From contig OX638150.1 of NCBI GenBank assembly GCA_951804945.1, forward strand, positions 94,364,001-94,428,000: a DNA stretch of 64,000 nt. Reading direction: 5' to 3'. This document shows positions 1 to 64,000 of the stretch, one piece after another; within the stretch, counting starts at the first letter, position 1; the number at the start of each line of letters is the position of its first letter. The notes under the pieces were generated by a model. The model worked only from the letters and a program-made list of their open reading frames with translations, searched no databases and had not been told where the DNA came from. The translations under genes and the position numbers were made by a program. Origin of the DNA: Podarcis cretensis. Lineage: Eukaryota.

Positions 1-954
1 CATGGTAAGATGAATGATTTGATCCCTTCTGTATTATTTATTATGCCTTTTTATCTATGAATTTTAAACTATCCATTACCAGAAATGATGCCTATTTAAA
101 TAATATTATGACAGGGAGTTTTTTCTTTTTCCTAAAAGCTCTTTGCATCGAATCTGCAGTTAATACCATAGAAGTTAAGCCTCCATACTTCTTCCAATTG
201 TTTTCAGGCTATATAATACCCTCTGTCTTGTATGGGATTATTTGCTTACTTGCCGCAGCATGCAAGAATGTGAATTGCTAATTGGTATCCAATACATTTT
301 AAATAATTAGTGATGATTGCTGTATTTGAAGTGTAAGCAATTGTAAAATGTGCTGCTTGGCAAAAGTCCAGAAAACTAACACAGTATTTGGGATAATTAT
401 AGACAGTTAAATTGCTTTGGGTGTATTAATTGATAAGGTACATAAAAAGTGAAGGAGAAGAGAAAAGTAAAAGTGTCTAAAATTCTGTGTGGGTCCACAG
501 ATTTGCTTCTTAGGTTCTGGCCTTATATTATTTGGAAATGTGAGTAATTTGGGGCCTACAATTATTATTTGATTTAAGTTATTTGGCCTTTACACTTCAT
601 TTATACTGACACCGTTAATAAAAAGAATCATAGCAGTGAGCAGCATAAAATCAACAATAAAATTACATCCACAAAACAAGCACCAAATACATCATGTTGT
701 TTCAAATACACACATTTGAATAACCCGTAATAACTGTCTCCATCACTCAACTCACTTATGGGATGTTTTCTTTTGCAGAATGTTAAATACGATTACATTT
801 CTAATGAGGTTGTTCCCAGAACGGCACTGCAATGCTGGCAGCCCAACGATACCACTGTACTCCATTATAGCCTAAACACAGCACTGAGGAAGTATAAAAT
901 AGGAATGGAGGAAAACCACATTTCCCCCTCTCAGTATTCCTTCATTCCTTCATT

Positions 955-996
955 CCTTCATTGGTGTATCTGAAGAAGTGTGCATACACACGAAAG
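955..996 (+). mobile_element. Penelope-like element terminal fragment, 5' part (carries 5' half of a minimal hammerhead ribozyme); left boundary approximate
   Basis: TTGGTGTAT-CTGAAGA-A-GTGTG CATA CACAC-GAAAG; continues seamlessly at 6132 once the copia element and one TSD copy are removed. Confidence 0.75.
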
Positions 997-1321
997 TGTT
1001 GATTAGCAGTAGTGTCCAAGTGCACAGCGGAATGATGAGGAATACGTGCTCATACTCTAAGTTGCTTTATTTACATTTCAAAGCTGGTAGATTACAGAAA
1101 AACATCTTTACTCTGCCGGAGCAGAGAAAATGCATCCTCTCTCCTCTGAAGCACGGAGAGAATCACACTGTGTGAGAACAGTGAAAAAAACAGGAAACCA
1201 GTGTACGTCACATCCAGTCTCCTTTTCCCGTGGGAAACACAACAGTAATGCTGTCTGTGGAATGTAAACATTGTCTTGTGACAAGCCTTTCGCTGCACAG
1301 TGAAGAGAGCAGAAACCAACA
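997..1321 (-). repeat. 3' LTR of the copia element
   Basis: 325 bp; follows the PPT; minus-strand AATAAA at 1066-1071. Confidence 0.97.
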
Positions 1322-1333
1322 TCCTCCCCCTTT
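1322..1333 (-). promoter_or_regulatory. Polypurine tract
   Basis: Minus strand AAAGGGGGAGGA directly abuts the TG of the 3' LTR. Confidence 0.92.
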
Positions 1334-1368
1334 CTGTGAACACCACTGGGCAGCGTGTTCGTACAATA

Positions 1369-4300
1369 TCAGTACAAACCCAACTTCTGCACATAGGTAC
1401 AGTGTTGATCCCTTGATACAATCTTGGACAATACATCAGCAGGAATTTCATTACCTGGCATATAGGACACCGTTACGAGTCCCTTCTGAATACGCTCCCT
1501 AGCATGTTGCAACTTCAATTGCAAGTGCTTCGTGCTTTGCTTACAACCATCAGAATTCAGCAAAGCCAAACATGCTTTGTTGTCCTGGTAAACCTGGATT
1601 GGACATTTGACAGGAATTCTCATGTCTTTGCACAATTGTAACAACCATTCACAATCTTTGAGTGAATAAGACAGTGCATTCAGTTCAGCTTCACAAGTAC
1701 TTAAGCTAACTGTTGTTTGCTTCTTGCATGACCAATCAAATAGACCTTGATTGTACATATAGCAAACTCCAGACGTACTTTTCCTGTCTGTAGTGTCACT
1801 TCCAAAACTTGCATCTGCAAATATCTCAAGACCACCAGACTTCTGATTGTTAAATCTCAGTCTGTAATGCATAGTGCCTTTCAAATACCGCGCTATGCGT
1901 TTCAGAGCTTTCCAATCCTTAACAGTAGGATTGTTGACTTGTCTGCTTAGCAAATTACAGCTAACAGCAATGTCTGGTCTTGAACATCTGGCAATAAAGT
2001 TTAGCTTGCCTAGCACACTTCTGTACAGTGTAGTGTCAGAAAATGCTTCTTCAGTGTCATCTACCTGATAACCTGTTATCATTGGTGTGTCTACAGGGTT
2101 AGCATCCATCAGGTTTAGTTTGCCTAACACATCAGCAATTTTCCGTGACTGGTGTACTAGAATGTTACCAACTTGATCTCTCTCTATTTCCAGAGATAGG
2201 TAGTTGTTTACCTCACCAAGATCTTTCATGTCAAAGTGTTCCTTCAGTTGAGCTAGGGCGTTATTGTACATTGTGACATCATCCCAAAAGAATAAAAGAT
2301 CATCAACATAAAACAAACAATACAGTTTCTTTTGCCCCTCCTCTTTGACAAATACACATGGATCAGCTTTCCCTTGCTTAAAACCTAGAGAAAACAATAC
2401 TTCAGTGAGTTTTATGTGCCAACACCGTGCACTTTGTTTGAGACCATAAAGGGACTTTTTCAGAGCACAAACAAATCCCTGTTTTACCTGTACGCCATCA
2501 GGTGGAAGCATATAAAGTGATTCATCTAGAGATCCGTACAGAAAAGCTGTATTCACATCATGGTGACTAATGTGTAGATTCTCCTCTGCAGCTAGCTTGA
2601 GCATAAGCCTAATGCTCTCATACCTCACTGTGGGTGAGTAGGTCTCGTGATAGTCTTCACCTGGTACCTGTGCAAAACCTCTGGCTACCAATCTGGCTTT
2701 GTGTCTGACTATCTTGCCATTTTGATCAGTCTTCGCTTTGAAGACCCATTTGCTTCCACGCAGTTTCATTCCTGGAACTACTGGAACAAGTTCCCATGTT
2801 TTGTTCCTTTCCAAGGAATCAAGCTCAGCCTTCATGGCATTTAACCATGGTTCAGCTTCCTTTGAATCCAAATCCTGGATTTCTTGGAAACTTGAAGGTT
2901 CAAATACCTTCTTGGAGCTTTTAACAGCTGTTACTGCTATCTTAGCAAACTCATCAGCAAATCTCTTTGGAGGTCTGCCTTTTGTGGCTCTTTGTGACCT
3001 GCGAATTAGCCTTAGGTCTTCAACACTCTCCTCTTCCTTCTTAGGAGAAAAGCGACCTATTGTGAACAATGGTTCCTCCAATTCTTGATCAGAGCTTTCA
3101 GAGGGTCGCATAGAGGCTTTCGCAGTCTTGAAATCCTCTGAATCACCTGATTCAGTTTCAGACTCAGAATCAGAACCTTCATCAGTGGGTGTGGGTTGCT
3201 GTGGTTGCTTTTGACTATCCTCAGTCTCATCACCGTCATCAGGATAACATTGGAAAATTCCCACATTCTCCCCCCACTTAGCATTGTACTCAACACTTCT
3301 TGTGAGCTTAATAGTCTTAGAGTCAGTCATCCTTATTCTGTAAGAACCTTTCTCATAACCTAGAAAGATACCATGCAAACCACGCTTGTCTAACTTGGAG
3401 TTTTGTGGTGAGTGAACCCACATGTCAGAACCAAAAATTCTCATGTGTTTGATGTATGGTTTCTTGCCAAACATCTTCTCATAGGGGGTACAACCAATCG
3501 CTGAAGATAACCTGCGATTATAACTGTAAGTGAAACATGAGAGAGCTTCGGCCCAATAACTCTCTGGAAGATTTGCATCATGCAGCAAGGTTTTTAACCC
3601 TTGAAGCAATGTTTGATTTGCCCGTTCTGCAAGTCCATTCTGCCATGGCGAGCGAGGACTAGACAAATCGTGTTGAATTCCTTTCTCAGACAGAAAAGCT
3701 TCAAACTGCTGAGAAGTGAATTCTCCCCCGCGATCACTGAAAAGAGTTTTTACCTTGTTACCATGCACATTTTCCAACCAAGCACAGAATTCCTTGAACC
3801 TAGGAAAAGCCTCTGATTTCTGCTTGAGATTGTACACATAAATATACCTGGAAAATGCATCAATGAGAACCATGAAGTACCTATTTCCTCCCAAAGAGGG
3901 CGCTAGTGGTCCAACCAAATCAGCATGAATAATTTGGTATGGTTCTGTAGCTTGCCTACTAGACACCTTACCTTTCGCAGCCATTTTCACCTTGTTTGCT
4001 GCGCATGCCTTGCACTTCATGTGGTACCTGCAGGGTTTAATAGTCATACCTTCAACCAAGGCAGGCATTTTAGATACTGCCTCAAAACCCAAATGTCCAA
4101 ATTTTCGATGAAAATCATGAATACATTCTGCATGCAAACATTTGTTAGAACCTGCAATGCAACAAGTATCATCCTGCACAACATCATCATAATACAAAAC
4201 ATATAAACGATCAACATATTCAGCATACAATACATAATCATTTTTCTTTGTGATGATGCACCTTTTGTTCTTAAAGGAAACGTCAATGTTCCGCTCATTC

Positions 4301-5397
4301 AGCTGTCTAACGCTGAGCAAATTATGTTTGGCATCCGGCACATAAAGTACATTCTGTATCGATAAGTCCAAACTGTGAAGAACAACAGTTCCGTAGCCTT
4401 TACTGGGAATTGTGTGGTCATCTGCCTGGTGAATCGCACCTTCCTGCGGTGTAAAAGACACGAACATTCGCTTATCGTTGCACATGTGGTGGGTTGCCGC
4501 TGAATCAACAACGAAGAAAGATCTAGACGTCTTCTGGACCTCTGCAACTTTCGGAGTAAAGCGTGAGACCATTGCTTTGGGCTGCGTTGTCCTGGACACC
4601 GGACCTTTGCCTTTGCCTCGGCCTTTTCCACGCGATGAGCTTCCACTGCGCTGCTCTGTCTTGGCCCTGGGATATTTGCATTCCCTCTTCATATGGCCTA
4701 GACGTCCACACGAGTAGCATTTCACTGCCTTCAAAGCTTTGGCACCATCTGGTGGTTCCACTGCACTCAGGGATGACGTCTGTGAAGACTCCCCCTTTCC
4801 CATGCAGCTATCACCCTGGCAATCTGCTTCATTTTGAATCACGGCAGTAACATAATCCACTGTCAGCTGAGCGGTAGGCTGTACAGCAATCTGAGTCGCA
4901 ACAGACTCCCAACCTGAACCCAAAGATTGTAGTATCATGAAGGAATACACAGCCTCTGGAAAGTTGAGTCCTCTCTGTTGCAGCTCATGTCTCAGATTCT
5001 GCATCTCCATCAGATGTGTACGCACATCTCCACCTTCAGCAAGAGCCATATTATGCAGCTTGTTAAAATAAAACATAGTAGATCCAGCTTCTGTCCTCAA
5101 GTGTGCCTCCCTCAAAGCGTCCCAAATTTCTCTGGCTGAGGTCTTATCACGCAATAGACAGAGCTCTTCTGGGGATACTATCAATGTAAGAGTTCCCCTT
5201 GCTTTGGAATCTTTAGCTTTCCATGCATCTGTAATTGGAGCTGGGGGGGTATCTGTAATAACTTCAAACAGACCCTCTTTCCGCAGAATAGCCTCTGCAT
5301 AGATAACCCAGTCCACGTAGTTCTTCTTATTGAGCTTGGGAATCCCACAAGCATCCTGAAGGGCCATCATGTCTCTGGCATTAGCCTTCTGCGTCAT
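1369..5397 (-). CDS. Copia gag-pol polyprotein, about 1342 aa from the first ATG (track ORF opens at 5415 on TTG)
   Basis: Gag region, then zinc knuckle CYSCGRLGHMKREC (CX2CX4HX4C), protease VVDSAATHHM, integrase HHCC (HRKFGH...CKAC), D..D(35)E core (HADLVG / SDRGGEF / GLAERAN), GIFLGY motif, RT (KARLVARGF, LKKSLYGLKQ, YVDD) and RNase H (FADASFG, CEAE, QDN, ADVLSK). No stop or frameshift. Confidence 0.97.
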   Translation of the reverse strand: MTQKANARDMMALQDACGIPKLNKKNYVDWVIYAEAILRKEGLFEVITDTPPAPITDAWKAKDSKARGTLTLIVSPEELCLLRDKTSAREIWDALREAHLRTEAGSTMFYFNKLHNMALAEGGDVRTHLMEMQNLRHELQQRGLNFPEAVYSFMILQSLGSGWESVATQIAVQPTAQLTVDYVTAVIQNEADCQGDSCMGKGESSQTSSLSAVEPPDGAKALKAVKCYSCGRLGHMKRECKYPRAKTEQRSGSSSRGKGRGKGKGPVSRTTQPKAMVSRFTPKVAEVQKTSRSFFVVDSAATHHMCNDKRMFVSFTPQEGAIHQADDHTIPSKGYGTVVLHSLDLSIQNVLYVPDAKHNLLSVRQLNERNIDVSFKNKRCIITKKNDYVLYAEYVDRLYVLYYDDVVQDDTCCIAGSNKCLHAECIHDFHRKFGHLGFEAVSKMPALVEGMTIKPCRYHMKCKACAANKVKMAAKGKVSSRQATEPYQIIHADLVGPLAPSLGGNRYFMVLIDAFSRYIYVYNLKQKSEAFPRFKEFCAWLENVHGNKVKTLFSDRGGEFTSQQFEAFLSEKGIQHDLSSPRSPWQNGLAERANQTLLQGLKTLLHDANLPESYWAEALSCFTYSYNRRLSSAIGCTPYEKMFGKKPYIKHMRIFGSDMWVHSPQNSKLDKRGLHGIFLGYEKGSYRIRMTDSKTIKLTRSVEYNAKWGENVGIFQCYPDDGDETEDSQKQPQQPTPTDEGSDSESETESGDSEDFKTAKASMRPSESSDQELEEPLFTIGRFSPKKEEESVEDLRLIRRSQRATKGRPPKRFADEFAKIAVTAVKSSKKVFEPSSFQEIQDLDSKEAEPWLNAMKAELDSLERNKTWELVPVVPGMKLRGSKWVFKAKTDQNGKIVRHKARLVARGFAQVPGEDYHETYSPTVRYESIRLMLKLAAEENLHISHHDVNTAFLYGSLDESLYMLPPDGVQVKQGFVCALKKSLYGLKQSARCWHIKLTEVLFSLGFKQGKADPCVFVKEEGQKKLYCLFYVDDLLFFWDDVTMYNNALAQLKEHFDMKDLGEVNNYLSLEIERDQVGNILVHQSRKIADVLGKLNLMDANPVDTPMITGYQVDDTEEAFSDTTLYRSVLGKLNFIARCSRPDIAVSCNLLSRQVNNPTVKDWKALKRIARYLKGTMHYRLRFNNQKSGGLEIFADASFGSDTTDRKSTSGVCYMYNQGLFDWSCKKQTTVSLSTCEAELNALSYSLKDCEWLLQLCKDMRIPVKCPIQVYQDNKACLALLNSDGCKQSTKHLQLKLQHARERIQKGLVTVSYMPGNEIPADVLSKIVSRDQHCTYVQKLGLY

Positions 5398-5783
5398 CTC
5401 TGCTGCTTTAAACAAGCTGCTTTATACAAGCTGCGTCTCTGCTGCTTCAAGCCTCATTCCAAAGGCAAGTTCAAAAGAGCTTTCCCTCTGCTGCCCTAAA
5501 ATCATGCTGCGTCACTTCTGCAGCTGCTTCAGCCCTTTTAAAAGTTACTTTCGATTTCCCCAGCATAGCCTTCGCCTGTTCCCGGCAAACGGCCATAAAA
5601 GTTCAAAGTCCAGCCATAAAGCCATTAATTAGAAGCTGGCAGGCTGCCCGGAGCAGTAGCACATACCTCATCAATCATCTTGACGCGCAGATACCGTCCG
5701 ATCCATCCCTTTGCATTCCGATCCTTTTGCCGGCATTCTGATGACTGCGTCTTTGCTCCTTTGCCAGGAGCCCGATTCGACTT

Positions 5784-5797
5784 CTGGGCCCATAACC
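5784..5797 (-). promoter_or_regulatory. Primer-binding site complementary to the internal anticodon arm of initiator tRNA-Met (half-tRNA priming)
   Basis: Minus strand reads GGTTATGGGCCCAG, 4 nt inside the 5' LTR. The plus strand CTGGGCCCATAACC is the tRNAiMet anticodon-arm sequence, not the tRNA 3'-CCA end. Confidence 0.92.
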
Positions 5798-5801
5798 AAA
5801 A

Positions 5802-6126
5802 TGTTGATTAGCAGTAGTGTCCAAGTGCACAGCGGAATGATGAGGAATACGTGCTCATACTCTAAGTTGCTTTATTTACATTTCAAAGCTGGTAGATTAC
5901 AGAAAAACATCTTTACTCTGCCGGAGCAGAGAAAATGCATCCTCTCTCCTCTGAAGCACGGAGAGAATCACACTGTGTGAGAACAGTGAAAAAAACAGGA
6001 AACCAGTGTACGTCACATCCAGTCTCCTTTTCCCGTGGGAAACACAACAGTAATGCTGTCTGTGGAATGTAAACATTGTCTTGTGACAAGCCTTTCGCTG
6101 CACAGTGAAGAGAGCAGAAACCAACA
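5802..6126 (-). repeat. 5' LTR of the copia element
   Basis: 325 bp; reads identical to 997-1321 on manual comparison; adjacent to the PBS. Confidence 0.97.
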
Positions 6127-6235
6127 GAAAGCTCATACCAAGTACTAACTTAGTTGGTCTTTAAGGTGCTACTGGAAGGAATTTTTTTATTTTGTTTTGA
6201 CTATGGCAGACCAACACGGCTACCTATCTGTAACT
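6127..6235 (+). mobile_element. Penelope-like element terminal fragment, 3' part
   Basis: GAAAGCTCATACCAA...TTAGTTGGTCTTTAAGGTGCTACTGG...GCAGACCAACACGGCTACC, recognised from memory as a common reptile Penelope terminal repeat. Confidence 0.75.
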
Positions 6236-6395
6236 TCATTCCTGCCTTATTCAAACCTCTGCCCATGTTTAAAATAGCCACTTTCCCCTATCCCTTCTCG
6301 CTCTCCCATTCCTCAGCTGCCCCACATGAGAAATGTAAAGGATGTGGACCCCTCAAATATTCCCATGATACTTTATTCAACCCTGTGTTCTTGTA

Positions 6396-6397
<2 letters not shown>

Positions 6398-6430
<33 letters not shown>
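6398..6430. repeat. (TAA)n microsatellite
   Basis: Read directly; similar tracts at 18680-18724 and 35126-35161. Confidence 0.95.
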
Positions 6431-6432
<2 letters not shown>

Positions 6433-7391
6433 GAAATCGATTCCTCACCAGTGTTCTGCTAGTTCCTTTGGAGCAGTTACACCAACAGTAACAAAATGTT
6501 TGGTATTAGTATAAGACAGCTTTCTGTAGACAGATAAATCAAATGATAACAAATTTAAAGTGCTTAAAAAGAACCTGTATCCAAACATCTTGACTGGGCT
6601 TAGTTTCAGCGATTACACTTAAAGAATTTTTTTGCTGGTTTTCATTTGTCATATTTCTATTTTGGTAGCATTTTATTTCATTTATTATTGCATTTATATA
6701 TTGCCTTCCTGCCAAGGCACACAGTACAGTTTTTCAATATTTATCTATATTTTATCTTATATTTCCCCGAAGTATTGTTACTTTCTCTGAATCCTTGGCA
6801 TGGAAAGAACTAACATAAAATGAATGAATAAATGCTTGCAACATACAGTATTTGAAATGGTATTCTACCTTTTCTGTAGGAATTTGTCTATCATTGTTAT
6901 TAGTCCTGCTAGCTTAATTCCAGATCCAGACACAATAAGCCCTAAATAACAGTTGTGGAGAAACAGTGGTTGAGAGCTGTTGCCTTCAAACCCTATCTGC
7001 GGGCTCCATGGAGGCATCCGGTTCCTACATTATTATGCTTGGTTCAGAAAAAAAAATTCAAGAACCAACATAGAGCTCCTTGTGTTATATCCTTGAAAGC
7101 TATATAGCTGAACTAGTGTGAAGCAGTCATATCATTAAAACTTTTTGATGTTGTAGGGTGTTTGTTTGTTTGTTTGTTTGCGGGGTAAGGAATTCAGTTT
7201 GATTAAATATGCTAAATCCTAATCTAAAAATGCTAGCAGCCACTCAGGAAGCTGACATGTTTTTTTGGGGGGGGGCAGTACGACGATGACACAGTTAAAA
7301 GTAACACATTAACAAAAACTATTCATTCTGATTCTTTTTAGTATTTTGACATTTGTGTACACATGCATTAAAACAACAAATATTTTAAACA

Positions 7392-7465
7392 TCACAATTT
7401 CAAGACATTTATGTAATCTGCGTTCTCCCCTTCGCTCAGTGGACTCTGAGAGTGAGGATAATGAA
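7392..7465 (-). CDS. Candidate terminal coding exon of an unidentified host gene (xHYPHSQSPLSEGENADYINVLKL*)
   Basis: Acceptor TCTGCCTTTCCAG; open in phase 1, matching the exons at 18536 and 39516; unique sequence retaining CpGs. No homolog recognised. Confidence 0.3.
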
Positions 7466-7534
7466 CTGGAAAGGCAGATTTCATGACTCATGGGTGTGCA
7501 TTACACATGTGCTCAATCCTTTTAGAACTTACAA

Positions 7535-7848
7535 TATTTAAATGTCTGTCACAAGGAAGATGGAGCAAGCTTGTTTCTTCCCACTTCGAAGGCTAAGACC
7601 CAAACCAATGGCTTCGAGTTAGAAGAACGGACATTCCGACTAAACACCAAGAAGAACTTTCTGACTGTAAGAGCTGTTCAGCAGCAGAACAGACTCCCTC
7701 AGAAGGTGGTGGTCTCTCCTTCTTTGAAGATATTGAAGTAGAGGTTCGAGAGCCATCCGTCATGCATGATCTAGTTGAGATTTGTGCATTCCAGGGGTAG
7801 ACTAGATGACCTTTGCGGTCCTGTCCAACTCTACAATTTTATGATTCC
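7535..7848 (+). mobile_element. CR1 LINE 3' fragment, degraded
   Basis: AAGAACTTTCTGACTGTAAGAGCTGTTCAGCAG...GGTAGACTAGATGACC...TCCAACTCTACAATTTTATGATTC, a typical CR1 3' end. Confidence 0.8.
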
Positions 7849-7995
7849 AGTCATGTGAAAGCCCACACAGCCGAAAGGTGTTTGGTTTAGTTTGGATGGC
7901 GTGTTTAGCATCAGCTTTAAGATAGGCTTAGTACTGTGGCATCAGAGTTCTATAGAAAGTGAAGACTTTCAGCCAATGCCTTCTTTTGAAATTAA

Positions 7996-8237
7996 TTGTG
8001 GTACCTCAGGTTAAGAACTTAATTCGTTATTGAGGTCCGTTCTTAACCTGAAATTGTTCTTAACCTGAAGCACCACTTTAGCTAATGGGGCCTCCCACTG
8101 CCGCCGCGCCACCACCGCACAATTTCTGTTCTCATCCTGAAGCAAAGTTCTTAACCCGAGGTATTTTTTCTGGGTTAGCGGAGTCTGTAACCTGAAGTGT
8201 CTGTAACCTGAAGCATCTGTAACCCAAGGTACCACTG
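7996..8237 (-). mobile_element. Tc1/mariner (Tigger/pogo-like) MITE, family A copy 1
   Basis: GTGGTACCTC...GGTACCACTG terminal inverted repeats; internal sequence shared with six other copies. Confidence 0.9.
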
Positions 8238-9158
8238 TATTTTAAAAACATGTGATTATCCTGAATGTTTACAGTGTCATGAAACATGATCTTACTATCT
8301 AACCTTCTCATGAACAGAATAGGTTTTAATAAATGATTATAGCAAAAAAAAAATCCATATTGATACAATAAACTGAATTTATTAAGATATCTGAGCAATC
8401 AGAGTTTAAGGTTAACATTAAGACTTCATTGATGTACTCTAGTAAAACTAGTCTGGTAAAAAAAAAAGTAAGTTATGTATACATTAATAAATGACAGCAT
8501 TTGTTCAAATTAATATAGTACAGTCTTGCTTCCATCTTTTGACCTGCGGTATCAAAGGCACAGGAAATGAGCTTTTATTTATGAAAATCAAGCTTTGCCT
8601 ACAGCTGGATAAGGTTGCAATAATTTATTGTACATTCATAAAGTAACTGTTATGAAGCTCAAAACTGGCATTCAGGTGAGGTAGAATGAAGTACCAATGA
8701 CATAGGATCTATCCCTCATATTATTAGTGGAGCTGCATATACACAAGCATTACCTAACCATTCATTCACATAGTTGATGCTAGCCAACATATTTAAATGC
8801 ATTCCAATAGTTGATGCCATAGAAGAGCCTTAAACAGCTGTGCAGTGATATAAACAGCAATAATTCACTGAGGGATGCTGCTAGATCTGTGGCAACAAAG
8901 ACACTGATTAATCAACATGATATCACAATAGCAGCCTGCAGTAATGTGCTCAGGGCATTTTTATGCAATAGTACAATAGAGGAGGGTGAGGAACAGAATA
9001 GAGACCAAGGTGAAATGTATTTCTATGTATTTCTGCACGACATTCTTGTCTTTATAAGAGCAGCATACAGGGTTTCATTGCTAGGGAATTGCTTCAAGCA
9101 TTTAAATAAAAAGTGTGTGTGTATACACTCTCTCTCACACACAAACACACACACCACT

Positions 9159-9159
<1 letters not shown>

Positions 9160-9206
<47 letters not shown>
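9160..9206. repeat. (TAGT)n microsatellite
   Basis: Read directly; also (GT)n at 9833-9859 and (AAAT)n at 19050-19094. Confidence 0.95.
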
Positions 9207-9829
9207 AAAGAAGAAGCCATAATCAGACCATGGTTTGGGATGCTGGCGTGAACATGGAAGCTATGGGGAACTGTAGCTGGTTTAAAAATAGAAGTGGATT
9301 CTTCTGTTAAATTCCTCCAGCATGTGAAAAATGAAATGTTGCAATGGCTGGATCCATACTAGGGAAGTATGGTTTCTTACAGAGTCTGAACTGGGCCACA
9401 ATATTCAACTGTTATTAGGCAAGCTGAGTATAGTTTGGCATGAATGACCCATGTGGCAGCCATCTTCCCTCTGGGAAGGATACTGCATTATGACATAGCA
9501 TTGTTATTTCCTGGAATAGTGCCCAGGAACATGGCCAGAGCAGCCATGCCATTGCTTGAAGTGGTGGCAAGCCTTTGCTTGTTGTTAAAGAAGAAAAGAA
9601 AGGGAAAGGTGGCCACCATATATTTAGTGTAAGATGAATTTTCTTCACCCAAATCATCCTACTTCTAAAAAGGAGGGAGATTTGGTTTAATACCTACCAC
9701 TCTGTGTATATAAAAGCTGTCTTTTTAAAATTATTTGTTCTTTCTCCAAAATGTTTTTTTTATTTCTGTAATATATTCTGTATAATGTGTGTATGTGTAT
9801 ATCTATTTTTACAGTGCAATATTTGTGTA

Positions 9830-9861
<32 letters not shown>

Positions 9862-10484
9862 CAAGCAGCCAGCATACTAGATGAATCTCTGGTAAGATCT
9901 GAAGACTTTTTTTAGTATGATATTTAGGGCATTATATGTAAATCATCTTATTTATAACCTTTATTTTATTCTCAGTGATGTAGGGAAGAATTCCTATCAG
10001 TGCTTTGTTTTTGGGTGGAAAAAAATTATTTTCATAAGTTCATTAGTAACAATGAATGAATGCCAGTTCCAAATTCAATATTAGGCAAGCTTGGCAGTTT
10101 CAAAATATTTATCTTTCTTTACTAAATGTATGTAAAATAAGAATGCTAAATTAGAACACTTTCTAACGCAAAGTGAACATTTTCTAATGCAAATTATCCA
10201 ATGCAATAATTTGCATAGATTTTTTTTTCTATTCAAAACTTTCCAGAAACCCAGTATAACTGTTTATACTTTTAGCTGAACAAAAGAGATTATTTCCATT
10301 ATGCAATGGGAAAATGTAGTATTACTACAATAGTGATTACCAATGACAGCTAAAAAAATGATGCAAGTGTATCTGCTTGGCCTACCCTACAGCAGCTCTG
10401 TGAATTGAATGTTAGCATATTAACTTCAAATGTTAATGAATTTCACTTAATTTTTAGAAGATGTAATGCTGCACCTGTTGAATA

Positions 10485-10709
10485 CAGTGGTACCTCAGGT
10501 CACATACGCTTCAGGTTACATACGCTTCAGGTTACAGACACTACTAACCCAGAAATATTACCTCAGGTTAAGAACCTTGCTTCACGATGAGAACAGAAAT
10601 CATGCTCCTTCGGCGCAGCGGCAGCAGGAGGCCCCATTAGCTAAAGTGGTGCTTCAGGTTAAGAACAGACCTCCGGAACGAATTAAGTACTTAACCCGAG
10701 GTACCACTG
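10485..10709 (+). mobile_element. Tigger-like MITE family A copy 2
   Basis: TA-CAGTGGTACCTC...GAGGTACCACTG-TA. Confidence 0.92.
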
Positions 10710-12149
10710 TATGTCTTTTAAAAACACAGGAGGTCTACTGGAACAACAACAACAAATGAAAAAGAAGGTTAATTTTTGACTAAGCACTATTAATTTTTGA
10801 ATACATTAAGTCCTGATATTTAGATGAGAAGGACACCCACGGGAGATGTCTAGGGATAAATCTTGTAGGGATGAGCAATTAGATGTGTTAAGAAGAAAGA
10901 TGAGCAGTGAAATCTAGACATGTGAAGAATGCAGAAAATGGAGTGCAAAGCCCTTTGGCAAAAGTTGACAGGCTATGATGAGACGGAACAAAGAGAAACG
11001 CATCAGTAGAAAACATAAAAGCATCACAGCAGGAGAAAGAACTGCATAGGTTCTGCATTATCAGACTGTGAAGAGACTCACCCAAACAATCACTCTCAGC
11101 TGTTGCTTAAGTCAGGCAGGCACATTACTTAATTGGCATGGCAGGTAGCAAAAGTGCTTCCCCCAAAGACCCCGGTATGGCACCATCATTAAAAATCATA
11201 GCCTAAATATTTAAAATGTTATCAAAATATTGCTGCAATGCCATGAATTCTATTTAATCAGATTTCTGAAAGCAACTAGGAACTATGTTCTGGTAACCTT
11301 TCAGAGTAACATTTTTATCAGAGAAAACTCAGAGCTCATAAGAAGAATAAAACACACACTAGAAGAACTCTGCCGTTTTGAGCTGAACATGTGTTCTTGC
11401 TCTTTCCGCAACATAGTCTTTCAAATAAATATTATTGTACCACTCAAAAATATAAATAAATCTGGAGCCGTTCAATTATTTACTTTCCACATTTTGTGTG
11501 TCCCTCAGACACTGTGGAACGTAGCAAGATCCCTGGTTTACTGGGGAGCCCCAGGCAATGAAAGCAGGAGTGCAAATTCCTGTTGTGACGGTGACTTGGC
11601 ATGATCATTCCCCCCACTTTGTAGCAGTGGAAGAGGCAAAGAAGTCCCACTTTGCTGCCTCAGTGGCTCAGGGTGTTCATTACCAGCTTTGGTGAGTTAG
11701 CCTACTATGACTGTTCCTCAACCTGATTAGCCATGTCATCATTGTCTGTGCACTGGTAACAAGTCTGGATTGCCGCAATAAGCTGTATGTGGAGCTTAAG
11801 CATGATTTGATAGCTTCAACCAGTGCAAAATTCGACTGCTAGGATGTCTAGTTTTGCATATATTACACTGGTAATGAAAAACCAGGTTCAAGGTTTTGTG
11901 CTTGACATTTAATACCATAAAAAAGCCCGGCACCAGTTGCTGGAAAATTGGGTGGGTGGAAAGAGTGTTCTTGTGCTTGGGTCCTGCTTATGGGTTTCCC
12001 ATAGGCATCTGGTTGACCACCCTGAGAACAGGCTGCTGGACTAGATGGTCCATTGGCCTGATTGCCACCTGATCACAACACAGAAGCAGGATTTCTCAGT
12101 GCTGGTGCCCATCCTTCGGAATGCCCTTCCAGAGGTTGATTTAGATGTA

Positions 12150-12409
12150 CAGTGGTACCTCTGGTTAAGTACTTAATTCGTTCCGGAGGTCCGTACTTAA
12201 CCTGAAACTGTTCTTAACCTGAAGCACCACTTTAGCTAATGGGCCCTCCCGCTGCTGCCATGGCACCGGAGCACGATTTCTGTTCTCATCCTGAAGCAAA
12301 GTTCTTAACCTGAAGCACTATTTCTGGGTTAGCGGAGTCTGTAACCTGAAGCATATCTGTAACCTGAAGCATATGTAACCTGAAGCGTATGTAACCCGAG
12401 GTACCACTG
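12150..12409 (-). mobile_element. Tigger-like MITE family A copy 3
   Basis: TA TSD, same TIRs, extra copies of the internal ~17-bp GTAACCTGAAGC unit. Confidence 0.92.
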
Positions 12410-12502
12410 TACATACAGTAGACTGCATGAAATGCCCCTTTAAAATATGTTTACTCAAGCTTTCCTGGATCCTGATTCCTAACACTTAAACTTTATTTAC
12501 AG

Positions 12503-12694
12503 CAGAGCTTTCCAAACACATTAGCGTGTCGACTGCAGTGTGTAGGTGTGTCACTGAACACTCCCCACACTCCTGCTGTGGCTGGAAAGGGGTTAATTTA
12601 ACCTTCAATTTGCTAGTAAAACCAAATCACTGTGTCACAAAATGATGCATGTCTAAAAAGTGTGTCACCAACTTGAAAAGTTTGGAAAGCTCTG
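12503..12694. mobile_element. hAT-type MITE
   Basis: 15-bp TIR CAGAGCTTTCCAAAC / GTTTGGAAAGCTCTG; 8-bp TSD ATTTACAG / ATCTACAG. Confidence 0.88.
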
Positions 12695-13729
12695 ATCTAC
12701 AGCATATACTTTTATCTACAGCATATCAGTTTTAAATGCTTTGTAAAAAGGTGTTACTTGATTTCCATGTGAACACACACAATAATTCTATTTTTAGGTA
12801 CTATATAAATGTCATAAATTATAAATAATAGTGTACAGAATGCAGATCAGAGAGTCTAAAATAGATAATTTTCCACCCTTCAGTCATCTGAAATAGCTTT
12901 CTGATAGCAAAATCTAGCTCAAAAGGATCATTATTCCCCCCCCCCATATATATATTCAGAGAGACCTATTATTTCTTCAGAACACAAAATGAGAGCCTTG
13001 ATTTAGCTCAATAGCACAAAAACTAGACAAGGAGAATTTAGAAAGTCATTGATAAATTAAGGGCAGAAGGAAAAAGTTATCATAAATGAGGGGAAACTAT
13101 AAATAGAAAGGAAAAAAGTCAAGTAATAGTAAAAAAAAGTTTTTTGTTTCTTAAAAAAAAGAAAAGACTAATGAAGGTAAGGAACATTTCCCAAAAACAA
13201 AGGGAAGAAAAAAAGAACAGGGAATAAAGGAAATGGAATTTAAAAAAGGCAAGTGAACACAGATTTTTAAAAATCCAGAAGACCCTGGAGACAATGTATG
13301 CATATGAATGAAGGGAAATATTATTGTACGAACAGATGTTTCTGGTGTAACTCTCTGCAAGCAGCATAATTATTTTAATCAATGCTGCACACTGTATCTT
13401 GCTATGAAGTTATCAGGCGTGGCCATCAGTATCAATGAAAAAAGGTTAATAGAAGAGGAACTCCTACATGGAGGACATCTTACAGAGATTAACTAATTCA
13501 ATCTTTATACCAATCTCTACAAAGGGATACATTTAGCTTTGTTCTGTATTTTTAATTGTTGCAGATATGTCCAGCTTCACTAAAGCTGGGTTAGCATTTT
13601 TATGAAGCATACAGCAGGGATGGATCCACACGACACTAAAGTTAACTCTTTGTGAGGCTGCCCTTGAAGTCGACCTGGAAGCTGCAGCTAGGGCAAAATA
13701 TGGCAGCTCAGCAACTCAACTTCATGTTA

Positions 13730-13985
13730 AGGTAAAGGTAAAGAGACCCCTGACCATTAGGTCCAGTCGTGACCGACTCTGGGGTTGCAGCACTCATCTT
13801 GCTTTATTGGCCAAGGGAGCTGGCATTTGTCTGCAGACAGCTTCCGGGTCATGTGGCCAGCATGACTAAGCCGCTTCTGGCAAACCAGAGCAGCGCACGG
13901 AAAAGCCGTTTACCTTCCCGCCGGAGCGGTACCTATTTATCTACTTGCACTTTGACGTGCTTTCGAACTGCTGGGTTGGCAGGAA
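13730..13985 (-). mobile_element. Sauria SINE, 5'-truncated
   Basis: (ACCTTT)n tail on the minus strand; core GGGTCATGTGGCCAGCATGACT; 9-bp TSD TTCATGTTA at 13721-13729 and 13986-13994. Confidence 0.9.
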
Positions 13986-14035
13986 TTCATGTTACACTGC
14001 TGTTAATAGAATCACACTGGCTGCCAGTGAGTTAA

Positions 14036-14412
14036 TTGATTGATTGATCATAACAATTCATATCCTGCCCTTCCTCCCAAAACCGGCCCAGGGTGGCAAA
14101 CACACCAATGATAAAACAGTCAAAACTTCTAAAAACATGAAAACAACAATTCCCCTCCAAAAGGTGCAGATTGGGAAAGATCTCTACCTAAAAGACTTGT
14201 TGGAAGAGGAAGAGCTTCAGCAGATGCAGAAAAGACAGCAATGTTAGTGCCTGTCTAATATTTAATGGGAGGGACTTCCTATGAGTAGGTGTTACAGCAC
14301 CCAAGGCCCGATTCCTATATTATAGAGAATGAACTTTTGACAAGATGGTATTTGTAGAAGCACTTGCAGAGCACAGTAATCGGCTGAGTATATAAGGAGA
14401 GAGATGATATTC
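14036..14412 (-). mobile_element. L2-like 3' fragment, antisense to the host L2
   Basis: Tail followed by ATATCCTGCCCTTCCTCCC...CCCAGGGTGGC, the reverse complement of an L2-type 3' end; boundaries approximate. Confidence 0.55.
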
Positions 14413-14573
14413 AATTACCTGCTGTACTGTTAAATGTGCTGGTACTAGTGTATAAAGCCCTATACATATTTGGACCAGGATACCTTTAAAAACATATGTC
14501 TCATTGCTTATATAGCCATCTGATCACTGCACTCTGCAGGAGATACCATCTTAGCAAGAGGTTTATTTTACAT

Positions 14574-14695
14574 CAGGCATAGGCACACTCGGCCCTCCAG
14601 ATGTTTGGGACTACAACTCCCATCATCCCTAGCTAACAGGATCAGGGATGATCAGAGTTGTAGTCCTAAAACATCTGGAGGGCTGAGTATGCCTG
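14574..14695. mobile_element. Palindromic hAT-type MITE, 122 bp
   Basis: CAGGCATA...TATGCCTG ends; nearly fully self-complementary; perfect 8-bp TSD TTTTACAT. Confidence 0.9.
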
Positions 14696-14960
14696 TTTTA
14701 CATAATGCTAGATTTGGGAGTTTAGCATGGTAGAACCTACCCTTGGGAACTCCTTCCTATTATATATTGGTCAGGCGCTGTCTCTATTGCTTTTCGGCAT
14801 CAGTTGAAAACTTTCCTCTTTAGGCAAGTCTTCGGAGTAGATTTTTTTTTATCCTAATCTGTATCTGTACTGGATTTGAATTTGCTTTTATATGCAATTG
14901 CTTAACTGGTTTTATAAATGTGCTTGTTTTTATACATGCAATAGTTTTTTATGTGCTTTA

Positions 14961-16713
14961 TTTATTTTTTAAATGATATTTTATTAAGTTTTACAGAAAA
15001 TTAACAGTCAACAAAAATCACAGAAACAACAAACAACAAACATCAAGAATGCAAACAAGACAAGGAATAAAAAGAAAACATAAAAAAGATTTAACATAAT
15101 AATAAAAAAGTGAAAAAAAACTCTTTTTCAATTTAATAACCTTCAAAACCTTATTTTCTTTACTTCCACCCGCCTTCCCTTCTTGTATTCCACTTTAAAA
15201 ATTATTTCAGCAAGCTCATTCATTATTCGTTTTCATCCTTTATCCTTCCCTTTATACTCTTATTTATCTTAATCGCTAGGACCCCTTCATTTCATTTACA
15301 ATGCCCTTAGCATTCATAAATTTTACAGTGTTTTTGTAGATAGGCTTTAAACTTCTTCCAATCCTCTTCCACCTGCTCTTCTCCTTGATCTCGGATTCTG
15401 CCGGTCATTTCTGCCAGTTCCATATAGTCTATTACTTGCATCTGCCATTCTTCCAAGGTGGGTAGTTCTTGTGTCTTCCAGTGTTTTGCGATGAGTATTC
15501 TTGCTGCTGCAGTAGCATACATAAAAAAAGTTCTATCCTTCTTTGGCACCAATTGGCCGACCATGCCCAGGAGAAAAGCCTCTGGTTTCTTTAAGAAAGT
15601 ATACTTAAATACCTTTTTCAGTTCATTATAGATCATTTCCCAGAAAGCCTTAATCCTTGGGCAGGCCCACCAAAGGTGAAAGAATGTTCCTTCCATTTCT
15701 TTACATTTCCAACATTTATTATTGGGCAAGTGATAGATTTTTGCTAGCTTGACTGGGGTCATGTACCACCTGTAAATCATTTTCATAATATTCTCTTTTA
15801 AGGCATTACATGCCATAAATTTCATACCGGTGGTCCACAACTGTTCCCAGTCAGTGAACATAATGTTATGACCAATATCTTGTGCCCATTTTATCATAGC
15901 AGATTTAACCGTTTCATCCTCAGTATTCCATTTCAACAGCAAATTATACATTCTCGACAATACCTTAGCACTGGGTTCTAACAATTCTGTTTCCAGCTTC
16001 GATTTTTCCACCTGGAAGCCATTTTTCCTGTCCGAGTTATAGGCCTCTCTTACTTGAAAATAGTGTAACCAATCTCGCACCTTATCTTTAAGTTTCTCAT
16101 AACTCTGCAGTTTCAATTTATCTCCCTCCTGCTCCAAAATTTCACAATATTTTGGCCAGTTAGATTCCATATTAAGTTTTTTCAAGGCCTTAGCCTCCAT
16201 TGGAGAAAGCCACCTTGGGGTTTTATTCTCCAAAAAATCTTTATATCTGACCCAGACATTAAACAACGCTTTCCTGACAATATGGTTTTTAAACGCCTTT
16301 TGTACTTTGTCCTTACCATACCACAAGTATGCATGCCATCCAAAAGCATTATCATATCCTTCCAAATCAAGGATGTCTGTGTTCTCAAGAAGTAGCCATT
16401 CCTTCAGCCAGCAAAAAGCTGCCGCCTCATAATATAGTTTGAAGTCCGGCAGGGCAAACCCCCCTCTCTCCTTCGCATCAGTAAGAATTTTATATTTAAT
16501 TCTGGGCTTTTTGCCCTGCCAGACAAATCTAGAAATTTCTTTTTGCCACTTCTTGAAACAATCCATCTTGTCAATTATCTGTAACGATTGAAACAGAAAC
16601 AGTAATCTTGGCAATACATTCATTTTGATAACTGCTGTTCTACCCAGTAAGGATAACTTTAGGTTTGTCCACGTTTCAAGATCTTTTTTCACTTCAGACC
16701 AACACTTTGTTTC
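14961..16713 (-). mobile_element. 5'-truncated L1-clade LINE
   Basis: ORF2 C-terminus, 3' UTR and A-rich tail; 12-bp TSD TTATGTGCTTTA at 14949-14960 and 16714-16725. Confidence 0.93.
15307..16692 (-). pseudogene. L1 ORF2 C-terminal 461 aa, no true start
   Basis: LSLLGR..IKMNVLPR, F.WQGKKPRI, GGFALPDF..YY and CWKC..EGTFFHLWWAC cysteine-rich motif; open to its natural stop. Confidence 0.9.
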
Positions 16714-16946
16714 TTATGTGCTTTAAATCCATTGCGAAATCGCTTAGAGGTGCTTCATAGGAAGTGTTCCATAAATGAAATAAATAATAATAACAACTTT
16801 GTTGGTTTCAACCCAGTACTGTAGCAGTATTTCTGGAGTGCTTTCTTGTGATGGCTGGGACGTCATCAAGTCTTGAATTCAGGCTAGAAACTAAAATTCA
16901 AATGGTGTAGAGAGACTTAAACAAGGAGGTTCCCACTGTGCAATAA

Positions 16947-17811
16947 TGTTGTGAGTCGAGGCCCCGCTCGTAATGAAATAAGACACATGGACACAAGTAT
17001 TTTAGGTTAATGGGCTAAAAAACCCCACAACTTTATTGGTTACAGAATGTGAGTGGTATTCGCTTAGGCATTGGATCCGAACAGACTATACTTGACTCCT
17101 GCCCGCTCTGTAGGGAGTCACAGCAGGGTTAACAACCTGTAGGGGGAGCTTGTTGATGCGAATCAACTGGAAGCTTTCCCCTAGAGTAACTGGAGGGTCG
17201 TGCCATGGCCCTAGCCACCACCTGGGCATCAGACAGGAACCACGACCGCCGGATTCCTTTAACGGAATACCCTTCAAGGGGAGGGGTAAGTGATGGCCAC
17301 AACCTCCCCTCCGACACACAACGCCATTTCCAATTCCTAACCGCCAAACCTTACAAAGTTGTGAAGATTTGCTACGAGGTAGGCGGAAAAAACCAAGTGG
17401 CTGGCGCCAATCTGCCAAGTGGAAAAAAAATCCTACCAGGCCCAATGGACAACCAAGGTGACCAACTGAAGTCCATAGCAAGGTCAGGTGCTAAGGCAAA
17501 ACCTAAAGGGAGGGTGATCTGAGGAAGCCAGGAACAAGGAGGAGGAGCTCGTCGGTCCGCAGCCATTTTAAACTGCTAAACCATGCCCATCAGCCAGCCA
17601 GGTTGACTGGCTGAAGTGCAAGATGCGGTCCCAGGCCTTCAGTGAGGCAGGGGGCCCGGCCACGCCCCCCTGCGAACGCAGAAAGCGATTCCCGCTCACA
17701 ACCCCTCCCCTCCGGGAAGAGGAGAGGCTTTCCGTCAACATGTCATTGAGACTGAAGCAGCTGTTCCTAGCCTGTAGGAATGTCCCTGTCAAAAGGCATA
17801 GGCCCACAACT
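16947..17811 (-). mobile_element. Probable solo LTR, about 865 bp, ERV- or Gypsy-type
   Basis: Ends TGTTGTG...CACAAC(T); GC/CpG-rich island in AT-rich DNA; minus-strand TATA-like TTTAAAA near 17570 and AATAAA at 17032-17037; imperfect flanks ATAA/ATAG. Confidence 0.7.
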
Positions 17812-18535
17812 ATAGATGTTCCTATGGTATATTCCCTGAAAAGGCCTCAGCTCTTTGTCTAATCAGCCACGTGGCATATGTATTAGCTTTTCCATATAAA
17901 ACTAAGCAGCTAATTGTACTGCATTAATCGGACTGTATTTTATGGAGCAAAATAGAGCAGAAATTTTTGTTGCTGTTAAATTAAAAAGCAATTAACTAAC
18001 AGAGTACAATCCTTTGCTTTAAATTCAAGATAAAGACACCACAACATTTATTATTGCTCAAACACATTTATTTGCACTACCATCCTAGGCATGCATATTC
18101 TGAAGAAAGCCCCCTAGTAAATGTACATAGGATTGCAATCTAATAATATATTGCATATCAGTAATGCTGTAAAGATGGCAACGTGAGCGTATTGCCATCA
18201 TGCATTCAAATAAAAATTAGACAGGGGAGTGCAATGGTTTAGCAGCTCCATCCCAAAGTTAATGTAAAGCTGCATTAAACCTTTCAGTGTGCTGAGGAAT
18301 TAGGACCCCATAAACTATGGAATGTGTATCATTCACAGTGCATATTTTTTACGGTTCTGCTAGTAACAATCACATATATACTGCAAATCCACAAAAAGCA
18401 AAGTGGAAAAATTAGTCACTTCAGGAACAGTTTGACATAATGTGAATTTAAAATAGGTTTGTGGATAAAACTGATTAATGGAATGCTTACAGGTTGCTAT
18501 GTGGCAATTTCAGATCAATCTATTTTTTTTCTTAC

Positions 18536-18568
18536 GCTTGTTTACCATATGTAGGTGTTCGCTTCGTC
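18536..18568 (-). CDS. Candidate 33-nt symmetric exon (phase 1 reading: GRSEHLHMVNK)
   Basis: Acceptor CTTTTCCTTCACACAATTTGTAATTGCAG, donor GTAAGA, length divisible by 3, CpGs retained, TGCATG motifs nearby. Confidence 0.55.
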
Positions 18569-18679
18569 CTGCAATTACAAATTGTGTGAAGGAAAAGTTT
18601 GGGACATGCTAGCTCTCTCTGCCTCCCTCCATCATGTACTTGCCACCAGTCCCCCTGCCATCCACACGTTGAAGGGTGA

Positions 18680-18724
<45 letters not shown>

Positions 18725-19052
18725 TGTGGAAGATCTGACCATGTGCAAACCTCTCTGAATGCAGCAGCATCCCTGCTGCAGACATTTGCCTCCCCCACCC
18801 AATGTGTGAGGAGAAGAATGCCTGAACAGAGCTATAATTTGATCTGAACAATAAGGAATAAATACTGAAAACAAACGAAACAAATTTTATTTGCTTATTG
18901 TGGTAATACATAATTAGCTGTGAACTGGCCAACCTAAGGGGGTTGTGGCATGCATTTATATTAGAAAATACAAGGCAATGAGTTAGGGTTTTTTGTGATA
19001 CGTGTGGCCTTAATAAAAAGAAAACCCATGAAACATACATGGATCAGAAAAA

Positions 19053-19096
<44 letters not shown>

Positions 19097-19602
19097 ATAG
19101 TAACTTCCATAAATGCTGGTGAAAGCTATTGATGCCTTTATGAAATGTACTAAACAAAAAAAACTACATTTTAAAGCACATCAGACAATGAATGCATGTC
19201 TTATGCTACTGGCACACCTGCAATAATTATTACAGAGAGATTAGTGAGTCTATTCTATGCTCTGATAGCTCCATGTAGTGTTAGTTTAGTGCACTGAAGT
19301 GCATGTAATAGACTGAATTCCCTGGTGCTTCGAACAGACATCCAATTACAAAGTACTTGCACACTTTGTGTTTTTGACCTTGCCCATAACAAAATCTGAG
19401 AATGATGTACCAAGTCACTTTAAAATTGCGGAAAGCTAATAACAAACAAAATGCAACAGCCTACCTGAAAACCTTTTATATTTAAGAGTAATCACAAGAA
19501 TACTAATATTTACACAATACTGAGTGCTAAATAGGGCCAAAAGAATGTGTAATGACACCATGTATTCAATCGAATGTCTGGGCCACAATGTAAAAAGGCA
19601 TA

Positions 19603-19641
19603 AGGTAAAAGGTAAAGGTAAAGGACCCCTGGACAGTTAAA
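19603..19641 (-). mobile_element. Sauria SINE tail stub
   Basis: AGGTAAAAGGTAAAGGTAAAGGACCCCTGGACAGTTAA. Confidence 0.7.
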
Positions 19642-20725
19642 GTTTCTCTCCCTGCCCTAACTGGAAATGCCAGGGACTGAAACTGGGACCTGCTGCATGG
19701 CAAGTCTCCATCCATACCAAGAAGCAATTTTCCCTATGGAGAGAAGGATTGGAAGTCAGTGATGGCACAGCTGAAGCCATGGCCCAGGAGTGAATCCTAG
19801 TCCCACCCTTGAAATCCCACTGGTCCCTCTTCCAGGTAGATTGGCTTCCAGGTGGATATGCACCTGAATTAAGTCAGGTACCTCCCCCTGCCACACCCCC
19901 AAATCAGGGGCCCCCTTCTTACAGGCGAATTCTTAAGGTACAAAAATAAATTTCGCTTAAAAATATATTCTGCTTAAACCAAGTGAATAAAACATGCATT
20001 GCTCTTCGTTGAGCAAAACAGAGTCTTCGATTAACCCGAGGCTGTGTCCCATTGGAATTGGGAGTCCAGCAACATCGTGAGTTGTCCCCCAACCCCACAT
20101 CTACCTTAAACCATTCCATTGCATTCCATTCTATATGTGCCATGAATCTAAAGGTGTTCTAAATAAAACAAAAAGAAACATTTATATCAATGTCACTGTG
20201 ATAGAACATTAAAATTACTGGAGTTTATAGTTTGCACAGATCTCATTAAAAGGTTAGTTTGTTTCTTGATTCCTGTGACATTCCATAGCAAATGACTGGC
20301 ATTGAATTTCCTTCTTGAAATTGCCCTTGAATACATGTATACAGGAAGTAATATCTCACTCTGGATGCGAACAGGAAAGCGTTAACACTCCCCTTGGCAG
20401 CTACAAGAAACAATGTAATCATTTAAGCTTATGCTGAGATTGCAATTCGCTTGCCTCAGGTATTAAGTGTGTGTAATTTTCTTAACCACGGGATATCCAT
20501 TTATCAGAGGTGATACTCAGAAGAGGAAAAAATGGTGCTGACACCCTATAGCTGATTCACTGTTCCAGAATGGCATTACCCCAATAAAGGGATTTTGAAA
20601 ACAAATATCTAAAAATCACAAGAAATATCCAATTTATATTAAATAACCCTACATCCTGTGGAAATGTTAATAGCCAACAATAATGCAACACCACCTTTGT
20701 AAACATTTTAGAAAAAATGAGTTTA

Positions 20726-21431
20726 CAGTGGTACCTTGGTTTTAGAACAGCTTAATTTATGAACAACTTGGAAATAGTACGCTGCAAACCCAGAAGTAGG
20801 TGTTTCCGTTTGTGAACTTTGCCTTGGAAGCTGAACATGTTCCGCTTCCTGTTGAGTGTGTTCCGTTTGTAAATTGAGTCCCCCGCTGCTAATCAGAGGC
20901 TTCCTGTTGAGTCTGTTGGCTGTTGAGTCCCAAGCACCCACGCAACACAGAGGCGGTATTTGGAGCTTTTGTTTTTCCTTTTTTTGCGTTTTTGTTTTGT
21001 GGCTTTTTCATTTTTTTGACTGTTACTTGTTCTTTGTTTTATGGGACTGACATGTGACTGTGGCTTGTGACTTTGTTTTGTGACTGTGTGGAACCCAGTT
21101 CAGCTACCGATTGATTGTGTGACTGCAGAAATGGATAAAAGCCCCCCATCCAAACAATGATTATCATCAGTGCACATAAGAAAAAATATTACTGTCTTAT
21201 TTATTTTATAGCACAGTACATTGATTATTGCTTTCATTTTATGGATCAATGGTCTTGTTAGATAGCAAGATTCATGTTAAATTGCTGTTTTAGGGGTTGT
21301 TCTTAAAAGTCTGGAACAGATTAATCCATTTTGCATTACTTTCTATGGGAAAGCATGCCTTGGTTTTAGAAGGCTTTGGTTTTGGAATAGACTTCCGGAA
21401 TGGATTAAGTTTGGGAACCAAGGTACCACTG
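20726..21431. mobile_element. Longer non-autonomous Tigger-like DNA transposon, 706 bp
   Basis: TA-CAGTGGTACCTTGGTT...AACCAAGGTACCACTG-TA; no transposase ORF. Confidence 0.88.
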
Positions 21432-24400
21432 TATTCCATTTTTAAGATACTAAAGTACATTCTTGTGAGTGTTTTTTGTTTACTCTAATGCACATATGGC
21501 CAGCTCCTGAGACCACATGCAGCTCTTGGAAGCCTTCAGTGCAGCCTCCATGGATGGGGGGCGACGACCCCAAATTTCCCTTTGCCAACTGCCTCCCTGA
21601 AAAGATTAGAGTAGTGTGCAGGAATTATCCTCCACATATGCTTTCCTCCCCAGCCTGTCAAACAGGTGTTGAGGGAGAAGGATTGTCATGGGGGAGAGGC
21701 GGAATGTGAGGAGGGGTCATTCTGCATGCCCCCTATTTGATTGGGGGGGGGGAGATAGTGTTTAAGGAGGGGAAGGTTTAACCTCTTCTCCCCAAACACA
21801 TCCTTCCATTGAGTGTGGTATGAAGGGGTGGGAGCGAAATTCAGTTCAGTCCACATTTAAAGGGGCACTTTCTTAAGCCACACTTCCTGAAGAAATATTC
21901 AAACCGAAATGCAGCTGTCCCTTGAAATCCACACTTCTCCAAATATTGCAGTGCAGTTCTCCAGCCAAGTAATGTGTACAAAAATGCAGCAACTAAGATA
22001 AAATGTGTATCACATGCATATATTGGTGAAAGTAACATAAAGATGCCTTATAGAAGGGGAAACTGTTTGCAGAAGTTTATATATTAAGCAAAATTGCGTT
22101 AAAATGTGTACTCTAGGAGAAAGTCACATTAAAAGTACTGATGAATTTTCAAGAGGGTTTAAAAAAAAAGATACCACCAACTGTTGTGGAAATGGGGGGA
22201 ACTCAGATTAACATTGGAAAAATGAGAATCTGAAAGAAATTGACAGATTCATCCATCCCTAGTGGTATGTGAATGAGCCCAGGCCCTACCTACTGCCAGT
22301 TCTAGCCTTGCCCAGCTACTGGCTGTGATCCTGCCTGTGGCTGGGTCTGGTCAACTATCCATCTACATCCATATATAACCATTATCTAGGCCTCATCAAG
22401 TAGACAGAGTAAAGGTGAGTTTGGCAATTAAAAACAACAGTGTAATTCAATTTTGAATGTCATCTGATTGTGCAAATAGAAAACAAGAGTAGCTGCTTTT
22501 GCCCAGTTCCTAACAAAGGAAACTTCAGCTGGTTCAATATGCAGCAGCACAGGTCTTGTTGGGTGCCTTCGCTTCAGAGCATTTGATGTCAATTTTTGCC
22601 ATAGCGACACTGGCTTTCCAGTGTTGCATATTAATCCTAAAGCTCCCAGGATACTACACAGCCCGCCCTCTTTAAAATGCAAAGAAGGGCCCTGTCTGCA
22701 TTTTAATGGTAGTGGACATGTGACTCATTGGGACACTGGATACAGCTTTCTGTATGGCTGCATCCAATATTTGTAATTCCCTTTTGCAGAAAGCTTTGTT
22801 GACCTTGTTGTATTTGTTACAACAGCTATTTGGCCTGGTTTGTTGAGTAGTTTTAATAGATTGATGCCCGCCCTGTGATTTTTGTTTGTTTGTTTTATAT
22901 ACTGCCCCATATGTATTTTGTGTTTTTAAATGGGTTTTACGGGGGGGGGGGGGGGTTATATTTTTGTAAGTCAACATGTGTATTGTGAGTGCAATGCAGA
23001 AACAGGAATGAATTTTCCAAATAAATATGTATAGGTGCTCTTTTCAGCAGGAAGTTTAATCCTAAGGAAATTTCAGTAGCAAATTGGATGCTTTTCCATA
23101 GCATGTCCATGCCAAATGGCTATTATGAACAGTGCATAAGAAGTAGAAAAATATAATGGAAATAAATCACTTTACACTTAATGAAGATATCCAAGCACAA
23201 TAAATATATTTTACAATTAAGGTTACTTTCTTGTCCAACAAGGAATGCCTAAATAATTAAAAACGATCTAAATAATGTAAAGCATGTATTTTTCAGATTA
23301 TATATAATCTATTATTTGAACTCCCACTTTATATATATTTTTCACAATTTTATTCATTAACAATTCATTATGGAAACTAAAATAACTCTCAGGGTGTTGT
23401 ATTTTGCATGTATCTGCCTACAGGTTTAGATCATTATTAACTGAGTGAAGCAGTAGAGTACTTTCCTACATTATACCTTTTAATATATTTTAGCTAAACA
23501 TTCTATTCCAGTTTATGTTAATTGTATAACAGGACTGGCCCTACCACCACCACCTTACAAAAATAAATTCCTGCATTAAGTGGGAAGGTATACATGGGGA
23601 TTGTAAGCATATTGGCCTGTAAATAGGAAGAAAAAATAAATCCCTACCTGTGGCCAGAAACTGAATCCACAGGGTTTCTGATTTCAGGGAAGACTGTAAT
23701 CATGTTCAGTCAAATTCACTTACAATACTTCAGACCTTCCCACTCAATGCAGGAAAGTGAAGGTGGTTTGTACACCTTGTTCCCCTTCCAATTTAAGCAT
23801 TGCTGAATAGGACTAGATTGGAAAACGGAGAAAGTATAGAATTAAAGTCACAGATCTGTAGACTTGGAAGGGACCCCAAGCGTCATCTAGTCCAACTCCC
23901 AGCAATGCAGGAATTTTCATGCCATGCTAAGCTCCCCATGTTGAATTTGTGCCTACTAATTCCTGTTCTGTCATTAAGAATGTGCCCACAGTTAAAAACA
24001 AAAAACCTCAACCTGTCAGCATCGCCCTTAAGCCAGTGCACCAACTGGACTCATGCACTTCAACCCCGACTGAGCTAGGCGAGCTGCGTAGCACTGCCAG
24101 CGACCACCTTTCTCACAGGGACAGGTCACCGTGCTGTGGACTCACAGCTTAGAGCTGAGAGCACCGGATTCACTTGCACAATAATACAGTCGTTGCGCAG
24201 CAGAGTTTTGCAGAGTCTTGCAGAGTATAAACCACTCGGAGAGCAGCTCTGTAGAATATCTTCCTTTTATTCTATAGCTACAACTATGATACAAAACTAT
24301 ATACAGAGCTAAAAGATCTAAACATAAATCAATGCTACACTGAGAGTCTGCAGCTGCTCTTAGCAGCAACCTTATCTCTAGACACAATCTCTAACACTCT

Positions 24401-24602
24401 CTCTCTCTCCGATACACTGACTGACTCACTCGCTGACTGATTCACTCACTGACTAAGTAGAAAGCAGAACATTGCTCCTCCTCTCTGTAGAATCAGCAGG
24501 CTCCTCAGGAGATTCTTGGATATGGGAGGGGTGAAACCAAAACAGAGGGTGTGGGAATATTTTTTAATGTGTGTGTGTATATATGGGGCTTTGATTTCAA
24601 TA

Positions 24603-24828
24603 CAGTGGTACCTCGGGTTACATACGCTTCAGGTTACAGACTCCGCTAACCCAGAAATATTACCTCGGGTTAAGAACTTTGCTTCAGGATGAGAACAGAA
24701 ATCGTGCTCCAGCGGCACAGCGGCAGCAGGAGGCCCCATTAGCTAAAGTGGTGCTTCAGGTTAAGAACAGTTTCAGGTTAAGAATGGACGTCTGGAACAA
24801 ATTAAGTACTTAACCTGAGGTACCACTG
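24603..24828 (+). mobile_element. Tigger-like MITE family A copy 4
   Basis: TA TSD, same TIRs and body. Confidence 0.92.
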
Positions 24829-25954
24829 TATTTCAATTTCTAGGAGACTTAAGAGTCTACTTTGCCAGAAACATGGAACCACAACCTAAATTGGAAAGCT
24901 ATGTATCACATTTGTGGGCACTGCTACATAGTAAATATTTTGTTTCTAGCGCAGAAGTGTGGAATCCGAAGGCTTCCAGGTGTTACTGGACTCCATCAGC
25001 TTCAACCAGCACAGTCAACATTCAGAGAAAAGTTGCATATAAATGTTGTGAAATTAAAAGTAAATAAAAAAAATCTAAAGAATACCTTAGAGAAGCCTTT
25101 CTTTGAAGTTAATAAATTTCACCCTGCAGCATTATACAGGTTTTAAATAAGGGCTCCCCATTCACATACCAGTACCGAAAAGCAAAACCAATTCCCAGGT
25201 TTTAGTTTCATCTCTTCCACAGCACTCTAGTCATTCTCAGCCAGTTAATACAGTTATTTCTGGTTAATGGCCCTCTCAGCAGAGTCAGCCTTCAGGCAGA
25301 ATTATACAATAACCTCTCATTAGACAAGTTATTATTGCTCTGTGTAAAAATCAATAATGCTGAATGATGAATAATGGTTATCAGCAGCTGATGACTTTTC
25401 CTTACTGATAAATAATTAGCGTGTTGTTTCCTGACCTATTTGTCGAGTGCTGCCCATTCTTCACAGTATTCAGCTCAATGAAAACGGAACATTTTTCTTC
25501 AAACAGAAAGAATACAAGGCCAGCAGCTTTACAGATTGCTAGATATCCTTTCCTGAGTAATTGCACCATGATTTGGTTTTTTCCTGTATTGTAAATTCCA
25601 GGCTTTATTTTTGTCTCTGTTGTGGTGACAGATATAACACATCCAATGTGTTTTAGCTGCTGCACTTAGACATCCCTTGCACACCAATCTGTCAGTATCC
25701 CATCTGATGACATATTTAATTACAGGATTAAAGTAATATATATTTGGGATATTTCTTTAGGGTCCTTGATCCTGTTTTTAGAGTGGTGACTTGAAAGGGA
25801 AAGTTGTTTCTGCTAAGCCAAAAGAAGGAGTTGTTTTTGCAATCCTTTTCACTAGCATTTGCCTATTAACACATATTCCCTTACTCTGAATAGAGGTAAT
25901 TTGCTGTCACTGAACTCTCATTGGTTAGGATCTTCCATAAGAGCAGTGCAGGAA

Positions 25955-26156
25955 ACATTCGGTAGTGGCGCCTGCCCTGCGGAACACCCTTCCATCAGAT
26001 GTCAAGGCAATAAACAACTACCTTACTTTTAAAAGACATCTGAAGGCAGCCCTATTTAGGGAAGTTTTAAATGTTTAATGCTGTATTGTGTTTTTAATAT
26101 TCGGTTGGGAGTCGCCCAGAGTGGCTGGGGAAGCCAAATGGGCAGGGTATAATATA

Positions 26157-26200
<44 letters not shown>
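25955..26200 (+). mobile_element. L2-like LINE 3' end with (TAT)n tail
   Basis: CCCTGCGGAACACCCTTCCATCAGATGTCAAG...GTCGCCCAGAGTGGCTGGGGAAGCC...; same family as 63230-63625. Confidence 0.8.
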
Positions 26201-26201
<1 letters not shown>

Positions 26202-27129
26202 TCCGACTCTAAATCAGTTTCGTTTCCCCCTCATGTGACGCCAGCATGTAACAAAACTTTTCAAGTTACAAAACACTACATCATTCCCGATTAGCTGGCA
26301 TTAATCTAAGTAGGGGAGCCTTATTCAGGAAAAAATGGTATAGAAGGAGGTAGAAGAAACATCAACAAAGAGCTTTGACAAAGGTGAACATCCACGTTTC
26401 ACTTTTTAAAGGGAACCTTTGTCACATCATTTCTGCACAGAACTCCTGACAAATATTCAGACCAGGTTTGTTTGTTCCATGGCACTTCTAAGGTTTTGTA
26501 CTATATTTGGCTTTATGGCCATCATAATTTTGAAAGTGGGGGTAGAGAAATCATGAATATTGCATGTCTGGATGATTGTGAGTCAATGAGGAGGTCCTAG
26601 ATCACTTGTTCTTTGAAGGGAATAAGGGAGCACCCAATTACTTCTCCACAAAGCACAGCTGGTTGTGACATTCAAGTTCACAAGTTTATTGTTCCTCGCT
26701 AAAGGTCTTCACTAATCTGCAGCAACAGTTTCAACAAAACAACACAGAACATACACCCACAATACAAGCCAAAGCCCATGATGCAAGAGGGGGAAGACAC
26801 CGGAGACACCAACAAGCTCAAATGCAGCTTAATTTCAGATGAAAAGATTATTGGTGCTGTTTTTGTTGTTTAAATTTCTATGCTATCCTTCATCCAAAGA
26901 TCACACAGCAGTTTACAATATAATAAGGAAGTAATTAGAGATAAAGATTTTTTTGTTGACATGCACTAATAAAAATAACACAAAGGAACCAGGGGAGGGA
27001 CGGGAGGGAAGTCAGGGGATTCGCTGAATCCCAAGATATGGATTAATACTAAGCGTGAATATAGATGTTTTAATTGTTAAAAAAACAATATAATAACACA
27101 AAAGTACATATCGTAATAAAAAACAAAGT

Positions 27130-27860
27130 CTCTCTGGGGAGAGCATTCCACAAGTGGGGAACCACTGCAGAAAAGGCCCATTCTCGTGTTGCCACCCTCC
27201 AGATCTCTTGTGGGGGAGTCACATGAAGAAGGACCTCAGATGATGATTGCAGGGTCCAGGTTGGTTGATATGGGAAGAGGTGATCCTTGAGGTATTACAG
27301 TCCTGAATTGTTTCATAGATCAAAACAAGCATTGAATTGGGCCCAGAAACTAATTGGCAACCAGTGTAGTTGGGGCAGGATTGGCATTATATGCCCAAAC
27401 CATCTTGCCCCTGTAAGAAACCTGGTTGCTGAATTCTGCATCAGCAGAACTTTCCAAACCGTCTTCAAATATAGCCCTACATATAATGCATTGCAGTAAT
27501 CTAACCTAAAGGTTACCAGAGCATAGACAACAGAAGTTAAGCTATCCCTTTCTAGATAGGGGTGGAGCTGGGCCACTAGCTGAAGCTGATAGAAGGCAGC
27601 TTCTCTCTGCACCACCCAGGTCACCTGGATCCTCAAGCGACAGCCATCATGCTGCATGCCCAATCAATAGCAGGCAACCTCCCATCCATCTGGTCTAGGA
27701 AACTATCCACTAACAGTGCCTCAGTTTTATATGGATTCAGTCCACTGCTGACAGCGGTCCAGCACATCCACTACAAAACCTGCAGATGTAAAGAAGTAGA
27801 GCTGTGTGTCATCGGTATATTGCTGGCAATGTACTCCAAAATTCCGGATAATCCCATTCA
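27130..27860 (-). mobile_element. Degraded L2 LINE, ORF2 C-terminal region
   Basis: ORF 27313-27663 contains RLDYCNALYVGL and HI.PIL.QLHWLP, typical of L2-clade ORF2. Confidence 0.85.
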
Positions 27861-29902
27861 GCAGTATTGGAAGTTTACCTTCCCTTCCACCTCACCTCAT
27901 TTCCAAATTCTAGTCCCCACTGCTCACAGTGAACATGGCTTGGACCAAGGACCAATGAATTACAACTGAATTACTAAATCAACTTACATTGATTTTATCT
28001 AACTTCCTTTCCCCTGATTCTTGGCAGCCAGTTCATAAAGGGCCACTTGCTGTGTTATGATGCTGTTAGTGTCTCTCAAATGAAACCAAACCATTTCTAC
28101 TGGGATTTGTAATGTACAAAGGAAGATTTCATAGTTTACATTTTCTACTCCAATTTATCTTCTTTATACAATGATAGATATAGTTACATATAGGACCACT
28201 TTTATCTTTTGAGTTACAAACTCTTTTTTCCATTTCTCTTCTATATATGTGCTCTATCAGAATACACACTATATAACAATATCCTGAAGAAACAACAGTT
28301 TATAGTCCAGTTCCCTGAAAGCTTGGAAATCATTCTTCCACATAATCTATGATTTTCCTTCTTCTCCCCATCCTGGTTAGTTCAAATGTAAAACAATGGA
28401 GATGTTGATCTCTAACTTTGTATATTAATTTGCTTTACTGAATTTATAAAGAGAGTTCAGTGAAGATAACAGAGTCGTACAAGACAGTTTTTCAGAAAGT
28501 TATAGTGATTTGTTACACAGTTTGATGATTTTGACATGATTGATTTTGTTCTTGGTCAGTTAATTATATAGCTATAAATTAGTGGATTACTTTATCCTGG
28601 GAGATGCTTGCAGAAATTAGGTCACTGTCATATATCATTATAATATCTTTTCCTAACACATCTGATCTCTGCATCCATTTTTACTTTACAGCATTTCTCC
28701 CCCAGTTAACATATATTCTCAATAATTACCATGATACAGTGAATACAAGTTGAGCTGACAAGGTCTTATAAAGCATGAGGAATTGCTCTCCATTTTTCTC
28801 ATCCTAATTATCTTCATTTAAAAAGCCCATAATAGGATTGCGCTTTGTTTTGTTTTTACACATACCAATATAGTATTTAAGAAAAGTACGAAGTGACCAT
28901 TGAAAGTTCAAGTGTACATTAATATAAGGAGACTTTCTCTATGGCCAGCAGATAAAGGCATAAATCATTGCTGTGCTCCGAGGTACTGCGGGATACCATA
29001 GAAAGTTATCGGTAGTTCCTAAATCCTAACTAAGCACAGATATTACTCAACCACTATTAATCAATGTCTGCAATATGCAGAAAGAGGGAGCTTCTGAGTG
29101 TGCTCTACCTTAGTTCTAACCAAATGATGATGAAAGCCAACAGGCCTGACTCGTGCCCTGAGCATGGGCCATAAAATCCTCAGATTCCTTTAAAACCTAC
29201 AAGGACATCCATATCAGAAAATTAGGGGATCCATGGCGGAGAAGTTGGAGTGCAGAGGTCATTCAATTACCTTCCCATAATTATTATGGCTAGAAGTCCC
29301 AGTCTTCCTCCAAAGCTTGTAGCAGAGAGATAATTCTAGTGGTTTATCCGTTCTTTGAACGTATGTTTTTTGAGTACATGGAAGTATGACAAAGCTGTGG
29401 AAACAATCCCGTCCCCCGTCCCCCATCTGAAAGCTCAGAAAAGGTCCTGTGTCTCATCATGTTCACAAGAAAACAGAGCAAAGTTCCATATACCTGCCTG
29501 GTATGATACCTGAGCACTTGCCAGAATGGAAAGGTGGGCTTGCTATGCAAGGAAACAGGCGGCATAATATATGTTGCTAGACTACAACTCCCATCACCTC
29601 TGATCACTGACTATGCTGACTTGGGTGGAAGTCAAAAACATGTGGAGAGCCACATACTCACCATCTCTGTCCCATGACCATGCCTGTACCTGTAAATTGC
29701 TGGATGAAATTGCTGCTGTGTGAAGAATTATTCACATATACTGTTACTCTGGAATTAGCACTTAGGCAGGGGGTAAAGTATAGGAACTATCAATAAACAC
29801 TGCCCTGAATTCTACAGCTCAGTATCCATGTCCTGGAGTTGTTTTTTTTAATGAAGCTGTAGTTCCAAACATAGTCAAAAAGTTGCTTGGTTCATGAGAC
29901 AA

Positions 29903-30088
29903 TCAAGAGCTGTTCGACAGTGGAATTTGCTGCCAAGGAGTGTGGTGGAGTCTCCTTCTTTGGAGGTCTTTAAGCAGAGGCTTGACAACCATATGTCAGG
30001 AGTGCTCTGATGGTGTTTCCTGCTTGGCAGGGGGTTGGACTCGATGGCCCTTGTGGTCTCTTCCAACTCTATGATTCTATGATTCTAA
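29903..30088 (+). mobile_element. CR1 LINE 3' end
   Basis: GGGGGTTGGACTCGATGGCC...TTCCAACTCTATGATTCTATGATTCTA octamer tail. Confidence 0.9.
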
Positions 30089-31932
30089 GTGGAAATCTGG
30101 CCTTTGTGCAAGTTTTCCAAGTTGTAAACTGCAAAGAAGAGGCTCTGTGATTGCCACCTACATGATAATGAGAATTTAAAGTGTCGTCCTTGATTAAACA
30201 CCACATCTAGGTCCTAACTTCATATTATGGAAATGACCTGATTAGCAGTCATGTTGTTTGTCCTTTATGGGGGGGGGGGCATTTGCATTGCAGTCACACA
30301 GAGCAGAGGTTAAGCCTTCCCTCTCCAGCTTAGATATCAGTAAAAACTGCTTACACAGAAGCACTTAGCATCAGGGGAAAAACACTCCCCACTTTGCTAA
30401 TTGCCACATGGGCAAGGGTTTTTTACCACAATTTCAGCTGGGGAAGGAAAATTGAAGCCTCCAGTTCACACACTACAGCGCCAATGCCCAAACATTTCAC
30501 TTTATTTTCAAAACATAATGGACCAGATTCAGCATTCTCTGGCCATCATTGTAAGTGCTGTTGCACTACCAGGAATAATGGCTGCGCAATATGAAATCCA
30601 GTGCAACAGTTGTGCTAAGGGAAGCTTGTTGTATAACTGGCTGTAAAACTGCTTCTGCAATAGGAAGTAATGGTGCTACAGCACTCTGCTGTGTAACCAG
30701 CCACGAGAGCCGGGTTGGCTTTCTGCGTCTTCTTTTGTGCAAGTCACTTTGCTAGCACAAGTAGTACAGCACTAAGAGACTTTAACTTAGCAAGATACTG
30801 AATTCCTCCCAATGAAATGAAAGGGATGCAGTTTACTACCATTGCCTTCAAATGGCAGAATCTTAGAAAAGACATTAACAGCTGTTCTAAAATCTAATTA
30901 AATTTTAGAGTGCTAGTAATACAGCCATAAGGCTTGCATAAGCCATTATCTACATTAATAAAAATTAAAGTCAAAAATTAAAGTCAAACAATATCTGCAC
31001 AATAGTAATGTACCTGGATTCAAGGTCACTTTAATTCCCTGATTATGTTATTCTTGTTTATAGTTGCCATAAAAATTATTGATTATTTAATCAAGTTTTC
31101 AGATGCATGTTCATTTGTTTTAACTTTGTTCTCCAAATGCACATTATTGAGACAGAAATTATGAAGATAATTATTTCTTTGCTTTATTTCTTTGCCATTA
31201 CAAACAGAGTATGAATTTTATGAAAATCTGCAGAGATGCTTGGAAAAGAAAAGTGTAGGGGGGAAAGAAAAGAAGAGATTTAAGATGTATTTCTCTCTAA
31301 AGCATGAAGATGTACAGAACAAGCATCACCAGTTAGGTGAGAATATAAACATAGGGGATGAAGCAGTCAGTATCCCTGCACAGCTCTGTAGAATATATAC
31401 AACACCATGTGAAAGATGTGCTCTCTCTGTGTGTTAATAGCCTCATGGAGGGTTCAGGTAAGTAGGTGTGGTGAAATAACTCTATCTGATACCTTGGAGG
31501 CCCACTGCCACTTACAGTAGTTAATAACGGCCTAGATGAACTATTATGATTGCTGTTCCAATAATTTAAAAAGGTTGGATTATGTGAGTCCTAAAAAAAG
31601 AAAAGGAAGAAACATAGGGGGGAAGTGCAGGAGAATGACTTTATTGTGGCATCCCCATAACAGATACTCCATTAAAAAAAAACAAGTGACTTGAGAGTGG
31701 CATGTTATTTGAAAATACCCGGGGGTTGGGGGTCTGGTTTTTGGAAAAGAAAAGTCTCGACTTTTACTGAGTAGTTTCATTTTAGATTATTTTTTATATC
31801 CCATTTTCCTACTAAATTAATACCAAAAGTGGTATTAAGTAGATAAATACTACCCCAAAATCCCAGACGGAATGAGCTGCATTTGATTTGTTAGCACACA
31901 TTTGCAGGAACTTCCATTATTCCAAAAACTAC

Positions 31933-32063
31933 TAGCTGATGAAAATAGTTAAGAGTTGCTGTTTTAATTTTCCCTGAGTTCCTGAAACAATGTGAATAGC
32001 TGATGAAAATAGTTAAGAGTTGCTGTTTTAATTTTCCCTGAGTTCCTGAAACAATGTGAATAG
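31933..32063. repeat. Perfect 64-bp tandem duplication
   Basis: 31933-31996 equals 31997-32060; TAG microhomology at the junction. Confidence 0.95.
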
Positions 32064-32365
32064 GCACTTTTCAAAGCTTTATTAGATTTTGGAGTGTAGC
32101 CAAAATATTAGAGTGGTGGTGGGAAGTTCAGGTGTCAATCGGCTGACAGGGGGAAGATTTTGAGGTATCAGGAATGGTGATTTAGTACGCCTACACTGAG
32201 ACAGTAAGTCATGCAGGGTTTGCAACAATCCTCATGCCAATCCGAATAGCTGTTCAGGGACCAACAAGATCAGTCTAGGTCAGCAATATTCAAAACAACG
32301 ACCCTTCTAATAAATCACCCTCCTAGTTGGTACCTCTCACATAGTGGACGGTTCTCTTTAACATG

Positions 32366-32630
32366 CAGGGGTGTCCAAGCTTTTTTCAAAGAGGGCCAGA
32401 TTTGATGAAGTGAACATGCATGAGGGCCGACCGAAGTTGTTGACTTTTCTTTAGGGTTGAAGTTGTTAAGCTTTTTTTTTTTAGCATTTTAGCATTTTAG
32501 CCCAAAGTTGTTTACCTTTTTTTAGGATTCAGGTTGTTGGCCTTCTTTTCGGATTCTACCCTGGGAAATAAACTGCCACAGGGGCCAGATTAAGCCGAGC
32601 GGCCCCCGGGCTGGACTTTGGACATGTCTG
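32366..32630. mobile_element. hAT-Charlie-like MITE
   Basis: CAGGGGTGTCCAAGC...ACTTTGGACATGTCTG imperfect TIRs; internal AAGTTGTT repeats; TSD not clear. Confidence 0.65.
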
Positions 32631-35124
32631 CATTACAGCTATTTAACATTCCTCTCCACAAAGAATCCTAGAAACTTTTATTTGTTAAGGGTGCTGGAAA
32701 CTGTAGTTCTGTGAAGGGTGAATTAGAGTTCCCAGGATTCTTTTTTGGGGGGTGGGATGTGCTTTTAATGTAGGGTGTGTATGCAGTTACAGTAAAGGCA
32801 TAAAATGACTTGAAGGATGGCATAGGCTACCATGCTTTCTTGTTTAAGCCCTGTGATGTCACTCTTAGTATTCCACTTTTAAGCTACTATGTGTTGGATC
32901 TAGAGTGTTCCTTTTGTGAGTAGAAGTGCTCATTTTGCCTTTGTGGAAAGGACTGTGACCCAAAGGGTGCTTCAACTGGAGGAAGGCAGGGAGGCAGCTT
33001 TCACTAATCTCTCCCTTCATCCCGTTGACCCCACTGTGAGCCCTCCTAAGCAATGCTGCAAGGGAACTATGATATCATCAAACACCATATTTCTCCTTCC
33101 ACTAGCAGGAACATCCTGTGAGTAGAGTTCTTACAGGAACTTTGGGTCTAAGCTACTGTCTTTAGCCGCATGCTCCTTTTCCTTCAAAGCAAATAGTGGG
33201 TGATATCCAGTTGTGTTCTCTCTGCTTATTGAAGGCATCTATCAGCACAATAAGGACAGAGACAATTTTCAGTGATGCTTTTTCCACCCTGCAGCTTTGT
33301 GTGCCCCCACTCTGTGTGCTTTATAGTCTCCAAACCCTTCAGAGCAGATTTATTCCAAGAGATGCCTTCAAATCAGTGGAGGTAACACTATGAACACCAC
33401 CCTACACTACAGTAATGTGCTACAAGAAGATCCTTATAACATAACTCACTTGTTTCTGATGGTCTCAAATTGAGTCTATATGCTGTAAGTCTGGTTCTTG
33501 CTATTTGAAAATAATCTTCCAAAGTCTTCCCAAAGTGCAGTGCAGTAAAGTACTCCAACGCCCACTTTACAGTACAGGGATGAAGAACCTGTGGCTCTCC
33601 AGATGAAACCCAATTCCAATTCCTGCCATCGCCAGCCATCATGAACAATGGTCAGAAATGACAGGACTTAGTCCAACAAAATCTGGAAGGTCAGAGTTTG
33701 CGCACCCTTGCTGCAATGGTTCTTCCACATGAAGTACGTATCTTAACTAACCACATCCAAATTGCTTATCCTGTAAAAACCCAACTTTAAGAGAGGTATG
33801 TACATAAGCAATTGTAGAGATAGCTGGGAATGCTTGGTTTAAACGATGTGTGCAAAAGAAACCACTATCTATAAACTACTGTCTAGTCACTCAATTCCAG
33901 TTAATTTCTTCTAGCTTTTTCTAACTCTTTACCACTCCTTGTTTAGCTCATTTTTTACACATGAAAGAAGTGCCAATTGGCTGCTGGCTTGAAGAGAAAA
34001 CAGATTCCACATACAGGAGGACCGTGCATATGGTGTTAAATGTAGAATTATGTCTTTCTAGGTCTTTCTAGGATACACACATTTTTTTCTCATCAAATTA
34101 ACTTATAAAAATATGGAGAAGAAAATGCATACTTCAGGTGGCATAAGGATCATATTCTGCTTGAAAATGCATGTACTAATAGGAGCTAACAGCGGTTTAG
34201 AGGAGAAAGTGGAATGAGAGAAATAAAAATTTAACCACTGCAAAATCCAACTAATAGCAAAACACGCTACTGTATTCAAAAATATGTGCAAAACCTACAA
34301 TTTGGAAAATATTTTGACAGATTCTCTTACTCTGCCAGGGAAATATGGTATCATCAAAAACCATCTTTCTCCTTCCATCAGCAGGAACATCTGTGAGTAG
34401 AGTCAATTTTCAGTATTGTGTACTGTATCTAGAACTTTCAAAATGAGTCCCACTAGTAGATTTATCTAATTTCTTTTTCTCTTATTTAAAACGACTGCTT
34501 CAAGAGCTTCACCCAAGACTTAAATGAATGGATGAATCACCATGAAAGAAGATAGTCTTAAGGTACTATTAAGAGGGCAGCCACACTGCTGCAGCCAATG
34601 AAGGGAAGACAACCAAAGAGAAGAGGACGGATGACCATGGATGTGTAAAATGGGATGGGATGTAAAATGGGAGTCCATGAAGCATGAATAGATCACAAGA
34701 AGCATTTGGTTTTGGATGACAAATTGTACTGCAATACCCTTTTTTCTCTGCCTTCAGGATGGATAGCTGGTAATGGAGCAAAGTATATCAATTACTCTGG
34801 GAAAATAGGTAGCACAAAATGCCTTTTGCTTCTCTTGCTAGTGCACAGAATAGCATTTTCAGTTCTAGATTGTGTCAATTAGCCAAACAGGATGTGTTTG
34901 TTAAAAGAAAATGTTTGTCTCACACAGTGACCATTTTAGGATTTCTTCTCTCACTCGCTACAGGATTGAGGTTGGGATGACTTCTCACAAGCAACACACC
35001 CCAACAAGAAAACTTTACCACAGGAACTGAGAACTTTTTCATCTCAAGAAGAATTTTATGTGATTACAGTTCTACCTCCCCTTTTAAAATCTGTCCACAA
35101 GAAACCTTTGAAAATGATTCTATA

Positions 35125-35161
<37 letters not shown>

Positions 35162-35430
35162 TTGTTAGTTATTGAATTATTCTCCTGTCCTCCCCCCCCC
35201 CCCCCGAGATGCCCAGGGCAGCAAAATATCTACAAGCAGTTACAGCTAAAAACATTATTCCATCCAATTATTTCTGGGTTGCCAGGAACCATATTCTGCA
35301 GACACCAAATGGCTGGGTAAATAGGAATGCTTTCAATTTCCTCCTGAAAATTAATAATAATAGAGCCAAGCACTGAAAGAACCCTGTGTCAATTGCCAAT
35401 AGTCAATAGTCAGGTCAGAGGTGGTTGGTA

Positions 35431-35656
35431 CAGTGGTACCTCGGGTTACATACGCTTCAGGTTACAGACTCCGCTAACCCAGAAATAGTACCTCGGGTTA
35501 AGAACTTTGCTTCAGGATGAGAACAGAAATCATGCTCTGGCGGCGCGGTGGCAGCGGGAGGCCCCATTATCTAAAGTGGTGCTTCAGGTTAAGAACAGTT
35601 TCAGGTTAAGAACGGACCTCCAGAACGAATTAAGTACTTAACCTGAGGTACCACTG
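35431..35656 (+). mobile_element. Tigger-like MITE family A copy 5
   Basis: Same TIRs and body. Confidence 0.92.
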
Positions 35657-35937
35657 TTTTGGGGAAGGCACTCTTTAGCATGAAGAAGATTATGAAGGCA
35701 TCTTAGTACTGAGACAGATAATGTTTACCACATCAGGGGAAAGACTTGTGAGCTTCCTAATATGGTACATTTTCAGATGTACACCAATGATTTTTATAAT
35801 GCTCATTAATCTCCCTGTATAGTGGAAATTCCATACATTGCTAAAAGGAAGATCTATTGTATTAAGGCAATTCACTTTTGCTTTTCCACTGAGCAAACAT
35901 TTCAAAAGCACCTGCTCATAACATGACGGAACATCAT

Positions 35938-36303
35938 GGTAAAGGTAAAGGACCCCGGCAGTTAAGTCCAGTTGTCAACAATTCTGGGGTTGCGGCGCTC
36001 ATCTCACTTTACTGACCGAAGGAGCCGATGTTTGTCCGCAGACAGTTTTTCTGGGTCATGTGGCCAGCATGAATAAGCCGTTTCTGGCAAAACCAGAGCA
36101 GCACACGGAAACACCGTTTTACCTTCCCACCAGAGAAGTACCTATTGATCTACTTGCACTTTGACGTGCTTTCAAACTGCTCGGTTGGCAGGAGCTGGGA
36201 CCGAGCAACGGGAGCTTATCCTGTCGCAGGGATTCCAACCGACAACCTTCCGATCAGCAAGCCCAAGGCTCAGTGGTTTACACCACAGCACCACCAGCGT
36301 CCC
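35938..36303 (-). mobile_element. Near full-length Sauria SINE
   Basis: Minus strand starts GGGACGCTGGTGGTGCTGTGGTGTAAACCACTG (tRNA-derived head) and ends in an ACCTTT tail. Confidence 0.9.
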
Positions 36304-38564
36304 TTAACATCTCAAAAGCACAGGATGGAACATAGAGAGGAGCAAATGAGCGCATTCCACAATATTCTGTATGGCCAGAGACCTATATACTAAATGTGCA
36401 CCCATGAAACAAACATGTTTAATGTTTGGTATTCAAGATCTTTTGGTGTAGCTTTCATCTGATCTTTTTAGTTTCTGCCAGAGGCTCTTCCCATTTGTGT
36501 CCTTTTTTGTAGTTTCTTCTGACAGTTACACATTTAAACAAAAGGTTCTCTGTATGTGTGTGTGTATATACTTTAATAAACTTTTTCTTTTCATAGGAAA
36601 GGTTATGTTGTGTTAGGATGAGTGCATAAAAGGTCTCAGAGCATCTTCTGTTTAGCCCGCAGAGGAGCTGTGAGCCTCGGGCAGAAGGAATTGCAGATTG
36701 CTAGCCGATTAGAATAAAAAATATTCGTTTTAATATTTTTGTATGCCTTATTGCTTTTTCACTTGCTTGACAGTTTCATCTACCCACTGCCATCGGCTAT
36801 CTTCATCAGTGACTGATCTCTTTTCCCTCTCCTGTCCAACAATGCAGGAACATTTGAATTGCAGGACAGACTAGAAACCTTTATTTCATATAATAATAAT
36901 TGTTACAATAGAAAGTGACTGCTGTGCACTGAACATTCTTGAATGTCACTTGACTCACATTTAAATATTCTCCTCTATGTCTCACTGTAACAAAGAAACT
37001 GAATACTAAACAATGGAGCCATTACCAATCCAAAATCTACATCCTTCTACTACTCGACAGTCAGTGGTCAGTAGGACTATTTTACCTACTGCCCAGGTGA
37101 TTGTGAGTGTAATGAATGACTAATGGTTATGCATGCAACACAGAAGAAACATAAACATCCATGGAGTAATTTTTTAAAGGACTGAAGTCATATGTGGCAT
37201 ATCCTCTTCTCTCTCTGGAAAATATAGCAGATCAAAGAAACTGGACTGTCACATTTAGGGGTCACCCTTCTGGATAAAGTGGGGGTGGGGGAGAGGATAA
37301 ATTATATTTGGACAGCATTCATGTTGCTTGCATTTTGTCCGCAGATTCCACTGAGATGGAAAGCTGTCTCAAGTAGGTTGTGCAACATTTCAGAAACCAC
37401 CTTGGTATCACAAATTCCAAATACAGGCATATTGATTTGATACATGTGTTTGGGTGTCTTCTTGGTTAACGAAAGAAATAATTAATGCCAAACTGTATAA
37501 AGAGCCTACCCACTGTTCAACTTAGTGTGTCAGTTTTTTCATAAGCATCAACAACCGCTGACAGTTAATTTACTGCCATTTATTAGTGACTTCCTGGTGC
37601 TGGGCTATTGTTAATCTTGTTGCCACTAGACTAGTCATCTATGGGAGAGGAGGCTCATATCACCAGGGTGGGTGAGGGACGAAATAGGCAAACTTTTCAC
37701 CCTGAAGCATTTCATTGTGAAACTTTTTATAAGCCAATGTTCAACAGAGTCCTGTGAAGAACATTCACTGTTCTATAATATATCAAGAAGTTTTCTGGGT
37801 GGTGGTTTGTATAAATTATTTTCTCATCAACCCTTTTACAAGGCAAGTTAAATGATGAGAATGAGGAAAAATTAGCCTTGAATAATTTCTAAAAAGAAAC
37901 GTGCCAAAATCAATCAGATAAATTATTAACAATGAATAATTTGACCAGCTCAATTAGGCTAAAATGTCAGCATTAGCCACTGTCAGAAAGAGGTTAGCTA
38001 ATCAGGTAAAATCATTTGACTGTTCTGTGGGACAAATTTTGATGATGATGATGATGATGATAACAATAACATATTTATACCCCACCCATTTGGCTGGACT
38101 TCCCCAGCCACTCTGGGCGGCTTCCAACAAAATATTAAAATACCGTAATCCATCAAGCTTCAATGAAACTCTGTACAATTCCCACTTCAACAGATCACAA
38201 TAATCTTTCTGATATAGTTTTATGGTTTCAAAATACAAATCCCAAACAAATCATTCTTTAAATTCCCTGTCTCTAGCCTACTTGTCCACCTACAATCATT
38301 ACAGAAGAAACATTTGCTTCTGATCAAATGTTTGACATCAACATAGACCACAACGAGTATTTAATCATGCTGGTAAAGAGGTCAGAATATGGTAAAAACA
38401 ATCCTAGTTCATCATGAATTGAACCCTTGGATCTGCTTTAGTCTAAACATGGGGTACTTGAGACCCTCTAAGTGTTGCAAGAATCTAACTGCCATCAGTC
38501 CCCACCCAGCATGGCTAATGGACAAAGATGATGACAACAGCATATACACAGCTCCCCATTCCCT

Positions 38565-38700
38565 AAAGGCCATCCCATCCAACTCCCTTCAATGCAAGAA
38601 TCTCAACTAAAGCATCCATAAATAGATGGCCATCCAACCTCTGCTTAAAAACCTCCAATGAAGGAGAGTCCACCACTTTCCAAATGAGTCTGTTCCAATG
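38565..38700 (-). mobile_element. CR1 3' fragment
   Basis: GATGGCCATCCAACCTCTGCTTAAAAACCTCCAATGAAGGAGAGTCCACCAC. Confidence 0.75.
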
Positions 38701-38773
38701 CTACTTACTCAGTCTAGCTGTCTAGGCACAGGAATTTCTTAGCCTTGCTGCCTTAGATTTTTAAAGTAAATTA

Positions 38774-39016
38774 GAGTGGTACCTCTGGTTACGTACTTAA
38801 TTTGTTCCGGAGGTCTCTTTCTTAACCTGAAACTGTCCTTAACCTGAAGCACCACTTTAGATAATGGGGCCTCCCACTACCGCTGCGCCGCCAGAGCACA
38901 ATTCCTGTTCTCATCCTGAAGTAAAGTTCTTAACCCAAGGTACTATTTCTGGGTTAGCAGAGTCTGTAGCCTGAAGCGTATGTAACCTGAAGCATATGTA
39001 ACCCAAGGTACCACTG
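38774..39016 (-). mobile_element. Tigger-like MITE family A copy 6
   Basis: Same TIRs and body, TA flanks. Confidence 0.92.
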
Positions 39017-39515
39017 TATATGGTAGATTGGCCCTGACAACTTTTAAGTGCAAATCGGTTATCTACAGCACTTCCAAGAGTGTTTCGTTACTACTATATT
39101 TCAGGCAGAGAAGTTGGCATGAATGTTTAGGAACACAGTGATGGCAAAATTACAAAACACTATGAGAAATACTTATGGATGGGTGGAGACTCTTTTGCTG
39201 TTTTCAGAATTGGAATACAATCCACGGGGAGAGGGGGAGGATTAACTATGCCACAAATTATTAACAATTTGATATTAGAGGCCCAGTGACTAGAATATAT
39301 TTGGGATTCTAATCCTGGCCCAGCCTGACATATTTGGACTGCTGCTGCTAAACCCAGCTAGAAACTACTTGCAAACTTTGATCACCAGGATTATGGCACA
39401 GGTACTGCAGAGTTGAAGAAAACATAGCCTGAACATAGAAAAGTATTTTCCTCTTCAGAGTATCTGTAAACTGACAAACAAGGAATGTATTATATCATTC
39501 AGAAATCACGCTCAC

Positions 39516-39602
39516 CTTTTTTGGAACCGCTTCTTAAACTGTCCATGGGATAGCTCTTTCCCTGGTATTTATGATGAAGGGTCCCAAACATGTGACACGC
39601 AC
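39516..39602 (-). CDS. Candidate 87-nt symmetric exon (phase 1: xACHMFGTLHHKYQGKSYPMDSLRSGSKK)
   Basis: Acceptor GTTTGTTTTTGCTTTTTTAATGCAG, donor AAG|GTGAGC, 29 codons, only the phase-1 frame is open. Confidence 0.6.
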
Positions 39603-40516
39603 CTGCATTAAAAAAGCAAAAACAAACCAGAGCTCTTATTTAGATCAGTGAAGCAGATAATGTAAGGTGGACAGTGCTGAGCCCATAGACCTAAAGAAAA
39701 AGATGTAGGACATTATAGAGCTATAACACAGAGAAAAGATAAGAAACAACCGAGTCACATGATCCTTTGTAGGGATGCTGATCCACCTTGTCATCTCTAC
39801 CCATAAAAGCAAGCTCTGCCATGGGACAGAAAACAGCTGCATGAGAAGCCTGCAGAGGCTACAGAAAGAACTGTAAGAGTGGAGGGATGTCCTATTTGCC
39901 ATCCTTGGGCCCACCTGAGAATATCACCAAACCTGCTATAGCCTGGAACTGAATGTGGAGAGTGCAGCCAGGAATGACCCAAGACATTTTTGAACCTGAA
40001 GTGAACCACAAAATGGTGCTTCCCAAGCAAGGAAAAAAGTGTTGAATGAAGCTCTACATCAGGAACAAGGTGGAAGGGGGTGCGGTATAAGGATCTACAC
40101 TGGCACCTGTTGCCCCTGTGGATTCTGCTGCCTGAGGTGGTTGACTCAACTTACATCATGGCCCTGAGTGCAGCTGACTGCTGAATAGGGCATAATGTGG
40201 GAAGCCTGGGGAAATGCCATCTACCCTGGTGGCAGTCGATAAAAACTGTCTAGAGAGAGTGCTTAGGATAACGACAGCAGGTTCATGGAGCGCTCTTCTT
40301 TGTGGGATTTTGCAGGTGAGCTGTGAGCTTGTTTGGTCCCTGGGAGGGTGGGTGAGTGGAGTCCTGCATAAAAGCCACGAAGTTGAGAGAAGAAGTGTGT
40401 CATTAAGAAGGAACGGGTAACGAGTCTATATTTCTATCAACATAGCATTTGCACATGTAAACACCATGTGTATTTTTGTAACATTTGTTGTTTTAAGTTG
40501 TCTGTGTTGGTATAGT

Positions 40517-40536
40517 TCACAGACACACACACACAG

Positions 40537-40589
<53 letters not shown>
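40517..40589. repeat. Compound (AC)n(AG)n microsatellite
   Basis: Read directly. Confidence 0.95.
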
Positions 40590-40591
<2 letters not shown>

Positions 40592-43500
40592 ACACTATCC
40601 AGCAAAGGAATTCTTGTTAAAATGTGTGTGTGTATAGATATAGAGAGTTAGTACACCAAAGAATAATAACTCTTACACAGTTGTCAGTGGGTGTGTGAAA
40701 TGCAAGAGCACAGGGGTTGGGTATGGAGGAGCAAAGCACTTCCGGAGCTGGGGGCAAAAGAGTAACGGTGCTGTGCAAAACATCTGCCTCTCTTATTTTT
40801 CCTGGAGGACAGAAAATCTTTTGTTATCAACTTGTTCAGTTAAATTACAAGCTCCAGCAAAGCCGATTACGTACTATCCAGTGCCTCTTGCTATTCTTAA
40901 TTATTTGACTATGACTTCAGCCGAAAGGAGGTGCTTTCTCTAGACGTTGCAGAGTTTTCAGCTGAAATAATCTAATTTCACTCTCACTTAAGTAAATCTC
41001 TATTTCAATAGACACTGTTCCAGCTGTTCTTGATCAAAGTTCTGATGCCCTGCTCTGGGGAGTAATAAAGCCATCCCCACTACCTACAAACAATATCACT
41101 CCATTGCCTCATGACAGCAGTATCTCCACATATGCAGGAGTAAGAAAGAGCAGTCAAGAGAGCATGTCTTTTCACTCTCAATAAAAGGTTTCCTCCTGTC
41201 TGTCATTTCCCCCCATAAGAAAGCACCAAAATAACAACTTCGACTCTAAGTGGCTCGTATTAAAGTTGTGCTCTTCATAAGCCCATCTAAAAGACATTTG
41301 TTGCTATTAAGGGCTTCAGTTTTTGAAAGCCAAGCTACATAGTATCTATCAAAATATTTGTACTTGTCTGTAAACTGCTGGCTCAACTTTTAAGCTATCA
41401 TTTCTTGGGTAACTAATCTCTACTATGAAGTAACACCCTAGGATTATAACCATATTTATACACTACTAGATAAATCGCAGGATAAAAACATTTGAGGGTT
41501 ATTTCAGGAGGAACTGGAATGTTCTGTGCCGACCTATTTCTCAAACTGTAATAGCTTTCTTAAGAGTGGATCATGTTTTATTGGGATTAATATTGACTTA
41601 AGGTGCCTAAAATGGATAAGTGTCTTCCCAGGTGCATCCTGGGGCTCTTTCAAATATTAGTCAGAGAAATAAGTTCTGCCAGTGTTCTGAGAAAGCACTT
41701 CTATTTGCTTAATTCAAATATATGTCTGGATGAGCATGATCAATGTTCATTAAAAAAAAAAAACTACCAAAGTGACAGGTACACAAAACAGCTCTGGATG
41801 TTTACACATTTAAGCTTTCAGAGTTTTAATGAATAAATGGACTGTGTGCTTCCAAACGCAGGAAGGCACCATCTATAACTTTATATATTTGACACTTGAT
41901 TACTCTTAGAAAGAATCTGGCTTGTGTGTTTGTTTCAAAACTTGCAAGGATGGTACTACTTAAAAACAAGCTGCAGGAAGCATAATCTTTTAAAATTCCA
42001 AGAAAAATGAAGTGGTGATATTTTGGTGAAATAAAAGATTTATTATCTTCAATATTGCCACTATCTAATTTAATACAAAGTTTCGTTGAAAATAAAAATT
42101 GTCTCCACATGCTCCATAAGCTACTATTTCCTCTACCCACTTCAAATGTATGCAATATTTCTGAGCGATCTCTGCTATAGGAAAACGGATTCCAAGTGAC
42201 AAAAATGGACTCTTCTTAAAACTTAAATAGAAAAGAGTCCAGGTCATGAAAACCTGCTTGATTTACAATTTAGCAGGATTAATAAAGGATGTAAAAATTT
42301 ACTCCTGATTTCTCAAGGTTTGACTGGGGACTTGCTTCTGCCAGCCACAACCTAAACTGGGGGAAAAAAGAAACATGACGGATGGACAGAGGGGAAGATT
42401 CTCACTCCCCAAAAGCTTGTACAGTGAGCACAAAGGCTTGTAATATTGCAGTCAAGCAGAAATTTACAAACCAAGTTTGCAAAGCAACAGAACAAAAAGA
42501 ACACTTTTTTTGTGATGAATGGCTTCCATCTGTGGAGTTCACAGGCAAAAAGAAACTAGATTAATCTAAAGCCTAACAAGATGAATACAGAGTCATCTAT
42601 ATGCTCCAAAAACCGTGACTAAGGAATGTGTAAAGCGAAGCCTTAGACAACCGACACACTTTGGTAACCACTTGTGGGGTGGGTGGGAGGGAACTGTGAT
42701 TCAATTATGCAAGGGTTTTTTTTAATTTAATTTTCCTGAGAAGTGATCCCTTGTATAGCAAATCTTAACCAAGGGACTGATTCAGTTTCCATCTGCAACC
42801 CCTATGTGTACTGGTCCACACATGAAAGTTTTCACCTGTCAACCTACCAGCAGCTCTCCCACCACCACAGTAATGCACTTGTGGAATTGCTATGGATGTC
42901 TTGTGGCATGAATAAGGATTAGGCTTAAAATCTTCACTTTAAAAAAAAAAAAAAACCTGGCATATTAGTCGCTCTTGTGCATGTAAAAACCCCCCTGAAG
43001 CCATCTAAAATATTATCTATCCAATAAAGCCCTAGAGCTAAACTTGCAATTGTGGTCATTATACTGTTGGTGCTCCCGACTATAAGAGCAGCTTCACACC
43101 AGTTGGATACTTACAGCTGTATGCAATGTTAAGAAAGGTGCTATAAATAAAAGCACTTTCTACCTTCGAGAGCATTCACTTTTGGCATGCTAATTGCATA
43201 TGTACAATCACCCAGAAGGCTGTAGCTCTGCCCCTGACTTTAGTTGTTTCCCAGTAAGGCAGTAACCACCCAGTGAAAGTAAATACTCAAGCTGGTGATT
43301 GCAAGGTGTGCTTACTGGCAGAACTTGTAGCTACAGGGAAGGTCTGAGGATTTTAATACGACACCACAGCTACCATTTTTTCCTTGTTACTTTTGCAGCT
43401 ACAACAAGACATAGGCACAAACATCTCCTAGCTTGCATATGTCTCATCTTGCTGCTCTGGATAGGGCTGCCACTGCTGCAAGAAAAATGATGGAAACCTA

Positions 43501-46500
43501 TGAAGAATTATAGCCTGAGGTGGGTGCTACATCTGCACAGCTCCTCTGGTTTTTTTGTTTGTTTGTTTTTCCTGTGCGACATTATCCTTGCCAGACTTGA
43601 TGCCTTTAGGCAAACAGCTTGCTGCTTTACTACCCCTTTGATGAAACAAAACTGATGAATGGGGTTGGGTGTTTTTGCTCATTTGTTTTTTTTGTCCTCA
43701 TACTCACGTCTGTTCTGGTTTTTAAAACTGCAACATGTTCTTATCTGTAATTAAATAATGCCCTATTTTTTTATAAAGTATGTTGAGGGGAGGCCCTATT
43801 CATTTTCTCTCACAAAAATGACTTGGCAAGTCTTCCTTGAGCTCAGAGTTGGCAAAGGAGGAGCTGACTGAGACTAAGGCTATCATACCACCAGCTGGGT
43901 AACTGGACCAGGCTCCCATGGCTGGTGGATCAGAGTCCATGGAGCCCAAGGCTGGTTGTCCAAAGCCTGCAGCAGAATCACAAATGTGTACTTGCTGTTG
44001 GAATTGAGTGCCTGCATTTACCAGCCCTCCTACTACCATGCATGGAGATGCAGAAAAGCAAACAAGTGCAATATAATTTTCCAAACATCCCAAGAAAAGT
44101 GGCATGCTTTCCTTTAACCTACATGTTGACATCAGACAGACCCTAGCCCCAGGTGAGTGGTTTGATGTCTGAACCACTCACATAGCCCCCAATGCAAAGT
44201 TCCTCTTTGTCTTCCATCTAGACTGAAGCCTAGGTGAATATCTGAAAGAAAACCTCTTATTTCTGACACACACTAGCTTCCCCCTTCCTGCTTTGCTTCC
44301 CTGGAAGTAATATAAATGTGAAATGATAGCCTGATCAAGCTGCACCGAAATAAGAAGGGTTTCTGATCCCGAGGCCACAGAGATCTGGCCTGACAGTGAG
44401 AGGATTAATCTTTCTTTTGCTATTCAACTCTGATCTAAACCTCAACCCGAGAATTTGCTGATCACACAAGCTAGAATGTACCAGATATATTTGTGTAGAC
44501 CTTTTGGTACAAGTGTAAACAGGCAAACTCTGTTGTAATAGTCACTATTTTTCCTGGGTGGAAAGGGTAGCATTATACAACATGACTAAGTCTGTATTTT
44601 TACTTTCAAAACCAGACTCCACTAAAAGGCCAAGTCTCAAGTATTTAAAAGCCATTCTCTAGAAGTCTTCAATGGGTGAAGACAGAGCCACGGATGTAGG
44701 AGGCTGGTGTCATGAGTAGAATTGTGTAAGGCACAGTAGCTGTCACAAGCCTGAAAAAAGGAGCATTAGCAGACCTCCAGAGATGGAGTGTAGAGACTAA
44801 GAAATGATGCAAAAAGGAAAAAAGAGGGAGGAAAATAGGTACTAAATGAGCTATCCAAAAGTTAGAAATGAATGAATTTTACAGCAACCTGGATTTTGCT
44901 TTCCCCAGGTGTTCCATGAATAAAACGAATTGGTAGCATCATAACACACATGACTTGGAGACACTGATAGATCGATTCACTATTGCTCTCCTTTCGCCAT
45001 GAAGCTGAAAGCAAATGCCTATAACAGGGTACTGCGCAGTGGAAGGTAAGTCAACAATATTAGATATAGAGAGGAAAAATGCATTCTCTGTTTTGTTCTT
45101 TATTTTCGTCAATCACACCCACCCACCCCCACAAATCCCTATTATAGAATTAATATGTACCAGTTCACATATAATTCTAATCATAATTCAGCATGAATGA
45201 GTAAATATGAGCACATTCAGAGTAAAATTGTGGCCACTTTGCTTCTCCCCCTGTCCTGTTGTTGTCATGCTACCTGCCACTAAGACATGGTTTGGCTTAG
45301 TATTGCATCTGAACCAGTGCTACATTTTATAGTTTTGTTTGGAGCAAGGCAAGTAATAAACTTGGGTTCACATGAACACTAAGTCAAATCATTGTATGGC
45401 AGCAGAACCAAGGGAAAAACAAAGCAGCTGTGGTTTTTCACAAAATCCACTCATATTTACCATATTTGCTCTTAGTAACATCCAAAGTTGCATTCTTTTT
45501 TCTTGCATATGCTGTGTTTGTGCTTGTTCCTTCAGACAAGAAAGTTAACACTGAACACTATTGTCCCAAATAGAATATAATGACTACCATATTTTTAATG
45601 TTATTCTGATACTAAAACATTTCCAAAACTCCACCTAAATGTTACATTTATCATAAAGAAAAGATAAACCTTTTCACTGCCCCTTCCAGAAATGAAAAAG
45701 TAAATATTGAGGTGTCTTCTAGTAACATGTAACAACTAAAAGCCCACATTGTGAAAATTCTGTTTTGCTTTGGGTAGAATAATACAGAGTCTTGACGAAC
45801 AAAGACAATCAATAGCAGTACAAATATGTTTGCTCCCTGGCATGGTCACTCACACTAGAAAAGGTTAGGTATACAAGGCCAGATAAAAGGCTCAACACTC
45901 CTGGCACAACATGTTATAAGGTAAAGAACTTTGACAATGTGATGTAAGATTAAACAACAGCTGTGCTATGTCTGGTGAAAAGCCATAGTGGTGCTATTGA
46001 AAGGTGAAAAAGGAAACATTCACAGCTGTGTGGTCAAGGAACTGCCCTGCTTTTCTCTCCCAGCCAAGGTATTTGATCATTGCTTTATGCATAGTCCCAG
46101 AGAGATTTCCTGTGTTAGGTAGTGCACTCTCTTAGCATCTGATAAAATCAACAATGAATAGAGCTGAAGGTCATCAAAACAGGTCATTTGAATAGGTTAC
46201 ATTTAGCTTGAAAAGAGGCACACACTGCTCTAGTTATCGACAGACTTGTAGGAGCTAGCACACTATACTTTTCAGAAAGAAATCCAGTCCACAGTTTGTC
46301 TTGGGTTGTATCTGAATTTGTTAGGTGAGTGGCTTTCAGTCTGAGCCCCGGCCAGAGCAATAAACTACAGCAAGATCCACTCCAGGACATACGGCTTGCA
46401 CGAAAGAGTCAACGGTAGGAATAAGGCTGCTTAGTACAGTATTACTGGATTAATCAACAAGCTCAAGTGGCTCTAGGGAGCCATTGCCCATTTGCCAGTT

Positions 46501-49500
46501 GGCAAGGTCCCACAGCATTTATGGCCAGTCTTGAAAATGGGGGAAGAGGGCATTCACTAGGGGGAGAGCGTATACTGAAGTAAGTAGAGGAAATGGATTG
46601 AGGTGAGTTGAATTACACAATTAAATTTTTAAGTAAAACTCAGAGAAGCTATCACTGTATAAATCCATACAAGATACTGCATCACATACATATTTCTTAT
46701 TCTTCTTTTGAGCCCGATGAAAGAACAGCTGAGGCAACTGACAACTAAATGGAAAAGCTATAGAGCTATAAATGATTATGAGGCCTCTGTATAAATTGAG
46801 CCTGGGAATCTGTGGTTTCATCTGAAGAAGATGGCTAAAGGCAGTTAATGAGAAAAACAAAGACAAGATATACATCCATCAACTTCCCAATTAATCAAAA
46901 TTTAGTGGACTGTTAATAAGGTAGACTTTGCATAATTTCCTGACCCTTTCATATTTTCCCTCGTTCATAGCAGATTGTAACAGAGAACATAAACATTTAT
47001 TCTTGTTTGACAAAAACATACAGAAGAGAAGTCTCTTTCAAAGGTCAATGTTACAAATATCACACCTTCGTTTTAAGACACTAGGCTATCTTCAAACATT
47101 TAATTATAAGTAGACTGTTACATTCAATGATAAAAGCTAGAACTGATTCCAGCTTGTGGTGAAGCATTTACTAATACTATCAATAAAATTCAGGAGAAAC
47201 AGCATCCTGCTATGATCAACAGTGGATCATAGTAAATACTGGAAAATAGCCTCTTCATTGTAAAACCATAAACAGCAGAAAGCACATGAAAGTGTTTTGA
47301 ACGAGAAATGGATTGAAGATTACCAACAAAGTAGTTAGACTCTGAATAACCTGACAAATGAGTCTCCAGATAAACCTACAATATTAATCAGGCCATTCAG
47401 GAAATAAAGGACAACTATTCTGTTGCTAACACAGGAGCCATAAATAAAAGCGGATGAGATAGCATTTGCACTGTTTATTGTAAATTAAAATCAATGTTTT
47501 TGCAGCAATAAATATAAAAAAGCAGGTAAGAAAAAATTGAGAATATTACATCCAATACAAATTAGTGTGTAAGCCACGTAAACGCACTAGGAGAGAAAAA
47601 CGTAAACTGGCATAAAACAAGAAGTTGGCATAAAGCAATTGGATGTAAATTAAGCTGGCATAAAGTTACACCAGATATACGTAAACCCTGTTTCACAGCA
47701 AGGCTACTGCTGCAGCTCTTCCTAAGCCGGGGGGGGGGGGGAGGCTTTGAAATGGTGTTCTATGTCAAGTTGCAAGGTCAAAAGATCAAGTTGAACTGTT
47801 TAAGATCCCCTCTCTAGGTCCTCCCCACCCCACCCCCCTTTAGGGATCTACACTGTTAGCTTTGGCTCCGTCAGATGAGACCCAGCTAATCTAGAATGAG
47901 CATGCTATGCCCGCGTATTGTAGGTTGTGCAAGGGCTGGAGACTTAATGTCAGCTGAGCCCAGCTGAGCTGGATATCCTTTGCATCTTAAACTGTGCATC
48001 CTGGTGAATTTTGCCATAGGACTGTCCCCTAAAAATAGGGCTTTTCTTCAAGTAAATAAGTTTATTCCCCCCCCCCCTTGTAACGCCAAAAAAGTAAATG
48101 GTTTCCCCAAGTTTCACAAAAAAGGAGAAAAGCTAAAAAATATGTAGTTTTTTAAATAGGGCAAAAATGAAAGGCTCATGGCGAAGATCCTGGCTGTCAT
48201 GGTCAGCATTTTTTCCTTGTGTTTTTATTTTTAATTACAAATTAAATAGAAGATATATTGGGTTGCAGAAGATGCACTGAAATCAATACCCTTGACTAAC
48301 TTACATTCACTGATACTTCAGTGGATCCATGCTTACTATGACTTAGTTGAATACAACCCATTCTATTTATCTTTCTGTTATACCATTCTGAAACTGATGG
48401 GAGTTATAGGTATCCCAGTAAGAATTATTATTACTATTATCACTATTACTACTGCTGCTGCTGCTGCTACTCAAGCTTTTTTGCCACAGTGGCGCTGTTT
48501 TGTTTATTTTAAAAAAATATATACCACTTGATTCTAAAAAACAAAAAAAAGTGTTCTACAATAAATACTCAATAAATAAAAATAATGAAAAACAAATAAT
48601 TAAAAACATTTAAAAGACAATTTAAATAACAGTAGGCTAAAAAGAAATTAAAACACGTCCATGTTTACGTGCCTTGACAGGCTTGCCCAATCCAAAATGT
48701 TTTAAGCAAGCACTGATATACTGACAAAATACGAAACACATACACGTGCAGTGGGGAGAAACACATGCATTGTTTATTTTGGTTGAATACCTACTGACTA
48801 TCAGAAGGATCCCTGGGTGTCAAGGATGCATAATAGCCCAATCATACACCCACTCTGAATATGATAATGCAATCAAACATACTCCTTTGAACACAGCTCA
48901 GCAAAAGGACAAATATTTACCAAAATCAAAAATATAGCACATCACAGAATACTACACATTTCAAGAAATGGCTATCCGGCTTCATGACAGAATAAATCAG
49001 CCTGCAGTTTATAAAGGAAAATTTACTTTTCTATCAGTTACAATCCAGACAAAGGAATAAAAAAAGTTGAAGCAAGGGAACCCTTCAAACTTCGAGAGGA
49101 TTATAGTTCAAAACTGTCATGAATAATACAACAAATTGTGTCTAATTTTCTATTTTCAGTGTATGATAAGGGGAGGCTGGATAAGTTTCAAATCACGTAG
49201 GACAACTGAACACTATTAAAAGGGGGCAGGTGGTTGTTGGGTTTGTTTTGCATTATGTTACAAATTTTACAAATCTTTGATGGATAATTATGATTTTGTG
49301 TTGCATTCTTCTCACAATGTGAAGTATTTTATTAGTCTGGATTAATTAGGAACCTCTTATGCTCTCTTTATACATTTATTTCCTCACAACAGCAGAGATT
49401 TATCACAGCTGTTCCAATTTTATTTGTCTTAGGGCAACATCTGTGTGAGCAACTCTATTCCAAATAATAAAGTAACAAGAGTTAAGTGGCTAAATATATG

Positions 49501-49998
49501 CACTGTGTGCCTCCTTCCAGCTATTATTTAATAAGAATGGGTTGATGTTATCGTAATCTCTCAGTTATTCATAAGCTTGGCTCAGTATAGTAGATGCTTT
49601 ATGGTGACCTTTAGAGTTCTGCTTCACAATTAAGAGACCAGCCAGTCATTTTTCATTGCAGAGCAGGGCAGCTGTGGAAGCCAGCAGTGAATGGAACGAT
49701 ACAGCACTACTCCTCATTGTCAGCAGGGCCACGTATTACCTCAAGCCAGGAGTAGTTGCCATTGGACTGAGAGGGTCTAACTGCAGACAACTTGTCCTCA
49801 AGCATGTATTTCTGCATGCCACATCTGCACACACAAATGGTGAGGAGCTGAAATACTTGTAAACTGATAAATCATGGAGTTTATAGAAGCAGGAAACAAC
49901 TTAAATTTAAACAGCTCCTATGGGCACACAATGGATTCAAGTGCATTTCTTCGTTAGTGGAAAGGAGGGAAATCAGAGAGATAGGTGGGATTACAGTA

Positions 49999-50240
49999 CA
50001 GTGGTACCTTGGGTTACATACGCTTCAGGTTACATACGCTTCCGGTTACAGACTCTGCTAACCCGGAAATATTACCTCAGGTTAAGAACTTTGCTTCAGG
50101 GTGAGAACAGAAATTGTGCTCCAGCGGCGCAGCGGCAGCGAGAGGCCCCATTAGCTAAAGTGGTGCTTCAGGTTAAGAACAGTTTCAGGTTAAGTACGGA
50201 GCTCCGGAATGAATTAAGTACTTAACCCGAGGTACCACTG
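49999..50240 (+). mobile_element. Tigger-like MITE family A copy 7
   Basis: TA TSD, same TIRs and body. Confidence 0.92.
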
Positions 50241-52145
50241 TACATCAGCCATGATGAAAATATTTCCATGTGACTGAGCCCAAGGCGGACTCTTTTGCTG
50301 CAGTATTATGTCCAGTAGCTTAGGAAGCAGCACATACAAGGTGAGCAGTAACCTGAAATTTGGTAGGTCACAGTGGTTCTCTCTAGACCCAACACTGTGA
50401 GGTTGAAAAGGGGCAAAGTATGATGGCATAAATGAGGGATATACAAAGTTCAGACTTCTTTTTTTAATAAGAACCCCAGGATGTACCAACCAAAGTCAGG
50501 TGCTTAAGACATACAGGTAGAATTAAACAGCAGGGTACCTCTAACACATTCTGAGTTTAAGAATTTGTTTTTTGTGCAAAAACTGAACCAAAGTAAACAG
50601 TCCTTTCACGTAAAATTTAGGTGGGGAAAGAAGTTCTGGTAATATTGAATTTTAGGGCAGTTATTGTATGACTAAAAATCATTGGACTTGATGGCAGCCC
50701 AACATGCTATACATGATTAATTTCTAGCGGTTTTTCAATTTTATGGAGCTAAAGTGCCATAGTATGTCACACAGATCTTCTTTGCCATGTTCAGGGGTCC
50801 ACAATCAGAGGATTTTCTAGTATGTCCATGAAAACTGTCATTCACTGTCATTGCTGACCCGCCTTGTGTACTGAACGAAGTGGGGACCGGAACAAAGGCA
50901 TTTTGGAGTTGTATCAGGGACACGTTGGGGGACATTTTGTATCCACCATATCTAAACTGCTCTCATTCCTCGGACATGCCCACAGAATTGGGAGAGGGGA
51001 TATGCTAGCCCTAGAGAACCCCACTTCTCCCCCTGGAGTCAACAGAAGAGATAATCTTTAAAGAGAAAGGGAAAAGTAAAAGTGTTACCTTCTAACTAGG
51101 GTCGGCTACTGTAGGCCTAACAGGGCTTAAGAGGCAGTTGCTATTCCATCTCTGTAATAGATATAATCATAGGTGCCACATGGATTCAATGAAACCCATC
51201 GTCTACTTGGACAATAATATTTTGTCAATGGTGTGGCAGATATCGACAATTGGGAAAATAAGCAGAATCTCTGTCAGCAGTCCCTGAACAAGAGATGTTT
51301 TAGTCAGACAATAAGGACATTACTTTAGGGCAGCACACTGAGTGATTGACAGATGACTGTGTTAAAGGATGTAATGGATTGGTTATTACAGGGCAGGTTG
51401 TAGAAACAGGTCTTATGCAAGTGTGTACTTGAGTCACAAGGTGAAGTCCTTGGTGATTATTGGCTTGCTGGAGGAAAAGCTGCAAAAGCAGGTTCATGAG
51501 TTTAAGATTTCCATCTCTTGCCCCCTCTAGAGTCCTGCAGACCCTCTGCGCTCAAATGATCAGAAACTTAAATCCTAGATCTCATAAAAATTGTTCTGAC
51601 AAAAGAAAGGGAGAATTGAGTATACTTCTTACATTTCCAGTCCAGTGGATTTGATTCTCAAAGTTCATATGGATATTAGCATTCCTAGGCTGATAAAATC
51701 ATTTTAGGTTTAAACAATAAGATATTATGAGCAAACTCTCCTCTGTTTACCTTAGATTCTGACCCCTAAATAATTATTCAACCTAAGTGAATAATCAGGC
51801 AGTGATCACATTTTTCCACATAAAGGAATGCAAATTTACCCTTATATAATCTAATGTAGGCAAGGAAATACTTGATCAACCCATCTGTTAAAAATCAGCT
51901 ACCAAAGGATTTTATTTTATTTTAAAATCACGTTAAACCTATTGTATGCTATTTAACTTTTCCCAGTAAGTCACTTTCTTAGACATTGTGCCCTACCACC
52001 ATGTTGTACGTATATTGTAATTTTACTTGCTGCAAGTAAATACCGTTGGGAGAACTTTGATTTTATTCTGATCTGTAATCTTGTTGCTTTCAAACATTTC
52101 CAAGCATTGTTTGTTAAGGCGAGCAAAGAATGTAATGTTCCCTGC

Positions 52146-52688
52146 TGTATACACAGGTGGCATTATGTTCCAAACACACCTCGACCAATGAGGACGAGTG
52201 AAGGGATTTTTAGTTCTTTATTGGCAAAGCACTGCTAACATGCAAGTGAGATAAGATGACACATCCTGCTAAATAGCTGTCTGGGCAATCTCTGGTTGCA
52301 GACCTGTGCAGTGACCCAGACAATTACAGCAACAGCATAACCCCCCTTTCTTAAACCCCCTTGTCTGACGCGCAATGGCAGCTCTAACTGTTCCTGTAGC
52401 TTCAAGCCCCTCTTTGAGCTTGGAGACAATAGAGGAGGGGACCTGGGGATTCCAAAGATACAACTCTCTCTAGGAGTACCACAGGCTCTCCAGACTCCTT
52501 CTCCTTTGTCTCTGGCTGCCCGGTCTCCTACTCCCGATTTCCTTCTTCCACCACCACTGGCAGCTACCTCAGGGGGAGCATAGAACTCCACAAATCATTG
52601 GCCCCTTCACCTTGGATCATCCTCCTTCCCACCTGCCTCCTCTGTCCACGCATCCCCCCACTCCTCGGGTTCCTGTTTATCTCTGACA
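52146..52688 (-). mobile_element. Possible Gypsy-type solo LTR; left boundary uncertain
   Basis: Minus strand begins TGTCAGAG, is purine-rich and higher in GC, with AATAAA at 52217-52222. No clear TSD. Confidence 0.45.
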
Positions 52689-52701
52689 TATGATCACTTC
52701 T

Positions 52702-53203
52702 TTGTTGTTGTTTAGTCGTTTAGTCATGTCCGACTCTTTGTGACCCCATGGACCAGAGCACGCCAGGCACTCCTGTCTCCCACTGCCTCCCGCAGTTTGG
52801 ATAAACTCATGATGGTAGATTCGAGAACACTGTCCAACCATCTCTGTCGTCCCCTTCTCCTTGTGGCCTCTATCTTTCCCAACATCAGGGACTTTTCCAG
52901 GGAGTCTTCTCTTCTCATGAGGTGGCCAAAGTACTGGAGCCTCAGCTTCACAATCTGTCCTTCCAGTGAGCACTCAGGGCTGATTTCCTTCAGAATGGAG
53001 AGGTTTGATCTTCTTGCAGTCCATGGGACTCTCAAGAGTCTCCTCCAGCACCATAATTCAAAAGCATCAATTCTTTGGCGATCAGCCTTCTTTATGGTCC
53101 AGCTCTCACTTCCATACATCACTACTGGAAAAACCATAGCTTTAACAATATGGACCTTTGTTGGCAAGGTGATGTCTCTGCTTTTTAAGATGCTGTCTAG
53201 GTT
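52702..53203 (-). mobile_element. BovB (RTE) LINE 3' fragment
   Basis: Translates to NLDSILKSRDITLPTKV..VKAMVFPVVMYGSESWTIKKAD..RIDAFELWCWRRLLRVPW; (CAA)n tail. Confidence 0.95.
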
Positions 53204-55751
53204 TCTTACAGAGGCAAAAAGTACCAATTGTCTGCAACTGACTATTATTATTATTATTATCATCATCATTATTATTAGTGTTAAAAATCTTACACAACTG
53301 CCCACTCAGTTTGCAGCACCTAATTGTACATTCTCCTAAACTGTGCAGAGAGCTTTCATGAGCAGAGAAGTCTCCCAGGTTTTCAGACCTCCACTCAATA
53401 AACCGAATAAAGGTGATGCACTTTGGGGCAAGGCTAACTTGGCCACTTCCCCCTCACATTTGTTTACATGCAATTACAGCAAATGTCCAAACACAATCTA
53501 TGCATCCTTTGTAACCACATGAGCCATAATGAAATATTTATATAGTTAACTAATTTAGCAATGTAAAGTGCTGTTCTTAGAATTCTACCATCAGACTCTC
53601 TCCAGCACCCTTGAACCCAGCTGCCTCCCCTAGGTTGCCCAACCCATCTGTAAAGTCATGTGAATTAAGACAATGGCAGCCAGTAGTTCTGACCCCTTGC
53701 CTAATACAGCTTCAGTGTGACATATTATTGCCAAGAAGCAAATGGCTAATCTCAGCCGAAATGCTCTGAACATACTGGCTCCTACATTATCTACATAGAA
53801 TTCCGAACACAGATTTGCACTTTTCTAAGCATATGCTAAAATGGACCAGAAGGCCAGATATATGTGCGCTGAAATACCACTTTTGCAATCTTTATTAAAT
53901 AAAGCCATAAAGCATTTTTAAACAGCAATTTTTTTCAAAGCATTTCCATTAGCAAGGAACATGGTTTTTCTCCCCGCACATGAGAATTAGAAATGATAAA
54001 CCCAACAACTACTTCTATTTTGTAAAGCTAAATTTTCCTAATATTTAATTTATAAATAAATTCCCAGATGGATTAGTAATAAATGTTTGAAGGCGGCAGA
54101 CAGGAATACAAGGAAGTATAATGTTTGCTGGTTACTAGGAGGCCTCATTAAAAAGGCATCAAGTGAAAGAAAAATAAAAACAACCCTGTGAACTTTTGTA
54201 ATTGGTCTCAAGGGAAATGTAACTTTAAGGACATCAATGTGGTCTCAGCTTGATCAAATATCCCAAAACTGAAAAGCAACATTCTATAGCATTTCAGTGT
54301 CACTTCTTGCTATGTCAGTTATTTTTAGGGTTTTTTTATTTCCCAGTGTGAGCCCCTGCACAGCTATAAACCAGTTTCTAAACAAGAAGCATACAATTAG
54401 GATTTTGCTTTGAAATAAAGCAGAGGTAGGCTAACTTCAGAGTTGCAGAATCTGTTTTGCTTGTTACTAGTACCCTGAGATATGCCTACTAGAATCAATG
54501 CTAATTATTAAAGAATTCTGAGCACAGAAACTTATTTTGAGTTCCAGAACTCAATTCGCACTTCACACAAAAAACCTACTCCAGTTTTCTTTCTTCTAGT
54601 ATGGAAAGTTGTTTTGTTACTGCCACAGTTTATCAGTTGGGAACCAGAAATTATTGCTGATCAGTTTCCACATCCCCCTGAAACCTACCAGTAAATCTCA
54701 ATTGACCTTCTCCCCATCCCTAAAGCAAAGAACATTAGGTTCCTTTTCTTTTAATTACTTAGTTATCTAACAATGTTATCAGAGGCCATATTTGAATTCA
54801 ACAAGCTTTTGACAAAGACAAATGATTAATTAGGGTAAGTGTAAATTAAAACAAATGTTTTATCAAAACCTCCTCTGCAATCTATTGTTTCAGCACTTAT
54901 GTAGAGCTATGCAAGTATGCAGCTTATGAGTTTTTGATTGTTAAAACAGAACTACATATAGCACTCTGGCAAAATATGGGTTACAGCGATCAAAGCAATC
55001 GTGTTCAAGCAAGGAATTCCACTTCTGCAACATCACCTCCTCTTCCTCTTCTCCCACTCAGAGCATAACTGAGATGCACATTGGGTACATGGAGAAAGGA
55101 AGGGGAGAAGTTCCCACAGCAGAAGTGGAAGTGATTGAAACCACTCTGTTGGATATAACCCTATATGTATATCCAAGCTACAATGCCCAATGTTTTGACA
55201 TCAAGTAGAATGGAGCAGGTACTTTACTTCACTCCAAGAAGTGCCATCAATTATTTCAGGAGTGGTTTCCAAGAGTGAATCTATTAAACATAATCTTTTG
55301 CTTCTTTTATATGAAGCTGTTGCCAGACTGAATGGAGTGATTATTCCCCACCCACCCTGCAATACACTAATTGTACTATGGTTATCAACAAGTAAAGTGC
55401 TTTCAGGAAAATGCGTAGTCATTTGTGAGAATGTGCAGCTACTATGAGTACTGTATCCTTCTTCGCCAGGAGCTTTACAAAGCTGCTATAGCCAGTTACA
55501 ATACTCCTTGGCCAGGAATAGTGTAGCACTGGTGGAACTGTAGGGGCTATAGGGAAGGCAGGGACTGGCTACAACTCAGCTGCCAGTACTGGACATGACC
55601 ATGTCAGCAGAGCAGAACACTTTGTGGCTTAATCAACTTTTAACAATTAAGGCTGCAATCCTTTACTCACAGAGCTAGAAGTAAGACCCATTGAACTAAG
55701 TGATGTTTATTTCTCAAAAGACATGTATAGGACCATACTATAATATATATA

Positions 55752-56652
55752 TGCCTGTTGCCTTTGTCCATGGAGTTTTCTTGGCAGGGATACTGGAGTG
55801 GCTTGCCGGTTCCTGCTCCAGGTGGATCACGTTTGGTCAAAACTCTCCACTATGACCTGTCCATCTTGGGTGGCCCTGCACGGCATAGCTCATAGCTTCT
55901 CTGAGTTATTCAAGCCCCTTCGCCACGGCAAGGCAGTGATCCATGAAGGGGAAAGGCGATGGCAAACCTAGACAGTATCTTAAAAAGCAGAGACATCACC
56001 TTGCCAACAAAGGTCCATATACAGTGGTGCCTCGCAAGACGAAATTAATCCATTCCGCGAGTCTCTTCGTCTTGCGGTGTTTTCGTCTTGCGAAGCAAGC
56101 CCATAGGGAAATTCGTCTTGCGAAGCGCCTCGAAAAACGGAAAACCCTTTCGTCTAGCGAGTTTTTCGTCTTGCGAGGCATTCGTCTTGCGGGGCACCAC
56201 TGTAGTTAAAGCCATGGTTTTCCCAGTAGTGATGTATGGAAGTGAGAGCTGGACCATAAAGAAGGCTGATCGCCGAAGAATTGATGCTTTTGAATTATGG
56301 TGCTGGAGGAGACTCTTGAGAGTCCCATGGACTGCAAGAAGATCAAACCTCTCCATTCTTAAGGAAATCAGCCCTGAGTGCTCACTGGAAGGACAGATTG
56401 TGAAGCTGAGGCTCCAGTACTTTGGCCACCTCATGAGAAGAGAAGACTCCCTGGAAAAGACCCTGATGTTGGGAAAGATAGAGGGCACAAGGAGAAGGGG
56501 ACGACAGAGGACGAGATGGTTGGACAGTGTTCTCGAAGCTACAAACTTGAGTCTGACCAAACTGCGGGAGGCAGTGGAAGACAGAAGTGCCTGGCGTGCT
56601 CTGGTCCATGGGGTCATGAAGAGTCGGACACGACTAAACGACAACAACAACA
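55752..56652 (+). mobile_element. Internally deleted (bipartite) BovB element: 5' head fused to 3' end, with a MITE inside
   Basis: About 200 bp of BovB 5'-type sequence (GTCCATGGAGTTTTCTTGGCAGGGATACTGGAGTGG...GATCCATGAAGGGG) joins directly to GCGATGGCAAACCTAGACAG of the ORF 3' end. (CAA)n tail; near-TSD TAATATATATA / TAATTTATATA. Confidence 0.85.
56022..56202. mobile_element. Tigger-like MITE family B, 181 bp, nested in BovB
   Basis: TA-CAGTGGTGCCTCGCAAGACGAA...TTCGTCTTGCGGGGCACCACTG-TA; BovB frame resumes after it. Confidence 0.93.
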
Positions 56653-57185
56653 ATAATTTATATAGTAATTGGGAATAACTGGACATGGAACAACTTTTTA
56701 ATACTCTCTCCAATGACGGTTAACCAGTCAGAAAAATTGACAGCTGCCCAAATGACTTCCTTGGGTTGCTCCCTGCTTGCCTGTTATTAAATGTAAACAC
56801 AGATGCCACTTGCTAGCCCCCCACCAAATATAGCCTTCCACTTCATACTGAACAGACTGCGAAATTCATACTTAAATCCAGCAAGTCCCAAGGGCTCTTT
56901 TCAGATACTTCTGGTCTTCCCAGAAGACTCGTGAAACTTGATTAAGCTAAAAACTGCATTTCATTTTCCAGTTTTATTTTGCATTTAAATGTAGAAAGTT
57001 ACAGCTGGAAAATAACCATTCATTTTCCTATGCACTTCTACTCTAGCAGTGAACATTTACATAACATTCTCAGATGCTTTAAGTCTATATTTCTCCATGT
57101 TTTGGGCAAAAAAAGGCTGTTATACTTATGGTGAAAAGTATTTCTGGATTCCGTAAAAGCTGCAGCCAGATTGGGTTTAGGTTCA

Positions 57186-57199
57186 GCGCCACCTGGCAG
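57186..57199 (-). promoter_or_regulatory. Candidate CTCF site
   Basis: Minus strand CTGCCAGGTGGCGC, close to the CTCF core CCRSYAGRKGGCRS; motif match only. Confidence 0.4.
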
Positions 57200-60100
57200 T
57201 CAATAGGCAACATTTCAAGCTTGCAAAAATAAATAAATAATTCAAACAGGAAGCTGCTGTCTTGGCACTTCCCAGCTTCTTCCTCCCTCAGTTTTTAGAT
57301 AACAAGCCAGAAAGCGAGGAGATTTGGTACTACTATAGCATGGGAGGTGCCTTTTAACAGAAAAATGTTGCCTAAAAGATTCACAGACTCCCTGGTAAGG
57401 AAGATAGAAAAGTATGATTGAGGAACTATCAGAAAAGGCACACAAGAGTGGAGGTACCACAGAATAAACACAGAATAAAGAGTTGCTGATGGCCTGGGTG
57501 GGCTCTGGTGGCAGCTTTTATGGGATCTAGAAATACCTTTCATGGAAAGTATAATGGCCTTTTCTGGAGACTCAGTAAAAGCTGCAGCCAGATTAGGATG
57601 TACAAAAGCCTACTGAGCCATGAAGGGTGGGACAAATAGGAAGTTGTTGCTTAGGTGGTTGGAAGGACATACTGTAAACCTCCAGTGAGGTGAGAGTGTG
57701 TGGCTCTGCCAATCTCTTCTGGAGGGGCATTAAGGGAGAAGGCCGCAGGGGTGGCCGTGGGCCTGGTCGAGTGAATCTTGATTCCAGTAGGTAGAGGGAA
57801 ACATAAGCCAACGAGATAGATCCTTTTAGCCATCTAGCTTGGGTAGATGATGAGACTCTTTTCCCCATCAAGGGAGAAAGAAAGGAGGTAGAGGCTGGTC
57901 CGACATATGGATGGTGTACAATGGATGTAGACCTCCCATGTTCACCAAGCATCAAGGGACTGTCATGTCTACTGATGGATGCACCCTTAGCCTTTTTTTT
58001 TTCTGCTGAAGACTGTCAGCTGAAGATATTTTGCCCCATGACACAAATAGCAGCTTGAGGACAGGGCTTATTTCATTCAAGGACGCTGCAAGTGTAAAGA
58101 GCTGTCTCCCTTTTTTCCACCTTAATACCAGTTGGCCACCCGCATGGCTGCTCTCTTTTTTGGTAACATTATGGAAAACTTGTTAGGAAAAATTCTGTAT
58201 CTTGTCATACCCACTTTTCCTAGGAACTGCCATCTCTCATTTTAAGAGATAGATCTTGTGTGACCTTTGAATTAATACTGACAGAATATCCATCTAGACA
58301 GAAGCATCTCCTATTTTGTTCAGCTGGATATATAAATTTAGTTGCCATCCAAGCTTCTGTTATTGTTTTTTGTCTTTCTAAGACTGCAACTGGTTTTAGA
58401 AAGCCACATAAACTCAGCCTGACTGACTCTTGGAACTCAAGACTTGGGTGCCTGTTTTTATACCCGTTCATGCTTGACTGGGATCCTTGCCCAGGCGAAT
58501 CTTGCCATAGCTGTGGAACAACTATTCTTCCAGCCTTCTTTTGGATTCCCTTTGACTTAAGAGCCACAGTTTCCCCACCTCTTTGACATGGTTTTGGGCT
58601 GATTTATCTCTCTTTTTCCCTTTCCAGCTTCCACCACCCCATTCCCTTCTTTCCTCCCAAATGCTCCAAGTACCACCACACAGCTGTTCTTGCAGTGATT
58701 GCTGGGTTTGCTTCTCTTTGCTCTCCCTCATCTGTTTCCAACACCCCTTCTTTATGAGACAAGCCTTCAGCAAGTTGCATGGAAAGTTGCATTTTATTTT
58801 TATTCCTCAATAAAGCTGTAAAAAAAAAAGCTCTCATTTCTGACTGTGTCCCAGACACAAGGACACTCATAGAGGTAGCTCTGCTCATAGACTGTACAGC
58901 TCTCAATAGCTAGTACTTGAGATGCTTGTGTAATATTTCCAGAATCAGAGGCTGTATGACTCTTAACACCACCTTCCCTGGAGATCACAAGCAGGAAAGC
59001 ACTACTGCACTCATGTCCTGCTTGTGAGCTTTCTATAGATATCTGGTTGGTCACTGTGAAGAATAATGCTGGACTGATCCAGTAGGGCTCTTCTTATGCT
59101 CTTCGCTAGTTTTCATTGCAAGTGCTGATCTAAGATAAACGCAAGCAAGATTTTTTAGCTTCTCAGCCTTTCAGACTGAGAAGAATTGCTTGCTATTTCA
59201 TAAGGTCAAATAAATCACTTCTTACAAAAATTATTGCAAGTGCTCACTAAATTGGATTCAGATCAGCCTTATTTAGGCAGAATCATAGGAATAAATTAGT
59301 TTCCCCTCTGAAGTTAATGTTATTGAACCATTGTTACTAGCAACCTCATCACCTATTTCTATTTCCATTCCCAGGAAAATTGTACACAGTGGGAAAACAC
59401 TTTCTCATAAAGGCCAAACTAGATATTACATGGAGGGAAGGACAGAGGGAGAAAGAAAATGTCTAAATATTTATTTAATAAAAGTGTCAGGAGTATTCTA
59501 TCTTCGAAACATGATGTCCTCAAAACCTCAATGCTCCAATGAGCAAATTAAAGAGGAACATGTGGTTCTTTGCTTACTGTGTGTAGGGCAGTGCAAGTGC
59601 CATTAGCTTTTCAAAACTCTGCAACTAAACGGGTGATAAGAGTTCAGATGGAGAAAACACTGCTGAAAGCTGACAAGTTGCTCTTCCACTTTACTATGGT
59701 TGCCACGTATGTCAGTCTCTTTTAGCAACAGGCCTTGAAATAAAATGCTGTCAAGGTGCAGGTGTGGTTACAACCAGCTGACATGTCAAAGACCTCATTT
59801 CCAGCTGCTTCACTCTTATTAGATTACAGTCAAGCAGATGTTCATTACTCCAACAGAAGCTCTAACACCTTATAGAGTTATAGCTTCATTTCTCTCCAAA
59901 GGGATGGTAGGAAAGAGGTGAAAAGCCTACCACCATTTTATATGCTTAAAAAAAGAAGTATTTTTAGGATTAAAATTTTAACTCTCCTGGTATTTCTGAG
60001 GCACTGCTTGTGACTGGTTTTCTGTTAAGCTAAACAAAACTGTCACGCATTATGCACTATATCTGCTTAGGCATGATGAAGGAACAATATAAGAAATCTA

Positions 60101-61215
60101 TACTGTGCCAAAATATCTTAAAATATTTTATCAAAAGTAATGTTAATCAATAATTGAAATATAAACCCTGTAGTTGTCGAAAAGACCACTCAGTGTTGTT
60201 ATGCACCTAAAATATACACCTAAACCTTAGGCGCTATGCAGATCTGCACATATTGCTTGCTGACAATTTTATCAAATGTATGTCTACGTTTTCCTTGTGA
60301 ATGCAATCACTATACAATTTATTACAATTTGCAGTTTTATAATACAAATTTGAGATATTTCTGTCTGTGATTAGAAAAAGAGAAGGCAATAAAATGGGAT
60401 TTTAGCTAATTATCCCCACTGTAAGCTTAATTTTGGTTTGCATGTGTCGAGTTTATTGGAGGCCTCATAACTTTTAACAGTTCTTATTGCAAACCTTACC
60501 TTACGCACCACCTTTCTGGGAACAACTATGATATGCTTTTATCAGCAGGTACTGCAATCCTAGATCACAAATATTCCCTCTGCATAACCACATAAATTGT
60601 CTCTCTGCTTCCTTGTCTTGAAATGGCTTGAGACAGTGCTGGCTTATGCTGGTAATGACATGCAAATTACATTACTCATTAAGTGCCTGGAGGCCCAAAT
60701 CTGTAAATTTGAAAGCCACCAAGTGAGGAGCCCAACATAAGGAAAGACATTGAGCAACTCTATGACCCCAATGCCGAGATCTTCCAGCATATGCATGAGA
60801 GGTGCTCATGTACATACTGTTTTACCAAAGGATCACCTCTGCTGAATACATGGTCAGCACTGCTCACCTGTTGAAACAGAAGGAGAAAGTAGGCAACCCA
60901 TCCATCTCCCGGGGGAAGGTGCACTTGCTATCCATTTTGTGAAGCACACACACCAAGAATACTGTACAAAGAGTTTCCCCGCTTCTTGCCTTATAGCATC
61001 ATGTATCATACACAGGCTCTGCATCTGGAAAGTCAATATCCATGTTCAAGCTCCACATTTAGTTCTCCCATGCTGGGTGGATAATGTGCCTACTTCTTAA
61101 GTTTGTGCAAGGATGTTGAAGATAAGATTAATTAGTAAGTTTAATAGTGCTTGCCCCAAGGGAAATGGACACTGGAATGCAAACTTCAAGTTCCATCACT
61201 TTGGTGGCTATAACC

Positions 61216-61545
61216 CATGGGTAGGCAAACTAAGGCCCAGGGGCTGGATCCAGCCCAATCTCCTTCTAAATCCAGCCCGCGGACGATCAGGGAATCAGTG
61301 CATTTTTAAATGAGTAGAATGTGTCCTTTTATTTAAAATGCATCTCTGGGTTATTTGTGGGGCCTGCCTGGTGTTTTTACATGCATAGAATGTGTGCTTT
61401 TATTTAAAATGCATCTCTGGATTATTTGTGGGGCATAGGAATTCGTTCATTTCCCCCTCCCCCCCCCCGAAAAAAATAGTCTGCCCCCCACAAGATCTGG
61501 GGGACAGTGGACCGGTCCCCTGCTGAAAAAGTTTGCTGACCCCTG
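61216..61545. mobile_element. hAT-Charlie-like MITE with internal duplication
   Basis: CATGGGTAGGCAAACT...AGTTTGCTGACCCCTG ends; TAGAATGTGT...TTTTATTTAAAATGCATCTCTGG.TTATTTGTGGGGC occurs twice. Confidence 0.8.
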
Positions 61546-62333
61546 TTAACCTGTAGCCTTCTAGATGCTGCTGATCAGCAACTCTCATCTTCCCTGATCA
61601 TTAGCCAAGCTGGCTGGGGCTGATGGGTTGTAGTTTAGCAACTTCAAAAAGGTCTAGATTCAAGATGGTTGGAGTTGCTAGGAAATCTATTTTTAAAGAC
61701 TGATGGCACCAGGTTACACCTATAACACTCTGACGCTGTGCTATAATGTTGTTGCTGTTATTTGTTGCACTTGCTGTTGTTTAAAAAAACACCCTGAAAG
61801 CAACTTACAAAATATTTTAACATGCAAAACTGAAATTAAATAAACTTTAAAACATGTCTGTAATGTAACCCAAAGTGAGTAGTATGTCATCAGTATGCTA
61901 CAAACTGCTTGCTGACAATCCACCAAGACAATATGCAAAACTGTTTTTCTTTCGTGTCTTCTCCATGACTGTCTCAAGCACGAAAGACATTTTGAAACAA
62001 GCAACTCAGTAACCACAGAAACGTTTATTTCAGCACAGAACATGATGCATTATAATATTTATATTCTGTCAAAAGTGACAGAAACTAATAAGAACAAATG
62101 TTCTTGGCTTGCTCAGTTTTAAATGTATTTTGTAAAACATTTCAAGGACTTTCATTCTGACTTTTTTGAAGAATTTGACAGCATTTGTGACTAGCTATCT
62201 AAGACCCAAAGAAAAAGTAGTAAATCCCCCACTCCCCGCCCCTGGTTATTTCACCCCACTTCACTGAAAAGCTGAAGAGGAAATGGGATACTTAAAGTGA
62301 ACTAGTTTATATTTAAGAATAATCATAGCATCT

Positions 62334-62600
62334 TAGAATTGTAGAGTTGGAAGGGGACCCCAAGGATAATTTAATCCAACCTCCTGCAACGCGGGAATCA
62401 CAGATAAACAATCCCTGACAGATTTCCATCCAAGTTCTGTTTGAAAACCTCCAATGAAGGGGAGTCCACTGGCTTCTGAGATACTGTCAAACAGCTCTTA
62501 CCATCAGAACATTTCTTGTCGTTTGAATTGGGTCCTACCCTCTAGAGCAACAAGGAACAATATTGCCTCTATCTTCCATATGACAGCCCTTCAGAAATGT
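62334..62600 (-). mobile_element. CR1 3' fragment, degraded
   Basis: TAGAATTGTAGAGTTGGAAGGGGACC...AAAACCTCCAATGAAGGGGAGTCCAC...AACAGCTCTTAC. Confidence 0.75.
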
Positions 62601-63226
62601 TGAATTCCTTCCGAAGTTTTTAAGTCTAAATAATACAAACTTTCTTAAATTTACTATGATATCCCCTTATTTTCTATTTTCCAAACTGAAAAAGAAAGAA
62701 AATCTGCTAAAGGGTATAATTATATTTGCCAAGTTATACCTAATGTCTGAGATCTCCTGCTCTGTTCTTCTGGCACATTTGGCCTTACTATCACCCTCCC
62801 TTTCAGAAGCTTTCTGCCCTAAGAATCAGAGTTGCTACAGAGTTACACACACATACCATAAGCGAAAGGGGCTGCCATAAGGAAATACTGCATCCCATGT
62901 ATGAATTGACGTTGCTGCTTTTTTGCATGCACACAGTCAAATTTGGATTCCAGTCAATGCATTTTATGCTCTCAATGTAATAAAATTACTTTAGGTTGCT
63001 AAGGAAGTAAGTTCATTCTCATATATTTTAATTTTCTCAAAATGTCTATTTTTCAAATATATATATCTGTAAAAATATCATCCTAAAAGTTTAAATGTTT
63101 TCTAGAAATGCTACATCTTTTACTTGTTAATCATGGCGAATGGAAATATTGTTTATGCATTTTTGCAGCAGCATTATCGCACAGAAGAGTCTCCTGAGGG
63201 TTAAACAAAATATAAACAAAATATGA

Positions 63227-63229
<3 letters not shown>

Positions 63230-63272
<43 letters not shown>

Positions 63273-63625
63273 TTTATTTATACCCCGCCCATCTGGCTGG
63301 GTTTCCCCAGCTACTCTGGGCAGCTTCCAACAAAATATTAAAATACAATGGTCTGTTAAACATTAAAAGAGGGCTGCCTTCAGATGTCTTCTAAAAGTCT
63401 GGTAGTTGTTTTTCTCTTTGACATCTGGTGGGATGGTGTTCCACAGGGCAGGTGCCACTACCGAGAAGGCCCTCTGCCTGGTTCCCTGTAACTTGGCTTC
63501 TCACAGTGAGGGAACTGCCAGAAGGCCCTCGGCGCTGGACCTCAGTGTCTGGGCAGAACGATGGGGGTGGAGACGCTCCCTCAGGTATACTGGACTGAGG
63601 CCATTTAGGGCTTTAAACACTTTGA
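63230..63625 (-). mobile_element. L2-like LINE 3' end with (TAA)n tail
   Basis: TATACCCCGCCCATCTGGCTGGGTTTCCCCAG...; translates to FKALNGLSPVYLRERL...LRSS; a shorter relative lies near 38060-38150. Confidence 0.85.
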
Positions 63626-64000
63626 ATTGAGCTCGGAAACGTACTTTCTGAGTACATGCATCACCCAGTCCTGTGTAGATGCAAGGATCCTTCCTAGACT
63701 GCATTTCTGTGTTCACTGCATTCCTATAAATTTTGAGCAATATAAGATGATCCAAATGCTTAGGGATTTAGACTAATTGAAAACTGCTGTCAAGTGATAT
63801 AGGAGGAGGAAAATGAATTTGTGTCTGTGCATATCTAGATCTTTTAACCACAATATTTAGAGATATGCTGTGTTGGGTTGTGGTTCAATTTATTTTTCCC
63901 TTGTTGCAGTGGTTGAGGAGGAGGAGTTCCTAACTAAAGCATTTTCTAATTCATTCTGTCAAATTAAATTATGAAACACACCCACCCTAGAAATGACTCA

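What the first reader, a model, noticed from the sequence alone, without database searches (positions are those of the whole stretch)
961..6141. Copia retrotransposon inserted into the GAAA catalytic core of a Penelope hammerhead ribozyme
Seen: removing 997-6131 restores TTGGTGTAT-CTGAAGA-A-GTGTG-CATA-CACAC-GAAA-GCTC-ATACCAA. The TSD (GAAAG) is the conserved GAAA box plus one base. Established: Penelope-like elements carry minimal type I hammerheads with a palindromic stem III, proposed to cleave as dimers. Inference: the insertion separates the CUGANGA half from the cleavage-site half and inactivates the motif. If other copies of this copia family sit at the same position, this would be a copia lineage targeting another retroelement's ribozyme. 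A single event may be chance, since these Penelope fragments are likely abundant.
Basis: partly seen in the sequence, partly recalled or inferred. Interest (0 to 1): 0.8.

Follow-up and report, generated by a model that had tools for sequence, protein, structure and literature searches.

The report
Young Copia inside a Penelope-type hammerhead repeat
A very recent, intact Copia jumping gene landed in the middle of a hammerhead-ribozyme motif carried by a short repeat present tens of thousands of times in this lizard genome; one such hit is about what chance predicts, so this is an ordinary nested insertion.

Summary
A 5,130-bp Ty1/copia element lies on the minus strand at 997-6126. It has two 325-bp LTRs that are 100% identical, TG..CA ends, a perfect 5-bp target duplication GAAAG (992-996 and 6127-6131) and one open 1,348-codon gag-pol frame.

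Removing 997-6131 restores a minimal type I hammerhead with every trait published for Penelope-like elements. Contigs from three DNA runs join 991 to 6127 directly. More than 100 contigs per run read ...CTGAAGAAGTGTGCATGCACAC just before GAAAGCTCATACC. So the two flanks are contiguous in other copies of a very high-copy repeat of about 138 nt.

The insertion does split this copy of the motif, and each half keeps a GAAAG.

The idea of a Copia lineage that targets ribozymes has no support. Rough depth figures suggest about 3x10^4 motif copies and thousands of Copia copy-equivalents. That predicts a few such hits per genome by chance. GAAAG also fits the generic 5-bp target logo of LTR retrotransposons, and the polyprotein shows no extra targeting domain.

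The scan had already noted this same Copia copy as s1-840001. Interest is low.

The parts
950..962 (+). Probable left copy of the host repeat's own target duplication (TCATTCCTTCATT). It lies in a short CTTCATTC tandem, so its exact length is ambiguous.
   Evidence: 11 of 13 letters match 6236-6248. A 10-mer, CTTCATTCCT, is shared with 6234-6243. Scan note s1-839466 reports a 13-bp duplication for a hammerhead-bearing Penelope family in this genome.
963..996 (+). 5' part of the ~138-nt hammerhead-bearing Penelope-type repeat: helix I 5' strand 963-969, C3-A9 box CTGAAGA 970-976, unpaired A 977, helix II with loop 978-991, G12-A15.1 plus G15.2 at 992-996.
   Evidence: Read directly. Motif scan. 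High-copy depth, and joints from 6235 back to 964-968 that mark the unit start.
992..996 (.). Left copy of the Copia 5-bp target-site duplication, GAAAG.
   Evidence: Empty-site joints 991->6127 have 5 letters that fit both sides.
997..1321 (-). 3' LTR of the minus-strand Copia (325 bp).
   Evidence: 100% identical to 5802-6126, with TG..CA ends.
1322..1335 (-). Polypurine tract (AGAAAGGGGGAGGA on the minus strand), directly 5' of the 3' LTR.
   Evidence: Read directly.
1369..5415 (-). Uninterrupted gag-pol reading frame (1,348 codons; first ATG at 5397).
   Evidence: ORF list and translation. Pfam hits: Retrotran_gag_2 41-198, zf-CCHC 232-247, Pol_BBD 301-376, gag_pre-integrs 403-475, rve 490-590, SH3_retrovirus 649-710, RVT_2 871-1113.
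5784..5801 (-). Primer-binding site region next to the 5' LTR (TGGTTATGGGCCCAG). It looks complementary to the anticodon stem-loop of initiator tRNA-Met, which would be half-tRNA priming.
   Evidence: Sequence read. The tRNA match rests on my memory of the vertebrate tRNA-iMet sequence and on scan note s1-840029; it was not tested here.
5802..6126 (-). 5' LTR of the minus-strand Copia (325 bp).
6127..6131 (.). Right copy of the Copia target-site duplication, GAAAG.
6132..6235 (+). 3' part of the host repeat: C16.2-U16.1-C17 at 6132-6134 (predicted cleavage after 6134), helix I 3' strand 6135-6139, then about 96 nt of repeat body containing the inverted pair GTTGGTCT / AGACCAAC.
   Evidence: Read directly. 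Highest depth bin of the stretch (2.8 million against about 65 for single-copy contigs). Many contigs end at 6235 and continue into unrelated flanks.
6236..6248 (+). Probable right copy of the host repeat's target duplication (TCATTCCTGCCTT).

Best explanation
This is an ordinary nested transposon insertion. An old, non-coding, roughly 138-nt repeat of the Penelope-like / non-LTR-retrozyme kind inserted first. It carries a minimal, dimer-type type I hammerhead at its 5' end, and it occupies 963-996 plus 6132-6235, with a degraded target duplication of about 13 bp. Much later, probably within about the last one to two million years (identical LTRs; the date is my inference), a Ty1/copia element integrated into it. 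Its integrase made staggered cuts 5 bp apart around G12-A13-A14-A15.1-G15.2 of the hammerhead DNA, and repair duplicated GAAAG. The two ribozyme halves are now 5.1 kb apart, so this copy can no longer fold as a compact hammerhead. The site was not chosen because it is a ribozyme. The repeat is so abundant, and the Copia family so numerous, that a few such hits per genome are expected by chance. Within the repeat, GAAAG is the kind of pentamer (A/T-rich centre, non-T on the left, non-A on the right) that LTR-element integrases favour generally. Losing one ribozyme copy among tens of thousands has no foreseeable consequence.
For: Shown:
- LTRs identical over 325 bp, TG..CA ends, a perfect 5-bp TSD, and an open gag-PR-IN-RT frame in Copia domain order.
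- Empty-site joints 991->6127 in 3, 6 and 3 contigs of X1, X2 and X5. More than 100 contigs per organism-A run carry the 5' hammerhead half directly before GAAAGCTC.
- The motif has all emergent traits of PLE min-HHRs: an unpaired base between A9 and G10.1, a G10.1-C11.1 pair, palindromic 15.1-16.1 (AGCU), and a short helix I.

Rough abundance, all:
- Single-copy contigs have depth 61-67.
- The 3' repeat part has about 5x10^6 per position, or about 8x10^4 copy-equivalents.
- The 5' hammerhead half has about 1.8x10^6, or about 3x10^4.
- The Copia body has 2-5x10^5, or thousands of copy-equivalents at 85% identity or more.

In a genome of about 1.7 Gb (the contig total of X1 is 1.64 Gb), the 46-nt motif then covers about 0.08% of positions. 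About 5,000 Copia insertions would give about 4 chance hits in the motif and about 0.6 with the TSD overlapping GAAA.

Other points:
- One motif per 64-kb window, as seen here, matches that density.
- The generic 5-bp TSD logo V-WWW-B comes from plant LTR retrotransposons. GAAAG fits it, as do only 14 of the unit's 136 pentamers.
- Pfam finds no extra DNA-binding or targeting domain.
Against: - For this single insertion taken alone, the prior chance of landing in the 46-nt motif is only about 10^-3, and about 10^-4 on the GAAA box.
- In the roughly 47 Mb this scan has read (734 windows), only about 0.1 such event is expected, so the find is mildly unusual.
- The copy numbers come from summed contig depths. 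The tool warns these are not copy numbers, so they could be off several-fold.
- Flanks of other Copia copies were not examined, so targeting is not excluded.
- The TSD logo comes from plants, not from this family.
Confidence: 0.85

Rival explanations
1. Sequence-specific or element-specific targeting. This Copia lineage would direct integration to the hammerhead core of Penelope-type repeats, a safe-haven strategy comparable to R2 in rDNA or Ty1/Ty3 at Pol III genes.
For: The TSD coincides exactly with the most conserved box of the motif. The per-insertion chance of that is about 10^-4 (derived). The family is young and numerous, so a safe-haven strategy would be advantageous (inference).
Against: - There is only one case.
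- No scan note pairs Copia with Penelope or hammerhead, although at least 15 Copia notes and 162 hammerhead notes exist for this genome (unchecked AI notes, weak evidence).
- One noted copy sits in a gene intron.
- The polyprotein has no non-standard domain.
- There is no palindromic or extended consensus around the TSD.
- The expected number of chance hits genome-wide is at least one.
Confidence: 0.05
2. A mild structural hot spot. The hammerhead DNA, a bendable A-tract pentamer beside the 14-bp palindrome GTGTGCAT(G/A)CACAC, would be a somewhat favoured integrase substrate. LTR elements in general would then hit this position a few-fold more often than random, without recognising the ribozyme as such.
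For: Plant LTR retrotransposons prefer V-WWW-B pentamers and insertion sites near palindromes (PMC6911290). GAAAG lies immediately 3' of the helix II palindrome.
Against: The preference was shown in plants only. It was small in effect and stronger for Ty3/gypsy than for Ty1/copia. Nothing was tested in this genome.
Confidence: 0.1

Closest known systems
Minimal hammerhead ribozymes (min-HHR) of Penelope-like elements (Cervera & de la Pena 2014, PMC4209133); the PAc (Poseidon) hammerhead of Anolis carolinensis (PMC11167929)
   Same: Type I topology. CUGANGA and GAAA boxes. An unpaired base between A9 and G10.1. A G10.1-C11.1 pair. No loop 3, with palindromic 15.1-16.1 (AGCU), which implies a dimeric active form. 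A short helix I of 4-5 bp. Thousands of dispersed copies per genome, mostly outside full elements.
   Different: Helix II here is 5 bp, against 7-8 bp in Schistosoma. This copy is a 138-nt non-coding unit with no reverse-transcriptase ORF beside it. Cleavage was not tested. In the PAc element the ribozyme overlaps the ORF start, which is not the case here.
Animal non-LTR retrozymes: non-autonomous, PLE-derived hammerhead repeats (PMC7229834; bioRxiv 10.64898/2026.07.22.740005)
   Same: A short non-coding unit with one type I hammerhead. Head-to-tail joints in other copies (6235->968). Reptile family consensus lengths average 176 bp.
   Different: This locus holds a single dispersed monomer, not a tandem array. 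Circular RNA was not examined.
Ty1/copia LTR retrotransposons (Pseudoviridae), in particular half-tRNA-primed elements such as Drosophila copia (Hemivirus; from my own knowledge)
   Same: TG..CA LTRs, a 5-bp TSD, integrase placed before reverse transcriptase, Pfam RVT_2 and Retrotran_gag_2, and a PBS that looks complementary to the anticodon arm of tRNA-iMet (the tRNA match is from memory).
   Different: It sits in a vertebrate (lizard, by the scan's notes). The LTRs are very short at 325 bp. No phylogeny was made here.
Nested LTR-retrotransposon insertions and generic integrase target preferences (Jedlicka et al. 2019, PMC6911290; Tos17 ANGTT-TSD-AACNT)
   Same: A 5-bp TSD with an A/T-rich centre, non-T on the left and non-A on the right. 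A palindrome adjacent to the site.
   Different: The host element is a Penelope-type repeat, not another LTR element. No flanking palindromic consensus like that of Tos17 is visible.
Truly site-specific retroelements (R2 in 28S rDNA; Ty1/Ty3 upstream of Pol III genes; from my own knowledge and PMC5035012)
   Same: Only the idea of a retroelement landing in a defined, repeated, dispensable sequence.
   Different: Those show hundreds of independent insertions at one site and a known tethering or endonuclease mechanism. Here there is one event and no candidate mechanism.

Membership tests
Ty1/copia LTR retrotransposon | Two direct LTRs with TG...CA termini | tested here: met
   997-1321 and 5802-6126, 325 bp, 100% identical, TGTTG...CAACA.
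Ty1/copia LTR retrotransposon | 5-bp target-site duplication | tested here: met
   GAAAG at 992-996 and 6127-6131. Other repeat copies carry a single GAAAG.
Ty1/copia LTR retrotransposon | Domain order gag - protease - integrase - reverse transcriptase, with Copia-type RT (RVT_2) and gag (Retrotran_gag_2) | tested here: met
   Pfam: gag 41-198, zinc knuckle 232-247, Pol_BBD 301-376, integrase 403-618, RVT_2 871-1113 with E 2.7e-68. RNase H was not reported as a separate hit.
Ty1/copia LTR retrotransposon | PBS next to the 5' LTR and PPT next to the 3' LTR | tested here: inconclusive
   A purine tract at 1322-1335(-) is present. The PBS-like string at 5784-5798(-) was compared with tRNA-iMet from memory only.
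PLE minimal hammerhead (min-HHR) | Catalytic boxes C3-U4-G5-A6-N7-G8-A9 and G12-A13-A14, and an A15.1-U16.1 pair followed by H17 | tested here: met
   CTGAAGA 970-976, GAAA 992-995, T6133, C6134.
PLE minimal hammerhead (min-HHR) | Unpaired nucleotide between A9 and G10.1, and a conserved G10.1-C11.1 pair closing helix II | tested here: met
   A977 is unpaired, G978 pairs with C991, and helix II is 5 bp (GTGTG/CACAC). The criteria come from PMC4209133.
PLE minimal hammerhead (min-HHR) | No loop 3, and palindromic positions 15.1-16.1 that allow a dimeric helix III | tested here: met
   A995-G996-C6132-T6133 reads AGCT in the restored site and in other copies.
PLE minimal hammerhead (min-HHR) | Short helix I (4-5 bp) directly abutting C3 and position 17 | tested here: met
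   T969-A6135, A968-T6136, T967-A6137 and G966-C6138, then a bulged T965 and G964-C6139. That is 4 bp plus 1. The helix is weak: the free-energy minimum prefers a shifted register.
PLE minimal hammerhead (min-HHR) | Member of a multi-copy consensus family in the genome | tested here: met
   More than 100 contigs per run carry the same 5' half in front of GAAAGCTC. Depth is about 10^4-10^5 times single copy.
PLE minimal hammerhead (min-HHR) | Located in a pseudo-LTR flanking a PLE RT/GIY-YIG ORF | tested here: not met
   The unit is about 138 nt, non-coding and bounded by its own target duplication. Like most published min-HHRs, it is a dispersed single motif. The link to PLEs is therefore by motif type and insertion style (head-to-head and head-to-tail joints), not by an adjacent ORF.
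PLE minimal hammerhead (min-HHR) | Match to an Rfam hammerhead covariance model | tested here: inconclusive
   No Rfam hit in the window at gathering score, nor on 930-996 as a truncated match. The copy is split, and the tool cannot take a restored sequence. No intact copy could be fetched.
PLE minimal hammerhead (min-HHR) | Self-cleavage after position 17 | not testable with these tools
   This needs transcription of monomer and tandem-dimer RNAs. The predicted energy of the dimeric hammerhead fold (-10.1 kcal/mol) is well above the dimer minimum (-19.9). That agrees with the low in vitro activity reported for min-HHRs.
Target-specific retrotransposon | Many independent insertions at the same sequence position | not testable with these tools
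The single read-laying run had only Logan contigs, which break at repeat borders. There is no other Copia in the window.
Target-specific retrotransposon | A dedicated targeting module (extra DNA- or chromatin-binding domain, or a site-specific endonuclease) | tested here: not met
   Only the standard Copia domains appear in Pfam. The IN-RT linker is an acidic, Ser-rich low-complexity stretch.

The most novel reading that the evidence does not exclude
This recently expanded lizard Copia family preferentially integrates at the GAAAG of Penelope-type hammerhead repeats. It would use another retroelement's ribozyme DNA as a harmless landing pad.
Probability: 0.05. Interest if true: 0.6.

Novelty: new member of a known kind. 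Interest (0 to 1): 0.15.

Why it matters
As it stands, little. It is a clean textbook example of a nested insertion. It fixes the order of events (Penelope-type repeat first, Copia very recently), and it confirms that lizards carry both an apparently still intact Copia family and tens of thousands of minimal hammerhead motifs. It would matter only if a genome-wide flank survey showed recurrent hits at the same position. Sequence-specific targeting by a Ty1/copia integrase, aimed at another retroelement's ribozyme, has not been described.

Tried and rejected
- Rfam search of the whole window at gathering score, and of 930-996 as a 3'-truncated hammerhead. Neither gave a hammerhead hit. This is uninformative because the copy is split and minimal hammerheads lack helix III.
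- Search for other copies of the host repeat or of the Copia in the window. None was found; only an (AAT)n match appeared.
- Two scans of metagenome contigs for an intact copy of the motif, to use as an Rfam or covariation source. Both found nothing.
- The look-up of encoding contigs, to fetch other insertions with the same polyprotein.
- Supplement of the Anolis PAc paper, searched for the motif letters. The sequence there is printed in blocks of ten, so nothing usable came back.
- A second CUGAUGA-stem-GAAA at 3185-3156(-) inside the Copia ORF. Rejected as chance, because it fails A15.1-U16.1 and has G at position 17.
- Reading the contig ends at 993 (X1 and X2) as evidence for or against an empty allele. 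Rejected, because contigs simply break in the repeat.
- Minimum-free-energy folds of monomer and dimer. These do not select the hammerhead fold, so they are neither support nor refutation.
Full report
**Anatomy of the insertion**

The window holds two direct repeats at 997-1321 and 5802-6126. They are 325 bp long, identical at every column, and begin with TGTTG and end with CAACA. The five bases outside each end are GAAAG, at 992-996 and 6127-6131.

Between the repeats, the minus strand carries one open frame at 1369-5415, with 1,348 codons and a first ATG at 5397. Its Pfam hits run in Copia order:
- Retrotran_gag_2
- zinc knuckle
- Pol_BBD
- gag_pre-integrs
- rve
- SH3_retrovirus
- RVT_2 (E 2.7e-68)

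A purine tract at 1322-1335 (minus strand) abuts the 3' LTR. A PBS-like string at 5784-5798 (minus strand) follows the 5' LTR. This is an intact and very young Ty1/copia element, as scan note s1-840001 had also said.

**The interrupted sequence**

In hammerhead numbering:

| Part | Coordinates |
|---|---|
| Helix I, 5' strand | 963-969 |
| C3-A9 (CUGAAGA) | 970-976 |
| Unpaired A | 977 |
| Helix II (GUGUG/CACAC) with loop CAUA | 978-991 |
| G12-A13-A14-A15.1 | 992-995 |
| G15.2 | 996 |
| C16.2 | 6132 |
| U16.1 | 6133 |
| C17, with cleavage after it | 6134 |
| Helix I, 3' strand | 6135-6139 |

Cervera and de la Pena (PMC4209133) list traits that emerged in the minimal hammerheads of Penelope-like elements without being part of their search descriptor:
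- a conserved G10.1-C11.1 pair
- palindromic positions 15.2-16.2 with no loop 3
- a short helix I of 4-5 bp

All of these are present here. Helix I is weak: 4 bp, a bulge, then 1 bp. Free-energy folding does not pick the hammerhead conformation, for either the monomer or the dimer. That fits the low in vitro activity reported for these motifs, but it proves nothing either way.

**The flanks belong together**

I laid contigs of four public runs on 600-6390. Runs X1 and X2 (organism A) and X5 (organism B) contain contigs that join 991 directly to 6127, with five letters fitting either side. That is the restored site with a single GAAAG. In 109, 119 and 17 contigs of those runs, the letters preceding 6127 read ...CTGAAGAAGTGTGCATGCACAC. 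Contigs that stop matching at 996 continue with CTCATACCAAG.

The family consensus thus has loop CAUG, where this copy has CAUA. Otherwise it is the same motif.

Depth over the flanks is enormous. The bin 6032-6225 averages 2.8 million in X1, whereas contigs covering the unique flank have depth 61-67.

Many contigs end at 6235 and run into unrelated sequence. Others join 6235 back to 964-968 (head-to-tail) or join the two strands (head-to-head). So the unit is about 138 nt, at 963-996 plus 6132-6235.

The unit is flanked by TCATTCCTTCATT and TCATTCCTGCCTT, which match at 11 of 13 positions. This is probably its own decayed target duplication. Scan note s1-839466 reports a constant 13-bp duplication for a hammerhead-bearing Penelope family in this genome.

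There is no ORF in the unit. It is a non-autonomous, Penelope-type or non-LTR-retrozyme-type repeat. Published reptile retrozyme families average 176 bp.

**Effect of the insertion**

The integrase cuts bracket G12 to G15.2. The break therefore lies inside the AGCU helix III palindrome, and each side keeps a GAAAG. The enzyme half (CUGAAGA, helix II, GAAA) and the substrate half (UC, helix I 3' strand) are now 5,135 nt apart. This copy is therefore disabled as a compact ribozyme. That conclusion is an inference from structure. As an isolated monomer of a dimer-type motif, it may have been inactive already.

**Targeting or chance**

I could not read the flanks of other Copia copies, for three reasons:
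- The window holds no other Copia or solo LTR.

What can be done is an order-of-magnitude estimate. The tool warns that summed contig depth is not a copy number.

| Sequence | Depth | Copy-equivalents (depth / ~65) |
|---|---|---|
| 3' body of the repeat | ~5x10^6 per position | ~8x10^4 |
| 5' hammerhead half | ~1.8x10^6 per position | ~3x10^4 |
| Copia body, at 85% identity or more | 2-5x10^5 | 3,000-9,000 |

One motif in this 64-kb window agrees with about 3x10^4 copies per genome.

In about 1.7 Gb, the 46-nt motif covers about 0.08% of positions. The eight insertion positions whose TSD touches GAAA cover about 0.013%. About 5,000 insertions then give about 4 chance hits in the motif and about 0.6 on the GAAA box. 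In the roughly 47 Mb read by the scan so far (734 windows), about 0.1 hit is expected. That is mildly unusual, but it was found after the fact among many possible "interesting" targets.

Three further points weigh against targeting:
- GAAAG fits the generic 5-bp TSD logo of LTR retrotransposons: an A/T-rich trinucleotide, non-T on the left and non-A on the right. Such elements also tend to insert near palindromes (PMC6911290). Only 14 of the unit's 136 pentamers fit that logo, and GAAAG lies next to the 14-bp helix II palindrome.
- Pfam shows no domain beyond the standard Copia set.
- No scan note pairs Copia with Penelope or hammerhead, among 15 Copia notes and 162 hammerhead notes. These are unchecked AI notes, so this counts only weakly.

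**Verdict**

The identification of both elements, and of the disruption, is supported. The targeting idea is unsupported, and chance is sufficient to explain the event. I put targeting at about 5% and a mild generic hot-spot effect at about 10%. Both elements are members of known kinds. The event is an ordinary nested insertion and its interest is low.

**Limits**

- The organism is called a lizard only on the scan's notes. I did not verify it.

Noticed in passing
window 997-6126, with runs X1/X2 against X5: The Copia family looks massively expanded in organism A. Summed contig depth is 2-5x10^5 against about 65 for single-copy contigs, and about 9,000 contigs are at least 99% alike. In organism B the figures are about 600 against about 9. 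This suggests a recent, lineage-specific burst.
   Followed up: partly
window 1186-5467, run X6: A small run guessed to be RNA (organism A) holds 200-600-nt contigs that are 97-99% alike over most of the Copia. It also holds a contig with an uninterrupted hammerhead junction. This may mean both elements are transcribed, but the library type is unverified.
   Followed up: no
window 5784-5801 (-): The PBS-like string TGGTTATGGGCCCAG follows the 5' LTR. It looks complementary to the anticodon arm of initiator tRNA-Met, which would be half-tRNA priming as in Drosophila copia. Scan note s1-840029 already covers it. The tRNA match is from memory only.
   Followed up: no
window 3156-3185 (-): A second CUGAUGA - 6-bp stem - GAAA pattern lies inside the acidic, Ser-rich linker of the Copia ORF, followed by an 8-bp hairpin. 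It fails A15.1-U16.1 and has G at position 17, so it is a chance look-alike.
   Followed up: yes
window 940-962 and 6234-6248: The host repeat sits in a short CTTCATTC tandem. TCATTCCTTCATT and TCATTCCTGCCTT match at 11 of 13 positions and flank the 138-nt unit. This is probably the decayed ~13-bp target duplication typical of this Penelope-type family.
   Followed up: partly
window 6152-6217: The repeat body contains the inverted pair GTTGGTCT (6152-6159) and AGACCAAC (6209-6216) around a T-rich stretch. This is a possible conserved stem of the repeat RNA. It was not analysed.
   Followed up: no
window 6397-6432: An (AAT)12 microsatellite. Similar tracts occur at about 18680, 26160, 35130, 53245 and 63230.
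   Followed up: no

Follow-up and report, generated by a model that had tools for sequence, protein, structure and literature searches.

We consider it very probable that the analysed DNA of Podarcis cretensis contains an intact Ty1/copia LTR retrotransposon that is one of at least 536 close copies, with likely recent activity and likely inheritance within lizards. This DNA, called the window here, is a stretch of 64,000 nucleotides (GenBank assembly GCA_951804945.1, contig OX638150.1, positions 94,364,001 to 94,428,000 of the forward strand). The RAG1 core of this genome agrees at 100% with a cluster named Podarcis raffonei and reaches no more than 95% in any other cluster (clusters built at 90% identity), which places the host among wall lizards or close lacertids.

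Structure of the element and its insertion site

The element is 5,130 bp long (Table 1). Its two LTRs start with TG, end with CA and agree at 325 of 325 positions, and the identity stops at either edge. A first-pass annotation of this DNA had reported identical LTRs, a perfect target site duplication (TSD) and a frame with the catalytic residues of protease, integrase, reverse transcriptase (RT) and RNase H, and all of these were borne out. The gag-pol frame has no internal stop across the 1,342 aa from its first ATG and ends 47 bp short of the 3' LTR. The protease DSAA, the integrase HHCC and D,D(35)E, the RT YVDD and the RNase H D-E-D-D motifs are all in place. To that description we add the minus-strand orientation, a 14-nt primer binding site (PBS) for tRNA-iMet, a polypurine tract (PPT) and nesting in a young repeat; PBS and PPT both lie between the two LTRs.

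Pfam domains occur in the order copia gag, zf-CCHC, protease, integrase, SH3-like and RVT_2. Integrase upstream of RT-RNase H, the RVT_2 match (E = 2.7e-68) with an intact YxDD motif, and TG...CA ends with a 5-bp TSD are all features of Ty1/copia (Pseudoviridae). RNase H was assigned by motif, as Pfam gave no RNase H match in the element, and the ORF list held no env frame in it.

Table 1. Features of the element and its target site (positions in the window).
Feature	Position	Strand	Basis
Target repeat's own 7-bp duplication	956-962 and 6234-6240		sequence
Target repeat, left piece	963-996	+	match to other repeat copies
TSD GAAAG, left copy	992-996	.	sequence; occurs once in uninterrupted target repeats
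Whole Ty1/copia LTR retrotransposon, 5,130 bp	997-6126	-	LTRs, Pfam, motifs
3' LTR, 325 bp, matches 5' LTR at every base	997-1321	-	LTR comparison
Polypurine tract adjoining 3' LTR	1322-1336	-	sequence; kept in sampled copies
Single gag-pol ORF, 1,342 aa (start taken as first ATG)	5397 to 1369	-	ORF list, Pfam
RNase H, four acidic residues (D-E-D-D), approximate bounds	1372-1830	-	motif match
Reverse transcriptase RVT_2, YVDD at 2310	2077-2805	-	Pfam, motif
Integrase: HHCC, D,D(35)E core, SH3-like C-terminus	3286-4209	-	Pfam, motif
Aspartic protease, DSAA at 4506	4288-4515	-	Pfam, motif
Gag (Retrotran_gag_2) and CCHC zinc knuckle	4675-5295	-	Pfam
PBS, 14 nt, pairs with tRNA-iMet nt 26-39 (linear count; anticodon arm)	5784-5797	-	host tRNA genes
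4-nt spacer from LTR end to PBS, differs among copies	5798-5801	-	sequence, copy comparison
5' LTR, 325 bp	5802-6126	-	LTR comparison
U5-end segment complementary to tRNA-iMet nt 1-20, predicted second primer-pairing site	5810-5837	-	
11-bp core of the U5 tRNA-complementary segment	5827-5837; segment repeated at 1005-1032	-	
TSD GAAAG, right copy	6127-6131	.	sequence
Target repeat, right piece	6132-6233	+	match to other repeat copies

CpG sites had been described as retained in the element, unlike in its flanks. We found observed/expected ratios of 0.46 in the LTR, 0.42 in the internal region and 0.375 in the ORF, and of 0.25-0.28 in the flanks. The difference thus stands in a weak form (CpG is less depleted inside), but the sites are not retained.

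The element sits inside a short, high-copy host repeat, presumably Penelope-like, to which its right flank belongs. This repeat had 798 candidate places, and its best full-length matches are 98-100% identical to the repeat in the window. In other copies of this repeat, GAAAG is present once (20-mer key; 8 places in four of the nine loci examined), so the TSD is a true duplication; upstream of GAAAG these copies match the left flank of the window for up to 34 bases. The copia is therefore younger than this already young repeat. Elsewhere in the window, open frames at 15307-16713, 27313-27663, 52724-53305 and 56049-56678 resemble what we take to be LINE fragments (L1/Tx1-, L2/CR1- and RTE/BovB-like).

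We then explored the insertion site in sequencing runs under seven organism labels, which contained between 0.34 and 0.69 of the words sampled. Coming in from the unique right flank, contigs of organisms B and C ceased to match at 6237 and 6234 and ran on for 1,540 and 318 letters, matching neither target repeat nor LTR. The contig extents in B and C also reach, within about 10 bp, the breakpoints of organism A left of the element (about −576 to −599, and 642). From these extents we infer that the copia and target-repeat insertions are both absent at this site in organisms B and C. The LTR family itself is present in both organisms. For organism A, no contig across the left junction was listed in any of the four runs, although one of 60 letters would have ranked above pieces that were listed. 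Contigs cannot show absence, and this result is only a hint of polymorphism within the species. At the right junction, matches to the target repeat drowned the signal.

Size, age and origin of the family

We searched the genome with an RT 18-mer and an LTR 17-mer chosen because they were present in 72 of 72 aligned copies. They gave 536 and 1,503 exact matches, respectively, and both reversed controls gave 0. The element is therefore one of at least 536 RT-bearing close copies, an ordinary member of a large and known kind. The first-pass annotation had called copia a minor component in squamates, with an implied rarity; this does not hold here, and squamate numbers are described as a record in the consulted part of PMC11889832. 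The statement of the annotation that copia is essentially absent from birds and mammals agrees with the part of PMC4350176 that we used.

The best 150 RT matches were 97-100% identical, and 91 of the 150 lay in open frames of at least 1,290 aa. Among 76 loci chosen by similarity, a set biased toward close copies, 73 had LTR pairs, 45 pairs were identical and 44 loci had full frames. We also took 40 loci by position among the first 100 of the 536 matches (contigs C1 and C2; 8 loci shared with the similarity-chosen set). In this positional sample, 35 of 40 loci had LTR pairs, 13 of these 35 pairs were identical, the full ORF was found in 10 of 40, and identical LTRs, TSD and full ORF occurred together in 7 of 40. 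Scaling 7/40 to 536 matches gives about 90 copies genome-wide as intact as that in the window (roughly 40-175). The pooled LTR-pair divergence was 0.64% (70 of 10,955 sites).

Two copies (L089 and L090, G000:C18) have the same TSD and length and lie 64.6 kb apart, and they are likely a segmental duplication. L090 and a mis-delimited copy (L064) were left out of the divergence, selection, recombination, frame and U5 comparisons. A gag stretch of about 100 bp in the window copy (4889-4991) is missing from 40 of 71 other copies, which probably accounts for the frame classes of 1,311 aa and 1,350 aa.

The window copy had been called very young. Zero differences in 325 bp bounds LTR divergence only below about 0.9%, so this claim draws in addition on the nesting and the apparently empty site; identical LTRs and a site apparently empty in two related organisms agree with a recent insertion. 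Could the LTR identity instead come from assembly collapse or gene conversion, with the copy older than it looks? For a single locus in an assembled sequence this is conceivable. However, LTRs of different copies differ by 5.7% on average, so identity within a copy is not a family-level collapse. In addition, the nearest sampled LTR is 2.2% away from that of the window, the same assembly resolved pairs with 1-9 differences elsewhere, and the site appears empty in related organisms. We regard this explanation as highly improbable.

Estimates of pN/pS were 0.16 for protease-integrase, 0.19 for RT-RNase H and 0.47 for gag (36 of 72 copies), which supports purifying selection on the family as judged from sequence. 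The distance matrices of different element regions correlated poorly (Spearman's correlations, −0.11 to 0.56). Four-gamete conflicts rose from 51% at less than 50 bp to about 70% beyond 250 bp (205 sites), with recurrent mutation as another source of such conflicts. Instead of a single master copy, these patterns suggest many source copies that replicate and recombine, probably through template switching.

The family was likely copying itself until recently, and it may be active at present. It is unlikely, but a serious alternative, that the family has recently died, with transposition stopped or fully silenced and the copy fixed in the species. Such an end would be in keeping with the LTR pairs that differ (22 of the 35 sampled, by up to 9 substitutions) and with the RNA record: no run labelled RNA was listed, and six runs labelled 'RNA?' contained 0.18-0.34 of the sampled words. 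However, zero differences were the commonest class (13 of 35 pairs), and the target repeat, too, matches other copies of its kind at 98-100%. Recent activity remains our preferred reading.

The relatives of the element were then compared. Only three close ones appeared among the 240 protein matches listed: P0001 (71% identical in RT/RNase H), P0121 (80%) and a gene model of the anguid lizard Elgaria (55-60%). P0121 matches, at 93-99%, a sister family (family B; L144-L151) of the same genome, which is 76-79% identical to the element in RT/RNase H and is represented by about 37 matches (37 of 137 rows), mostly with broken frames. The LTRs of family B are about 380 bp long, and their pairs are 94.8-99.7% alike in 8 of 8 copies. 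A third copia family (family C; L138-L143, also L111-L116) shares about 30% identity with the element along the polyprotein, and its paired LTRs are 97.7-100% alike; many of the 80 motif matches lie near contig ends.

In quick trees, the element, family B and P0001 formed a clade with support 100, and Elgaria joined its base, also with support 100. Elgaria was left out of the first tree for length and added in the second, where four other rows were dropped. Within database coverage, no distant taxon yielded a closer relative than related hosts did. The annotation had mentioned a possible horizontal origin of the family; the sister family in the same genome, the Elgaria relative and the distance of named non-squamate matches give it no support.

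A recent transfer from a non-squamate into the wall-lizard lineage, followed by a burst, is a very unlikely origin. It could be proposed from the long branch to all non-lizard rows of the tree and from P0001, the closest outside relative, which has no host name. An ancient horizontal gain of Mtanga copia in sarcopterygians is also left open in the consulted part of PMC11889832. Vertebrate retroelements are thinly covered by annotated proteins, and a transfer partner may have escaped the search. However, family B resides in the same genome, Elgaria is basal in the same clade, and among the matches listed the named non-squamate ones reach at most 42% in RT/RNase H and others at most 43%, apart from P0001 and P0121. 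The presence of the LTR in organisms B and C and the ORF CpG ratio of 0.375 also argue against a recent arrival. Judged from these sequences, the family likely came down by inheritance within lizards, not by a new acquisition; the relatives fit a long residence in squamates, and an ancient transfer would fit them as well.

Primer binding and a predicted second site in U5

According to the known copia cycle, RNA from the 5' LTR would be translated into a single gag-pol polyprotein, the 5' half of tRNA-iMet would prime minus-strand DNA, the PPT would prime the plus strand, and integrase would make the 5-bp duplication. All 14 nt of the PBS are complementary to the tRNA-iMet genes of the host, of which 8 were found in 5 of 7 loci. 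It targets the anticodon stem-loop and not the 3' end, as in Hemivirus-type elements. Among 72 copies, 34 had the canonical PBS, 19 were one G short, 13 were of a TATC type and 6 were other. PBS and spacer (5784-5801) vary among young copies at positions facing the anticodon loop. In five of six regions of the 72 copies, the PBS types showed no agreement with nearest-neighbour relations; gag gave p = 0.011, uncorrected. The PBS may thus be either inherited or regenerated. In family C, the PBS is about 30 nt long and covers tRNA-iMet nt 10-39.

The tRNA family search scored 63 candidates. Six motif loci contained no tRNA and proved to be the third copia family. Another locus (L132:1-221) is a degenerate tRNA-iMet 5' half that begins at nucleotide 1, reaches the anticodon arm and then gives way to unrelated sequence.

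One copy (L094, G000:C8:77446779-77452607) differs from the others. Just after its 5' LTR, the PBS is extended to 27 nt of tRNA-iMet complement, after which the U5 end and PBS occur once more. Such a stretch derived from the tRNA half was found in 1 of 73 copies. From its sequence, L094 is likely a fossil of plus-strand synthesis into the primer, followed by mis-transfer at U5. This structure led us to search for a tRNA-complementary segment in U5, and the pairing test was thus devised after L094 had been seen.

The U5 segment is predicted to pair with nt 1-20 of tRNA-iMet at −31.6 kcal/mol, versus −9.4 with the 3' half of the tRNA. Pairing as strong was found in 3 of 1,001 windows of the element, all at LTR ends, and in 0 of 500 shuffles. 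Of 72 copies, 68 retain the 11-bp core, which borders on a hypervariable stretch, and the positional sample retains it in 35 of 40. Among shuffled LTRs, 3 of 300 attain this core match. In family C, whose RT is 34% identical, all three copies scanned have a site in the corresponding position (−30). Family B has no site at its U5 end but has mid-LTR sites of −29 to −33, and 2 of 150 shuffles were as good. The helices formed with the U5 segment and with the PBS cross, and a joint fold formed the U5 helix only.

We tentatively suggest, as a possible rather than a probable reading of these predictions, that lizard copia elements hold the half-tRNA primer over nearly its whole length by a split site. 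The PBS would bind the anticodon arm and the LTR box nt 1-20, in families only 34% alike in RT, and the box might act as a landing site in plus-strand transfer, as in L094. In that case the U5 end would bind the priming tRNA half itself, at its 5' part.

Alternatively, the U5 segment may be a leftover of captured primer read-through with no present role, which we judge to be close to an even chance. L094 illustrates a route to such capture, the conservation of the box is matched by about half of the 11-nt windows in the LTR, family B has no site at its U5 end, and the crossing helices leave only the box helix in a joint fold. Less readily explained by a mere leftover are the retention of the core next to hypervariable sequence (68 of 72 copies; 35 of 40 in the positional sample), the site at the corresponding position in family C and the comparable mid-LTR sites of family B. 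For half-tRNA copia, we found no description of U5 pairing with tRNA nt 1-20 in the literature searched, outside of which lie key Ty5 and Ty1 primer papers. The predicted second site may therefore be new.

A single intact lizard copia matters little by itself, because squamate copia abundance and recent activity are already in print. Nevertheless, insertions of this family are likely to generate polymorphism among wall lizards, and its copies offer a set of young markers. If true, the second tRNA site would bear on half-tRNA primer binding and on the guidance of plus-strand transfer, which have been studied mostly in yeast and fly elements. With around a hundred intact recombining copies, wall lizards would then offer a natural vertebrate model for half-tRNA priming.

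Comparison with known systems

Klai et al. (2025; PMC11889832) reported, in the part consulted, copia in 23 of 24 squamates with record copy numbers, and 1,004 copia sequences in 44 clusters in Podarcis muralis. All 750 amniote copia elements, including all lepidosaur ones, were placed in Mtanga. Our element resembles these squamate Mtanga elements as a copia in a lacertid, and their sequence and tree files may name its family. The consulted part does not report LTR ages, selection or primer anatomy for individual families.

The corn snake has Copia insertions in OCA2 and CLCN2 whose sequences differ at a single base, its genome has 85 copies, and the element has been proposed as active (PMC4657000, PMC11948899, as far as consulted). 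Corn snake colour mutants show the possible effects of such insertions. Both elements are young squamate copia, and that of the corn snake is polymorphic. However, it is 5,832 bp long, its LTR and RNase H region, compared by eye, appear to belong to another family, and it has known phenotypes, whereas none is known for the window element.

The half-tRNA-primed Pseudoviridae form the genus Hemivirus, which includes Drosophila copia and 1731, yeast Ty5 and Osser (PMC1181622, PMC10886601, consulted in part). They share with our element the PR-IN-RT-RH order, a single frame and the 5-bp TSD. They prime from nucleotide 40 of tRNA-iMet in the anticodon stem-loop, and the window PBS follows the same mode. 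Our element differs in its vertebrate host, its 4-nt spacer before the PBS and its U5 segment complementary to nt 1-20. Bipartite primer binding, in which tRNA-iMet pairs outside the core PBS, is described for Ty1 and Ty3 in the consulted part of PMC5371799; in Ty3 the D arm pairs with LTR sequence, akin to our predicted U5 site. However, Ty1 and Ty3 prime from the 3' end of an intact tRNA, whereas the predicted U5 site would engage a half tRNA.
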